A DNA stretch of 64,000 bases. Origin: Xylographa opegraphella (lineage: Eukaryota). The notes beneath the pieces are model-generated. The model had not been told where the DNA came from. It did no database searches and worked only from the letters and a program-made list of their open reading frames with translations. A program made the position numbers and the translations under genes. Location of the stretch: NCBI GenBank assembly GCA_022813865.1, contig JALDZX010000008.1, forward strand, positions 1 to 64,000. The letters run 5' to 3'. Positions 1-64,000 of this stretch are shown here, in pieces (position 1 is the first letter of the stretch; the number at the start of each line of letters is the position of its first letter).

Positions 1-316
1 GTCCTAATTTGCTATAGTACAAGCCGACAACACAGGCTGCTAACCCCCTGGATTTTCAACAAAAAACTTGATTCAGCTGCGACCTCGATTTAATTTTTTA
101 TTTACCATTTTATTTATTTAATTAAACAGCTGCGAATTTCCTACGAATTTCTTTACAATATCGCGTAAATATATAATTTATTGTTTTATTATTGCTGCAA
201 CACAGTAATAACACCCAGTGCGAGTTTATTGAGGGTTCAATATATATTATATAAATTAATTTAACGAGATCGCAGACTTGAGAAAATCGAACAGTAACAC
301 GTAATAAAAACATTGC

Positions 317-1157
317 TCAAGCAGTTTTTTTCCATGCTCCCCAGATCCCGATCAAACTGCTCAAAGTTCCAGCCAATCCCACAATGCCATCATCCAAATT
401 TGCATATCCTAGAGCAGTACCGGGGACGGCGAGGTCGCATAAATCCGAAATGAGTTGAAGATTGGTAGAGTTCCGTTCCCTTTACTGATCAGTCAATATC
501 AAGTACCTTTAAATATATCAAACCTTTGAATCTTCTTGATTTCCACCACACCCTCTCCGTTTTTCTTGTCAATGTTTTGCTCCCTTTGTCTCAGCTGCCA
601 TAAAATGTATAAACCAGAAACAGTATTGAACATCAGCCCAGTGAACCATGCCCTATATGCCTCCTTTTGTAGCCGCTTCGCACTTGCCATTGGTCGAATA
701 CCTGAGGCGTCGAGCTGGTTTGTCAGTCCCAGAACGCAGTTCAATATTGAGTACGAACATATGTGACGGTATCGAGACTCAAGTACATTGCGTATCCCAA
801 CTGTCTTCCCACGGCACAGTACTTTAGGATAGGATCCATAGTGGTGTTATCGAAAGCAGTTGCTGCTGCTTTGAAATGCTCCACATTCTTGCCGATCCGA
901 AGGCATTTGCGGGTGAGACCGAATTGCTTCTTAATGGCTTCGAAAGGTGCAATGATTCGTTCCGGATGATTGGTACGATACAAATACCATGCGTAGAAGC
1001 GCGAAAAGTATTGTAGTGTACGGAGGAGCTTGTCGCGACCGACTGTCAAATGTCAGTACCGGGCACTCGGCGAAGGAATGTATAGCTAACCTGTGGTTGC
1101 TACAAAGCGGAGGTAATGGGCCACCGTAGGGTGATACACGAGCGCATCTGCAACCAT
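317..1157 (-). CDS. PEX11: Peroxisomal membrane protein Pex11 (multi-exon)
   Basis: Spliced ORF MVADALVYHPTVAHYLRFVATT|VGRDKLLRTLQYFSRFYAWY...RKCLRIGKNVEH...DDGIVGLAGTLSSLIGIWGAWKKTA*. First intron 1090-1043 is GT..AG. GRDKLLRTLQY is the Pex11 N-terminal signature. Confidence 0.95.
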
Positions 1158-1254
1158 CTTGAAGTGCTGGCAACTGTGAGTATGATAATAAGCAATTGAT
1201 GAAGATAAAATCCCAGCTGGATGCCCCTCTCGGTTGCAGACTATCTAACTTTAG

Positions 1255-1260
1255 CCTCGG
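1255..1260. promoter_or_regulatory. CCTCGG FarA/FarB (Ctf1-type) fatty-acid response element
   Basis: Exact CCTCGG about 100 bp upstream of the PEX11 ATG. This motif is known upstream of peroxisome and beta-oxidation genes in filamentous ascomycetes. It is only a 6-mer, so chance is possible. Confidence 0.55.
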
Positions 1261-1393
1261 CAGGCGGTTAGAACATTTGATACAAATGCATTGAAATGCC
1301 CTAAGCAGCATCAACCATATATTATCATGATTCCAAATCGAAGACATAGTATTTAGGGAGTATCTAACGCTGTAGCTATATACAAAGCCAATA

Positions 1394-3646
1394 TCACAAG
1401 CCCCGAAACACGTTTCCACTGGCGCTTCGACGATTATTATCCCTCCTTTGATCCGAAGGAACAACCTTCTGAGCTTGACTCTTCCTTTCTGGTGCAAACG
1501 TTATCTGGCGTTCACCTACGACTGCTCTCGTAGTACCCTCGGACCTTTTGTTGCGCACTACTCGAGATCCGAAGGAAATGTCCCGGGATTGCATCGGCTT
1601 TCTCGACGAAGTAACAACCATCTGGGGCTGTTTCGACTTGTGGCCAGATCGTTTGTAAGAGGCCGATGAAATTCTGCCATTGTCCTTCGGTTTCGAGTCT
1701 TCCACATCCACAAGACTGGAGTCGTCGTCACTGGCGTCTCCCGATTCAGAAACTTGCTCCTCTTCAACAGCCGTGAGTTTCTTTTCTCTATAATTAGAAG
1801 CCGACGGGATTGTGCTTGGATTGAGAGATTGAAATTCCCGTGATGTCTCATCAATAGCGTAATCCTCGTCCTGGAATAGTTTGGTGAATCTGGGGTCAAC
1901 CAATAAACCTCTGTCGGCGCTGCGTTCCTCGATGTCAATTGGCGGTTCTTCGGTTATCATTACCTCTGGCTCATCCCCACCAATCTTCAAGACTCTTCTT
2001 GCTTTCCTTCGTTGATTCTTCTCTTCGCGCTCAACGATCTTCTCCGCGAGCCGTCTATTGACCTTTGCGGTCACTTTCTTGTTCCCACGAATCCTGCTCT
2101 CCCTTTCTCCGTCAATCTTTTCTTTCAGCCGCTTTACACGCTGTTCTTCCCATATGAAAGGATCTGCAATCAGCTTGGCTTCTTCATAAAGCCGTTGAGC
2201 AACGAAATATCCATGCATATAGGGCCGGAGCAGACTAGTGGTCCCAACCAAATGAGCCAAGTTCAACGCTTCCAGCTGCTGCATGGTCAAGAACTTATAA
2301 TTATCGTACACCTCGCCAGAACGTTGTGTTGTGAACGCATTCGGATCAGTAGGGTCTTCCGCCATTTCTTCGACAAGATTGTCGAGGAATGAGCACCACC
2401 TTGGCGCAGGTCCAAGCTGCGGAATGAAAAATGCATGCTGCTGTCTTCCTTCATTGGCCGTCAAAAGCATTCCCGAGTCCTTACACCAGGCAACGGAGTT
2501 TATATCGATAGCTGGCTCTACAGAAGTCCATGGCGTACCGTCGTGCTCATCCCAGATCTTGATTATACGTTTGTCTGCCGACAAAATTTTGCTTTCGGTT
2601 GACTGACCTCTAGACGTTGTAGACGACGAGAGGTATATCAGCTCGTTGATTGGATATCCATAGCCCTGATCTTTCTTGAGGAACGGGATTGGGGATCGTA
2701 GATCGTAAAGATGTATGAGACCTGTCGATGAACCCGTTGCCAAGCTTAATCCGGAGCGGTTGAACTCTAAAGCGGTGATTTCCCCCTTTTCTTCAACCGT
2801 GCTTGCTTGCGGATTTGACCGCAGAATCCCTATTCGTGCTCGAGAACGAGGATCCCAAAACTCGACGGTACCAAGCGATGTCCCAAAAGCCAAGAGGTTA
2901 TGACTTTCTTCCGCAACGGCTGCCGTGTTGACACTTCCGACAGCGATCCCACCTTGTAGTGCACCACCTCCTACAGACGCTAGGTCATCACCACCAATAT
3001 CCACTTCGAACGCCCGCATATATCTTCCAACTTCAAGGTTCAGTCTAAACACCTCACCCATTCCACTTTCATTCACTCCCACGGCTGGTATAAGAGCTTC
3101 AGCCGATCGTTTGTCATACTTAAGGTCTCTTCCATACCGTGGTATTCTGGTTGTATAGTGACAACCTTGTGGAGTATGAAGCTCAATCGATCGATCGGCC
3201 TGTAGATGGATCGATTTGGAGTGGTCGGTTGAAAGCAGCATGAATGTAGTATTGAGCGATATTGTATGGCGAGCGTAGGACAAAGATAGATGTGGGAGAT
3301 AATGGGTATGTATCTGAGGCTTGTATGTGCCTAAATGGTAGAGTCAACAGCTATTTCCACTCCAGAAGCCAACCGCTTGTAACGGGCCGTGAAATGTCGC
3401 ATAAGAAAGGATTTTGATAGACAATGTACCTGTACTCATAACCCAGTCCCCATCATCACTGACTCGTATACATTGACTGGCTTCTTCGAATTCAAAATCT
3501 TGAAGAAGTTCAATGCGGCTGGCATACTCAGGATCATTCTTTAAACTCCGCTTGCGCTTCCTCGCCAGCCACTCAGGTAAAGGACGAGCAGTAGAAGAGC
3601 CAGATATAGTATACACCGGTACGGTAGAGTGACTCGTGAGCTTCAT
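1394..3646 (-). CDS. ENP2: Ribosome biogenesis WD40 protein Enp2/NOL10 (NUC153 C-terminus)
   Basis: Exon 1 MKLTSHSTVPVYTISG...RIELLQDFEFEEASQCIRVSDDG; large exon with FIPQLGPAPRWCSFLDNLVEEM, YDNYKFLT and DPRFTKLFQDEDYAIDETSREF. Confidence 0.95.
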
Positions 3647-4115
3647 GATTTCAGATTTCTGACATGCAAAGCGCAGGATAAGGTATCCTTCTTCGAAATG
3701 CTTCGGAAAAAGTTCTCGCGTATCGTTATCTTACACTAGCTCCCGGCAAGAGCGGGAACTACTCGCACCGATGCCTTAGTGATCCATGACTAGTAAGGTA
3801 AGTAGTACGGTACTCTTCGACAGACGAGACACGTGATTTCCCCAAAGAAGCCTCGATTGTCAGACTGCACTTCTTGGCTATTATCTCGAAGTGGAGTGAG
3901 AAGATATCGAGAGGATCTTTTACATCTGTGGCCTAGTCCGAAAGCATGACCTTGATATACCACCTTCTTCAATATAACCTGCCGGAAGAATAAACCGCTT
4001 CCTACTCACACGATGAGATCGTTGTGGTTCATAGACTCTGAACTTCAGGCTTGGAGCCTCCCTGGCGGAGATCTTTGCATTATTACCAGTATCGATATTT
4101 GCGCTTTCATTGATC

Positions 4116-7100
4116 ATGGACTTCCCGCGGACTGCTCCCACGAATATACATAAAATTGTACTTCTGGTTGATCGTTGAGCACTGCCTATGCTTACCAACG
4201 TACAGGGCGGTATATTATTTATTCAATGGAGTGTGTACGGCTTAGGCAGTGTCTCTGATTCTAACTCCAGCCGAGATCGAGAGTCAACAAAGCAGACTTT
4301 AGATACTTTGCATCTTGCAGAGCACGAACTCCGGCGTTGTGGAAATCATGTGCTCCATGATCAATCTCAGGGAGTATTATGGGTTTTCGACCTCTCAGGT
4401 CCCAGTGTCCGGAAAGAGCCGAAAGCCGATAATATGGGAAGGATTCCAGCGTTGGTCGGACGCCATGGCTTAAAAAGTAAGTGCGCTTGCTGACCGTCCA
4501 TCTAATTCATGTCGCTCATCATTCGAAGAACTGTTGTTTGGGTCTCTTCGAGCATCCGACATCATTGATACTCCCGCTCCCAGCCATGAGGTTTTTTTTT
4601 CGCTCGGTATCTGGCTAAGCCTGGGCCAGAATCTGGACGCTTCGAGTCTAGTAAGAGCAACGTCAGGAGAAAGGCCCCTTGCTATATCACAGGACAATGT
4701 CTCAATTTATAAGAAAATAATATACGCGATATCGATGTCTATTTGGTATTTATTAGCAGATACAGACTATTATATCCCCCTTTCGCCAAACGAATTCTTA
4801 TGTCCGAGGCCAGAGGAAGACCATATTCTCGGACTCTATACAAATTGGAGGGACAGCTCGGACCTTTTCAATACCTTTTGTCTGGAAGTGCAGTGGCTTC
4901 CATGTGGTACATTGTTGATTTATAGTTATCCTGAACCAGGCGTTTTACGGCACAATCTGGTGGAGGAGCATTTGGCGCCTGACCGAAGTCCGGATTTCGA
5001 ATTTCAACTTGCACCGTTTGGCACTGTTGCCACGCAATACGACGAGAGTCTTAGAGACAATGGAGGTGTCGAGGTTGTCGAGCAAATGGAGGACATCATC
5101 GAATCAAACGAAGAGTCTCGTCTACAGAATCTCAAGCCATCTATCTCGTGGCTATTGGAGCAACATGGCCTTCGGCTCTCGGAGCACTGCGAGTGGCTCC
5201 GGGTAAACATCAAATCCTCTGCCAACGATCTCAGTCGCAAGCGTAATGGTGCACTTCCATCTGGTACAATTCTATGGCCTGCTCATCTTTGCTTTTATGA
5301 AGATAACCAATTCACGAGTGGAATGAACACTCCCTCTTGGCTGTGGCCGGGGCTTGAAACACCCGCATTGGATCCATTGAAAGCTGCAGAAACCTGGTTT
5401 CTAGAAAAGGACTCCCGTGAGAAGGCAATAGAGCAGAAACGTGCAGAGGTAGAAGCCCAGTCGCGACTGGAGCGTCAAGATATACCCTTGGATGATGACG
5501 ATCTATTACCCACAGGCTTCCTGACCATTGATCGGCATATGAATGTACAGGGAGCAAATGGTATTTATCCTACACCTCCTGATGGCCCCCTTGGACAGGG
5601 CTCAGATCGTGGACCATACGACCAGGCAAATATTCACAGTGATACTGAGATGCTAGATTTAGTTGAAGATCAAGGTACCGTGCTCGAACAAATCGATCAG
5701 CAGAGAGGTTTGAACACCGAAACAGGGATGAGTCTTGGTGCCTATAAAGACACTGAAGAGGATGATCTGTTTGGCGACATGGACTCGGCAATGTTCACTG
5801 CCAAAGGTATCACAGAGGATGATTTTGATTTTTTCGACGAGCCAGAGGACCTGAGCGGTTATGTTCCGTCTACGTTTGATCCGGACCCATTGACGAAGGG
5901 GGGAGCTGATCATACTGCCTCACATGCTTCTAACCCAACAGAATCGTCAAATGTCGACATGACAGTCGACGAAACCTACGATACTGGTGGTCTCGGGCGT
6001 ATCTCAATGATGCAAACTACTCCAGCCGAAGACAAAATACATGTGAAAACTGAGGACAGTAGCAATCAAAGTCAATCGCAGCCCCCTCTACAATCCATCA
6101 AGGATGATTTAAAACAATATATTATGCCTATGCCCGTTGGCGACTCGACCTCCTCATTCTATATCACATCGCAAAGCGAGCAGGCTTCTGAGGACCAACA
6201 TAGTGTGTTCGGAAGTATCCCTTTATGGGACGTATCTCGGAATCTCGATCAAAAGTACCGTGATCGTGGTAGGTTCTCCGTAGGTATCGGCATACGAGAA
6301 AACGATTTGGATCGCAAACAACAGCGGGTCGAGAAGTTTGTACCTCTACTTGGTCAGCTTACTGGAATTAGCGACGATGGACTTGACTCGGATGAAGGTC
6401 AGCAACTTTCCATCTGCTTGCCCTGTCCTTTAGTACTAACAAGGAGCTTTTTGATCTGCAGATTACCGAACGAGTGGACCTCATACACCAAAGTCGAGCA
6501 CAAACCATGATGACTATGAAGCAATTACAGATATTACCAAGATTTATCTACCGCAAACTCCATTGAGCCCTGAAGGAATTGACACGGAGTGTAAGACAGT
6601 ACCTGCACCGCCGCAAATGTTGCCTGGATCCAACAGTATACCGCACAATTCATCACTGCAAACAAACCCCTCTAGCCTGACTCGACAAGTTTACCGTGGC
6701 CACGATGGAAAATTTATTCAAGTTGCACAGATCTTGGCCGACCAACTGCTTGCCTATTCCAAGGCTGATACTCATGATGAATTCTTCCCAATACTTGGGA
6801 CCATAAATGTCTACGCTGGAGTGCCGTTCGAGGATCCATTGAGAAATATCCTGGATGAGATGTTTCCTCGGGATGAGATATGTACTCTAGAAGCTTGCGC
6901 GGGTCTTTCTGACGGTCCCCGCGGCGCTGTTACACTTCCAAAGGTTGTTGTCCGACCCACTCCTAAGAAACAGGACAGTGTACGTGGTCCAAGTCAAATT
7001 GCCGGCTATCCTTCGATCACTTGCCTGGCGAGTCCCGATCTGCGAGTATTACGGGGCGATACTCTTATGGACATCTCATCAACCGCATTACAATTCTGGG

Positions 7101-8735
7101 AGGAACTCGGCTTGAGCCCTTGCATGGGTCCCAAGGATGTCATCTCATTCTGTGTTTACCCTCATACAGAAATGGTTCGGCGTGGCACGGCCTCTTTCAT
7201 GAATTTGGTGAGCTCGGTTTTCCAAAGTTTAAGACTCGGCGCGTGTAGCTGTGGAAGCGAGATACTCGACGAATTCCCCATAGGATTAGTTCCTGTCTCA
7301 TTGAATACTTACGATATCGAAAGTGCTATGAAGGAAATTGACATAGTTTGTGAATATCTCGGTATGCCCCACCATCGACACTGAGTATTTGCGGCGCTAA
7401 AGGATTAACGAAGGAGAAAAACTATCGCAATTGGAATCCCCCGGGAATACAATCGTCATTTACATGGTCAATCCATTCTGCACCTTGTACTCTCTGCCGC
7501 GGCTGTGTGAATCCTTCACGAGGTGTTTTGAGAAATATGTGTCCGCTACAAACGTCAATTCGCAAGCACACCCCTGTGACCTAGTTCTCAAACTCCTTCC
7601 TATTAGCTGGGTTGCCTCCACAACGACAATTGCTTTGTCGTCGCCGAGAGAATACGCTAGACTGGCCAAAGATGTGTACGATAGGTGTCCGGTAAATAAG
7701 TCGGAGAGGGGGCTTTCGCCTTATGCATCTGCCTCGCTTGTACAAATCGCTGAAGATGTTCCCAAGGCTCTGAATTTCAGTTTGAGTGCAGACCCTACGA
7801 TATGCTTAACTCGGGAGAATGAAGCATTGCATGTTGGGTATTCTTGGGACATCGACTCTCAATGGTTGTGTTCCTCGGTGACCGACAGCTTTGGAAGACT
7901 ACAGTGGAACGCATCATACTCTCTCGGTGATAATTTACATGACCCGTGGCCAGTGATCAAGTTCATAATTCAGGAGATCTGGAAAGGGCTTACTGAGATA
8001 ATGGGACAAGGAAACCAACACTACAGCGTGTATGTTGCCAAAGATACCCCGTTAGATCAACGGGAAGTCGATGGTATGTATCTTTACTTTGTAGTCCGTC
8101 TACCACTAATTCTTCTAGCGTGGCTCCTGCAACTTACTCCACCAAAGAATCCACGAATCGCGCTGATCATACTATTTGTCGAGACATGTCCACCTATTTA
8201 TCACTCAATGAACACGAAGTTGCAAACATCACTGGACGACGCTTCTTTTTCAGCGACACCAGAATCGATAGCACTGGCGAACGCCTCAACACCGGGGAAC
8301 CTCGCCAGTCCTGGTTTTGCGGGAGGCTCTTCGAGCCGAGTTGGCGATATACTCGATCCAGACTCAAGCGCTCGCTTATTGAACATCATGGATCAAGCTT
8401 GGGGTGTGACCTTTTCTCGAGCTCTTTACACTCGTAGCAATGGAGCGTTCGCCAGATGCTACTTGGGAAGTGGTTACTTGACGAAGCGAGCGGGTGCGCA
8501 GGACGGAAACGGATGGATCATGATGGGTGTGCATGTTGTGCACGCGGAGAAATGGACTGATGCACATATGAAAGATCTCTTAGGTATGTATCGGTGCTTG
8601 GGGACAATTGCAAGGGCCAGAGGCGTCGAGGACGAAATTACGAGCGTGATACCCTGGCATATAGCCGTAGCATCAAGAGCACAGAAAGGATTAAACATGA
8701 TGATGAGGTATGATGATGGAGGATCTAGAATATAA
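4116..8735 (+). CDS. MED13: Mediator kinase-module subunit Med13 (Ssn2/Srb9), multi-exon
   Basis: ATG at 4116 (MDFPRTAPTNI). Motifs LWPAHLCF, GIYPTPPDG, ITEDDFDFFD, ALQFWEELGLSPCMGPKD, LHVGYSW and IPWHIAVA run across ORFs 4534-6510, 6563-7384 and 7431-8735, joined by short introns. Confidence 0.9.
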
Positions 8736-9179
8736 TTGTGCCGAACTATACTGTTTCGCCCTTCCTGGATTCAATTTGTATTGGATCCAAGGGTTATTTA
8801 ATGCTATATATTCCGTCCGCCGATTTTGAATTGAGGGTTCCTAATGCTTGTCCAATCCATACGGCATGCAACTAGTATATTATGGTCCGAGCCGTACTGC
8901 GGTCTTCTGTACTGGCACCATGTACAATTCTCGTCTACCCTGCAACTCTTAAGTTAATGTTATCTTCTATACAGAGCACAATTGCATAGGTATGGCTCGA
9001 GCGGTGCTTTGGGCGGAGCCGGGCTGGCTTTCAAAAAGTATTGGCTCCAGACTGGGTTGGCTCATTACTGCAAGGCAAGCGCATAACGACTAATAACCAC
9101 TCCAGAGTTGATGTCATTATTAGTTGGTATACGTCGATCTTGTTGCTGATTGACAAGCAGTACACGGTATCATTCGACA

Positions 9180-10322
9180 ATGACAGCTGTCGAGTCAACG
9201 GAATCACCTCTATCGGGGTATTGGGCACCGACCCATCTCAAGCGCCTTTACTATGGTCCATCATCAGTGGACAAACACCTCATGTCATGCCTTCCCACAG
9301 AAAACTCGAAGGCTTTCATCATCACCGGAGCCTCACTGGCTAAGAAGACTCCTTTAATCAACCAAGTTGAGACTCTTCTCTCGAAGAAGCATCATGCAGG
9401 CACCTTTTCAGGCATTGGCCAACACGCCCCGATCCAGCAATTAGACGAAGCCACCGAAGCAGTGCAGCGGGACTCGGATATCGACACCATCATCAGTGTC
9501 GGAGGAGGGAGTCCCATTGACGCTGCGAAGGCTATCTCGCACAGATCCCACGAGAGAACAGGCAAGTATTTACATCACATTTCTATTCCAACAACTCTCA
9601 GTGCTGCTGAATGTTCTTTCATGGCCGGCTACACCAAAGAAGATGGAGTCAAGACTGGGATCGCCAAGCCTGAAATCGCGGTGGATGTGATTATTTACGA
9701 TGCGAAGTTTGCGGTCCATACGCCGCAGAAGCTCTGGTTGTCGACAGGAATGCGAGCCATGGATCACGCTATAGAATTGCTCTACAATCCAACCTCCGCT
9801 GAAGTCCCCACGAAACAGCTCGTGCTGACTGCTGTCGCCACGCTCTTCAACTACCTGCCGAAGTCCAAAGCAGAGCCCGAGAATGAGGATTATCTCACAC
9901 GTTTGCAGTTGGCCGCTTGGAGCTCACTGTACCCTTTCGGGCTGAATGCCAAAGGCGGTCTTGGTCTCAGTCATTCGCTTGGATATGCACTCGGATCACC
10001 ATACTCTATTCCGCACGGCATCACTTCATGCATGACCTTAGCCAGTGTAGTAAAATTGAAAGCCGAAAACCCGAACGACGCCGCACAGCTCGCAAGAGTT
10101 CTACCGTTCATCGGCCAACCTCGTGGCGAAGATGACCATAAAGATGCTCTCAAGGTGGGCGACGCAATTGATAGTTTGGTCAAGGAACTTGGGTTGGCGT
10201 GCACGATTACCGACTACGGGGTAGGCGAGGACCAGATCACTCAGATTAGCAACATGGCCACGGGGGCCAAAGATGGAGTGTTGTATGACAAGGTAGCTCA
10301 GCTGGTGAAGGGTTTATTCTGA
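9180..10322 (+). CDS. Iron-containing alcohol dehydrogenase / maleylacetate reductase-like protein (intronless)
   Basis: ISVGGGSPIDAAK, IPTTLSAAE, RAMDHAIE and LSHSLGYALG...IPHGITS are Fe-ADH family motifs. ATG at 9180. Confidence 0.9.
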   Translation: MTAVESTESPLSGYWAPTHLKRLYYGPSSVDKHLMSCLPTENSKAFIITGASLAKKTPLINQVETLLSKKHHAGTFSGIGQHAPIQQLDEATEAVQRDSDIDTIISVGGGSPIDAAKAISHRSHERTGKYLHHISIPTTLSAAECSFMAGYTKEDGVKTGIAKPEIAVDVIIYDAKFAVHTPQKLWLSTGMRAMDHAIELLYNPTSAEVPTKQLVLTAVATLFNYLPKSKAEPENEDYLTRLQLAAWSSLYPFGLNAKGGLGLSHSLGYALGSPYSIPHGITSCMTLASVVKLKAENPNDAAQLARVLPFIGQPRGEDDHKDALKVGDAIDSLVKELGLACTITDYGVGEDQITQISNMATGAKDGVLYDKVAQLVKGLF

Positions 10323-10734
10323 AAGTGGATGCATTGGGTGGTGCAGTTCCAGTCAGCTTGTTCTAGCACATGCTCGTTGGTATATCTGTACGATAGCCTT
10401 GTTCACAAAGAAATCAATGCACATAAAGATCTGCAAGAACGTCAAGTAGGTGAAAGGGGATTGTGAGCTGGATCATCTAAATATAGGGAGTAGGTCTACA
10501 CTCGATACTTCTGAAGGTCATCGGTCGGCTGCGGAAACAAGTTCTAATCGCGCTCCCGATTAGATACTTATCCGAGATGCAGAGAAAGGTAGCTGCATGG
10601 ACGAGTTGTCAATAAGTCTGTTCTCGAAGTCCAGATTGTCGGTCGCCAGCTCCGACAATTGAAGGAACAGCAGTTTCTTCGTATCTAATCCCTTTGCTTT
10701 TGTCCCGTCCCCGCAGTGATTTTAGTAAAGACCA

Positions 10735-12575
10735 ATGGCAGCTGCCTCCACCACGTCATACATTCATCTTGTGCACAGTGCTGAGTCCAAGGTTGGCCAA
10801 ATATTGAGAAACATACAAGCTCGCAGTCAAAGATCTCAGGCTGTACTCGTGCTCAACAGAGGCAAGTACCGAACACTATCCGTGGGTACTGGCAATACAG
10901 AAGTAGTAGTCTAGCTGTACCAGACCCTATACCCATGGAGCCTCTTGACTTCGCATGACATGGAATTTTGCCCAGAGCATACTGACTTCTTGAAGTGAGC
11001 CCTATTCTACCCCGATCATTTTCCTGTGCAACGCGACGAGGCATGTCCTCCAGCCCGAGGCTCCGAAGCCTAAACATTGACAACATCAACCCTCATGTGA
11101 AAGCGGCGAAATATGCTGTCCGTGGCGAGTTGGCGGCAAGAGCTGAGAAGTACCGAGTGAGACTGGCTAAAGGCTATCCACCATCACCCCCCGAGGAGAC
11201 GCTGCCATTCGACAAGGTTATCTCCGCCAACATTGGGAACCCGCAGCAGCTCGATCAGAAGCCCATCACCTTCTTCCGCCAAGTTCTTAGTATATTGGAA
11301 TATCCAGGGTTACTTGAGAACGAAGAGGCTCTGAAGAGTGCATTTGGCTACAAAGATGATGTGATCGCAAGGGCGAAGTGGCTATTGGACGAGGTGCGCA
11401 GTGTTGGGGCATACAGTGTCAGTCAAGGAGTTCCAGGAGTCAGGGAGAGTGTGGCGAAGTTCATCGAACGACGAGATGGGTATTCAGCCGATCCCGCCCA
11501 GGTATTCTTGAGCGCAGGCGCTTCTTCTGGAGTAAACACTTTAATGCACATAATATGCTCGAAACCAGAGACGGGGATCCTTGTTCCAATTCCACAATAT
11601 CCACTATACACGGCCACTCTATCACTTCTAAATGCTCGATGTGTGCCTTATTATCTCGACGAGGGCAAAGCGTGGGGCACGGATATAGGAGCGATTAAAG
11701 ATGCGCTGAAAAAAGCCAAATCGGAAGGCACCGATGTAAGGGCTATCGTGGTCATCAACCCCGGAAACCCGACTGGGGCAAGCTTGACTGCGGAGGATGT
11801 TCGAAGTGTGTTGGAGTTCGCAGCAGAGGAGAAGCTCGTCGTTCTCGGTGATGAAGTCTATCAGACCAACGTTTTCAAGGGCAAGTTCAACTCGTTCAAG
11901 AAGGGTCTGAGAGACCTGCAGAAGGAAGTTCCCGGCAAATACGACAACATCGAGCTTGCATCGCTTCACAGCATCTCGAAAGGGATGGTCGGCGAATGCG
12001 GTCACCGTGGTGGCTATTTCGAGCTGATCGGATTCGATTCGGCGGTCGAAGCGGAGATCGTCAAGTTTGTCAGTATTAGTCTGTGTGCGCCGGTGATCGG
12101 TCAATGTCTGGTGGAAATGATGGTCAATCCACCGAAAGAGGGAGAACCAAGTTATCCGTTGTACAAGCAGGAGTATGATGGAATTTTCCACGGCCTCCAA
12201 GAGAGAGCCACAGCGCTGTATAATGCCTTCAGTGAAATGGAAGGTGTTAGCTGCGAGGAGCCTCAGGTAAATCCTTTCGGTTTTTTCGACAAAATAGTAC
12301 ACTGATAGATTTCGCAGGGATCCATGTATCTGTTCCCTACCATTACGATTCCCAAGAAGGGGATTGAGCAAGGCAAGAAAGAGGGACGTTCCCCCGATGA
12401 GTTCTATGCATCTCGCCTTCTCGACGCCACCGGAGTCTGTGTGGTTCCCGGTTCAGGGTTTGGCCAAAAGCCAGGCACGCTACACTTCCGAACGACCTTC
12501 CTGGCCCCAGGAACGGAGTGGGTTGGCAGAATCACCAAGTTCCATGAGAAGTTCATGGATGAGTTTCGGGACTAA
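10735..12575 (+). CDS. ALT1: Alanine aminotransferase (class I PLP aminotransferase)
   Basis: AKYAVRGE, NIGNPQQL, VINPGNPTG, DEVYQ, SLHSISKG..GECGHRGGY, VPGSGFGQ..HFRTTFL. Upstream exon 10735-10861 is inferred through a GC-AG intron 10862-10995. Internal in-frame ATG at 11043; last intron about 12267-12317. Confidence 0.92.
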
Positions 12576-15061
12576 GGACTAAGCACAACTGGGAGGGCTG
12601 GCGCAGTAGAGAGTTGCATATGATGTAAATCGTATAAATGAGGCCAGTGATAGAATAGATGAATGTAGATAGACCAACGTCAAAAACGTGTTTGACGGAC
12701 CAGGCCGACTCATGAAAATCTTGATACATATTATTTTGAGTCCTTGCAGCGTGCACGGAGATTATGATCAGCGTATCTACAATATAGCCCTATCAATGGT
12801 TCTCGCTATCAATTGATTGATGGATTATTGATGTCTACTGTTGCTGTCGCTGTTGCTACCGCTGCAATAATCCAGACTGCCATCGCCGCAGCTCTCACCT
12901 GCTATCACAGCTATATGCCATCCCCTATTGACGACCACTATTTATCAGTACAAACAGTAACCACAGCGATGACGATGCAATAACAACAATAAGACTAAGA
13001 GCGACAGCAGCAATGGTGACGGCAAATATCAGTAATCATGAGAACTGTAGCAGATCGAAGAGGTGAAAGCAAAAGCGACTATAAGTAATTATCAAAATGG
13101 GTATATATTTCTGTAAATCGCCGTCTAATTATCAATATACGAAGATATGCACCGTATACCACTTCCACGCCCGAGCAGTGCACCATCTAATCGACCGTAG
13201 TGAAATGATTAGTAATGCGGTGACCACGATCTGAAGGTATTGCAGATCTCACAATAGCCTCGAGCAAAAGGGGCGACTTCCAATCCTGCTGCGTTGCTTC
13301 AGCAGGGAAAACGCTCCTGACTGGCATGGGAGTGATGAGCCAGGCCTTTCGAGGCAAGTTTATCTTAGACGGTTGGGGTTGGCAACCCGCCAGTGCACAG
13401 GACATCTCGAAGCAGCAGAGTTGGGATTTGGAAACAACACGCACACCACCCAACAGCAGTTCGAGTCACTCATATGAACAGAGCCAACCCACCAATCAAA
13501 GCGTGTCGCTGCAAAATACAAATCTTTGCGACGCGCACGCCGAGGTTACCCACCTGACCCACCCAGAGCCTCAACAAAACGCACGTCAGCCAGTCCATCG
13601 GACATCACCCCTACGGATGATCAGATGGAACGAGCGTGATGGAGATGCGGAGTAATACGGGTGGCCAGGCGCCGGGAGATAGTGAGCGACTCCGCCCACC
13701 GACGACAAATCCGGTGGGCCTCGATCTGCCTTGCGCCGAAGATGCGCCTAGAATGGTCAGTGGTTTGCACACCGGATGACGCAGATGAGTGATGGGAGGG
13801 TAGGACTGCCAAAGTACACAGAAGAACGCAAAGCCCAGGCCTCATCGGCGCATAGTGAAACACAGCAGAATCCCTCGAGCAGGCCCAGTGGACTGACTGC
13901 CCTTTGGTCGCCGGCCAAAGGGCCTCGAAGCACACAAAACCTCACCGCGACCACAGCTGGACAAGGATCTTACTTTCCCATTCGTTCATGCGTTTCTTTC
14001 TCCCCGAGTGCGATTACATGATCGCTTACCCACTTTCTCGTCGTGTGAGAGGCCGAAAAATGCCTTTGCAAGCCACAACAAGGGAGCGATTGAGGCGGAG
14101 TCGGTTTCGTTAAGCCCCCACTACTGCAATCCTTCCCATCGAACAATCGCTCCCCTTTCTCGACCTCACCGGTCGTGGGACGAACACCCCGACTACAGAC
14201 GATTCGCCTTTCCGCGTATGCTAAGCGTGACAGATTGCGGACGCCGAAGCCAGCACCGTCCTGAGTCCTGACCAACCGCGACGGCGCTGGCTCGACCATG
14301 CCCGTCATGCCGGTCATGCCCATCATGTGCCTGCATGCCATCTGTCCCATCTCAGCCCTGCGCACCGATAATTGACGACTGGACTGCTTGCCTGGTCGAG
14401 TCGGTCGACAGCGAGAATGCGGTGTGGTGTGTGTGGCATGTCGTGCAGACTTGCCTTTTGCTGTCGATTGAAAGCTCGATGACTGGTTGTGGGGCTTGGC
14501 GCACTTGGCATGGATGGCCGCTTAGGGCTCGGCTCGACCAGGCATCCACTCCCCTTCGCCGTCATATGCTTCGCGCCTTTCTTATTTCCTCTCCTTCTCT
14601 CCCATTCGCCCCCCTTCTCCCTACATCTACAACAAGCCGTGGGACAGGAGATCAAAAACATATAACTGCTGCTGTTGTTTGCTCTCTACCCTACCAACAC
14701 CCTATCTGAGTCCAACCAAGACGGTCCAACATTCAGCCTTACACACCCACGCTGCGAAGACCCCTCTCTCCCCGGAGGTCCTCCCTGTTGTTGCTCCTCC
14801 ATTCACTGGTGCCTGCACCGATCACATATATCTGGCCATTCTTTCCCTTCTCGTTCAGATTCCTGTTACCCCACGAGCGGGTCCTCGATCTTTGTAATAG
14901 TCAATCTGTCTTTTCTTTTCTATTATCCTTCTTCACCTCGACTTTACTACTATCTACCATCTTCGCCGCCGCCGGCGGTTATCCTTCCTCCAGAACGTCC
15001 GGAGTCTCGTTACTACCGGCACATATCCATTCCTCAGCGGTCACATACACCACCGTCAGCA

Positions 15062-15694
15062 ATGGGCGGCTTCCTCCCTGCCTTCCGCCGCCGGGTCAGC
15101 TTCACCCCGGCTCCAATTTATTCTCGTCTTCCCCGTGACGACGAGGCATATGTCATGAAAGCATTTGCCCGCCACGCCGCGCGCTGCTCCTCGTGCGCGA
15201 ATCCTTACCAGGTCCACCTCCGTGGGGCGACGCTCTGCCCCAAAGGACACCAGCGAGCCTTGGATGTTGCTCAGTACGTTTACAACAAGGGCGACCGGGC
15301 CTACTCCGTCATCGACCGAGAGGGCAACCAGCAAGTCCAGATTGAAATTCCAGTGGGATGTGAGTCAGTACGCTCTCTCCTTCAGGCCATGGAGCGCGGG
15401 CTCCGTATCATGAGACGGGCTCCTTCCGTCAGCTATGACAGGACCTACTATGTGTCTGCCCGACCCAGAGTCACCCACCGCGAGCCAACCTACGTACGCA
15501 AGCCGCGCCTCGAGACCGCAGAGCCTCCGGCATGGGCGGTCAAGGGTCGACGGGCGGAAAGCGTCAGCTATGCCGGACGGGGCAGCTTGTACGAGGCCGA
15601 CATGAGGGAGAGGCAAGCGTACTACAAGCCCACCGTGTACTATCGGGTCAGCAGCCAGCAAGCGCCACCCGTACCCCCAAAGGACTACTGGTGA
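15062..15694 (+). CDS. Uncharacterised fungal protein with a Cys/His cluster and an N-terminal RRVSF motif
   Basis: About 210-aa intronless ORF from ATG 15062 with GC-rich codon usage; H-x3-C-x2-C...C-x2-G-H cluster; follows a pyrimidine-rich leader. Confidence 0.75.
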   Translation: MGGFLPAFRRRVSFTPAPIYSRLPRDDEAYVMKAFARHAARCSSCANPYQVHLRGATLCPKGHQRALDVAQYVYNKGDRAYSVIDREGNQQVQIEIPVGCESVRSLLQAMERGLRIMRRAPSVSYDRTYYVSARPRVTHREPTYVRKPRLETAEPPAWAVKGRRAESVSYAGRGSLYEADMRERQAYYKPTVYYRVSSQQAPPVPPKDYW

Positions 15695-16639
15695 AAAGGG
15701 GAAGCGGATGCTCGAGAGAACAAGGTTTTGGAAATAAGGTTTTCCGAATGAAACAAACGCCGTCATCAAGCCCTCCTTCCTGAGATAACCCGAGACTATC
15801 GGCAACAACTCCGCATACTCACGTCAACGACCTCAGGAATCTTCTCCCGCCAGGTGCGGAGGCGTGTGCAATGAAGTAATGCGATGACGCGATGGAGGAG
15901 ACGAGGAACATTCCGAGACCCGGCATAATTCACAAATAGTACTCCACTTGATTGGATAATCTGCAAAATGTCACCCGACTATTTGGCAAACAGCGCTATA
16001 GTTAGCTCGGAAGTCATGTCGTTCTCGATGGTGGATCGTGGAGGAGAAGAGTATCGTGTACGTGGTTCTACATGAGCTTGTATTAATATCCAGAGCATGT
16101 GGAGAACATGTTAGGAGATTCAACAGCTTTGAATCCTGCTGCGATGATTAATGATAGACACAAGTAAAATAGTTGATACAATATTTAATGAGAAAACTTA
16201 CGCATTTTACACAACGCGGAATTCGATTGCTTGATACCGTCGTGCTCGATGTTTTGCTCTGTTTCCCTACGATAGCATCAAGCTCAGTGTGATTTTGCCC
16301 ATGACCCTGATTTAGTAAATTACGTCTTTGGAGCAGAGCAAGCTCCTCTCGGCATCCACTGAAGTCATCCTGTAGCTTGCTCATCGTGGACCAAGCGAGG
16401 CGAAGCGCCACGCTTGCGCTTCTTGCGTCATGCATGCGAAGTCCATCCACCCCTGGGAGGCCGCCAAGCCCCTAGTACCAAATAGGCACAGGATACCCAG
16501 CATATACGGCGTCCCTGCGAACACCTCAGACCACCACCCAAATCGCATGTCGCCCAAAGACCATTTCCCATAGCTTGACCAAAGCATTGAACAGGTTGGA
16601 CCTTCGCTCTCTCCCCACCACCGCCACCACCACGCCCCT

Positions 16640-17296
16640 ATGGCGAAGAAAGGTATGACACCCTCGATTCTGGAACCCTCCCCCATCTCGATCACATAGC
16701 CATCCTGCTCTTCCTCCCTCGTCCCTGCCCCCGCCCCTCAACTCTCCCTTCGACACACACGCGCCGTACACAGCTGCGAAACCGCATACCCACGAACAGA
16801 TTCACTGACTGACTGACTATGCTATGCAGCTAAATCCCGCACCATAGCCGTGCGCCTGGTCTCGATGGCGCTGACGGGCTACTACAAGACCCTGGTCCGG
16901 CCGCGGACGCACCGCCCACTCAGTATGCTGAAGTACGATCCCGTCGGTAAGGTTGCTCTCTTTCCTTCGTCTTGCTTGCCAGCGTCTGCTGTGGGTTCCG
17001 GGGAGGGGGGGGTGGTGGGTGAATGGAAGGGTGCGGGGTCCAGCTGGAGGAACAGTCAAGATAAAAGGCTGTCGGATGATCGGAGAGGTGTGTACGGAGT
17101 TGGGGGCAAAAGGGCGTACTGGGTTGTTATCGTCCGGGAGCATGGGTCACCACTCGACGCGAATGAAGGCGGCCATTAGAGACTTTCTTTCTCCAACGCT
17201 TCTGAGCGACGGGTGACATGGCTAATGCTTGTGGCTCGGTGCTTAGTGAAGAAAAAGGTCTTGTTCCTCGAGCAGAAGCGAGGGGGCCAACGATAA
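16640..17296 (+). CDS. MRPL39: Mitochondrial ribosomal protein bL33m (3 exons)
   Basis: Exons 16640-16652, about 16830-16946 and about 17247-17296 splice to [59 protein letters not shown]. The KYDP motif is typical of L33. Confidence 0.93.
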
Positions 17297-17768
17297 CTCA
17301 GATATGGGACTCGATCTTGCTGTGTCGCCATCCTCCGAATTAAGAGCGCTTGTCTTAGTCTACGCTGTACTTAGGGGCGCATTCACGGGTGGTCAAGCGT
17401 GCATTGATGGTTATTAGGGGCGTTGGGAGGTCTCTCGATTGCATTTCGACAATAGACTTTTAAACCAATGCTACTGTTTGCACTGCCCATTGGCATCGAA
17501 TAACCAGAGAATACTTTGCTACAGTGGCTTCGTCCAGCACTTACTCAAGCGAATGCCATACATACTGACGAGAAACTGGTTGCACTAGCCATTTCAAAAA
17601 TGGTAGAAATGAAAGCACGCGTCATCTCATCCGTCTATCTTGACCCAGTAGTCCGCCTAGCTGCAATGCCTGAAATAGCGAATATCGCAACTCCAGCCAC
17701 CGTAAGTCATGCTACCTTCCGTTCCAAGATATCAAGCAAATCCGTGGCTACGACGAGCCTACTTTCCA

Positions 17769-20700
17769 TCAGACCCCGTAAAAGCGAACAGCGTATTTGT
17801 CTATCTCTTTTATTAGCAATGGTTTATAACATTGTAACGATACTTACCCAGTGGAGCCTTACGGCGACTCTTCCGACTCTTGGCGGTCGCCTGAATCTTG
17901 CTTGGAGATTGTGAGCCTGGCAGAATCGGGCCCAATCCTACCGTCTCCAATCCACTGATTCTTCTCTTGGACGGTACCACTTGTGGTGTCATCCCAAAGT
18001 CTGCGGCACTGCGCCTGACTCCAGATGGTGGCAGGATAAAAGGTTGCTGAGTCTTGGCACCGTAAGAGGAACCAGTTGATTGGGCTTCAGGTGCTCTTGT
18101 ACCCTTGTCTGTAGCTGGACGATCACCTTTCGAGGCTGCTTGAATGCGGTCTGTTGATCTCTTTGAAGCTGGTATTGGTGTTGGTGGGAAAAGCTCCGTC
18201 GAGTCCCAATGAGGAGATGATAGAATGGTATGATCATAACTTGCGTTCATATTAGCCACATCAGGCGACCCTAAGCGGTTTCTGGATCTGTGAATTGGAG
18301 TACGGAGCAACAGTCTCTTATTGTCTTCAAGAGATCCTCGGCAATTCGTTGTTGTGGTAAGGTTACGATGAACGGTAGTCTTCTGACTCTGCGACTGTGA
18401 CTCCTGGACTATTACCTCGTGCTGACTTTGGTGACTTGCGTACACGTCAGAATGTCCAGCTCTGTGTTTTTGCGCGGTGATTGTTGAATCATAATGCACC
18501 AGATCGTTTGGTCCATCTTTGCATACAGTCACATCACGCTTTAGCAACCCACTGGAGTAAGTAGACTGTAGAGTGAATCCCTGCCCACTCGACTCATTAA
18601 CAACAGGAGTGTATGGTCGTTCTTTTGCTTGCGTCAGCACTCGGTCGAGAATATCAATGCCATGATCAATGTCAACCTGCCCATCAAATTGCTTATTGTG
18701 TATTTTGCACACCTCGTTGATGCGCCGCAGATACTGCTCGTTCTTTGATTGAGACTCTGATATATTTGCCGCTAAAAGCCTGTCGGTTTCTGCTATGCGC
18801 TGGCCGAGACCAAGTTTGTCTTCTTCAAGCTTCTGAATCTGTGCCAGTAGGTTCTCTTCCGTGGCTCGAAACTTCTCTTTGAGTTCGAGCAGCTCCGTAT
18901 CCCCTGAATGAATCTGCAAATTCAGCGAGTCGAGCTCTGCTTGTAATTCTTCATGTCTCTTGGACTGCGACTGGTTAGCTTGTTGGCGGTATGAAAGATT
19001 CGGAACCGGTTAGTTTCTTTACCTCAATTTCCTTTCCTGCTTTGAGGCGTCCCATCTCCTCTTCAGCTTTCCAGGCCTTGTTATCCGCCACAGTCTTGAG
19101 TCGCTGCAGTTTTTCTACTTTGACGGAGTTTTCGTCTGCCAATATTGCTCTTTCAGCGTTCGACGCCTCCAGCAATTGAGATCTCAAACCCTCGTACTTG
19201 AGATCAGCTTGCTGTTCGCATGCAGCCTTCTGCTTTGAGAGAATTTGAATCGTTATTTTAGCATCGTCAATCTGAGAAAGAAGCCCGTTAATTAGCTTCT
19301 GTTTCTCAATCGCCTCATCGGTCATATCTCGTATTTGATCCTCATTTCCAGAGAGATCTTCGTCCTTCCTGGCTAAGGTGTTTTCGAGGTCTGAATTACG
19401 GGACTCAATATTTTGTATATGATCGATCGAGGTAGGGTCTTCGGTGGGTTGAGTCCGCAACAAGAGTATTTCAGCTTTAAGAGCCGAGACATCTGTCTTC
19501 AGATGTTGCTCTCTCCCTTGGAGTCCTACGATAGTCTGGCGGGCCTCAACTAGGGATGTCTCACAAGCTTGCAATCGTTCTCTCATACTGGCCTTGATTT
19601 CTCGTAGATCTAGAATCTGCGCGGACAAGCATTGTTCCCCTTTGATACTAGCCTTGAGATTATCTAGCTGCTTTTGAATATGGCGGTTCAGCTTGAACTG
19701 CTTGGAGGATGCCGACTGTGATGTATTGGCAAGCTGCTGAAGAACTACGTTCAGGCTACTCATGATTAGCAGAGCAACTGTGATGGAATCGAAGGTTCAT
19801 TCTTACTATTCCGCGTAACCTTTGACAGATGAATCTAACCGTTCCATATCTTCAGGCTCGACATGCTTACTCGTCCTAAACTCTTGAAGCATCTTTATGC
19901 ATTGGTTCAACATATCCCACGTGCAGGCCTGGTCATTACTGGGCTCAGATGCTAAGACGGCAGTGCTGGTCGTTAAAGTTTTACTCAACTTCTCCATCAA
20001 CTCCAAACGTTGGGTATGTAGAAGTTCTATCACTTGCTGCTGATTGGAAGAGATCTTCGAAATCTCTTGCTCCAAACGTTGACTACGTTTTTGCTCCACC
20101 CCAAGCAGTTCAGCATCTTTCTGTGCCCGAAGAGCCTGTGCATCGTGTTGCTGGTTCAAAAGTTCAATGTGATGACGAGCTTCTAAGATAACATCTGTAG
20201 CGCCACCAGGAACATGACGTCCAAAAGCGGAATGGGCTTCCTCAATCCTTGTCATGATGGTGACTTTGTCGGTTTGGAGAAGGAGCTGTTGTCGCTGGAT
20301 TGAATGGGCATCGTCACGGAGTTTATGATGGTCATTTGTAAGGCCTTTCAGATAGTCCTCGAGCTTTCGTGCTTTGATCTTCCATCCCGGTAAAACTTTC
20401 TCATACTTGGCAAGTTCTATTTGTTGTGCCTTCTCACGTTTACTGACCCCCTCCATCTGTGACCTTAGCAAAGCGTAAGCTTGCTTAATGTTGTGTAATT
20501 CGGCATCTCTTGCCTGCTGAACTGCTTTGGCAGTATCTCGTGTCTTCTTCCCTTGCTGGTTACGATGCAAAAGTATCTGGAGGAGGTCTTCTTCAGTCGG
20601 CATCGTCTTCGAAACAGGGCTTTGTGCTAAGGGCTCTAGGCCATACATGGGTCTCGAATTCTTAGGCTTCCGACGAATCTTCGCGACTTTCGACCTGTCT

Positions 20701-21753
20701 TCAGATATATCTCTGAGGATGTTCGAGCTGACGGGGTACGATTTCGACGCTATAGAAGAGGCTGCAGTAGGCCAAGTCGGTTGTGAAGTCTGAATACCAT
20801 GTAAACTTTGCCCGCGAGCCTCTGGCTCCTGATCGGGTAGCTTCATAGATATGAATGGTTGCATCTGTGAAGCTTTGGGTAGTGACAGCATGCTGTAACC
20901 ACAATCTTCAATTCTTTGACCTTCCGAACAGCCAACCTCATCTGTCGTCTCTTCAGTATAAATGCCAACGATGGAGCTGTTTGGTCGTGCCTTGTATCCG
21001 TCTTCGACAGTACGTGAGGTCTGCTGGTCTGCCAGCTTAGCTTCGATGTCCTTGTTGGACGACTCCTTTGAAACAGTGCTGGTCTGCTGTGATTTAGCAA
21101 TTTCGCGGAAGCTTTTGGGCAGCTCAGAGTGTAAAGGGTTTTGATGTTTCTGGGTATCAGAACGATTGTTGAAAGTGCCTAAAGCTTCACTCGAGACATC
21201 AATGCTGCCGGAAACTAAACCATCAGTTGTGATATTCGTATTGCCAAAGTGATATCTTACCAGACGTGTGCCCATGATTGGACTTTACCCTTCGTCCATA
21301 ATTAGCGGTAGATTTTGGAGCTTGGCCAAAGGAGAACACAGGTTGCTCTTCAATAGATGTATCTACTCTGCCCACGTACCTAGGGGGCTGAGTGGATAAA
21401 TTCGCTAGATGGTGGGATGGCATATCAGATCTTGTAGTTCTGGGTTCCCGACAGATTGGCTGTGCATGCTCAGGCTTGTTCAAAGGAGGACCCATGGATT
21501 TTTCAAGTTGTGCATGCTGAGGCTTGTTCGAAGAAGGTCCTATGGGTTTGTCATGTTGAGAACCTAGTAGGTCATCGGACTGCAGAAGCTCGAAGTTAGA
21601 TAACAGAGAGTCGGTGACGTGAGTTAGAGAGTCGGTGACATGAGTTCTGATGCTGTCGAGTTCTTCCACAACGGGAGATATTGCGTTGCCAGCTTCAATA
21701 GAGAAGTCGGCGTCCACTGCCTCGGTTATAATTGTTGCGTTAAAGCTGACCAT
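17769..21753 (-). CDS. Large (over 1200 aa) coiled-coil protein, multi-exon, function unknown
   Basis: ORFs 21223-21753, 19806-21275, 18975-19763 and 17813-18919 are separated by short GT-AG introns. Tiny last exon DKYAVRFYGV* ends at 17769. Long Q/E/K/L heptad-rich centre. Confidence 0.8.
21604..21646. repeat. 21-bp tandem duplication in coding sequence (THVTDSL x2)
   Basis: agagagtcggtgacgtgagtt followed by agagagtcggtgacatgagtt. A second 48-bp-period duplication (GPxxNKPxHAQ x2) lies at about 21460-21548. Confidence 0.85.
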
Positions 21754-22327
21754 GATGAATGAATACTATGATGGGTCGCCTAGTGGTGAACGATCCGGTA
21801 CTGTAGAAGCATAAAAAGTACCATGAAAGGATGAACCGAATGTCTTCAAACGAAGGCTTCTATCTAAAGGACTAAGCTATCAGAGAGAAGGTAGAAGCTG
21901 ATGAATCCGGTGTGGATCCAGTGAGATAACAACAGATTGCCTACCCTCGATGAACGAGCATGGACAGTTGAAATAAAGAAATTGAATATGGAACCTTTGG
22001 GGCTAATTGCTTGGCATTATCCAGACGTCACCAATAATCCTCTCCCATCGTGTTCAAGCAGATCTTGGAAAGGGATGGAATACTAGGTTCTTGAGAATGA
22101 GAAAACGGTTATCATGTTTTGGAATCTGTAGATTTAGGGTAGGATGAGAGAACTGAAAAGGGCAAGTAAGACGAACTTTGCTTGTTTGGGTTGGACAATG
22201 GGAAGCTGTAAGTATTGACCTGCTGTCTATGGGCACAAATTCCATACCACGAAGACCAGAGTGTCCATATTTGCAAGCAGCCTTGGAGCATCTTGGCTAG
22301 CTACATAGCTCTTGACTATTAAGTATC

Positions 22328-23909
22328 TCAGCCTCTTTCACTCCCACGTAGCCTTACTGCTTGGCCGTATTTCTGAAGTTTAGTGATCAAAGCGTCGCCC
22401 TGCTTCACTACATCTGTGTATTGCTTATTCTTATCATCCGGGCGGTTTGTCTCTATAATGCCGTTGACTCGATCAATAGTGCAAGGGATTCGGTCTGCTG
22501 CAATAAATTTTGCCAGATCCCTACAGAGTCCGGTTAGCCTTTTGTCATACGACGGATAGGACATTCAACTATACCGATCGAGAAAATCTACAGACACACC
22601 GAAATTTGTAGCCATACTCTTCAGGCTCACAATACGATAGCTCTGCAGCAGCTGCTGGTACCCTCTCAACCGCATTTCTCGGACAAACCACACTCTGTGT
22701 TCATAAAGATAACGATCTTGACTCAAGAAACTTTCCTCCACTGCTGCCAACGCTAAGAAGAATTCCTGGTATTTGCCAACGTAGAGGCTGCGGACAAGGC
22801 CCGCCAGAGGAGTGAAGTCCACAGGACTCTCCACTTCAGCGGCTTTGTCTGTTGAAGCACCGAGTGTAGTGAGGTTCACCGCCGTAGGCGCCGGTGTAGA
22901 AGTCGACAAGGGTGCATCTTTCATATTTTCATCGCTAGCACCTAGACCTGCGGATACAGTCCCAGTAAGTGCAGCAAGCTTCTCTTCGCCATCACCGAGG
23001 ATTGCTTTGACCTCAGGAGTGTCAACAACTTTTGATTTGAAGTCTACTCGTTTTAGAGACACGCAGCCTGCAAGGACTGAATATACAACGAGTGAAGAAT
23101 AACTGCACAGTTCGTAACTCGTAAAGGTGGAAAGGCTGTCGAGGAGTAGGGGTGCTGCAAGGTTGTAAGAGCGCGTGGTAAGTAAATGCAGGCCTTGGTA
23201 GGCTTTCAGCCGATTCCGCCGGTCCCAATCACCGCCACTTTCAACAAGTGCTTTTGCGCGGTCAACCTGCTTTTTCACCAGCATCTTATCATTGAAGAAC
23301 AATCCAACTCGTACGATCGCAAGAACAATGTCAATTTTTGTTCCAAGTACGCCGGTCTTCTCGAATACGGCTTCGTAGGACGACAGAGCTTTTTCCTGTG
23401 ATCCAACAAACATTAGGTACAGGCTTCACACACATGGAGATCATACACACTTTATCTCCAACTCGAGCCCAAAATTCGGCTCTCTTGCCTTTTGCAGCTT
23501 GTATTTCCGTGTCGCCAGCAGTCTCCGCTGCGTCTGCCTCTTCCTTCGCAAACGTTTCTAGCTCTGTGTCATTCTCCAGCCTAATCTTTTCATAAAGCTC
23601 TTCGCTCCAAGGGAAGTGGATTAGAGAAGAGTTTGAGCTGCCTGAGGGTCCTTGTGACGCGCCGTTTGTCCTCCTCAATGTTGTAGATGACCTCGACGCC
23701 GAGCCTTCACCCAAACTGTTCAGTAGACCTTCTGTTGGATGTGCCAGATGGCGATAGAGCGGCGCCATTTTATGATCCGATATTGCATCCTGAAGCTTTT
23801 TCAGGGAAGTTTGCCGCGAAGTAGATGAAGATGAGGGGTTGGTGAGCGTGAAGATGTCTTGTGCAAGGGCCAGGTTGGGATATTTCGCAAACTGGGGATC
23901 TGAACCCAT
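22328..23909 (-). CDS. RPN7: 26S proteasome lid subunit Rpn7 (PCI domain)
   Basis: MGSDPQFAKYP, GGDWDRRNRLKAY, LLDSLSTFTSYEL, REMRLRGYQQLLQSY, CTIDRVNGIIETNRPDDKNKQY; three exons. Confidence 0.96.
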
Positions 23910-24562
23910 CCTGAGTAACAATTTTGAAGTCCGTCACAGCGAGTCTTGGTCGATGAAGAGTCCTGCTTGATGCTTATGAGGAACAGACCACAGTACTGCC
24001 AGTAGATATAATTCAGTTGTTTTTACGTTTGCTTCTAACTGTAGCGGACGTGTAGCTGTTGTCATTCCAAGTGTCGCCGAGCTCGAATAGAAGTACCTCA
24101 GTCGGCGTAAGTAGGTACCTTACACTACTACCTTAGGTAAAGGTAGGATAAACCGAGTCATGCTAAAAGAAGGTCTACGCGGCTCAAGTTCATTTCTCGG
24201 GCCGTACAATCTCCGGCCGAGCCCCAGGCACCAGATCCAATCGTTTACAATCGAGGGAGTACTCTGCATCCAAGCAGGCTCAACAATCTCGTGTTTCACA
24301 TAGCTGGAGCTGTTTGGATTCATTCTCGATATGTTTATTTAGTGTAAGTTGAAAGGCACCAACGCTATGATAAACCTCCTCCAGCCAAGAAACGCCAGTC
24401 CGACGGACCTCAACTGTCGTTTGTGTGTTGGAGCCAGGTCAATCTATTATACAGCCAGTATTATATGCACGTAAAAGCTACGAATCTCAATTATGGTTCT
24501 CCATCACGGATTCTCACCTGAGAATTCCTTGGCTCGTGCCGATCAGCAATACCTATATGGCA

Positions 24563-27500
24563 TCAATGAATGCTCATCAATAGCTTTCTGTTCTTCTTCA
24601 ACAATCCATTCAGTCTCTTCTCTAAAGCTTCGGTTTCTTTCCTGGCAGCCGTCAAAGCACGTTCTGCCTCATGTGCAGTCATGGAGGGCTGTCTGTTCTG
24701 CCCCCCGCCGATGCTTGCAGTGTCCATTGTGGTATCAACTTCCCAGAACTTTTCAAGCGGTACGTCTACTTGCTTGTCTCGCGGCGAAGCGGCCGCAAAT
24801 CTATCATGGAATAGAGGGGCGATTTCTCCAGGCATTGTTGCGTGTTCTCCATTTGGCAATTTTGTAACAGCGGACTCTCCGTTGAAACCAATCGCCTGTG
24901 GTAGATCCGAGTTCAGCCAACGCTCGATACTGTGACGATTCGAATGAAAATCGGCTGGCCCGTTTGCCTGCAGTGTTTGAGATCTTAAATTCCTGTACCG
25001 CTCGGCTTGCTCCTGGGAAAAGCCTCGAAGAACTCGCCGGTTGGGCAAAACAACCGCGTATTTATTTGTTGTCAGTTTTATACAAATACTTTTGCCTTGA
25101 TCGAGAAGCCGGCGTTGTGCATCAGAAATTGGTGGCACTCTATCTGTCTCAGAGAGATCGATCTCATCCAGTTCAAAGCGATGATTGACGCCAGTAACAT
25201 TCCGGAATAGATCCAAAGCGCTGGAGACAATCTCTCCGGCTTTCTGGAGTTCAGCAAATATAGCTGCAGCAGATAGCTGGTTCTTCCGGGATTTGTCCAT
25301 AAGCTCATTAGGAGTTTCTGGTGCAATTTCGGAAAGCTCCTCTTCCACTACTTTTTCGTTGTTCTCATGCTTTGCCCTTTTTCTGCTCGAGGATGCTGGC
25401 CTTCCCTCCCTGGGGTCGACTGTTATGGCTGTGTTTGCATGATCTTGGGTCGGTTCGTCGTGTCGATATGTTGATGGCAATCCACTGCCTGTAGCCAAAG
25501 AATCCGTCGACATCTGTAGCTTAGATTTCTTCGTCTTTTTCTTCCGTCCAACGATTGGCGCCTGCACTGGCTCATTGTGTAATGTAGAAAAAGTAGTTGA
25601 TTCCGTAGTTTGTCGACTATCTTCTATGTTCCGAGCACGCGCCTGCCGCTCTTTCTTTTGCTGGCTTTTAGTATTGAGACGTACAGGAGCTGATCCTACC
25701 TTGCCGATGGGCGGAGAACCTGGACGAGAAAGTGAAGTCGACGTAAGCGACATATTATCAGAAACCGTATCATTGGCCGGAGTGTCCGGTTGATACAGGG
25801 AATTGAGGCTTGGTTGACGCGACAATCTACGATTCGTCATACCCACTGGTGTAGATACCGTGGTAGCAAGCGAAGGCTGTCTCGGAGGCGTTTCGACTCT
25901 TGTTGCTTCTGGTTTTGGCGTCTGGACAACACGAATGATACGAGGCGGTGCTTGGCGGTGAAGAGGAGAAGCAGAAGACTGTGAAAATGCGATCCCTGGT
26001 GTTCCAGGCTGTGATGACCCGGACATGTTATTTCGAACTGATTTACTTGGTGTGACTGTTATCACAGGGTCTACCGAAGACATCATCTGCTCGACATGCC
26101 TCTTTGAAGCGTCCTTAGCCGCTGTAATGTCCAACTTCCCAGGTCTTTGCCGTTTCTCTGGAAGGCTAGGTTTCTTTTCAGTCTTTTTCGGAAGCTTGTC
26201 ATCGTGGGTGGTTATAGCAGTTTCACTTTCTCTAACATGGATTTCGTCGGTATCTTGAGACACCAATGTCGCCCTGGAAACATCATTCTCATCATTTGGT
26301 CGTGATTGTAATGGCTCATTATCGTCATTAGTTATGCCTTTTGTGGCAGAACCAACGTTGTCATTCGTGACCGCTTCAGGTTTCGCTTTCCCGGAAAATT
26401 TCTGAACGGCACTACTATCTTGTATTGGCGGTCTTTGGTCTGCTAAGAGAACTTGATTTACGGATGGCTTGAGTGGAGTTACGGGAGTAATCGTTGAGCT
26501 AATTGCCTTGGATGTGCTAGCCAGCTTTTGAGGTGTTGCAAGAGGCGGGAAGTCTTCAGTTGAGGAGAATCCCGGGGGAGTTGAGATGGTGGCAGCTGCA
26601 GGGATCCTCGGAAGTTCCTCTTTGGTAGGAAGAATGGCTGGAGTCGTGTGAGTTTCGGAAATTGCGTTTTCTGAGCTTTCGATGGCATTTGGATCACGAG
26701 ACCCTAATAGGAAACAACAAATTAGCTAGGTGGTGCAAGCAAACTAAGGCGGAACAACGAAAACACTCGGGCCGTAAAACCATAGGAACCTCGCATAACA
26801 GCAACGTAAAGAATCTTGCTGTGATGAATTATCAAGAGCCAGTTACATCATTAGAGATATTATTGTCGTTCTCGTCATGGTATGATACGATAGTAGGTCT
26901 ATGATGGCGTATACAATGTAAGAAAAGGATTTGGTACATTGCTACCTAATTGCAGGTAGGGAAGGGGTATTAACGTACATCAGAACTGGCCATGACGAGA
27001 AAAACTTAGTAAACCAGGTGGGACAGTAGCCAATCGTTCCTCAATAACAGCTCAGTGAAAGGAGATCCCATTATGCGCAGTACGGATGAAGAGTGGTGAT
27101 AGATGCCCATATTAGACACCAACCGCGGCTCTTCGTTTGAAGCCCTGAACACCAGCCAGGGATTTCCCAAACTTTTCGTACCATGCATCATGCTTCGCTA
27201 GATGGGGAATGATATCCATACGAGTACTCCGGGATAGGACCAACGCAGGAAGAAGGAACTCTGAGATATGCTGTGGCCAGATCTGAAGCATCAGGTAGAC
27301 AAAACGTCTACCATCTGCCCCCAAATCCACCTCCGTACATCATATTGTGTGAACTGTACCCACCTTGACCCTGTGTGCCACCGTATTGCCCCTGCCCAGC
27401 GACACCGTGGTGTACTCTAGCTTGAAGTATGCTCGGGTCCGCAAGATCGACTATTCCACCTCCCCCAGAGGAGGAAGTGTTAGCATGTCTGTGCTTCTTT

Positions 27501-30114
27501 CCCTTCTTCTTCTGCTTCAGATGACCTTGATCTTGATGGCCATTATAGGCGCCAAGCGGAGGCCCATAAAGCGAGCTTTGAAGACCAGGGGCAGGGGAGG
27601 TGGTGGAGGTCGCACGCTTCGGCAAGAAAGAAGGGAACGTAAACTCACGCTTTCCGACATCGGTTCCCAATCCATTACCAATTCCACTTCGCCCTCGAAG
27701 GAAGTCCCTCATAAGGTCATCATTACTGTTTTTACCTCCGAAATTGCTCCCTCCTAAACCTAGACTACCACCCATTGCACTGGCAAATCCGTGACCTTGC
27801 CCGAACATTCCTCCACCACTAATGGGAGGGGTTCCGCTAGATTTAAGTCCAGGAGGTGGGCCTTGCACCCCGCTGTAAAAGTTCGTACGCAAGTTCGGCG
27901 GTTGTGAAGGTTGACTCGTGAACGGCTTCGACAGCTGTGGTGGCATCATGGCCGACTGCTGCGCCATCAATTGCGCACTTGTGGCTGGTTTCACTATAGC
28001 GGAAGCTGAGGCTGAATCGTTGGCAAATGTGTACCTTGACGCTTGTCGGACGTGTCCCGACAGGGCACTCAGCTGTTGGTTCTGTGCCTGAAAAGGATTG
28101 GACAGTTGTGGTTGATGCAGACTGGAATGACTAGTTATTCCCCGTTGTAAATGTTCATGTACTGCTTCGTGCTGTGGATTATTCGACTTTAGTAAGGATA
28201 TATGATGCTGCTGTTGAGGTGTAAGGCTGCGAGCACCTAGCGTCATGTCTGCAAAATTGTTTGCCATGGATACCTGTCCGTCAAATGGTTGCCCAGGTAT
28301 CCCGAAGCTTCGCTGCTGGAGTATATCACGTTGGACGCTCCCGAGGCGGCCTACCACATCCGTCTGGTGATCTTGGGTTTCTGGCTCTCCTCCGAGCTGT
28401 AAGCTGCCGCTGGCGAGATTGTCATCGTCTTCGACAGTAGACATCGCTTGTAGCATGTTACGCTGTTTCTCTTCCTCATTCAGTTGTTCTTCTTCTCGTT
28501 GAGATTTCATAGCGTAGTGGATAGCACCACCATTCACATCGATGAGAGGGGGATAGTTGTCGATAATGTTTAGGATTTCATCGTCATACATCGTTCGATC
28601 TAACGTCCATTTGAATGAAGAGTTTCTTACAGTCTTGACTGCTCGTTCGAGGCCGAGCAAGGAAGAATGCTGATCTTGGCTGATTGTTATCGTCTTTGCA
28701 GTTTCCTCGAGACTTATTGGACTTTCCTGGATATTGGCTTGTGCTGAGTTTTCAGCAAGTGATGGCGAAGGGTCAGCAGCTTGTCGATTTTCTGTCGAAG
28801 TTGCCAGAAGCTTGGCAGTACTTGTTCTAGGACTCGGCGAAGACTGACTTGCGCCATGACTGGAACGTCTACTCTGCTGTATATGCGGGTTTTTCACCCA
28901 AGTCGCAGTGGTCGGAAGCGCAGAGCCGTCGCCACTATCACTTCTACTCATAGTTCCATCTTTGCTAGTATGCCGAGCCATAGTTTGAGATACTGCAGAC
29001 AGCACAGGTAATGCTTGTTGCGGAGGGGGCTGCGGTTGGGGTGGTGATGGTTGTTGCGCAGGTTTGGTAGATGACGTAGCAATCGTAGAAGACGCGGCTG
29101 GGCGTTGGGTAGAGACTGCGTTCATGGAGGAAAGATCTTGACGGCTGAAGCTGTCGTTATCCTCACCCGTCTCATGAAGAAACATGCAACCCTTGTTGTT
29201 GCAAACCTCATTACGCAAGTAGGCAGAACAATACTTGGTAGTACCATATTGCGCTCTGAGGGCCCCATTAGCTTCTGAAAACAGACAATTAAGAAGAAAT
29301 ACAAACCTTAAAACTCTGTCGCCATTCTGGGATCCGTCAACAGCAGCAATACAGCTTGCAGCGTCTTGCTTTCGTGCGAAAGTAACATATACTCCTATAG
29401 ACTGGCTTCCTCCTGAGCCTTCTTTTGCTTTGCTTACTACAATTTTTATGATTTTGCCATACTGTCCAAAGTATTGATCACCTCGAAGTGTCTGAAGCAA
29501 ATCCTCCTCGCGAATCCTCGGATTAAGACCGACGACGTAAACCAGGTTCTTCTGAACAACTCGCAAACCTGCGAGGTTTTTCCGGCTTGAGGACTCAGCC
29601 TGCCGCCTTTCGGCTTCTTTCTGTCGAGCTGCAGCTTTCTTCCGCGCTTGAAGTGCTACGTCTGCCTTGAATCTTTGCAAGCTTAGTCAACCAGCTTTCA
29701 TGTCACGGCAATATAATTACTGACTCTTCCGGGCTGACTATCTTCCACTCAATATTCTTCTCATCATAGGGTCTTCGGCATGCGGGACAGAGCCCGTTCA
29801 TATTCGTCTTGATGTTGTTGTAGCAAAATTGGCATACCTGTGAAACATCATTAGTTAGACGCGTTGTGTTCCAGGGCAGCACCAATAGCAAATCCCAAGA
29901 ACTTCAAAGGCAGTAAAATTATGGCTTACTTGATATCCGCAAGGACATGGTCGGAAGTTCTTGTCCGACAGATCGAACTCCTCAACGCATAGTGGACTGA
30001 AGTAACAGGTCAGACTGCAGCCAATAGTGAGAATATGTCTCTTTGTTCCAGATCTTACCAAGCATCATCAGAGTCATCCATGAACGTATCCTGCTGAACA
30101 CGTCCGGTCGCCAT
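24563..30114 (-). CDS. NOT4: CCR4-NOT E3 ubiquitin ligase Not4/Mot2 (RING, RRM, C3H1; long splice form)
   Basis: C4C4 RING CPLCVEEFDLSDKNFRPCPCGYQ/CQFC..CPACRRPY, RRM RVVQKNLVYVVGL..YFGQYGKI, GTTKYCSAYLRNEVCNNKGCMFLHE. The unspliced short form ends at 27308; the long form joins the exon 26703-24563. Confidence 0.92.
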
Positions 30115-30459
30115 GTTTGAGATCGTAGGGGACTGGCAATTATGCTCAAGGAGGGTAAGCGCGATGAGGGATGAGAGATACTACAAGGAAGTATGGGCAT
30201 AGGGAGTCATGTAACCGCTCCTAGAAGACCCTAAAACACCGCGCTATGCGTAGCAATACAGATGTGATATGCGTAAAATGTGGTGTTAGTCTTGTGTTGT
30301 AGAACTATGTACTGGAAGTCGAAACTTTAGCGTGCTGCAACATGTGCACAAGACCTTAATTTTCAGCACCTCTTGCAACATCGACGTACGAAGTACCTAG
30401 CTTGTCGAAGTTCAATAGTAGCCAGCACTTCCGAGCAACTCATTCAGGAGCGACCACGG

Positions 30460-31493
30460 ATGACCATGTCAGTACGGCTGAGTACTATAGCGCCAGTACG
30501 CCTAGCGCTACGCTCAGTTGGCAAACATGTAAACGGCTATCAGGCCCGTCAGTTTACCCATAATGCTCGTCGCGCAAAAGACATAGCATCACAAGATAAT
30601 GTTCCAAATATGCGGCATGCCCCACGTCCTCGTAAGTTGGTCCACTACCTAGTGGTCGCTGGATATGCTAATTCTGTATCGTAGCTGGAGGAGTTCTAAA
30701 AGCACCTGTTATTAATCCTGCAGACAAATATGAGGAAAAGGCAACAAGTCTACACACCTATGGCCAATACCTTCTTTCATGCTTGCCCAAGCACATCCAA
30801 CAATTTTCCGTCTGGAAGGATGAGCTCACAATATATATCCCCCCTTCAGGAGTTATTCCAGTGATATCTTTCCTGAAATATCATACTGCAGCCGAGTTCA
30901 CTATGGTTGCGGACATCACGGCGGTCGACTACCCTACAAAGGACCAGCGTTTCGAAGTAGTTTATAACCTGCTTAGTGTTCGTCACAATTCGCGGATACG
31001 GGTCAAGACCTATGCAGATGAGGCTACACCAGTACCAAGTATCACAGGACTCTACGATGGAGCAAATTGGTATGAACGAGAAGTCTACGACTTGTTTGGG
31101 GTATTCTTTGTTGGTCATCCGGATCTAAGGAGAATCATGACGGATTACGGCTTCGATGGACATCCGCTAAGAAAAGACTTTCCTTTGACTGGTTACACTG
31201 AGATTAGATATGACGAGGAGAAGAAGAGGATTGTGGTAGAACCTCTAGAATTAACACAGGCGTTTCGGAATTTCGAGGGTGGTATGTATACCAGGAGCTC
31301 TTCTGGCGTTGATTAGGACTGACCGATAAATAGGCACGGCGGCCTGGGAGCAAGTTGGACTGGGTAAAGATCGAACACCAGAACAGGTATGCCATTTTAT
31401 GATATTGGCTACTCAAATCAAGTGCTTATATTCCAACAGTTTAAGTTACCCACACCAAAGCCGGAAGAGAAGAAGGAGGAGCCAAAGAAGTAA
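30460..31493 (+). CDS. NDUFS3: NADH:ubiquinone oxidoreductase 30 kDa subunit (nuclear Nad9 homologue) with mitochondrial presequence
   Basis: [60 protein letters not shown]. Arg-rich N-terminus; four exons ending at TAA 31491-31493. Confidence 0.96.
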
Positions 31494-31658
31494 TGTAAGA
31501 ACTAAAAATATGATCATAATAGATAACAATGGTTATGTGTGTAAACCAAGTCTATCATTTCATTGACTGTCATGAGCGTGATTTTCATGAACTTGAGATC
31601 GCGCTGAATGCCTAGAACTTGAATCCCACGGACTTAAGATTTTGGTCCGTGTTGTCTT

Positions 31659-32916
31659 TCATACTGCCGCTTTTGGGACCTTTTCCTCAAATACCAATTC
31701 GTCTCTTGCCCATATCAATGCAACTGAACATCCCATAAGTCCAGTCAGGCTTATGAGCAAACCCATCCCTAAGACCAATTTTGTCCATTGATGGAGTGGC
31801 TGCTTCAACCCATAGACATTGAGGAACATGAATGAAGCCCACAGAAATACTGCAATTGAGCCGATCGCCTCGTCGTACTGAAGGAACAGAAGTGCTCCCG
31901 ATCCAATGTTCGGCATCCTAGCGGAAGAAGTAATGGCTACAGGAATGAAAGCTCTTGATGGGCTGAAAACTTTGGCGTATTCCCGTGCGAAGAGACCAGG
32001 AAACAGCAAGGAAGTTACAGTCATTGTTCCAACTACCGTTTGAGTGCCTCCAGCAAACAGAATCAGAAATCCATATATTATTCTCATCGTGTTTCGATTG
32101 TCTTTTCTCGCCTTCTGGCCGATCTCCGGAGCGAGAAAGTCAATGCAGCGCTTAAATACTTGCTGGAATGCCGAAACCCAGATTGGAAAAGCCTGCCAAA
32201 TAGCTAGCCAGGTCTGCTTACTCTCGAAACTTTGCACAGATGGAGCAGGGAGGGAAAGCATCACTGCAGGTACAACAAAGCCAGCGAATAGTGAGAATGG
32301 CAGACTAGCAGTTTGGTGGGAGCTGGTTACAATTGTTCGCCTCGTTGCGAACACTGTGGGGGAAGTTGCAAGGTGCAATGCAAGATGGATTGGCATAATC
32401 ACTGCCCACTGTATTCAAGGTTAATCCGCATTCCAAGACAGCTCACATGTTGGAGTTCTTATACTCACTGATGCATTTTGTATCAGAAATCCCCACACGG
32501 AAACGCTATCACGGCCGTGAATAATTGCGTTCTGGGGATCTGGTAGTCTAAACTTACTAGGAAATAAATCTGCCCTTGTTGCCATTTCTCATACCCTCCA
32601 TTACTACAAGACCCCATCCAGGTACAAACTGAGAGGCAAAACGGAAAACGCCGAGTGATGCGTGTGGCATGCTTCCGTCCACAAGCTGCCAGAAGAACAT
32701 AACAAGCACTGTTAATTGGTAATCAATAACTTCAAAGCCGGTATAAGACTGTTTCAGAGGAGCATCTGTGCCTGGTAAATTGTATGGGCCAAACTTGCGG
32801 ACGTGCTCCATCATTGCTGTTGTCCCGTTGTTCAAAGCCAGTCCCCATGTAAGGTAAGTACCAAGGCCTGACAGCGCTATAAGAGTAGCTTGAAGCAGAA
32901 ATACCGCATTAGGCAT
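31659..32916 (-). CDS. Multi-pass membrane protein resembling the CtvD/AurD/AtmA-like family
   Basis: Hydrophobic three-exon ORF with LKQSYTGFEVIDYQLTVLVMFF, AIWQAFPIWV and FLQYD motifs. Family assigned from memory of these motifs only. Confidence 0.6.
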
Positions 32917-33550
32917 ATTGATAAAGGTTAACAGGTCTGATAGAAGGAAGTACTTGGGAGACACTCAGTGTCAATAATCACGTAACGAGGACTTTTGGTG
33001 ATGACGCTTTCAAGAGCACCAAAGATACCAAACCCAATTACTGCACAGCAGTGTACTGACGCGGCAACAACATCTACTTCAGGTATCGTGCATCCGAAGC
33101 TGATCCGCTGTTGGTGTAGCTCCTATTGAACCTACAAGAGCTTCGTAGCGTATCCTAGTCGCGGCAGGTAAAGAGGACACAAGATTACCCCGTGCTTAGT
33201 TGAGGCTTACCTAGGGGTGGTCACTTTAGCGGGTGCGCTGGGTGACGAAGGATAGTTGTGGTTCGTCCATCCGCGGGTAATTGTGGTTTAACCTCTAATA
33301 AAGAATGAGTTCGGATGATCGGCTTTCAGACACCGGATGCCACGTGATGGCGTGCCATGAGCGTGCCGTTTCACCGATGACTCACGCGCTCCATGCCATT
33401 GCTGCATAGTATGCTTGCAGAGCTGTGGATACAACAATGCCGCTCCAGAAGCTCATCTAAACCACGAGGAGTCAACAAAGCAAACATCTGAAGATAGAGA
33501 GCGTTACAAGAGCCTTGGTAAATTTTTAGAACGTACTTACTACGAGCAAC

Positions 33551-34073
33551 ATGTCGGGCGAATCATCGAAGACGAGATTCAAGAGCGTCTGCCACTGCGG
33601 GCAAGTCCATTCCTGTCATGCGATGTTCTGAAAGACACAATTGATCAACAGCACTTTCGACGCATCAAATACGAGTGCACTGCCAAGCCGGACCTGGACT
33701 CGGGGCTCTCAAGGTCTTGCGCTGCAACTGCACTTACTGTCAAAAATTGAGCACAACCAATCTCCATCTCGATGGCCCCGAGGACTTCAAGCTTCTGAGT
33801 CCAGCCTCCAAGGAAGAAGTCACCGAGTACCCCTTGAGAACGAAATCTGCGTATCGTTATTTCTGCGCGACCTGTGGCGTTCACGTCTGGTCCCAAGGAA
33901 CGTTCGATCTCCAAGGCCAGATATTCCCCTTTTCCGCTGTTAACGCGTGTATTGCCGACCAGCCGCAGGAAGGGTTCGAACTGAGGAAGGTGAAAATTGG
34001 GTATTGGGATGGCTTGAATAACAACTTCGCAGCTGGGCTGAGAGACGGGCCGTGGCTGGGTGGCTTGGTGTAG
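33551..34073 (+). pseudogene. GFA/Mss4-like Zn protein (glutathione-dependent formaldehyde-activating family), frameshifted
   Basis: CHCG...RIKYECTAKPDLDSG / LKVLRCNCTYCQK...RYFCATCGVHVW...YWDG. The two halves are in different frames at the GGGG run 33702-33705. Confidence 0.75.
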
Positions 34074-35093
34074 GTATTTGCTTCATCCGGTCGTTCCAAA
34101 TAGCCTTTTCAAAATGTGGTAGTGAAACTTGACAAATGGCGGCAATATGGGGTACAGGCCCAAAAATGTTAAAGCAATAAATCAAATCGGTGCGAAAGCA
34201 TTGGACATTTGCCACAAGATTGCTGTTTGTTAAACACAGTTAAGGTGGCCCATACTCGAAAGATGGCGTGACAAGCCTGAACGAAGCCTCTGGCAGCAGC
34301 AGACAGCATTTGCCAACTCGATTCACAGAGCAACGCGGCTATCCGGGACTTGGACTACATTCTGTTCTCAAAATCTTCCGTGATATGGCTGGCTTCTTAC
34401 CTTCATACTCGATGTGAGAGGCGGCGAGCAGCACCGATACGGCTTGACTTACGCCAGCATCGCTAGACACCGTCTCGAGGTTGCTGGAGGTTAACTACTA
34501 AACAGGTTCACCGATTCCAATCTGAATCAACTCCAATTCCTGGGAAAGCTTCTCGATACTGACACTCGCGTTCGCCATCTGCACGACGGCTCTGGCCAGC
34601 ACTACCGCCATCTGTCTTTTCTCTGCCTAACGCTTCAGGATGCTATTCGGAACAGGCCTGTGAAACGCAATCCTTGAACGAAAGCTCCAAGTCTTCTCGA
34701 ACGTGTGCAAGACGCAACAGCACCTGGATCCCAGCTGTCCTTTTCGGAGCAGAAGAGGTGATGACCGCTGCGATCAAAGAAGTAGTCCAGTTGAAGGTCG
34801 TTGATTGAGATACACGGCGTTCTGATCGAACGAAAGCGCACGGAAGGAAGCTGACCTTGGGGCAAAATAGCTAAAGTAAAAGTGAAAATATCCAATCCCT
34901 CGGAATTGTGCATGTCCCTCTTGTGTCATAACCGCGTATCTCCTGGAGTATCCGCCGAGTCTACCACAACTATCAGTTCGCAGAGACACCTTCAATATCT
35001 CAATCTCATCCGCCCGGACAGACCGAAACTCACCACTGCACCTACTCAAGCCACAGCCTCCAAGCCACGAAGCGCTTCCCACATGCCTCAAGC

Positions 35094-35620
35094 ATGGCTA
35101 TCTCCGCCCACCACACCACCCAACACTCCTCCTCCGACTTCGTCGAAAGTGCTAACATCATTATTCTAACCTCTCCACCCGCACCATCTACCTCGTCCGC
35201 CTCAAGCCCCGCAGCGAACGGCTGCTCCCCAAAGGCCGCCGAAACTGCGGTAAGTCCCTGCCCGAAGCCGCCCTCCACGAGGCGTGCGAGGAGACAGGCT
35301 ACCGCTACTACCTGCTACCCCTGACGACGGCGACGCGTGCACCACCGGCGGTGGTGAACGGACACTCGCCGGATATAGCGCGGGTGTGCGAGGGGTGACG
35401 GAGCCGTTTATGGTTATGATACTGGGAATAAAAGGCGATAAGGTAAAGATTAAGTTTTGATGGGTGAGTGCGTACTTTTGACGAAACGGAGGGATGGCGG
35501 ATCGAGGTTGAAAGGGAGAAGTTTGATGCCGGTCTGGTCAGATACGAGGACGTGTTGGAGAAGTGGGCGATTCAGGTGGATAGTGGTAAGCATGTATGGG
35601 CTTGGGCTGTGAGCCGTGAG
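35094..35620 (+). pseudogene. NUDIX hydrolase pseudogene
   Basis: MAISAHHTTQHSSSDFVESA / LSTRTIYLVRLKPRSERLLPKGRRNCGKSLPEAALHEACEETGYRYYLLP..TRAPP / VTEPFMV. Degenerate Nudix box, frameshifts near 35160 and 35393, TGA at 35458-35460. Confidence 0.85.
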
Positions 35621-35743
35621 ATGGTTGAGGGCACGGCAATGCCCCGTTTCATTCAGGCAGGTGTTTTGCTTCTTACAGAAACCGTACATATTATAGCAAG
35701 GCTCGCCTACACTGACATTGTGTACTACCTTCTCTTTCCCAGC

Positions 35744-38700
35744 TTAGCACCCGTTCAAATAAGCCGTCACCGCCGAAGTGGCCGGGTCTACCTCCAAATA
35801 CTCGGCTCTTGCATCGGCGTTCAAGTCCGCAAACATGACCCTCAGTGCACCTGTTCCATCTCCCCCCAGTAATGCTGCGCCTTTCAATCCAGACACTCCC
35901 GCCAGCATGCGGGCCATCCTCCGGCGCGTCTCCGTTCAACCACAAGAACACTGCTCCCCCAGCTTGCTCGCTGAACTCGCGAAAGAAAAGATAGTCGGCC
36001 CATCCGTCTCCATTCACGTCGGCCAAAACGGTTTGATCGACGTTGCCGCCCACGCCGGTGGCGCTGCGTCTGCGGCAGCCACCCAACCTGAGCGCCATGT
36101 GCATCGGTTCCCTGTGCGGGCCCAAGATTGAGGTACACGATCGCCCCGCCATTGGAGTTAAGCGCGATATACTCAGCGCGGCTGTCATCGTTCAGGTCCG
36201 CGAAACGGATAGACGCACCGGGATATCCGATGCCATCGGCAACAAGGCCTTGTTGGTACCAGCCCACATTCGCGGGCGTCTGTCCATTACTGAGTTGACC
36301 CTGATTGAGCCATACGGATGCCGAGCCGTTTGGTTGGAGCCATATATACTCGGCGCGACCATCGCCGTTGAGATCAGCGAAGCGTACCTCTTCGCGGTGG
36401 GCTCCAACGCCACTGGCAATCTGGCCGAGGTCCCACCAGCCGATTGTGGCCCTTTGAAGACTCTCCTGTCCCTGAGGAGGTCCTTGGTTGTAGAACGCGT
36501 ATACTTCACCATTGGGACCGACCCAGAGGTACTCTGCACGACCATCACCGTCAAGATCGGCAAAGTGGACAGCGTGCACATTATTATACCCCATGGCTCT
36601 GCAGTTGGAGCCCACCTTTGTTGTCGAGTAAGCAGCAGGTCCTTCGATATGAGGCCCACAAACGCACATTGCAGGATCAGTAGTACTCGACGAGATCAGT
36701 TAATTGTGAAAGACATGATGAATCTGTTCCTAATACTTACCTGTCACCACAAATCAAATCACCGGGCGAATCTGCTCCGAGACCGGCTCCATTCGCAATC
36801 TCACCCTGTGGGATCCAGTTGGGATTGTTGTTGCAAAGGATTAGATGAGGGCCACTCCCGGGAGCTGAGCCTGCAACTGGTGTCGTGATCCAGCCCAACT
36901 CGATATTTGCGTATGCGATTGCATTGAACCATGCAGTAGCCATTTTCATGTAACCCTGATTTTTCGGATGGAGGTCGTCTTCATAGTCATTAGGGGATTA
37001 TAGACGCGAATACTGATCGACAAGAAAGACTTTGTAGCCTTGTGCAACGCGGCTCGAGACAACGTCAGGCAAAGCGGTATTGAAATCGAAAATGCGCGCT
37101 TGCGTGTCAGCAGCTCCAAAGGAATAATTTTCGCCACAAATATTGCAGCGTCAGGGCAGGCTGAAATGATTTTATCAACCAGATTTCCCAATCCCGTTGG
37201 GGCATTAGCAATGTCATCATTGTTGTTCATGTCGTTCGTCCCTGCATGTAACAATACGACATTTGGTCGTTGTGGAAGCGTTTCGGTTACTGCATCGGAG
37301 ATTTGATCAATCTCATACCCATAGTGCCCTTCGTTTTGATTGTTGGACATAGTACCTGCTCGAACAGAACCAATCGTTTCAACCTGATTTCTTGACAATG
37401 CGTTATGTAAGTCATTGCGGTAGCCATTGCCGTCTGTACTTTAATAGCCATTCGTTATAGAATCTACCCGCAATATTAGCGTCGTCTAGATGTGGTTCAC
37501 AACGGGCCATCAAAATTGCAGGCTTTCGAAGATCAAGAACTACTGTGCACTTACCACCTAAAGGCAAATTCGAAGATTCAATCCGGTCATTTCACCAAAC
37601 GTAAAAGCGTTAGCGAGCCAACCCATCTTTTCAACAATATACGATTCACCCAACTGGGTATCATCCAGAAAACCGTCGACCGTGAGGGAATTATTCCCAC
37701 TATTTCCAATTACATTGTCTTCGCATGGAATTGCCTCGTCAAAGGCGACCCAGCTACCAAATTCCGTATCGTTGATTATAGGGCTTCTGTCGGTGTCGAG
37801 ATCAAACTTTATTGAGCTTATCCGAACAGGTTCGGCTAGTTGTGGCATAAGTACTGGCTTCAGACTCCTAGACACAGTGGGAAAATATGGATGACTAAAG
37901 AGCATAGATCAGCAGTTGCAAGCACAGAATAAGGAGGCCGATCATACTCGCCGAGGCCATGCGCTTTTACATATTTTGCAAGAGCATATGGAGCAAAATT
38001 ATCAGCGCTTGCTTGAGTAAGTGTGCCTGTCGGAGTGGATCTCGTTACGTAACGTGCCAAGATCTTCGTCCAGTACGGATTGTATACAGCGCTAGACTCT
38101 ACCTTCTTTCCGGTCTTGATTTTAACTCTTCAGTCCCAGACGTGCTGGTTAGTATCGGGGGCATCCACGAAGTAGTCTAGGTGAGTAATCTCAAGAACAC
38201 ACCTCGCTAGATACAGTCAGTTTTCGTAAAATTATGCTGAACGTTGACCTTACCCCGATTCTCATAATTGTCCAGATTGAAGCGGTCGTCGGTATCTGTG
38301 AAGGCAAGCCCGGTTATCATAGCGTCGCTAAGACTAACGAAATTAAAGAAACGTGGGCAAAAATTGATCTGAAAATATCCCTGTCCATCATCTTGGTCGG
38401 AATATGCTTCAACGGTGCGGATCCTGCCACCAGGAGGTACGCATCTCGAAGCTGGGCAGATATTTCAAGGATCATCACAACGTACCTGCAAGCAGGGCTG
38501 TCAGTAACACTATTTCTGTCCAAAGCCGGCCAAGAAATCATCGAGTAGGGAAGGCTTACATGAATGTTATGTGATGCAGCGAAGAACGGAGGTGATCGAA
38601 CATCATTGATGTAAGACATGACACCTTGCGCAGCCGTCAGAACTTGTGTCTTGGGAGAAATAGCATGCTTACTTTGAATGTCCTTTTGTATACTGCTGCT

Positions 38701-39009
38701 GATGTCACTTTCAGGCCCAAAGAACTCGGTGGCGGCGGCTTCGGTCCAAGGCACATTCTGGTAGATGCCTTCCATGGATGCTATCTGATGCATTGTATCA
38801 TAAGCATCTTTGATGAATTGCTTCGAAAACGGCGCTTCGTCACAGCCATCGAAGCCAAAATATGCGGGTGCCGAACCAATTATTCCCTGAGTTGCAGGGG
38901 GATATGCTCCCGCTGGAACGGGATTTCCGCTGCCATCTATCTGAGACACAACGTATACAACCTTGGAAAGAAGGGCTAGAACGAGCAAGAGCGGACGACT
39001 TCTTGGCAT
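35744..39009 (-). pseudogene. Secreted zincin-like + SGNH (CE3-like) + FG-GAP/VCBS repeat protein, disrupted
   Basis: Signal peptide at 39009; EITH and ADNFAPYAL; SGNH blocks DSITNGY, LLHAGTND, DDLHP; five (F/L)AD(L/V)xxDxxAxY repeats ending NGC* at 35744. In-frame stops at 38130-38132, 37441-37443 and 36998-37000 plus several frameshifts. Confidence 0.88.
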
Positions 39010-39823
39010 TGTATGGACAAGGACGAGAACACGAGTAGTATAAAAAGAACCGGGATATACTCTTTAAAGGGAGCGCGGTTTAAGGCCTACACGCCGTACC
39101 AGTACCCAGCATGGCGCGTCTGATCAGACTTAGTCAAGCGTTGTCACTCAGGATTATTCGTCGGGTTCGTCGGCAATCCCGGTGACATAGTTTACATTCA
39201 TTTTGCAATTGTTCTTCGAGAACAAGTCAGCCGCCCCTTTTAGCTCATGAGGGCCAGGCAAACGGAGATTACCACGAAGCAGGATCAGAGCTTGAATTTT
39301 GATATACCCAGCTCGGCCCTGGAGGAAAGTACATGGGCGACATATGGAATCCTGATCTTGGTCTTGTGACCTTTTCTCAAGGAAGTTGTGGTCCCTCCAT
39401 GAAGCAATCGAAGCGGAAAAGAGGATCCATGCTCGACCAAGGTCACGGATACATGAGACGGATATCCCATTTCACGCAACCACGACCTCTAGAGTCACCG
39501 AGGATGCGTTCATAAGTGAATAGGGTGATTGGTGAGCACACAGTCTACCGAGAAAGATCACATATTGCTTGCGGCGGCACAGCGCTTTCCATAGCGGCAG
39601 GGCTCGCATGCTAACCTTCAAGCTGAGCGACGGGTCCGCTCGAAGGATTGTAGATTCAGCTAGTCGCCTTCACCCCTTGAATATTTAGGAACGTTTCGGC
39701 TGAGTCATTAAAGACTCCGGTATGGCACATGTATAGACAGGTCATGACCCCCCACTGAGCGCCATATAATGCTAAAAGTAGCAGGAGATGCCAGCGTTCT
39801 GAGACCAGAAAACATAATACTCG

Positions 39824-39993
39824 TGCTGGATAACCCGAATATTTGATAGTCGTCCTGTAGGTACCCAGGTCGGAAAGGGCTAGGGAGAACACAGCATGGT
39901 CAGCAGCCCCATGTCTCCATATCTCAGCGTGTGATACGGAGGAAATCCTGCTGGAGGACCCGAATAGTTCATAGTGGTCCTGTAGGTACCCAG
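39824..39993. repeat. 45-bp direct repeat, two copies (40/45 identical)
   Basis: 39824-39868 tgctggataacccgaatatttgatagtcgtcctgtaggtacccag versus 39949-39993 tgctggaggacccgaatagttcatagtggtcctgtaggtacccag. Confidence 0.9.
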
Positions 39994-40469
39994 TATTCTG
40001 CTGGATTCAGCTCAACGCGTGCATCTCGAGGCTCTGCGCGATGTCGCAAGGATGCGGAGAAGATCGAATGGGTGCAGTGCGTTACATCATGACAAGAAAG
40101 CAATCTCAGTGTTTGCTTGGCCTGGACCGTGCGATCTCACTGACGGGATACCTTTCGTCGTACGAAGAAGAATGGCAGCGTAAGGCATTACGACATTAGA
40201 CGCAGCGCCTCTAAGCGGCGGTCCCAAGAGACTCAGAGAGCCGCCGCGTATTACTCCAAGCCCCCTAAAATCAGAAGGCTCTAACCGTCAGCCTGACTCG
40301 GCTCCGCTAAGCAGCTCTCCTTCAACTTCGTACTCCAGACCAAGGTACCTTACTGATAAATAGCCTCGAGTCGAGTCTCTTTTATTTTGAGTGGCAAGGT
40401 GTCGGATGCAAAACTAACAGTATAGGACGCCCTCCTGCCCAGGAGCGTTGCGGACTGCCATTCTTCGAA

Positions 40470-41111
40470 ATGGGCTCTGGACAATCCGCTCCACAGAGGC
40501 CAGAACGACCGAGTGGCGAGAGGGACGGCGACATCAAGCCCAGGGCTCGATTGAATATCTGCCCGCACCCGATTGACCAAGATCTGACTCGCCGTGCGGT
40601 GTTCGAAGGTCATGGCTGTACTATTTTCGCTTATCCTTCTACTGGCGGAGTCGTCATAAAGAACGATGCAGATCTCGTCGACATGGAGTTCCTAGGACTA
40701 GACCGCTTCTCTCCTTGTGAGAAGCGTTACGACGACGACGTCCAAGAGACTATGTTCAGTCGTCAGGTGAGGAAAGTGGGTGGCAAGTGGTGGCCCGATA
40801 TGGATAGATACGTGAATGTCACTGTAGGCGCCAAGCAGCCGATCGCAGAGGAAAGGGTGGAGAGATACTTTGGCTGGCCAAACCAAGATGCGCGGTCGGA
40901 GAACTCATCAGAAGATACAAAACCGAAGGAAACCGGAGTGTATGTCCTCGAATACAATGTCGACGATCCCGAGGAGATTGAGACCGCAAGGTTGAGAATG
41001 GCCATCTCCATGGCCGAGAAGGTCGAGCTTATGAAAAGGATGGGCGCCACATTCTATCCAGATCCCAGGGATTATGAAGGGCTCAAGGACGCTTATGATC
41101 GCCGTGAATAA
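40470..41111 (+). CDS. Hypothetical 213-aa protein with a predicted N-myristoylation start (MGSGQS)
   Basis: Intact intronless ORF with protein-like composition (FAYPSTGGVVIK, RKVGGKWW, KRMGATFY); Gly2 and Ser6. Confidence 0.75.
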   Translation: MGSGQSAPQRPERPSGERDGDIKPRARLNICPHPIDQDLTRRAVFEGHGCTIFAYPSTGGVVIKNDADLVDMEFLGLDRFSPCEKRYDDDVQETMFSRQVRKVGGKWWPDMDRYVNVTVGAKQPIAEERVERYFGWPNQDARSENSSEDTKPKETGVYVLEYNVDDPEEIETARLRMAISMAEKVELMKRMGATFYPDPRDYEGLKDAYDRRE

Positions 41112-41499
41112 GTCACGAAGCTTGTCCTTCCGGAGGGCCACTTCTACGATTTGTTGCTTTGCTTTGGTACCTATTCATTTCTCATGAAACCTGGAGACTA
41201 GTTTGACACTCTCGCTGTCTGCGTAGCGGCATTCTCGGCCTTCTCCACCTACCTTGTGGGTGCTATTTTCACCCGAGCACTTGGGTGTTAAGCAGAGGCG
41301 TCAACATGAATTACAGCCAAGTCTCACTTCCCAGTCACTGATCACTGTCGTACGGGGCTTTCCGCGTCACAAGAAACTGATAAGTGGGACGCTCTTAACA
41401 GATACAATGCACTTCAAGTATGAGCCCGTGCTTCCCACATCTTTTTGGCTTATCTGTGCGTACGCAGGCCCTAGTACTAACAATATTCACGTAGCTTGT

Positions 41500-41690
41500 G
41501 CTCGCTGGATGTGGCACGGGTGTGCGAAGGGGTGACAGAGCTGTTTATGATTATAATGCGAGGAACAAATGGGGCTGGGGTGAAAGTTATGTTTGGTGGA
41601 TGGGTGCTGCTGATAAAGGGGAGATGGCCGCTGGTTGTGAGGGTGAATGAGGAAAGACGGGGGATAATTGGGAGAGGGTTGCCGTTGGGC
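41500..41690 (+). pseudogene. Second NUDIX gene remnant (3' fragment)
   Basis: ctcgctggatgtggcacgggtgtgcgaaggggtgacagagctgtttatgattat aligns with ctcgccggatatagcgcgggtgtgcgaggggtgacggagccgtttatggttat at 35365; it translates SLDVARVCEGVTELFMI. Confidence 0.75.
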
Positions 41691-42172
41691 TACTTGATTA
41701 CGAAGTGGTTTTAGAGAAGCTCACGTTTCGGCTAAAGCGTAAGGTTATAAAGCGGTACGATTGGGATTATCCTGGATACCGCTCGCGGGGCGTAAGAGTT
41801 GAGCACATTAGAACAATTGATCGAATTAAAGCGATTGGGTAAAGACAAGCCTTTGGCGTCGCTAAGACTAACGAAGTCTAATAAGGTTGGTTCGGAACAG
41901 ATAACTGTATTAAACAATACGGTAAATTAGATAGCAGCTCACACCTACTTAAGGGTTATATCACCCTGATAACGTACGTACTGTGGTAGTAGATTCGCGC
42001 GACGCTCAGCCGCGTTTCGCGCGACCTAAAGCGGCGCTCACCCGACTCCCCATCGGGGGTGAGGTCGGGGTAGATTTGTGTCTTCTTGGCATCCGTCAAC
42101 CACGACCTACTATCAGGCGCCCGCACCGAATAAACACTACTTTCAGATGAGCTAATTCGGTGAACTGTAGAC

Positions 42173-43565
42173 ATGCCTAAAAGGAAACGGGGTGAAGAAC
42201 ATACATCCACCAGTGATGTTGTGCGCACATCTGGCCGTACTTCGCGCACCCACCATGCGCAGGCCGCACAGGTCGATGGGGCGATCGGTAATGGCAAGAA
42301 AAGCCTGTTCAAAGCGCTGAAAACCGCAAGGGGTTTCGAGCGACAAAAACTTGGGCGTAGGCAGAAGACTGCCAGCGAAGCAAATCTAGAAGACGATGTC
42401 AAACGGTTAGCAACAGAGGTAGCGGCTCTCAAGGTTCGCCATGTAGTCTGATTGAGATCCGAACTGCGATTAATAGTGTATGCAGAGCTTAGACCTTGCT
42501 GCAACGGCCGAAACGCATCTATATAAATCCCTGCTGAAGACAAAGTCGATCGCTTCTTCGTCGGCGCTGCCGTCTTATGTGGTTCTGAAAAACAATGCAT
42601 CCAATGATGCTCATAGTGCAGCGCAGAGGAACGTCACCGCCCGGCTCTACAATTCAAATCCTGTCAAAGTTGTCATGGCGGAGGTCATGGGAACGATTCG
42701 AAAAGCCATGGCCATTCAAATACCAAATCGTCCTAGAAACGTAAAACAAAAGAAGATCTCTTTCGAGACCAGAAATGTGTCTGATACAGCAGAACAGAGT
42801 GCAGGACTCTCTGAGCTGGAAGCTCCTGAACCGGGTTCAGACCTCACCTTACATGACGATCATGAAAGTTCGAGTGATATCGAGCTCGAAGGACACGAAG
42901 ATTACTCTGGCAGGTTGGCAAATAGCACAACTGAGGACGATCTGTCTGCGGATGAAATGAAGGGCACTATTCCAGCCGGAAAATCTACGACTAGGTTAAG
43001 GCAGTCAAGTTTCAGCCCGGTGCGGTCTCCATCACCTCGGCTTGCGGCCTCCAAATCTCCAAATCGCAATAAGTCCAGCCAAGCAATGAAATCGACGACC
43101 TTTCTCCCCTCTCTCACGTTAGGTGGATACTTGTCCAACTCCGACTCTGCGGGGTCTGACTCCGATTCCCGGGCTGCCAACGTCACTACGCGGAAGAACA
43201 GGATGGGTCAGCAAGCACGACGGCAGCTGTGGGAGAAGAAGTTTGGCCACAAGGCGAACCACATCAAGAAGCAGGGTAGGGATCAAGGTTGGGATCTGAA
43301 AAAAGGGGCCCAGGGCGGCGACGAGAGAGGTTCTAGGGCAAGAGGGAGAGGGGGTTACAGGAATGTTACTAGCGGTTCACGACCTCGCAAAATTGTCCAA
43401 GGTGCCAGTGGAGCAAATAGCGATCCGCTAGGTCCTCGACGTGAGAAACCAGGCAAGGCGGACAAAGTAGACGGGCCTCTACATCCGTCCTGGGTGGCGG
43501 CGAAGAAATTGAAAGAGGGGAAGAAAGCCCTTGCTTTTGAAGGGAAGAAGATCGTGTTCGACTAG
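42173..43565 (+). CDS. BUD22: Bud22/SRFBP1 ribosome biogenesis factor
   Basis: ALKTARGFERQKLGRR, STTFLPSLTLGGY, KNRMGQQARRQLWEKKFG, LHPSWVAAKKLKE, FEGKKIVFD; intron about 42434-42485. Confidence 0.93.
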
Positions 43566-44312
43566 AATGGCCGTTCGAGGCCCATCAAAGTGACAGCAGA
43601 GTAATCCCACTATCGAGTGCAAATGATTATTAGCAGGTCCAACACCGGTGATGACCATCTTCTTCATTTGTCATACCCCACGTAGCTCTATGTTGGATGC
43701 TCCCATTCGTTGTTGAGACAGAGCTTGACTTCATCCATCGGCGACCTCATGGACCGGTCGGACATGCATATGGTCAGTCCCTAGACAGCGTCGTTCAGCA
43801 GAATGCAGGTTCTATAAAAACGTGTCGCACAGCTCGCATGAAACCCAGCCATTGCCTCCCAAACTGTTGGATGCACCGCCGCCGCAGATATACGCCCGCT
43901 TGGGACACACAACGACGTTGATGAGAGCACGTGAGCCAGCTTCTGTGCTGAAGAGAAGAGCACGATTTGGGGCACTGATTGGTCGAGATTCCTTTCAGAG
44001 GAGCTCCTGAGCAACGTACACAGCAACACGGGTCGCGCAGATGCTTTCCTGAGATCATCGAGATTTGCGGCGAACATGTGGCCGCTTGCGAGCTGGTGAA
44101 CTTTGTACGACTCGGAAAGCACTGCATGTTCTACATAATCTAGCACATACATCAATAAGATGTATAGCAGCACTGTGCCATGTAGAAGTGTTTGATTGCC
44201 GGCTATATACTAGAAGTTTATTCGAGCCTTGTGGTAAGTTGTATTTCAAACGTCAGCTATCAGCGTCCGGCACGGGACCAAGGCTCGGTAAAGCCCAAGA
44301 TACCTCTTACCA

Positions 44313-46493
44313 CTATTTCGTCATCACCCCTGTGTCTGGCAGGACAGTCTTCTCAGTCTCGGAATTGCGGCTGGATGATGCTTTATCATCGACAATGTCA
44401 AAGCGATAAAGTGGCTCCAACGTAGCCGACTTCTGAAAACACACGTATCTCTTAAACCAGTATGGCAGGGTCTTGGTAATCTGGTAGTGCACGTGTGTAC
44501 GCGTGGGAACTGCAAACACATAGTCCAGCTCTTCGAGGGTCCGCTGTTTGGTCTCTGGAACGAAGAGAAAGATCATGACCAAGGCAACAACGTTGAGCCC
44601 GGCGTAAAAGCCAAATGCGCCAGTCACGCCGAACGCTTTGAGTAGAGCCGGAAACGTAATCGACAGAACGGCCGCATAGAACAGGCAGGTTGCCACCGCC
44701 CAGCCCATACCAACCTCGCGATGAGACAGAGGGAACACCTCGGCAGAATACGTGAATGGCACCGGGCCTTCACCAGGCGAATAGAAGGCAGCGAAAAGGA
44801 ACACGAAGAAGGCAATCATCCCTAAGTGGGCGGTGGATTCAGAAGGAATGTAGTAGCAAAAGCCGGCCGCTAGTAGAGTCCATGCCATCTGAGGAAATGT
44901 AAAGAGAAGCAAATTCCGGCGTCCGAACGTGTCAATCGTCCAGATTGCGGGCCAAGCAAAGAGGAAATTCACCGCCCCGAAACCCCAAGAGGCAAGGAGA
45001 GCATGAAAGGCATCAGCTCCGGACAGCACAAAGATTGTGGATGAATAAAAGGCCACGATGTTTATTCCACACATCTGTTGTGCAATCATAACAGTCCATG
45101 AGGCCAATGTAGCACGTCGGACCCTGGGAATGGTGAAGAGCTCAATAAATCTGGTGACATAGTTACTCTGACCGATGATTTCGGATTCTTCGATCAGCTG
45201 TGCGTGGATATAATATAGATCGCGTGCGGCTTGAAGGGGGGTATTTCTAAGCCGGCAGAGAGATTTGAAAGCGTCGGCATATCGCCCTTTCTTAATATAC
45301 CATCGTGGTGATTCGGGGCAGAAATAGACCCCAAATACTAGTGGAACAGCTGGAATGAAGGCGGATCCCAGCTGCAATCGCCATGATAGGGCTCCCGTAT
45401 TATAGACAGCTAAGTTGGCACTAAATCCGAGGAATATACCAAAGGCAGTCTACGCATAGACGAGTCAGGCTTTACCAACTTGTAATGATTTGGTGTCGGA
45501 GAAACTTACCCACATCTGCCACGACATGACCAAAGCCCCGCGAATAGAGGCCGGAGCGTTTTCTGCAGAGTAGATTGGAACCGTAGAAGCTTTACAACCC
45601 ATGCCGATGCCAAGCAGCAGACGAGTTACGAAGAGCTGCGGCCACGATTGGGAGCACGCAGAACCAATTACAGACAGAAGACAAAACACCGCCGAGATGA
45701 AAATGGTACCACGGCGACCTAGGTAGTAGTTTGCTGGATCAGATAGCCAGCAGCCACTATTGCCAAGGATTAGTTCCATAAGTTTGTATCTTGAGAGAGA
45801 CGGAATTACATCAAGGCAGACGCAATATATGGAGCCGAGTTCACAATTCCAACGATCCAGGCGTTGATTGCGGGATCTGTAGGGCTTTCATCTGGAACTC
45901 CAAAGGCATCTGGCCACGATAAGTTGGCCCCATTAGAACCTAAAAAGGATGTCAGCGGAAGAAATGAGTCCACGAGAAGTTGAGCATGCCTGTTTGATCC
46001 CAGCCCTGCACGGCAGCACCAATGGAACACAAGATAACAGTCGCATAGAGCGCTTTTGGCTGGCGCCATTTATGAAGGACCTCGTTCCGAAGTGCTTCAC
46101 GCTCCGCCTCCTCAAGCTCACTGACATGTTCAAATCCAGCGGGATTCTGAGCGACTAGTGCACCTCGTTGAAGCAGAGCGATGTGTTCCGAGAGGTTGAC
46201 ATCTCGCGCAAACTCCTCGACGTTGTGCAACAGGGTATGGCGTGGAATATCAGCCAACGGATTTTCGATCCTGCGGCGACATCAGCATATTGCGCCCACG
46301 AATCAAGAGTCCAGGCCGGGAGACCCACCTTGCGGTGACATTGTTGTTCAAATTGACGGATTGGCGACGTCCTCGTTCGGTCTGAAACCTGATAGGAAGT
46401 AAGTCCCTTGCCGCTACATCTTTGGCCCAGACATCTGTAAGAACGGAGCGAGCAATCTCACTCATCCTGTTTCAGCTGACTCTTTTCAGACAT
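44313..46493 (-). CDS. MFS sugar porter, polyol/myo-inositol transporter-like, multi-exon
   Basis: [81 protein letters not shown]. Start at 46493 is inferred (MSEKSQLK). Confidence 0.92.
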
Positions 46494-48078
46494 TTTCCCA
46501 AAGCAACAAGCAGCAATGCCGGAAAGATTGGAACTTTTCGCCGCTGTGATTCGAGTTCTGTACGGGCGTATATGGACTGCTCGCAAATTCGCTATGTATA
46601 TATGGCTGACAGGACTAAGCAGGTGTGACGGGGTGCAGGCTCTTTATAGAATATTATGGTATCTAGTTGAGGAATGCCCGTCGGCTCCCCCGTATTATGC
46701 AGGTCTGTGACCGTTGCAGGGAGGGTCCAGCAAGCAGAGATCGAGCAGTCACGGCGGTGTAAACAGTCGATCGTTGCCTGCATGCAGCATCAAGGTTTGC
46801 GGAGCAGCGACGAGCCATGGGCCTTGGATTGGCGCAGCTGGTAGCGCAGTGAAACGTCGACTGCTTCTACCCCTCTACGGCTGATCCTCTGGAGGGAGAT
46901 AGGAGTGAGATCCTGGACGAAAGTGGTGTTATCGATGCGGTCATTTGGCCACTTATGAAGGTGGTTGCAGTGCTAGCGCATGTGGATGGATATGCTGTGG
47001 CATGTGGAGGAGCGGCGAACAGTCTACATTATGGATTGCGAGATACTTCGACCCGTTACGAAATGAGCACGATATCCTAATGGAACAGCAGGAGATCAAT
47101 ACGGTAAATGGACGGGCTGAAGTTCAGGTACCCGAGCTCTCTGACATCTTTGCTTGAATAACAAAGGAAAGTTGAAGATACTTCAAGCCGCTCTGCACGG
47201 TTTCATGGTCCCACCCCACATTGCACTAGGCCAGGATAGGACTAGGATAAAGCATTCCATCCCACTAGATCCCGCGCGAAAGGGTCTGAAAGATTCCAGG
47301 ACTATGCCACACGGGGGAAAAGTGGATTTCCTGATTAGAGTAGTCGTACAGTGAACCTTACCTAGTAAGTAAAATACTTTACACTCGGCTTGGATACTGC
47401 ACTCATGTCCCAACCGAAGCACATTGTTTAGTGAAATCGAGATGATGTTCAGCAACTAGACCCGGGTGAAAATCCATACAACCATCTGACACATCGAACG
47501 ATGAGAATCAAGGATAGAACGGAGGCCTGTATGCCGAAGTTTTGGCTAAAGGACCGCGCATAGGAACGGAGCTCCACTTGGTCAGGCTTTTATCCGCATC
47601 CATAAGGATATCGCTCATATTGCAGTCGAAGAAGAAGCCCCATGGTCAAGCCGCTGAGTTCCAACATGGTACTGGACGTTCTTCCCACAAAATCAGAGGA
47701 TATGTTTCACTGAGCCGCTTTCCGGAAACCTCGTGGCAAACCACTCGTGCAGGTGCCCCTTGTAATTATCGAAACCGTGGTTGGGGTATAGTTATCTCAT
47801 TCTCTGTAGTAGAGAACTATCGTAGACTAGGATAGTCGACAAGGTCCGTGTTGCATCTCTGTCATTCAACAGCTCATGGCGACCGCTGTACGCATACTGC
47901 GGAGTACCAAAGGGGCAATGATGCTAGATTTGTATTGAACGGTACTGTGGCATTGCTAGGAGACTATATGGAAACTTTGTGGTGTATTAATACGCAAAGT
48001 GCTCAGTACACTGCTGCGATTTATTCAAACTTGGAAGTACTCCATATGTCAAATGTGGAGGCAAGCGACAAAGCCAAA

Positions 48079-48090
48079 ACGCGTCGCGTT
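48079..48090. promoter_or_regulatory. Tandem MCB-like elements (ACGCGT CGCGTT) upstream of NSE2
   Basis: ACGCGT plus an adjacent CGCGT about 70 bp before the ATG of a DNA-repair gene; matches the MBF-type site. Confidence 0.5.
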
Positions 48091-48155
48091 CCGCTCTTCG
48101 CCGCACATCCATAATTAGGGACTATCCCATACCGAGGAGATAACAATCCATCGCA

Positions 48156-49744
48156 ATGTCAGCCGCCTCTCGATCACGTCCGTCTGCTTCATCCAATCGC
48201 CCTCCACAAGCAGATGCTCTGCCTCCCGTCTATCAACCCCCCGCCCACCCCCTCAACGGCTCCGCTCAACGCGCTTTACAGAATCTCCCGCGAGCACACG
48301 ACCTCAAACGCCTGGAATCCCACCTCCAGGCGGTCAACGATACGCTCTCCAACGCCGCAGCCGATATCAACGACCGCTCCTACCAGCGCCAAGTCCGCCT
48401 GCAGAAGGCGAAGGCGAAGAGGCAGCAGCATGGACTGGAGGACACCGAGGAAGATCAGGAGCGAGCGAAGGCGTGCGAGCGGATGGAGGCCGAGGTTCGC
48501 GACCTGACTACGAAGATGGATGGCAAGGTGCGGGAGATGATCGATGCTGAAGCACATGTGCAGGCTGTTAAGGAGGTGCTGGGCGAAGTGCAGGGGAATG
48601 TTGTCGCTGGTGGGGGCGCCATTGCGCCGACGCAGAGTACGCTGGGTGCCAGCCAGTTTCGGCCACGACGCCGAGATGTTGGAAGTGATAGCGAGGAGGA
48701 AGGCGATGCTGATTCGGGTGCGGGCCAAGAGAATGTAGGACCGAGTGAACTGTTGAAGAGAAAGCTGGAAGAGCACGATGCACGATATGGGGGTCTGACG
48801 CTTCGTACAAAGTATGCTATCCTTGGTAATTCCCTTTTTGGATAACCTGATTGACCCCGGTGTTGTGTAGGTATGCACAGCATAACTCCTATGTCCATTT
48901 CAGACGGCTGGTCCACGATGCTACACATCCCGGAGCGGACGCCCCGCCACTACCCAACGCATCTACATGGTTTCCTTCCGATCCACGCGACCCTCACCTG
49001 TCCGATCAAGCGCCTCCTGAGCGCTCGATATCTCCACAGGATGAAGAGTCCGATATCGAAATCGCATCGGTGCGAGTCACTGTGAAATGCCCCCTGACGC
49101 TACTACCAATGCGTGATCCTCTCACGAGCAAGAAATGCCCTCACAGCTTCGAAAAAGCAGCCATTTTGGATATGCTTTCTAGGAGTACCAACTGGGTCGG
49201 TGGCACAGGCAGGCGAGGTGGTGGCACACAGGAGAGAGCGATGAAGTGTCCGGTCTGCGAAGTGGTAATCGATACCTAATATCCCTGGAAAATGGCTTGG
49301 CGGTTTTGGAGCGAGCGCTAACATAATGTTCATTTACAGATGCTTACCACCTCCGATCTCTACACCGACCCAGTTCTCGTTCGTAAAATCAAGCGGCTTC
49401 AAGCAGCTCAAGCGGCAGACGGAGACGACGACCTTGATGACTCCATCGTCTCCCGACAGCGGCAAAGTCAAGGAGGCACCCAGAGGCGGGCAGGGCTCGC
49501 CGTAGACAGTGACGACGAAGACATCGACGCGGATGTATCTTCGGCGCAAAGAATCAAGAGCGAGGGAGCCGCAAGTAGGAGTTTCACGATCGCAGCTGAC
49601 GCCGAAAATGAGGACGAGGAAGCAGAAGCGGAAGAGGATGAGGAGAGTGCAAGGCCGACGCCGAGTCAGGGAGGGGTGATTGTAGATATGGGCGAGGAGA
49701 CCGAGGAGGCCGAAGAGGAGGAAGCGGATGAAGAGGAGGAATGA
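48156..49744 (+). CDS. NSE2: Smc5/6 SUMO E3 ligase Nse2/Mms21 (SP-RING)
   Basis: N-terminal coiled coil, YAQHNSYVHFRRLVHDATH, SP-RING KCPLTLLPMRDPLTSKKCPHSFEK...KCPVC, acidic tail; three exons. Confidence 0.9.
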
Positions 49745-50362
49745 GCGCTGCCTATCCAATACCATACATGGTCCGCTCAATTAATTCTGAATCCCGAGCG
49801 GCAAACTCCTATTCGAACACCCAAGATATCCAGCAACTTCCGAGAGTCGCAAGGGAATACTGGCAGACATGCCAGCGGACGTGTCCCATGTATTGACCTA
49901 GCCAGGAACATTCAGCTCGACTTTAGCCACTCTCGAATTCTGGCACGCTTCACCAATACATGTGGACCGGGTACAATGCATCCTGCCGTTCTTGAACGCA
50001 TCCACCGACCATCCAAGGAGGTTACTGATGTGCGCACGCTTTGCCGCCCAGGGGAGAAAAGTAGAACGATCCGGCCAAGGACTCAAGCCTCAGTGTCCGA
50101 GAGGGTAATTAGAGCAAGCGAACAAGAGTCACCAGTTGGACGAATCACAGGGCACAAGCACAAAGTAGAAAGATTCTTCTTCAACTCAGTAAACATGGTT
50201 TTCCACAAGCTATAATTCACTATAGTCTTGGCTATGGGGTAATGATATTTAAAACGCTCACAGGCGGTGCAAGATCGGATACATCTATTCAAGACGTGCT
50301 CGTCGCAATCCCAAACTCCACGCGAAATTCAATCGACTGTCCAATACCTACATCGCGTTGGC

Positions 50363-51438
50363 CTACCTGGTAATAAATCCTAAGTAGTCGGCCACAATCA
50401 ATGTGATCATTCTGCATTTCAAGCCCGTCAGCAAGTTCCTTGAGTCCCTGACGTTCACATCGGATTTGAGAGGATATGCATAAAGGTAAATTTGAAAGGT
50501 GGGACAGCTTACGCATGCGGCGCGATGCGGACATAGTATGTCCCAAATCCTCTATAGAAGCGTAACCAGCCTTCCTGGACAATCACTTTCCTCGCACAGT
50601 CAGCCATTCCTCGATAGGGCATCTTTCCGTCCGGACCTCTTTGTTGCTTTTGCAGTCGTGTCTTGATAAAGTCGAACGGCAGGCTAAAGAAACTGGCAAA
50701 AAACCCAGCTATAGCAGAAGCCGTAAGTGTCTGTGCATGCGGAGACAGTTGTGTATGCACTTTCAGTTGCGTCTTTGCTTCAGAAAAGAATGCGAGTTGA
50801 CCGAAGTTCAGCGCCATCGCACGTGCAACAGTGGGAAGAGCCCCGGCCCATAGAGCTCCAATCCCTTCTGTTCGAGAAATACGTAGTAGAGCGTCGATGA
50901 CTGAGGTGTAATTGGCCCGCTGAGCAGCGGGTTTCAGCCCGTCACTCTGCATACGAATGAGGGCCAAGTCTGCGGGGTTTCCAATCATTGCTGCCAGCCC
51001 ACCCGCCGAAAGTCCTGCAGCCGCTCTTTCCTTGAAGCCTATCGGCTGCCCTTTAGCATCTGCGCGGGCCTTGGCCATATTGATGAAGGAATCGAAGAAA
51101 CCCAATCGAGCGGTCGTATAAACAGCCTGTCGAAGGAGACCAGCAGAAAGGCCTGTGTACAAGTCGAGTACCTTTCCTGAAGCTACTATCTCACGTGTAA
51201 TGGAAAATGGTGATGCACGGGGACTGGTCGAGAGACCCTCACCCGCAAGCTGTAGTCGGACTTTTATCATGTCGATTGGCTGAATGATGGCAGTCGCGGT
51301 CATACCCGCTAGTCCACCATTGATGAAGGGAAGGGCGGCGCGAGTGTACGGGTGATGAAGTATTGTTGATCCCGCTTTTCGGGCCTCATTTGTACCTTGC
51401 TTAGCAGCCTCGACTCCTTTGGAGGTCTTCGAAGACAT
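50363..51438 (-). CDS. Mitochondrial 2-oxoglutarate/malate (dicarboxylate) carrier, SLC25A11-like
   Basis: Three carrier signatures PIDMIKVRLQ, PADLALIRMQ and PFDFIKTRLQ; GLSAGLLRQAVYTTARLG; final exon AMITLIVADYLGFITR* ends at 50363. Confidence 0.93.
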
Positions 51439-53234
51439 GATCGTTTAAAGCACTGAGATGTAGAGACTACACAGAGGCAGTACCCGGGGAGGACGGCAGT
51501 GTGGCCGACAGGGGAGTATCACGCCTCAGATTGGAGACGAAAGAGGTCCTAGTTCTTCTAGATCTTGTCAGTACTCTGAAATCCAAAGTCATTCAGCAAC
51601 GACGTAGAACGCTTAACAGCGGCAATGCAATTGTTCTGTTCTCAAATTCTCTCTGTTTCAATCCACTTTCCAATTAAGCAGGCATGGAATAGTAGCCACA
51701 TATTCGTACCACGAACGACGGCAACGACCCCGTCAACAGACCACTCGGTCTTTTGTGGAAATGCAGCGATTCTGCATACAGAGACTACCTTGTTGTGCAA
51801 GGATGGTTATTCGGACAGACTTGAGCTTCGCTAGCTGAGGCTCTCAGGAACCTCCGTCAGACACACCACTCGAGAAGTGGGATGAGTGTGGGATAGATGC
51901 CGTCTTGAGGCCACAGCATGGGCCTAGCTAGCATGATGCCTACAGCAGTAGGAGCGCTTGAGCGGCTTCGAGGAGGGGTTGAGGTTGAGAAGAGGGGCGG
52001 TGCCATTGGCGGGGTGCGGGGAAAGCCCAATGGCAAGTTCGTGTGTTGCAAGCCTCGATTGGGCGGTTTCCGATTGAACCCGAAAAGGTTCTCACGAGTC
52101 TGAAGCCAGCATCTCGAGCCAGAAAAGTTTCTGATAGGTAAGTGTGAGGCTCTGTCCAGATTAATGGTTGCTCAGTCGAATATACAGCAGGGCCAATGCA
52201 CAGGCCACGAGAGGAATGACCAATTCGGGAAGGGCTTTTGTCACGCCGCAGATTCCCCCGAGATCTACGTGTGAAGAGTCCAGTGATTTCTCATCCAGGC
52301 TGTCGATACCGATACAACAAAAGATGATTGTTGTATTCGGAAGAATGAAACACAGCGGATGCTTCTTGCTCAAGAAGCCACTCGCTTCAGTAGTACACCT
52401 CAAATGTGTGGCGCGCTAGGATAAGCCACCATGAGGCGAAGCTGGATTAGTCATCTTTAGCTTGCCAAGGCTGCTGAAGCCACTATTCCCTTTCCGAAAT
52501 CTTCTCGACCACATCTTCATTATTGTGATTCCTCCAACCACTCCAGGACTTATCATCGCAGTAGGTAATAATGTGATTGCCTTCGCGTCACGACTGGGAA
52601 CTGTCTAACATATATCACACAAGTCGTTTGTTCCACCGGGATATATTACTGTTACTCGCAAACGTGCATTGTTGGGTCCATGTTAGATCACTTGTGTTGC
52701 CCGCGTTGGCTTCTCTCATATCAGTGCTTCCAAACGACAACCATGTCTTCTTCGAGCCGGAACCTCTGCTCGACAACGATTGGAGTCGTTGATCTGCTCT
52801 GGTTGGTTTACGATAGATTCTCATGACCCAGAGCCACAATCCTCCTACTTCTACATTTCCAAACAGCCCCCGTTGGCTCATTGTTGCTTACATGAAGCTA
52901 TCCCGGTCATCGGGAAGATGCCTGATCGGACTAGACCTGATCTCTTGCCTTCCGCCTGCTATCACAACAGGCTGCACTGTTGCCATCATGTCGGTTGCTG
53001 CACAACATCCTCGTGATGTTGCAGGTTGGCCATCGTTCATATATGGCCATCCTCCGCATGTCCCTATTTTTCGCCTCAAGTAGCTGCATCTTCAACCCGT
53101 GTGGCTTCTTTCCTTCCCATAGAACCTAGTGTTCTTTTCTTTGTAGCGTTTGTATTTCGTTCGTTCTTTTGCAGGCAGCGCCTCTACATTCAAGCTCTGG
53201 AGCTTTAAAGCAGGTCTTTGTTTAATATATAATC

Positions 53235-54332
53235 ATGATCGCCTTAACCTTCCAGTTTGGAGCTGCGCTCGCTATCTTAATTTCGACTATCGACGCTCGA
53301 GCCATACACAAACCAGTCGTTCGAGATGCGCAACAAGCTTTCAGTACGATGGATGTCGGAGTATTCTCGGGCATATTTCCACCTGGGTATAGTATTGGCA
53401 CCGCCATTGGCACCAACCCACCAAATGGCCCAGGTCCTCTAAGCACAGTTGACATGCCAGCTGCAACATCAATCGATCCTATACCTACACCTCCTGCAGG
53501 TACTGGCCACGTGCCTGTTCCAACGCCCAGCGAAGCTGCAACACCGATTTCTCCTGCACCGGTCGACACACCAATTGCTACTCCCAACACGGATACTACT
53601 CCCACGCCTCCTGCTGTTATCGAAACGCCTCCAGCTGTTCAACCGCAAAGTATGCCGGATCCTCCCACGTTTTCAACTGGAATGCCTTTGTTTCCAACCG
53701 GTGTGCCCGTGTTCCCCACGGGAATGCCTGTTGGCCCTACTGCTCCAGCGGTGATGAGTGTTGCACCTCCGCAAACAGCAGAAGCCGTGGCCGCAATCAA
53801 CACCACCTCTGTTGTCCCCGGGGGTGTTTTCATTAGCGTACCATACATGACCGTCACTGTCACCGTCACTGCCTCGCCAGCGTGTGAAGCTCCGCCGGTA
53901 GTAGCAATAGCAAGTCTCTCGACACCTGCCGGGATCTTCGGACCAGGCACCGGTACTGCTGTGACGCCAATCCTGACACCATCCATGCCAGATTCGTCCC
54001 CGATGCCGACCGGTGCAATGCCAGAGTTGCAGCCGAACCCACCCGAAATGATGAGTGCCATGACGATCGAAGTACCGGTACCGATGGCCACCGCACCTGC
54101 GCCAATCGTCCCATCACTAGGCACTGGACTCCCTCCGCCAAACGCTCAGCCTACAGCATCCGTTCTGTTTGGCAACTCGACGTTGCCTGCTTCAACGCCA
54201 GAACCTCCACCAGGACAACCGCTCACGCCCATCGGGACCGCTCCGGGCCCTCTTCGGACGCTGACGGATTTCGGAATCGTCACCAAGACCATCGAGGAGT
54301 TGGCCGCCATCACTACCCTCACGATAGCGTAG
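53235..54332 (+). CDS. Secreted Pro/Thr-rich mucin-like protein
   Basis: Signal peptide MIALTFQFGAALAILISTIDA; 365 aa of low-complexity P/T/A sequence with internal PxFPTG repeats; TATA-like tatataa just upstream. Confidence 0.8.
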   Translation: MIALTFQFGAALAILISTIDARAIHKPVVRDAQQAFSTMDVGVFSGIFPPGYSIGTAIGTNPPNGPGPLSTVDMPAATSIDPIPTPPAGTGHVPVPTPSEAATPISPAPVDTPIATPNTDTTPTPPAVIETPPAVQPQSMPDPPTFSTGMPLFPTGVPVFPTGMPVGPTAPAVMSVAPPQTAEAVAAINTTSVVPGGVFISVPYMTVTVTVTASPACEAPPVVAIASLSTPAGIFGPGTGTAVTPILTPSMPDSSPMPTGAMPELQPNPPEMMSAMTIEVPVPMATAPAPIVPSLGTGLPPPNAQPTASVLFGNSTLPASTPEPPPGQPLTPIGTAPGPLRTLTDFGIVTKTIEELAAITTLTIA

Positions 54333-54698
54333 AAGGATCTTTCATTTTACGGTACGGCTGCTTGTCTCTCTTGTGTGTGCCAAGGAAGTGATACTGATCG
54401 TCCTCGGATAGATTTACAAACCCGTTCCCTTCCAGCCACATTGTTTATAGCGCGCATCGCACCGGCATTCTGCATCTGGGGAGGCGTTTTTGCATTGGGG
54501 GGCAATGGAGTTCCGGATGGGGAAAGGGGTAGGGCGGACTGGTTCTCGGTGCCAACTTCTGCTCGTCCCATGGGATGGGAGCGCTCGCGGCGATTATCCT
54601 GGGCAAAGCTTGATACCCATATTCAGAGCTCCGTAGCCGCCCGCGGACATTAGAAATCCAACTTTCTAGCTTCTCCATTACACCGTGGCAATAATGCA

Positions 54699-54722
54699 GT
54701 GATCGTGATCGTGATCGTGATC
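54699..54722. repeat. (GTGATC)4 microsatellite
   Basis: gtgatcgtgatcgtgatcgtgatc read directly. Confidence 0.9.
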
Positions 54723-55147
54723 AGTGTTGGCCATCTCCCACCGGACCGGCGCTTGGGTATCCAACCCCCCACCACCACCAACTCTTCCTGTTCTTCCACC
54801 GACGGAAACCTGGATTGTCTGAACCCCTTCCCGCCCCCCAGTGGTCCTCCACACAGTCCCCCTCCCCCCCCCCCCACCCATTCCGAACATCCCACATGTG
54901 ACGCGTGAACGACGTGAAACAACAGCGCGCAGGCGGCGGGTTAATAAGATGCCCTTGCCCTTGCCCTTCGACACCAAGGTCTTTCCGTCAACGTCGAACA
55001 GAGAACCAGGCCGGAGCTGATCGGAAGGGCAGCGACCTTACTCTTCAAAGCGGATACGGGGACCGACAGAGTTCTCCAGGGATTTTTCACAACCGAAAGT
55101 TGTCTATCGAAAAGCGTTCACCTAAGGTACTCCTGGAGAACGAAAGC

Positions 55148-55190
55148 NNNNNNNNNNNNNNNNNNNNNNNNNNNNNNNNNNNNNNNNNNN
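55148..55190. other. Assembly gap (N run) followed by a poly-A tract
   Basis: Run of N characters. Confidence 1.
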
Positions 55191-55430
55191 AAAAAAAAAA
55201 AACCATACGGGGCATGTCATTCATCACGGGGCGATCAACGATCAAGCCCAGCTCCCTAGTCTACCCTAATCTAAGCCGCGACCGAGACGGGGGCGTTCTA
55301 ATAGAAGAGAAAATAACCCTCATTGACGGACGGCGAGCTGTGACACAACAGAGCTGATATACCCAATACGGTCGCCCGTCAAACCAGACCCCCATCCCCC
55401 CCACCCCCCCCCCTGCCCCCCAAAAAAGCT

Positions 55431-56778
55431 TCAATCTCCCATCGCAAGTGAGGCTTCCAGTTCGATGACATCCTCAATCTCGACCACGGCGCTGACGTCG
55501 CCCCACGCGTCCACGATGCCGAGCACGGTGCCTTCGCGCAAAAAGGCGCGGCCCCGCTCGCTCAGGCGCATGTCTTCGATCCACTGCCTCGCCTCCGCGA
55601 CGGTGCTCGCCGCGGGCACGGAGATCCAATCGCCCTTCTCCACGACGACGCCGGGATCGAGTGCATGGACCGGGTAGTCGAGCTGCTCGGGCGAGCCGAG
55701 CTTCTGGATCTGGCGAGGCGCGACGATCGTGTCCGAGGCGATGCGCACCCATCCGGAGGGTGACCGAGCGGCTGCGAGGAGGATGTCAAGCGCGGTGAGG
55801 GTCGGACTCGTCATTGAATGTTTGTGCTTTTGTGCGATCGGGACATCGGCAACCGCGACGGCGATATCGCCCATGCGGCGAGGGCCAATCCTTTGCGCCG
55901 TTGCCCCGATGGCGCCGCCAGGATGGTATTTGTGGAACACATCTGCAGGAGAAGGATAGAGGCGGCGGGCAACTGCGATGGCGAGAGCGTCCGAAAGGAC
56001 GAGGGCCGTCGTCGTCGACGTTGTCGGCGCGGGAACACCGAAGGAGGAGGTCTCGGAGACCGGTATAGGCGCGGGGAGAAGAATGCAGTTCGATGCTGGC
56101 CGACCGGCGAAGAGAGGGCAGGTGGACGGGTGAGTGTGCGAAGTGATGACAAGAAGGGGATGGTGAGGCGGAATATGTTGAAGGAGCGCTGAAAGCTCTT
56201 GGGTCCGGCCTGAAAAGGTGAATAACAAAAGGGCATCATTCTGAAGAAAGCTGGTCAGCGTATTGTTTTCACACGTAGGACACCACTCGTCACGGAGAGC
56301 CCACCTCGGCGATTATGCCTAGATCCCCGTGGACGGCCTCGGTCGGGTGCAGGTACACGCTGCGGATGGCGAAGCTGTTCATCGTGGCCTCGACCTTCTT
56401 GGCTATCTTTCCACTCTTGCCCACTCCACTGACGATCAGCTTCCCGCCACGGTGTATTGTCCTCGAGATGACATTGACGGCGTTCAAGAATCCCTCTTGA
56501 GCGACGGGGTCCGAGTGAAGCAAATCCCACATATACTCCACGGCGTCTTTGGCGGTCCATATGACATGGAGGCCGGTTCGAAGGGCTGCCTCGTTGCTCG
56601 CGGCGTCGAGGATCTCGTCGGCGTCCGGTGGCGTCATGGGCAAGGGCGGGATGGGCTCGGAGACGTGAGGAAGGGTGACGGGTAAGAGAGGGGAGACGGG
56701 AGTCAGAGGCTGGTTCTTCTGCATAAACGCAGTCATGGTCGGCCGGTCTTCCATGGCGGGATCGTGTTGGCTTGCCAT
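55431..56778 (-). CDS. KpsF/GutQ-like SIS-domain sugar-phosphate isomerase with a degenerate CBS-like tail
   Basis: GKLIVSGVGKSGKIAKK, YLHPTEAVHGDLG, TFSGRTQEL, APTTSTTTALVLSDALA, FHKYHPGGAIG; one intron at about 56303-56243. Confidence 0.92.
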
Positions 56779-58239
56779 CCGAGGGAAGTCGAGATGATCG
56801 AGGGCCGCTCAGTCAGGCAGTGTGTAATCAAACGAAAATTTTGTACGGTAGATGTTGAGTCGGAGCAAGCGGATGGGACAGAAAAGACACACGGCTGCAG
56901 CCCTTCAGGCTGACTTGTCGATGTTTGGCAGCATGATGACGGAGAGGGTCGACACGGGTCACGACCAAGGCGACCGTCACCACTCCGTGCGTCGAGGATA
57001 TAGTATTCAGAGCTCCTGGTCAAGGCAGCAGCGCGGGCAAGAAAAGATGAGAGAACGTATGAGTAGTGGTGGGAGGTGGGGGGGGGGCAAGGTAGAAGGA
57101 GAAGGAAAGCTTGTGAAAATGCGCCAAAGGTTGATATCTCAGCACGACTTTTCCTTAGCGTGGAGAGCTTTGCCCTGGAGCTCGGAGAAGTTCCGGGGTC
57201 GTTGGTGGCATCATGGCCATCATTGGCATCATTGGCCGGGTCAGCAGTAGGACGATAAGGCCGATGCCGATGCCGATGCGCACGCCATCTTAGGGCGAAG
57301 AAGTTCAGCGTGAAGGACGGGAGTGAACATACTCGGCTTAGTGCAGAGTTTATCGACTCGGAAGGACAGTGATGGCCGGCAGCATCGGTGATAGGCTCAT
57401 CCAGCCCCCCCCACCACGCCTCGTACGTTCGACCGCCTTCGCTCGCCTGCATGCACGCCGTTAGCCGCCAGAACCCTGACGCTAGGCCGTGTGGGTGAGG
57501 TCGATATCATCATGGTTTGCATCTGCGGCCTCGATCGAAGCTAGGGTAAGCTGCCATCGCGCTCAGCGACCCCGTCGTGTCACAGATGGATGAAAAAAAC
57601 TACTGTCCGGTGTACGGTGTAGGGAGTCTGCTAGAACAAGTCTAAGAATAAGCCTGGTGGCCATCCGTTTCAGCTCGAGAATTAATCATCATCCAACGGG
57701 GCCCGCTTCGTCGTCCGTGCTTTCGGTTCTTTCCCTTCCCTCCCGGTTTATCTTCGTCTTCCCTTCCTCTCGCGCCCGCACTAAGGAATACCGTCGTCCC
57801 CTTGTAAGGTCTACGACGCATGCCATGTCTGGTATGATCGATACGTAATCGCCCTCCCTGACACGGTCAGAAGAGTGACCCGAGGTGGCATGAGGGAGTT
57901 GGCACGTTCGATGGGCGGAGGATGGCCTGTCATGGTGCACGTTCCGCCTTCACACGCGTTCGTGCACGCTACGGGCAGAAGGGGGTTTCCATTCGTCTAG
58001 TGCGAGCTACGGAGCAATACCTAATGGCGCCTAAGCTACCCACCGAGCCTGTCCAATCCCTCCCTGCCCACTCTCGTTCCTTTCCGTTTCGGGGGCTAGT
58101 CCTGCTCGTCAACAGCGATGTCGTGTGTAAGGTAGTGAACGCTCAGCCGCCCTCTCCGCCGACGGACGGCAGATAGAAGGGGCCGCGGGGGAAGGATGGG
58201 TCGCATCCTCCCCCGCCTCGGAGCGGCCGCATTCGATCG

Positions 58240-60733
58240 TCACGTGAACGAGGTGAGGTAGCCGGCACGGATGGCGTGGCACCAGTCCGTCACCCGCTCC
58301 GTCGCTCCCCCCGCCTGGCTCCCCTCCCCGCCGCCGTCCTTGCCGCCCACGGCCGCGTCCGCGAGGTGCTGCAGGTTGGCCCGGTCCATCGGTTCCGCCG
58401 TCGCCCGCAGTCCCGCCTTGACCGCGTCCAGCATGAGGCCCTCCCACTGCCGGCTGCCGTTCACGCTGCCCAGTAGCTGTTTCTCCTCAAGGCCTTGGCG
58501 CAGCTGGTTCAAGCCGTTGATGGCGTGCGCTTTGGTCGCCGGGATCCCGGTGAGATCGAGGAAGGTCCGGATGGCCAGACCGACGAAGTGATGCGTCAGC
58601 GGGTTGGCCGGGTACTCGGGCTGGAGGAGCGTCTTGGTGAGGTGGTGGGTCGCTCCGAGGATGTCCAACTGCTGCGCCCGCATCGGGTTGCACGTCCAGC
58701 GAGCCACGAGAAGGGCGTTGTGCTGGAAGACCGCATCGTGGAAGGGGACGCACGCGATCTGAGCGCGAGTCTGCGGGTCGATCTCATTGTCGCTCAGTGT
58801 AGCCTTGATGACGCCCTGGAAAACGTCGGCCAACGGAGCGTTGTTCTCCGACACAGACATCTCTTGCACGATCGTGCCCGTGAGAAAAGCGAGGAGTCGG
58901 CTTTGCTCTAGTGTAGTGTCAGATCTCTGCTAATCCGCTATTCTGCGTGACGATGAAATTGAGCAGAGAGCAACTTACTGGCAATATTGAACACTGATGC
59001 TCCGAGGAAGTCGCGTTCACGGAGCCGAATGTTGGTATGGGGGATCTGGAACTGCGGCAGAGTGCCCGTGCTGAGAGCGTAGTACCGATCCAAGACAATC
59101 AGAATCCAAAAGGCACGACGACCGAGACAGAATTCCGTGTCCAGATCCTGAAGGGGATGAGCGCGGGTGACTGGACTGTGTAGTTTCAGATGCTGAGCCG
59201 CAGCGACAGCGAGCCCGGACCAGACAGCCCTGGCAGGCAAATCCATCGGCAAAGAATGGGCTGGGCCAGTCATATCAGACCCAATGATCATCAACACGCA
59301 AGTCTGGAGGTAGAGCATGTTTTCCAGATCGTTCCGAGCGCCGAAGTGCGTCTGCGCCGGGGATGCAATGCCCAACAATGCCTCTTTGAAGGTTACGTGA
59401 TCGTAATCATCAATCGGGGAAAACGAAGCCGAAGAACGCATTGCCACCATCAGCATCGCGCCGAAAAAGGCATCCCGCAGAATCTTAGGACACTGCACGA
59501 GTATCTTGCGAAGGTTGAGCGGCTCATTCGGAAGCACGGGAAAGGTTGAATGAAGCACAGTGTAGTATCTATTTTTCACGCGTTATTATTGATCGCGTCG
59601 GTCAGGTAGGATAGCATACTGCTCAATCAGCTGCTCTCGTCCAGCTGTAAAGATAGGCATCTTATGCTCCCCTTCGAGATGATAGTCCGGGCCAGGAACG
59701 GAAGTAGTAGTTGAAGCCTGTAAAGTGTTGGCGGACGTGGAGTACTCGTTGGCCAAGTTGTTGTAGGTCATGTCCGCATACGGGGCTGTAGGCTTCACAT
59801 CACCATACGCCGACGGGGGTTCATTAGTGCCGTTTTGTGAGTGCCAACCTGCATTGTTTTGGAAATCGTCGTTCACTCTCTGCATCTGAGATTGTGCGTA
59901 GGCTTGAGCAGGCAAGTTTTCAGACATTGAGTGTGTCCTCTTACGTCCATAAGCACCCTCTCCACCAAGCGCATACTCGTTGGTATTCTGGGCAGAAGAT
60001 TGGATTGGACTCATGGATGCAAATGGAGCAGGCCCCCCTCCGGTGACTTTCTTTTCTACCTGGTCCAGACGATCGGCAAGCTCTTTGATGTACCTATGAA
60101 GTGCGGTTAGCCGGATTACATTGTGTAAGAGGACAACTGCAGTCAAATGTCTGTACCCTTTGCTTGGACCTCTCTTCATTGGCTGTCGACTGAACTGACA
60201 TGACTGCTGGGTACGCATACAGTTTGAGCACTTTGGATGCCCTGGAGCATCGGACTCAGCATCGCAACGGATCTACACAAGTCAGTCACTCTTCACTCCT
60301 CGCAGGAATCCGGATCCCTTCGGTTCGCGAGCTTTTCGCAGCTCTCAACGCGTACCTTCTTACGTCTACACTCATCACACGCACGCGATACTTTGGATTT
60401 CTTTCTAGCAGAGGAATCATCAACATTTGGTGTTTCAGGAAGAAATCCACGCGGTGCAACGCTCTGAGGTGTAGTATTCATTTGCGGATAGCTCTGCATC
60501 TGATGCGTAGGGTAGATGGGCTGCGAAAACTTCTGGTCGACATGCTGCTGCATACTCTGGCCATCGTTCACGCCTTGATTGTTACCTGGACCTATCTCAC
60601 GCGACAGCTGAGCAGAAAGCTCGATTTCTTCTTGAGGGGAAACGCGGTGAGCTTGTTGCGCAGCATAGAATGGCCCGGCTCCTTCGCCAACCTGAGCGGC
60701 TGAAGGAGATGGGTAGGAGTTGTTGTGAGACAT
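58240..60733 (-). CDS. Zn(II)2Cys6 transcription factor, Rgt1/McrA-like, multi-exon
   Basis: KKSKVSRACDECRRKK|IRCDAESDAPGHPKCSNCMRTQQSCQFSRQPMKRGPSKG|YIKELADRL; middle region YYTVLHSTFPVL and RRAFWILIVLDR; C-terminal NLQHLADAAVG. Confidence 0.9.
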
Positions 60734-63598
60734 GATGCAGTTCGATTCTGGTCAATCGATACGACTACTTGCAATTGGGTGTGACGTGCTGGCAAGCAAA
60801 GGATGACACCACTGCTCTCGCGGACAGAACGCGTTCGTGATCCTGCGAAATGCAGGTCAGCAGAAGCCCCCATAATTATCTGAAAAGCCATCTCTTAGGA
60901 CAGTGTGAAGCTCTTCCTTCGATAAGAGGAGCTCTAGGAACAACTCACAATGCTTGTAGCTCCTTGAAGGCCGGAGCTGATCCGGACCGTGCGGAATATC
61001 AATGAGACCGCGGCTTGCTTCTCGGTGCGAGGGTGCGGAGTTTTGGAAAGAAGTGGTACTTAGATATGCACGGGTAACGCGTTGCAGTTGATACGCTAAT
61101 TGCTTTCGAGGATAGCATGGTGCGACGGAGCTTGCGTCGATGAATTTAGGTAAGAAATGAAGCCGTCACAACACTTTTAAGCCCGCTCTATAGCTACATC
61201 TAACATAATAACACAGAATATTCCCTGGGTCCCAAATGGAAGCTGAAATCGAGTCAATCTTGGGAAATTAGCGAATCAGCTACTCGGATCTGACTGGCTT
61301 ATAACTCCTCGATACATTTTCCCCTTCGAAAAGTCGATGCTGAAGTGACCCACCCTTGTTCTGGCCAGTCTACAGTTGCAGTGCAAGGCTAAAGTACCTG
61401 AATGTATCTACAGTTCAAGCACTACCTCATATATGTCTCTTGGATGCGGAGTCTTTGCTCAAATTGGTTATGCTGATTGCCTTCATTTGCACATCATTAT
61501 ACGACGTCTGCTCTTTTCCTTCAGCATTTGTGCCGAAACTCGTAGACCAGAAATCTGAACCAAGAGTAGAACTTCCGGTGAGCTCGCTCATCAATCAAAG
61601 TCTCACTTCGGAATAGCTCCGGTCTTCGAAATGGCTCGTGGTTCGTGGGCCATGCTATTATTGTAAACGGCAGATCAACGCAGGGATTACGGCCAAGCTT
61701 TCTTTAGAGTGTCGGGGAGCCGTCATAGGCGCGGGGCCCACTTAATCGAGGCCGTTCACGACCTTACGATGAATACATGCAGGATATTTCATGCAATGAT
61801 GTTTAAGTGCATGGAAATACGGAGCTTTGACGGGTAATGATTAGGCAAGATACGTAAATGGTCTGCTTAGACCGACAGTCGAGAATATCATATCAGAAAG
61901 ACCGACAACGGCCGCCCGCGAATGGGGCTCATTCGGGAGTGTACCGCAACGTTGGACGTGTATCGTGCCGTTACTGGTCGTATATCGACGACATCTAATG
62001 CACATTCCTTGAGTAGAGACTATAGCGCTGCAGTCACGACGATAGCAGTCTTCTCCCCGAAAATCGCTGGCCAAATCAGGAGAACTAAGCTTACTGTGGT
62101 CTTTGACAAAGAGTCGAATGACAGTAGGAATGGAGAGGACGAAGAGACGTCACGATACAGCTTGCACGTGCTCCGTAATCTCGAGGTGTGAGATTGCCCT
62201 CATAATCTGTACTCGACTTTGGGAGAAGATGCATCATGATCACTGCTATTGGAAGACCTGACGCAGATGTCTACAAAGCTGGATGACTGTAAAAGAGTGA
62301 GAATCTGCATTCATTCATTCGATATACTTACAGCCAAGGCATGAATTGAAAATACAGTCTCGGGTACCTCACCGCTTCGACGTATGCAGTGAAGCCGGAT
62401 GGAAACTGGTTGACGTCTGCATGAGCGTGCAAGAGTAGCTGGAAGAAGTAGGTCATGGAGCAGTAGTGGGTGTATTGCTCCGATATGGATGAGCGGTCGC
62501 GTCCAGTCATCATACATGAGGGATTTTCGCTAGCTCGCATAGCCACGCTGAAGAAGCGTCGCAGGCCCGTCTGCAGTGAGAGAGCCCGAGTTCCGACCCT
62601 TTTGTGCACTTGCTCCCTCGACAACTTCGCAAGCAAGCTCGGGCGGGTTACCTTAGGGTGATCATCGCATGCGCCCAGTCGCCCAGTGGCCGGGCAACAT
62701 GGGCCGTTGGACTCTCGGTCGCATCAGGAATCGGGGCGGGTAGGATGGTCTGTATAGGCTGGTTCCAGCGACTGGAAAGGCAACAGTAGTGCTTCGAACA
62801 CTCGAGCCATTGAGCAGCTGGTCTGACATAGTAGCATCTTATAATTCGCTCACCACAAAAAGTCCCATAACCGCATCGCGCAGTCCCGTGTCGCGGGAGT
62901 ACCGTGATCGTCGTGGAGTAGATAACTAGGGAGAGTACGAAGTAGATCCGGAGCTGAACAGCGTCGACTGTGCTCCGTAGCCTGCTCGCATCTGTGTGCT
63001 CCGTACCTGCCAAGGACTGGCGGCAGAGGGCAGTGTGCAGTTCGCATGATGGTACAGTGTGGGATGAACGATGGACGATGACTGCGACAGAGTACGGTAA
63101 GGTAGTCTAGACACTTTAGTTGGCTGCTCCTCGAAGAGTGCCGTGGGTGAGCGGTGGTCGGCTGGCGGCCTTGGCCACTGTCCACGTTAAAATCCCACTC
63201 TCTCCGCCCGCATGTCCTTCTTAACTACTCCCCACTCGTCTTTCCTATCCAGCGGCGAAATACGGGCTATCAGTCACACGCCATTTTGGCCGTCCTTACC
63301 ACCAGTTGGTGTCTTGCTGGCACCAGTACGGTGTGAGGCTCGGCCCTTCCTGTACAGTCTGCTTCCAAGCATCGTCTCAGGCGTTCGGCGGACTTCTTCT
63401 CCTACACATTCTCCACGATTGGCGTTCTTCATTCAGTACAATACCCCACCACGCATCTTTCTACTGTATCTGCTATTTCCTTTTCTGATTTCGACTCCAT
63501 CTGCTTGATTCGAGTCTCAAAGCTGCTCTCGTTGCCCCGGTCACTTGACAAGGGGCACACCCATTGAGGCCCGACATCTGGACCTCTTGACCACAGTA

Positions 63599-64000
63599 AT
63601 GTTGATCGATGGCGAAAAATTTGCTTGTGATGCATGTGTGAGGGGTCATCGGGTCAGCAACTGTCAACACAGCGGTGGGTATCTGCATCGCCTTTCGTTA
63701 ACCGGCATGAGCCTCGACTAACGAAATCTCTCATCAATAGACCGACCGCTGATACATATTAACAAGAAGGGTCGTCCGGTGTCGCAATGTCCCCATTGTC
63801 GAGGCCTGCGCAAATCCCGTGCTTCACATGTGAAGTGCGATTGCGGGGAGAAACCTCATGGCAAGGAAGACTGCGTACATCTGGAGAAGGGCGACTCGAA
63901 AAGTGAGCATGGTGATGAGTGTGTCGATATAGTGTCTGATCTTAGCACAGTGGATCACCATATCTGCTGCTGCACCCATGGAGCTCGTTGCACATGCGCA
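63599..64000 (+). CDS. Copper-fist transcription factor, Ace1/Cup2/AceA-like (5' part, runs off the window)
   Basis: Spliced MLIDGEKFACDACVRGHRVSNCQHS|DRPLIHINKKGRPVSQCPHCRGLRKSRASHVKCDC: the copper-fist CxxCxRGHR and KGRP motifs. Missed by the ORF track because of introns. Confidence 0.95.

Follow-up and report, generated by a model that had tools for sequence, protein, structure and literature searches.

The question raised by this window, a 64,000-nucleotide stretch of Xylographa DNA, is in how many ways the protein encoded by one minus-strand gene can end. The gene is NOT4 (Mot2/CNOT4) of a Xylographa species. Its exons 1-4 and the adjoining 5' part code for RING and RRM domains, and Pfam placed a C4C4 RING (zf-RING_4, PF14570) at the N-terminus (residues 19-66, 4.2e-20), followed by RRM_1 (PF00076; residues 123-201, 9.6e-06). 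In the PDB, a sequence-level search matched RING and RRM chains only, and thus no chain for a C-terminal region that would bind Not1 in the manner of the yeast Not1-Not4 structure; the RING was aligned with 5aie, the yeast Not4 RING (1.1e-20), and 1e4u (2e-19), and the RRM with 2cpi, the CNOT4 RRM (3.8e-18). When the exons were joined through donor 2 (Table 1), translation reproduced the public model P0001 (1544 aa), a long form, letter for letter. In a preliminary description, two donors, a distal branch point and acceptor and a read-through stop after ...GGFGGRW had been proposed to yield a short and two long proteins, and all of these elements were found on the minus strand. The 945-nt and 660-nt joins both lead into the same open frame of 713 codons, and their length is indeed unusual, given that the four upstream introns of the gene measure 62, 92, 52 and 51 nt.

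The best explanation, which we regard as likely, is that the last 3.1 kb of NOT4 form a conserved alternative-processing hub with splice signals inside coding sequence. Short or long Not4, each with or without a basic NLS-like segment, would probably be the products. Briefly, donor 1 and an internal branch point and acceptor would delimit an in-frame exitron, whose retention would keep a 66-residue segment with a basic KQKKKGKKHRH cluster, a putative nuclear localisation signal, and whose removal would give ...GK-L-DLADPSILQAR. If donor 2 were ignored, 17 further codons would lead to the conserved ...GGRW stop, resulting in a short Not4 that would measure 849 aa with the exitron segment and 783 aa without it. 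Splicing of donor 2 to the acceptor at 26704, with removal of 660 nt, would attach a mostly disordered 713-residue extension, and the long Not4 would then measure 1544 aa with the exitron segment and 1478 aa without it. The frame would also be kept if donor 1 were joined directly to the distal acceptor (1449 aa); this product is optional and unproven.

Table 1. Positions of the NOT4 features in the window, listed from the 5' to the 3' end of the gene.
Feature	Position	Strand	Remarks
NOT4 5' part	29255..30114	-	exons 1-4 and start of exon 5
Exons 1-4	30114-30059, 29996-29930, 29837-29725, 29672-29307	-	
Main exon 5, to donor 2	27364..29255	-	end at 27311 in short forms
Donor 1, GTGAGT	27643..27648	-	AAGC/GTGAGT, intron start 27648; phase 1, within codons K-R-E
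Candidate exitron, 198 nt	27451..27648	-	in frame; encodes REFTFPSF...KQKKKGKKHRHANTSSSGGGGIV
Internal branch, GCTAAC	27479..27484	-	within codons H-A-N, then pyrimidine run ACTTCCTCCTCT
Internal acceptor, AG	27451..27452	-	ATAG/TC; phase 1; exon resumes at 27450
Donor 2, GTGGGT	27358..27363	-	CAAG/GTGGGT, intron start 27363; phase 1, within codons Q-G-G
Read-through tail	27308..27363	-	GYSSHNMMYGGGFGGRW and stop TAG (27310-27308); short-form C-terminus
Predicted long-form intron, 660 nt	26704..27363	-	holds short-form tail, stop and presumed short-form 3' UTR
Complementary arms flanking element	26869..27001	-	27001-26990 TTCTCGTCATGG; 26880-26869 CCATGACGAGAA
Conserved intron-like element, 80 nt	26899..26978	- (as read)	GTACGT, hairpin, CTTAC, then CATAG
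Distal branch and acceptor	26704..26726	-	GCTAAT (26726-26721), AG (26705-26704); phase 1
Extension exon	24563..26703	-	713 codons and stop; C-terminal Not4 region specific to filamentous fungi

Conservation was counted over 15 sequences (the window and 14 other loci), with 16 loci in the widest comparison; because the 15 loci are related, these counts do not represent independent events. The sites were conserved across these 15-16 loci (the phase-1 distal acceptor in the 12 that reach far enough downstream), as the preliminary description had suggested checking by alignment, which shows that they are not chance matches of the kind by which a single sequence could mislead. At donor 1, the K-R-E codons were AAG in 14/15, CGT in 15/15 and GAG in 15/15 sequences, whereas 3-6 codons were in use in control columns with an invariant R, G, P or T, the invariant Arg columns included. 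The same held for the internal signals within H-A-N-T-S-S, where GCT (13/15), AAC (14/14), ACT (13/14) and TCC (13/15 and 12/15) predominated, so that GCTAAC was present in 13 of the 15 sequences. At the internal acceptor, the I/V/L codon was always NTA, with G as the next base in 13/15; in locus L015, a TAG lies two codons upstream of the usual site.

Exitrons are introns lying within protein-coding exons, a concept derived from plant and human work. The NOT4 element resembles them in that it lies wholly inside a coding exon, comprises 198 nt (a multiple of 3) without a stop, has canonical signals (GTGAGT, GCTAAC and, 29 nt past the branch A, a TAG) and would leave both forms protein-coding. 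It differs in that synonymous positions within its signals are held constant in several Pezizomycotina classes, and in that it appears as an ordinary obligatory intron in one lineage. In this lineage (L014), an intron of 58 nt occupies the exitron position; its length is not divisible by 3, and the frame meets a stop if it is left unspliced, whereas splicing yields the same junction (...NR-L-DHTDPSILQAR...RW and stop). Homologues of 192-198 nt were found in 6 other loci, and the computed joins gave the same junction in all 7.

Both exitron states were recovered from intron-less ORFs of Eurotiales relatives that begin with Met1 and the RING and come from sources whose other ORFs begin inside exons. 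Since they are intron-less, we infer that these transcript-like ORFs derive from cDNA, the collection being unlabelled for RNA or DNA. The spliced junction (AAK/LDLADPSILQ...RW) was present in P0357 (756 aa), P0362 (744 aa) and P0379 (716 aa) as well as in the partial ORF P0368, and the cassette was retained in P0308 (808 aa). Complete short ORFs lay in contigs of 2.8-2.9 kb; the longest contig of P0308 (5712 nt) could, by length only, contain a retained 660-nt intron.

These data bear on the alternative that there are three outcomes only, namely read-through to the stop, accompanied by intronic polyadenylation, and splicing to the distal acceptor from either donor 2 or donor 1, with the choice of donor alone toggling the cassette. 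Such a scheme would agree with the conserved phase 1 of both donors and the distal acceptor, with the donor 1-distal type of junction in models P0023 (A. ochraceoroseus), P0032 (Z. tritici) and P0244, and with locus L010, which lacks both the internal branch and the internal acceptor but keeps donor 1, a hint of a second partner for this site. We nevertheless consider it unlikely, given that the conserved internal branch and acceptor provide donor 1 with a partner 198 nt away, that this was the only partner of donor 1 in the transcript-like ORFs (4 clusters, in addition to models P0347 and P0378), that the obligatory intron of L014 is of the same donor 1-internal acceptor kind, and that the intron would, at 945 nt, have 10-18 times the length of the other introns of the gene. 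Donor 1 and the internal acceptor, rather than the distal join, are probably the main source of the choice between forms with and without the cassette. Of the isoforms proposed initially, the short C-terminus, which is conserved, the long form with about 700 additional residues and the forms with or without the KKKGKKHRH cassette were retained; the way in which the cassette is toggled was revised, because the internal 3' splice site had been overlooked. The exitron would operate in the short forms and, presumably, also in the long ones. The autoregulatory switch suggested initially found no support.

The codons at donor 2 (Q-G-G) were similarly fixed (CAA 14/14, GGT 13/14, GGG 13/14), as compared to 3-4 codons in use in control invariant Gly columns. 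Beyond the G-G-Y/F motif, 16-19 residues were followed by a stop in 120/120 ORFs among the matches listed, and the endings of the ORFs listed were mostly RW, RWQL or RY. The Trp was invariant (15/15), and 6 codons were in use for the Arg preceding it. In the tail that follows donor 2, it is the protein sequence that is conserved, with synonymous change free.

The extension lay downstream of the NOT4 main exon on the same strand in 12/12 loci, and in the 12/12 loci with sufficient downstream DNA a branch point and a phase-1 AG directly preceded its conserved start. The spacing was ~555-720 nt in seven measured loci, with arrangement and strand holding across several fungal classes; the homologous long-form introns measured 608-779 nt in 6 other loci. 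The extension is mostly disordered, with a basic helix, a small alpha/beta domain, a C-terminal helix and a nearly invariant QAPIxGRKKKxxK motif. It matched 291 representatives at E<=0.001 and was fused to the RING and RRM in 34 public proteins (1414-1707 aa); its search against Pfam returned no family match. In the AF2 model, pLDDT was <50 at 463/712 residues; a model of the domain had a pLDDT of 76.6, and no clear fold match was found for it.

Among the public models of NOT4, four or more mutually incompatible types occur (donor 2, donor 1, internal-acceptor and ad hoc donors), and the extension is annotated alone in P0373 (A. niger CBS 513.88) and P0375 (A. tubingensis). Two genes might be assumed, with NOT4 ending at ...RW, the 26.7-24.5 kb ORF being independent and the 'Not4' entries of 1400-1700 aa representing annotation fusions. 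Besides these stand-alone models, this assumption could draw on the many short models of 806-869 aa (P0036, P0341, P0349, P0385), on the failure to find a transcript-like ORF spanning the junction of main exon and extension and on the conserved intron-like element in the interval, which could be part of a 5' UTR. However, donor 2 would then be fixed at synonymous sites without another downstream partner. Moreover, the extension is conserved as protein from the acceptor on, yet in the window it has no in-frame Met within its first 213 codons (in most other loci, the first Met is at 62 to 342), and the frame is closed by a stop 8 codons before the distal acceptor, with in-frame stops shortly before this site in the other loci as well. 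A TGA precedes the conserved GTACGT in the frame required by phase 1 in the window, no peptide conserved across classes was found in the interval between tail and extension, and models P0373 and P0375 each have an N-terminus that is translated from this interval and not conserved. Together with the arrangement kept in 12/12 loci, this makes two separate genes quite improbable. Under the hub model, the donor 2-distal acceptor junction is a prediction that rests on conservation, phase and mutually discordant gene models, as the main exon was joined to the extension in 0/95 newly collected proteins.

In fungi, splicing varies most commonly by intron retention, and the public model of this species is the long form, but the view that the long form is the sole functional product and short forms are unproductive by-products of retention is scarcely credible in light of the 17-residue tail and stop position conserved as protein, the complete short ORFs in transcript-like contigs and the growth of an A. 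fumigatus truncation described below. The short and long forms with or without the cassette are thus well supported by the conserved sites and by the exitron forms in ORFs of relatives, and we infer that the NOT4 splice sites are used, and may be regulated, in Xylographa. Human CNOT4 likewise has several C-terminal isoforms. NOT4 resembles genes with composite or alternative last exons in that a 5' splice site would be used or read through, giving a short intron-encoded tail or a distal exon, as both the conserved donor 2 and the conserved tail suggest; it differs from alternative last exons with intronic polyadenylation in that the short form could equally arise by plain retention of the 660-nt intron.

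Within this intron, TGTAYGT occurred in exactly one copy <=900 nt past the stop in 16/16 loci, and intron-like units of 75-82 nt were delimited in 7 loci; an Rfam search with the element gave no match. The element is flanked by arms of 12 nt that are 100% complementary in the window, with a separation of 109 nt. Arms with a separation of 110 nt and differing sequences were present in L006 (15 nt), L011 (14 nt) and L002 (20 nt at 70%). The flank duplex reached z <= -2.3 in 9/15 loci, and cognate flanks paired better than non-cognate ones (P=0.01). In Neurospora crassa, spliced 3'-UTR introns trigger NMD. The 80-nt element is comparable in that, if spliced in short-form mRNAs, it would lie ~330 nt past the stop codon; it differs in being a candidate intron only and in being bracketed by a covarying stem.

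It is conceivable, though we would assign it a low probability, that Pezizomycotina NOT4 carries a built-in isoform switch. The exitron would toggle the NLS-like cassette and so apportion Not4 to tasks in the nucleus and in the cytoplasm, donor 2 choice would settle the attachment of the 700-residue scaffold, and the covarying stem with the 80-nt element would be the control device that decides between splicing and 3'-end formation. Alternatively, stem and element could mark short-form mRNAs for NMD or deadenylation, a feedback through decay machinery that includes Not4 itself. If true, such a switch would also account for the much higher abundance reported in A. fumigatus for Not4 tagged at residue 693, as compared to full-length Not4 with a C-terminal tag.

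Within CCR4-NOT, Not4 serves as the ubiquitin-ligase subunit, and its proposed nuclear and ribosome-associated roles are hard to tell apart. If isoforms with or without the NLS-like cassette and the 700-residue extension are made, these roles would become genetically separable, since either donor or the internal acceptor could be mutated while the protein sequence of the other forms stays intact. For annotation, the locus matters in view of the incompatible NOT4 models and of the stand-alone extension entry in A. niger CBS 513.88 (P0373), and it provides a clear example of splice signals fixed at synonymous sites across fungal classes.

A. fumigatus Not4 is reported to be about twice as long as its yeast counterpart and to carry a C-terminal domain that is restricted to filamentous fungi (2020, mBio, PMC7773993). 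The architecture is alike, with RING and RRM, a yeast-shared region and then a long extension absent from yeasts, and Not4(1-693) is described as supporting near wild-type growth (PMC7773993). Not4 is treated there as one protein, and the word stems 'splic' and 'intron' do not occur in the main text (PMC7773993), whereas in Xylographa NOT4 the extension, the cassette and the short C-terminus appear as alternative products; the earlier A. fumigatus truncation studies may want re-reading in this respect. A phosphosite reported in this source, S919, lies inside the C-terminal domain in the peptide ISLGSP (PMC7773993). Its spacing from T638 is 281 by the residue numbering given there, as compared to 186 in P0023, and the difference of 95 equals the length of the cassette, which suggests that the A. 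fumigatus reference model includes the 95-aa cassette.

The 3' half of the NOT4 (Mot2/CNOT4) gene lies on the minus strand of the window, and its six exons together give exactly a public 1544-aa protein, named 'transcriptional repressor general negative regulator of transcription subunit 4 [Xylographa ope…'. The open reading frame (ORF) downstream of the main exon, referred to here as the extension, matches the last 713 residues of this protein at 100% identity. In Pfam, the N-terminal part matched zf-RING_4 and RRM_1 and no other family, and there was no family for the last 712 residues or for the 113-aa stretch of cassette (the 66-residue segment with KQKKKGKKHRH) plus tail (the residues from donor 2 to the stop of the short form). 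Matches in a PDB sequence search were confined to Not4 RING and CNOT4 RRM chains. The preliminary description had proposed a three-way C-terminus based on two donors, one distal acceptor and a read-through stop, and all of its coordinates proved right when checked against the window. Joined to the distal acceptor, donors 1 and 2 define introns of 945 and 660 nt, respectively, each followed by 713 codons open in frame. These lengths are indeed exceptional, the upstream four introns measuring 62, 92, 52 and 51 nt. The first 213 codons of the downstream ORF are devoid of Met, and a stop closes the frame 8 codons upstream of the acceptor.

Coordinates of the NOT4 features in the window
Feature	Position	Strand	Remarks
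NOT4 exon 1	30114-30059	-	exon set gives the 1544-aa protein
NOT4 exon 2	29996-29930	-	same exon set
NOT4 exon 3	29837-29725	-	same exon set
NOT4 exon 4	29672-29307	-	same exon set
NOT4 exon 5, to donor 2	29255-27364	-	same exon set
NOT4 extension exon	26703-24563	-	same exon set
Donor 1 (AAGC/GTGAGT)	intron start 27648	-	phase 1
Internal branch point	27484-27479	-	
Internal acceptor AG	27452-27451	-	
Exitron (donor 1 to internal acceptor)	27648-27451	-	198 nt, open, in frame
Donor 2 (CAAG/GTGGGT)	intron start 27363	-	phase 1
Short-form stop TAG	27310-27308	-	after …GGFGGRW
Element with complementary arms	26869-27001	-	
Intron-like element	26978-26899	-	on the NOT4 strand
Distal branch point GCTAAT	26726-26721	-	
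Distal acceptor AG	26705-26704	-	two bases left before next codon
Q-A-P-I-V-G-R-K-K-K-T-K-K	25540-25570	-	extension residues 380-392; nearly invariant in 54 extension sequences

A scan of metagenome contigs yielded 16 related loci (L001-L016) with the NOT4 main exon at 37-55% protein identity, L008 being a duplicate of L009, and the last 200 codons were aligned for the window and 14 loci. The codons forming donor 1 (AAG 14/15, CGT 15/15, GAG 15/15) and donor 2 (CAA 14/14, GGT 13/14, GGG 13/14) were fixed. The loci are distant enough for synonymous sites to be scrambled elsewhere: invariant Arg columns used 3-6 codons, and 3-4 were used where Gly, Pro or Thr was invariant. Both 5' splice sites are selected as nucleotide sequence. 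The two in-phase donors and the read-through stop proposed earlier are conserved across loci, the donors together with their phase and the tail together with its stop position. L015 has no donor 2 (…GQGQSGF…).

The 17 residues after donor 2 are conserved as protein (Tyr in 14 and Trp in all of 15 sequences, with six different codons for the Arg before Trp), and the short-form stop follows 0-2 codons past Trp in the aligned loci. Of 814 hits in the protein database, the 120 ORFs listed all continued for 16-19 residues past a G-G-Y/F motif and then stopped, ending in RW (59), RWQL (24), RY (19) or close variants. The read-through C-terminus is thus a genuine protein end under selection.

Inside the cassette lies a third block of frozen synonymous sites, in which the codons CAT GCT AAC ACT TCC TCC TCT spell a GCTAAC branch point and a pyrimidine run. 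About 30 nt past this branch, an Ile, Val or Leu codon is NTA in every case, with G as the next base, giving TAG/ in phase 1. This internal branch and acceptor, conserved in 13 of the 15 sequences and constrained as nucleotide sequence like the two donors, had been overlooked: donor 1 stands as a site, but its main partner is probably this internal acceptor, with the join to the distal acceptor an optional further form. The other two sequences are L015, with the TAG two codons upstream and a weaker branch, and L010, from which both internal sites are absent and in which donor 1 is kept (AAAAC/GTGAGT); partner usage of the splice sites may differ between lineages, Dothideomycetes-like sequences included. 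Splicing from donor 1 to the internal acceptor would remove an exitron, with R-EFTFPSF…KQKKKGKKHRHANTSSSGGGG-IV replaced by a single Leu in the product …GK-L-DLADPSILQAR. The same two sites in six further loci delimit introns of 192-198 nt with an identical junction.

Two independent lines of evidence support this 198-nt intron. At the donor 1 position, L014 harbours a 58-nt intron (L014:4283-4340, AGAC/GTAAGT…GCTAAC…TTCAG/TC), which is not divisible by three and, if left unspliced, leads to a stop after two codons. Its spliced product, …NR-L-DHTDPSILQAR…GRW*, shares the K/R-L-D…DPSILQAR junction with the spliced exitron. Here the intron is obligatory: the cassette has been lost in this lineage and the intron kept. 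The second line comes from a search for shorter proteins with the A. niger homologue as query, which gave 95 new proteins, including ORFs that begin at Met1, contain the RING domain and run uninterrupted to …RW. Four of these read …AAK/LDLADPSILQ: P0357 (756 aa, 24 member sequences, contig of 2846 nt), P0362 (744 aa, contig of 2917 nt), P0379 (716 aa, contig of 2893 nt) and P0368 (partial). The cassette is retained in P0308 (808 aa, 16 members). Other ORFs of the same sources start inside exons (e.g. MFLHE…), as in ORF calling on genomic DNA, and we therefore infer that the Met1-RING ORFs derive from spliced RNA, the collection itself carrying no RNA label. Both exitron states are thereby present in transcript-like ORFs of relatives, and the same splice sites are presumably used in Xylographa opegraphella. 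Public gene models with the exitron junction comprise P0378 (Coccidioides immitis), P0347 (A. udagawae) and the long P. destructans model P0021. Just past the internal acceptor (27420-27450, minus strand), the codons for D-L-A-D-P-S are also frozen (GAT 15/15, GAC 15/15, CCG 14/14, Ser always AGY) and could represent an exonic splicing enhancer or a pairing partner.

All 12 loci with enough downstream DNA had the extension ORF further along the same strand, and in each the extension's first conserved residues were immediately preceded by a branch (CTAAC, CTAAT or CTGAC) and a phase-1 AG. Its first Met lies far inside in most loci, and the frame is closed by stops shortly before the acceptor. 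With only 17 codons and a stop after it, donor 2 lacks any other possible partner and probably pairs with the acceptor at 26704. A total of 34 public proteins of 1414-1707 aa consist of RING/RRM plus extension. Against the long form, none of the 95 new proteins was a transcript-like ORF crossing into the extension, and when junction-spanning long-form fragments were sought, upstream sequence was present in only 7 of 147 representative hits, all of them full-length models. Gene models disagree widely: some join donor 2 and others (P0023, P0032, P0244) donor 1 to the distal acceptor, some join donor 1 to the internal acceptor, and further ones use ad hoc donors near the tail end or annotate the extension as a separate gene. 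The last type comprises P0373 (A. niger CBS 513.88, XP_001394605.2) and P0375 (A. tubingensis), which are probably mis-annotations; their first ~58 residues come from translation of the interval and have no conserved counterpart in other sequences.

According to a study on A. fumigatus (PMC7773993), Not4 of this species is about twice the yeast length, has a C-terminal domain unique to filamentous fungi and is phosphorylated at S919 in the peptide NISEISLGSPLPK. This peptide is located in the extension. By the residue numbers of that study, the T638-S919 spacing is 281; in P0023, a model without the cassette, the same residues are 186 apart. This 95-residue difference matches exactly the distance from donor 1 to donor 2, so the reference model for A. 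fumigatus appears to use donor 2.

The distance from the short-form stop to the distal acceptor was 555-720 nt in the seven loci measured, and the interval is non-coding: a peptide comparison of the seven intervals for a hidden coding exon gave matches only between close relatives (L006/L011, L001/L007). TGTAYGT occurs exactly once per interval in all 16 loci, 215-650 nt past the short-form stop, in the context ATGTACGTWA, CCCC, a hairpin whose stem sequence varies by lineage, TTCTCAC and then AG. On the NOT4 strand, the element reads as an intron of 75-82 nt in seven loci. An opposite-strand reading (GTGAGA…TTAAC) is possible but less likely, given that transcription is expected from the sense strand and 3' splice site distances are more regular there. 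Candidate roles for the element include a short-form 3'-UTR intron, U1 binding or poly(A) control, and a structural aid to removal of the long intron. A micro-exon or recursive splice site was ruled out, as the upstream CCAG is found only in the window and L001, and so was a start codon at the ATG GCC ahead of the conserved GTACGT, as the ATG is not conserved.

The element is flanked by complementary arms, which in the window are 12 nt long, perfect and 109 nt apart. The arms are 110 nt apart in L006 (15 nt), L011 (14 nt) and L002 (20 nt at 70%); their sequences vary between lineages, with covarying arms ~110 nt apart in about half of the loci. Because the MAFFT alignment was poor, no consensus pairs came from RNAalifold on 12 homologous 160-nt segments, and duplex energies were used in its place. 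Flank duplex energies were better than those of shuffled sequences (z <= -2.3) in 9 of 15 loci, the other six being without significant pairing. Cognate flanks paired better than non-cognate ones (mean -32.2 versus -26.6 kcal/mol, P=0.01), with the window ranking only 6th of 15. A search of 26600-27700 against Rfam gave no match at E<=1.

The extension was predicted to be mostly disordered (463 of 712 residues with pLDDT < 50; AlphaFold2, 54-sequence alignment). Its ordered parts lie at residues 345-366 (a basic helix), ~464-596 (a small alpha/beta unit) and 676-710 (a C-terminal helix). Folded alone, the alpha/beta domain reached a pLDDT of 76.6. Fold searches gave no usable match for the 149-aa domain (best Foldseek E 0.25; best VIA Z 4.7 over 46-50 residues) and only single-helix matches for the whole extension (Z<=4.5). 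Cassette, tail and extension are all constrained at the protein level. The KQKKKGKKHRH cluster of the cassette fits the K-K/R-x-K/R pattern of monopartite nuclear localisation signals (NLS) and is probably a classical monopartite NLS. The near-invariant extension motif Q-x-P-I-x-G-R-K-K-K-x-x-K (54 sequences) constitutes a second NLS-like cluster in the window, and long forms may thus be independent of the exitron cassette for nuclear import. The isoforms would be expected to differ in localisation or partners. According to PMC7773993, A. fumigatus Not4(1-693) was much more abundant than the full-length protein and localised differently; speculatively, these data are compatible with the isoform model if the full-length tag reported the long isoform only.

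Long Not4 in filamentous fungi is already published, and both short and long models are found in databases. The literature search retrieved no paper on NOT4 isoforms or exitrons in filamentous fungi and nothing that describes short and long Not4 as alternative outputs of a single conserved splicing hub; in a 2025 CCR4-NOT review, the word 'filamentous' occurs 0 times. We class the finding as a probable exitron together with a probable alternative last exon, both in an already known gene. By eye only, the downstream neighbour (ORF 22565-23933, minus strand) looks like a PCI-domain protein of the proteasome lid or COP9-signalosome type, and the divergent upstream neighbour (ORF 30331-31316, plus strand) like a 30-kDa-type NADH dehydrogenase subunit.
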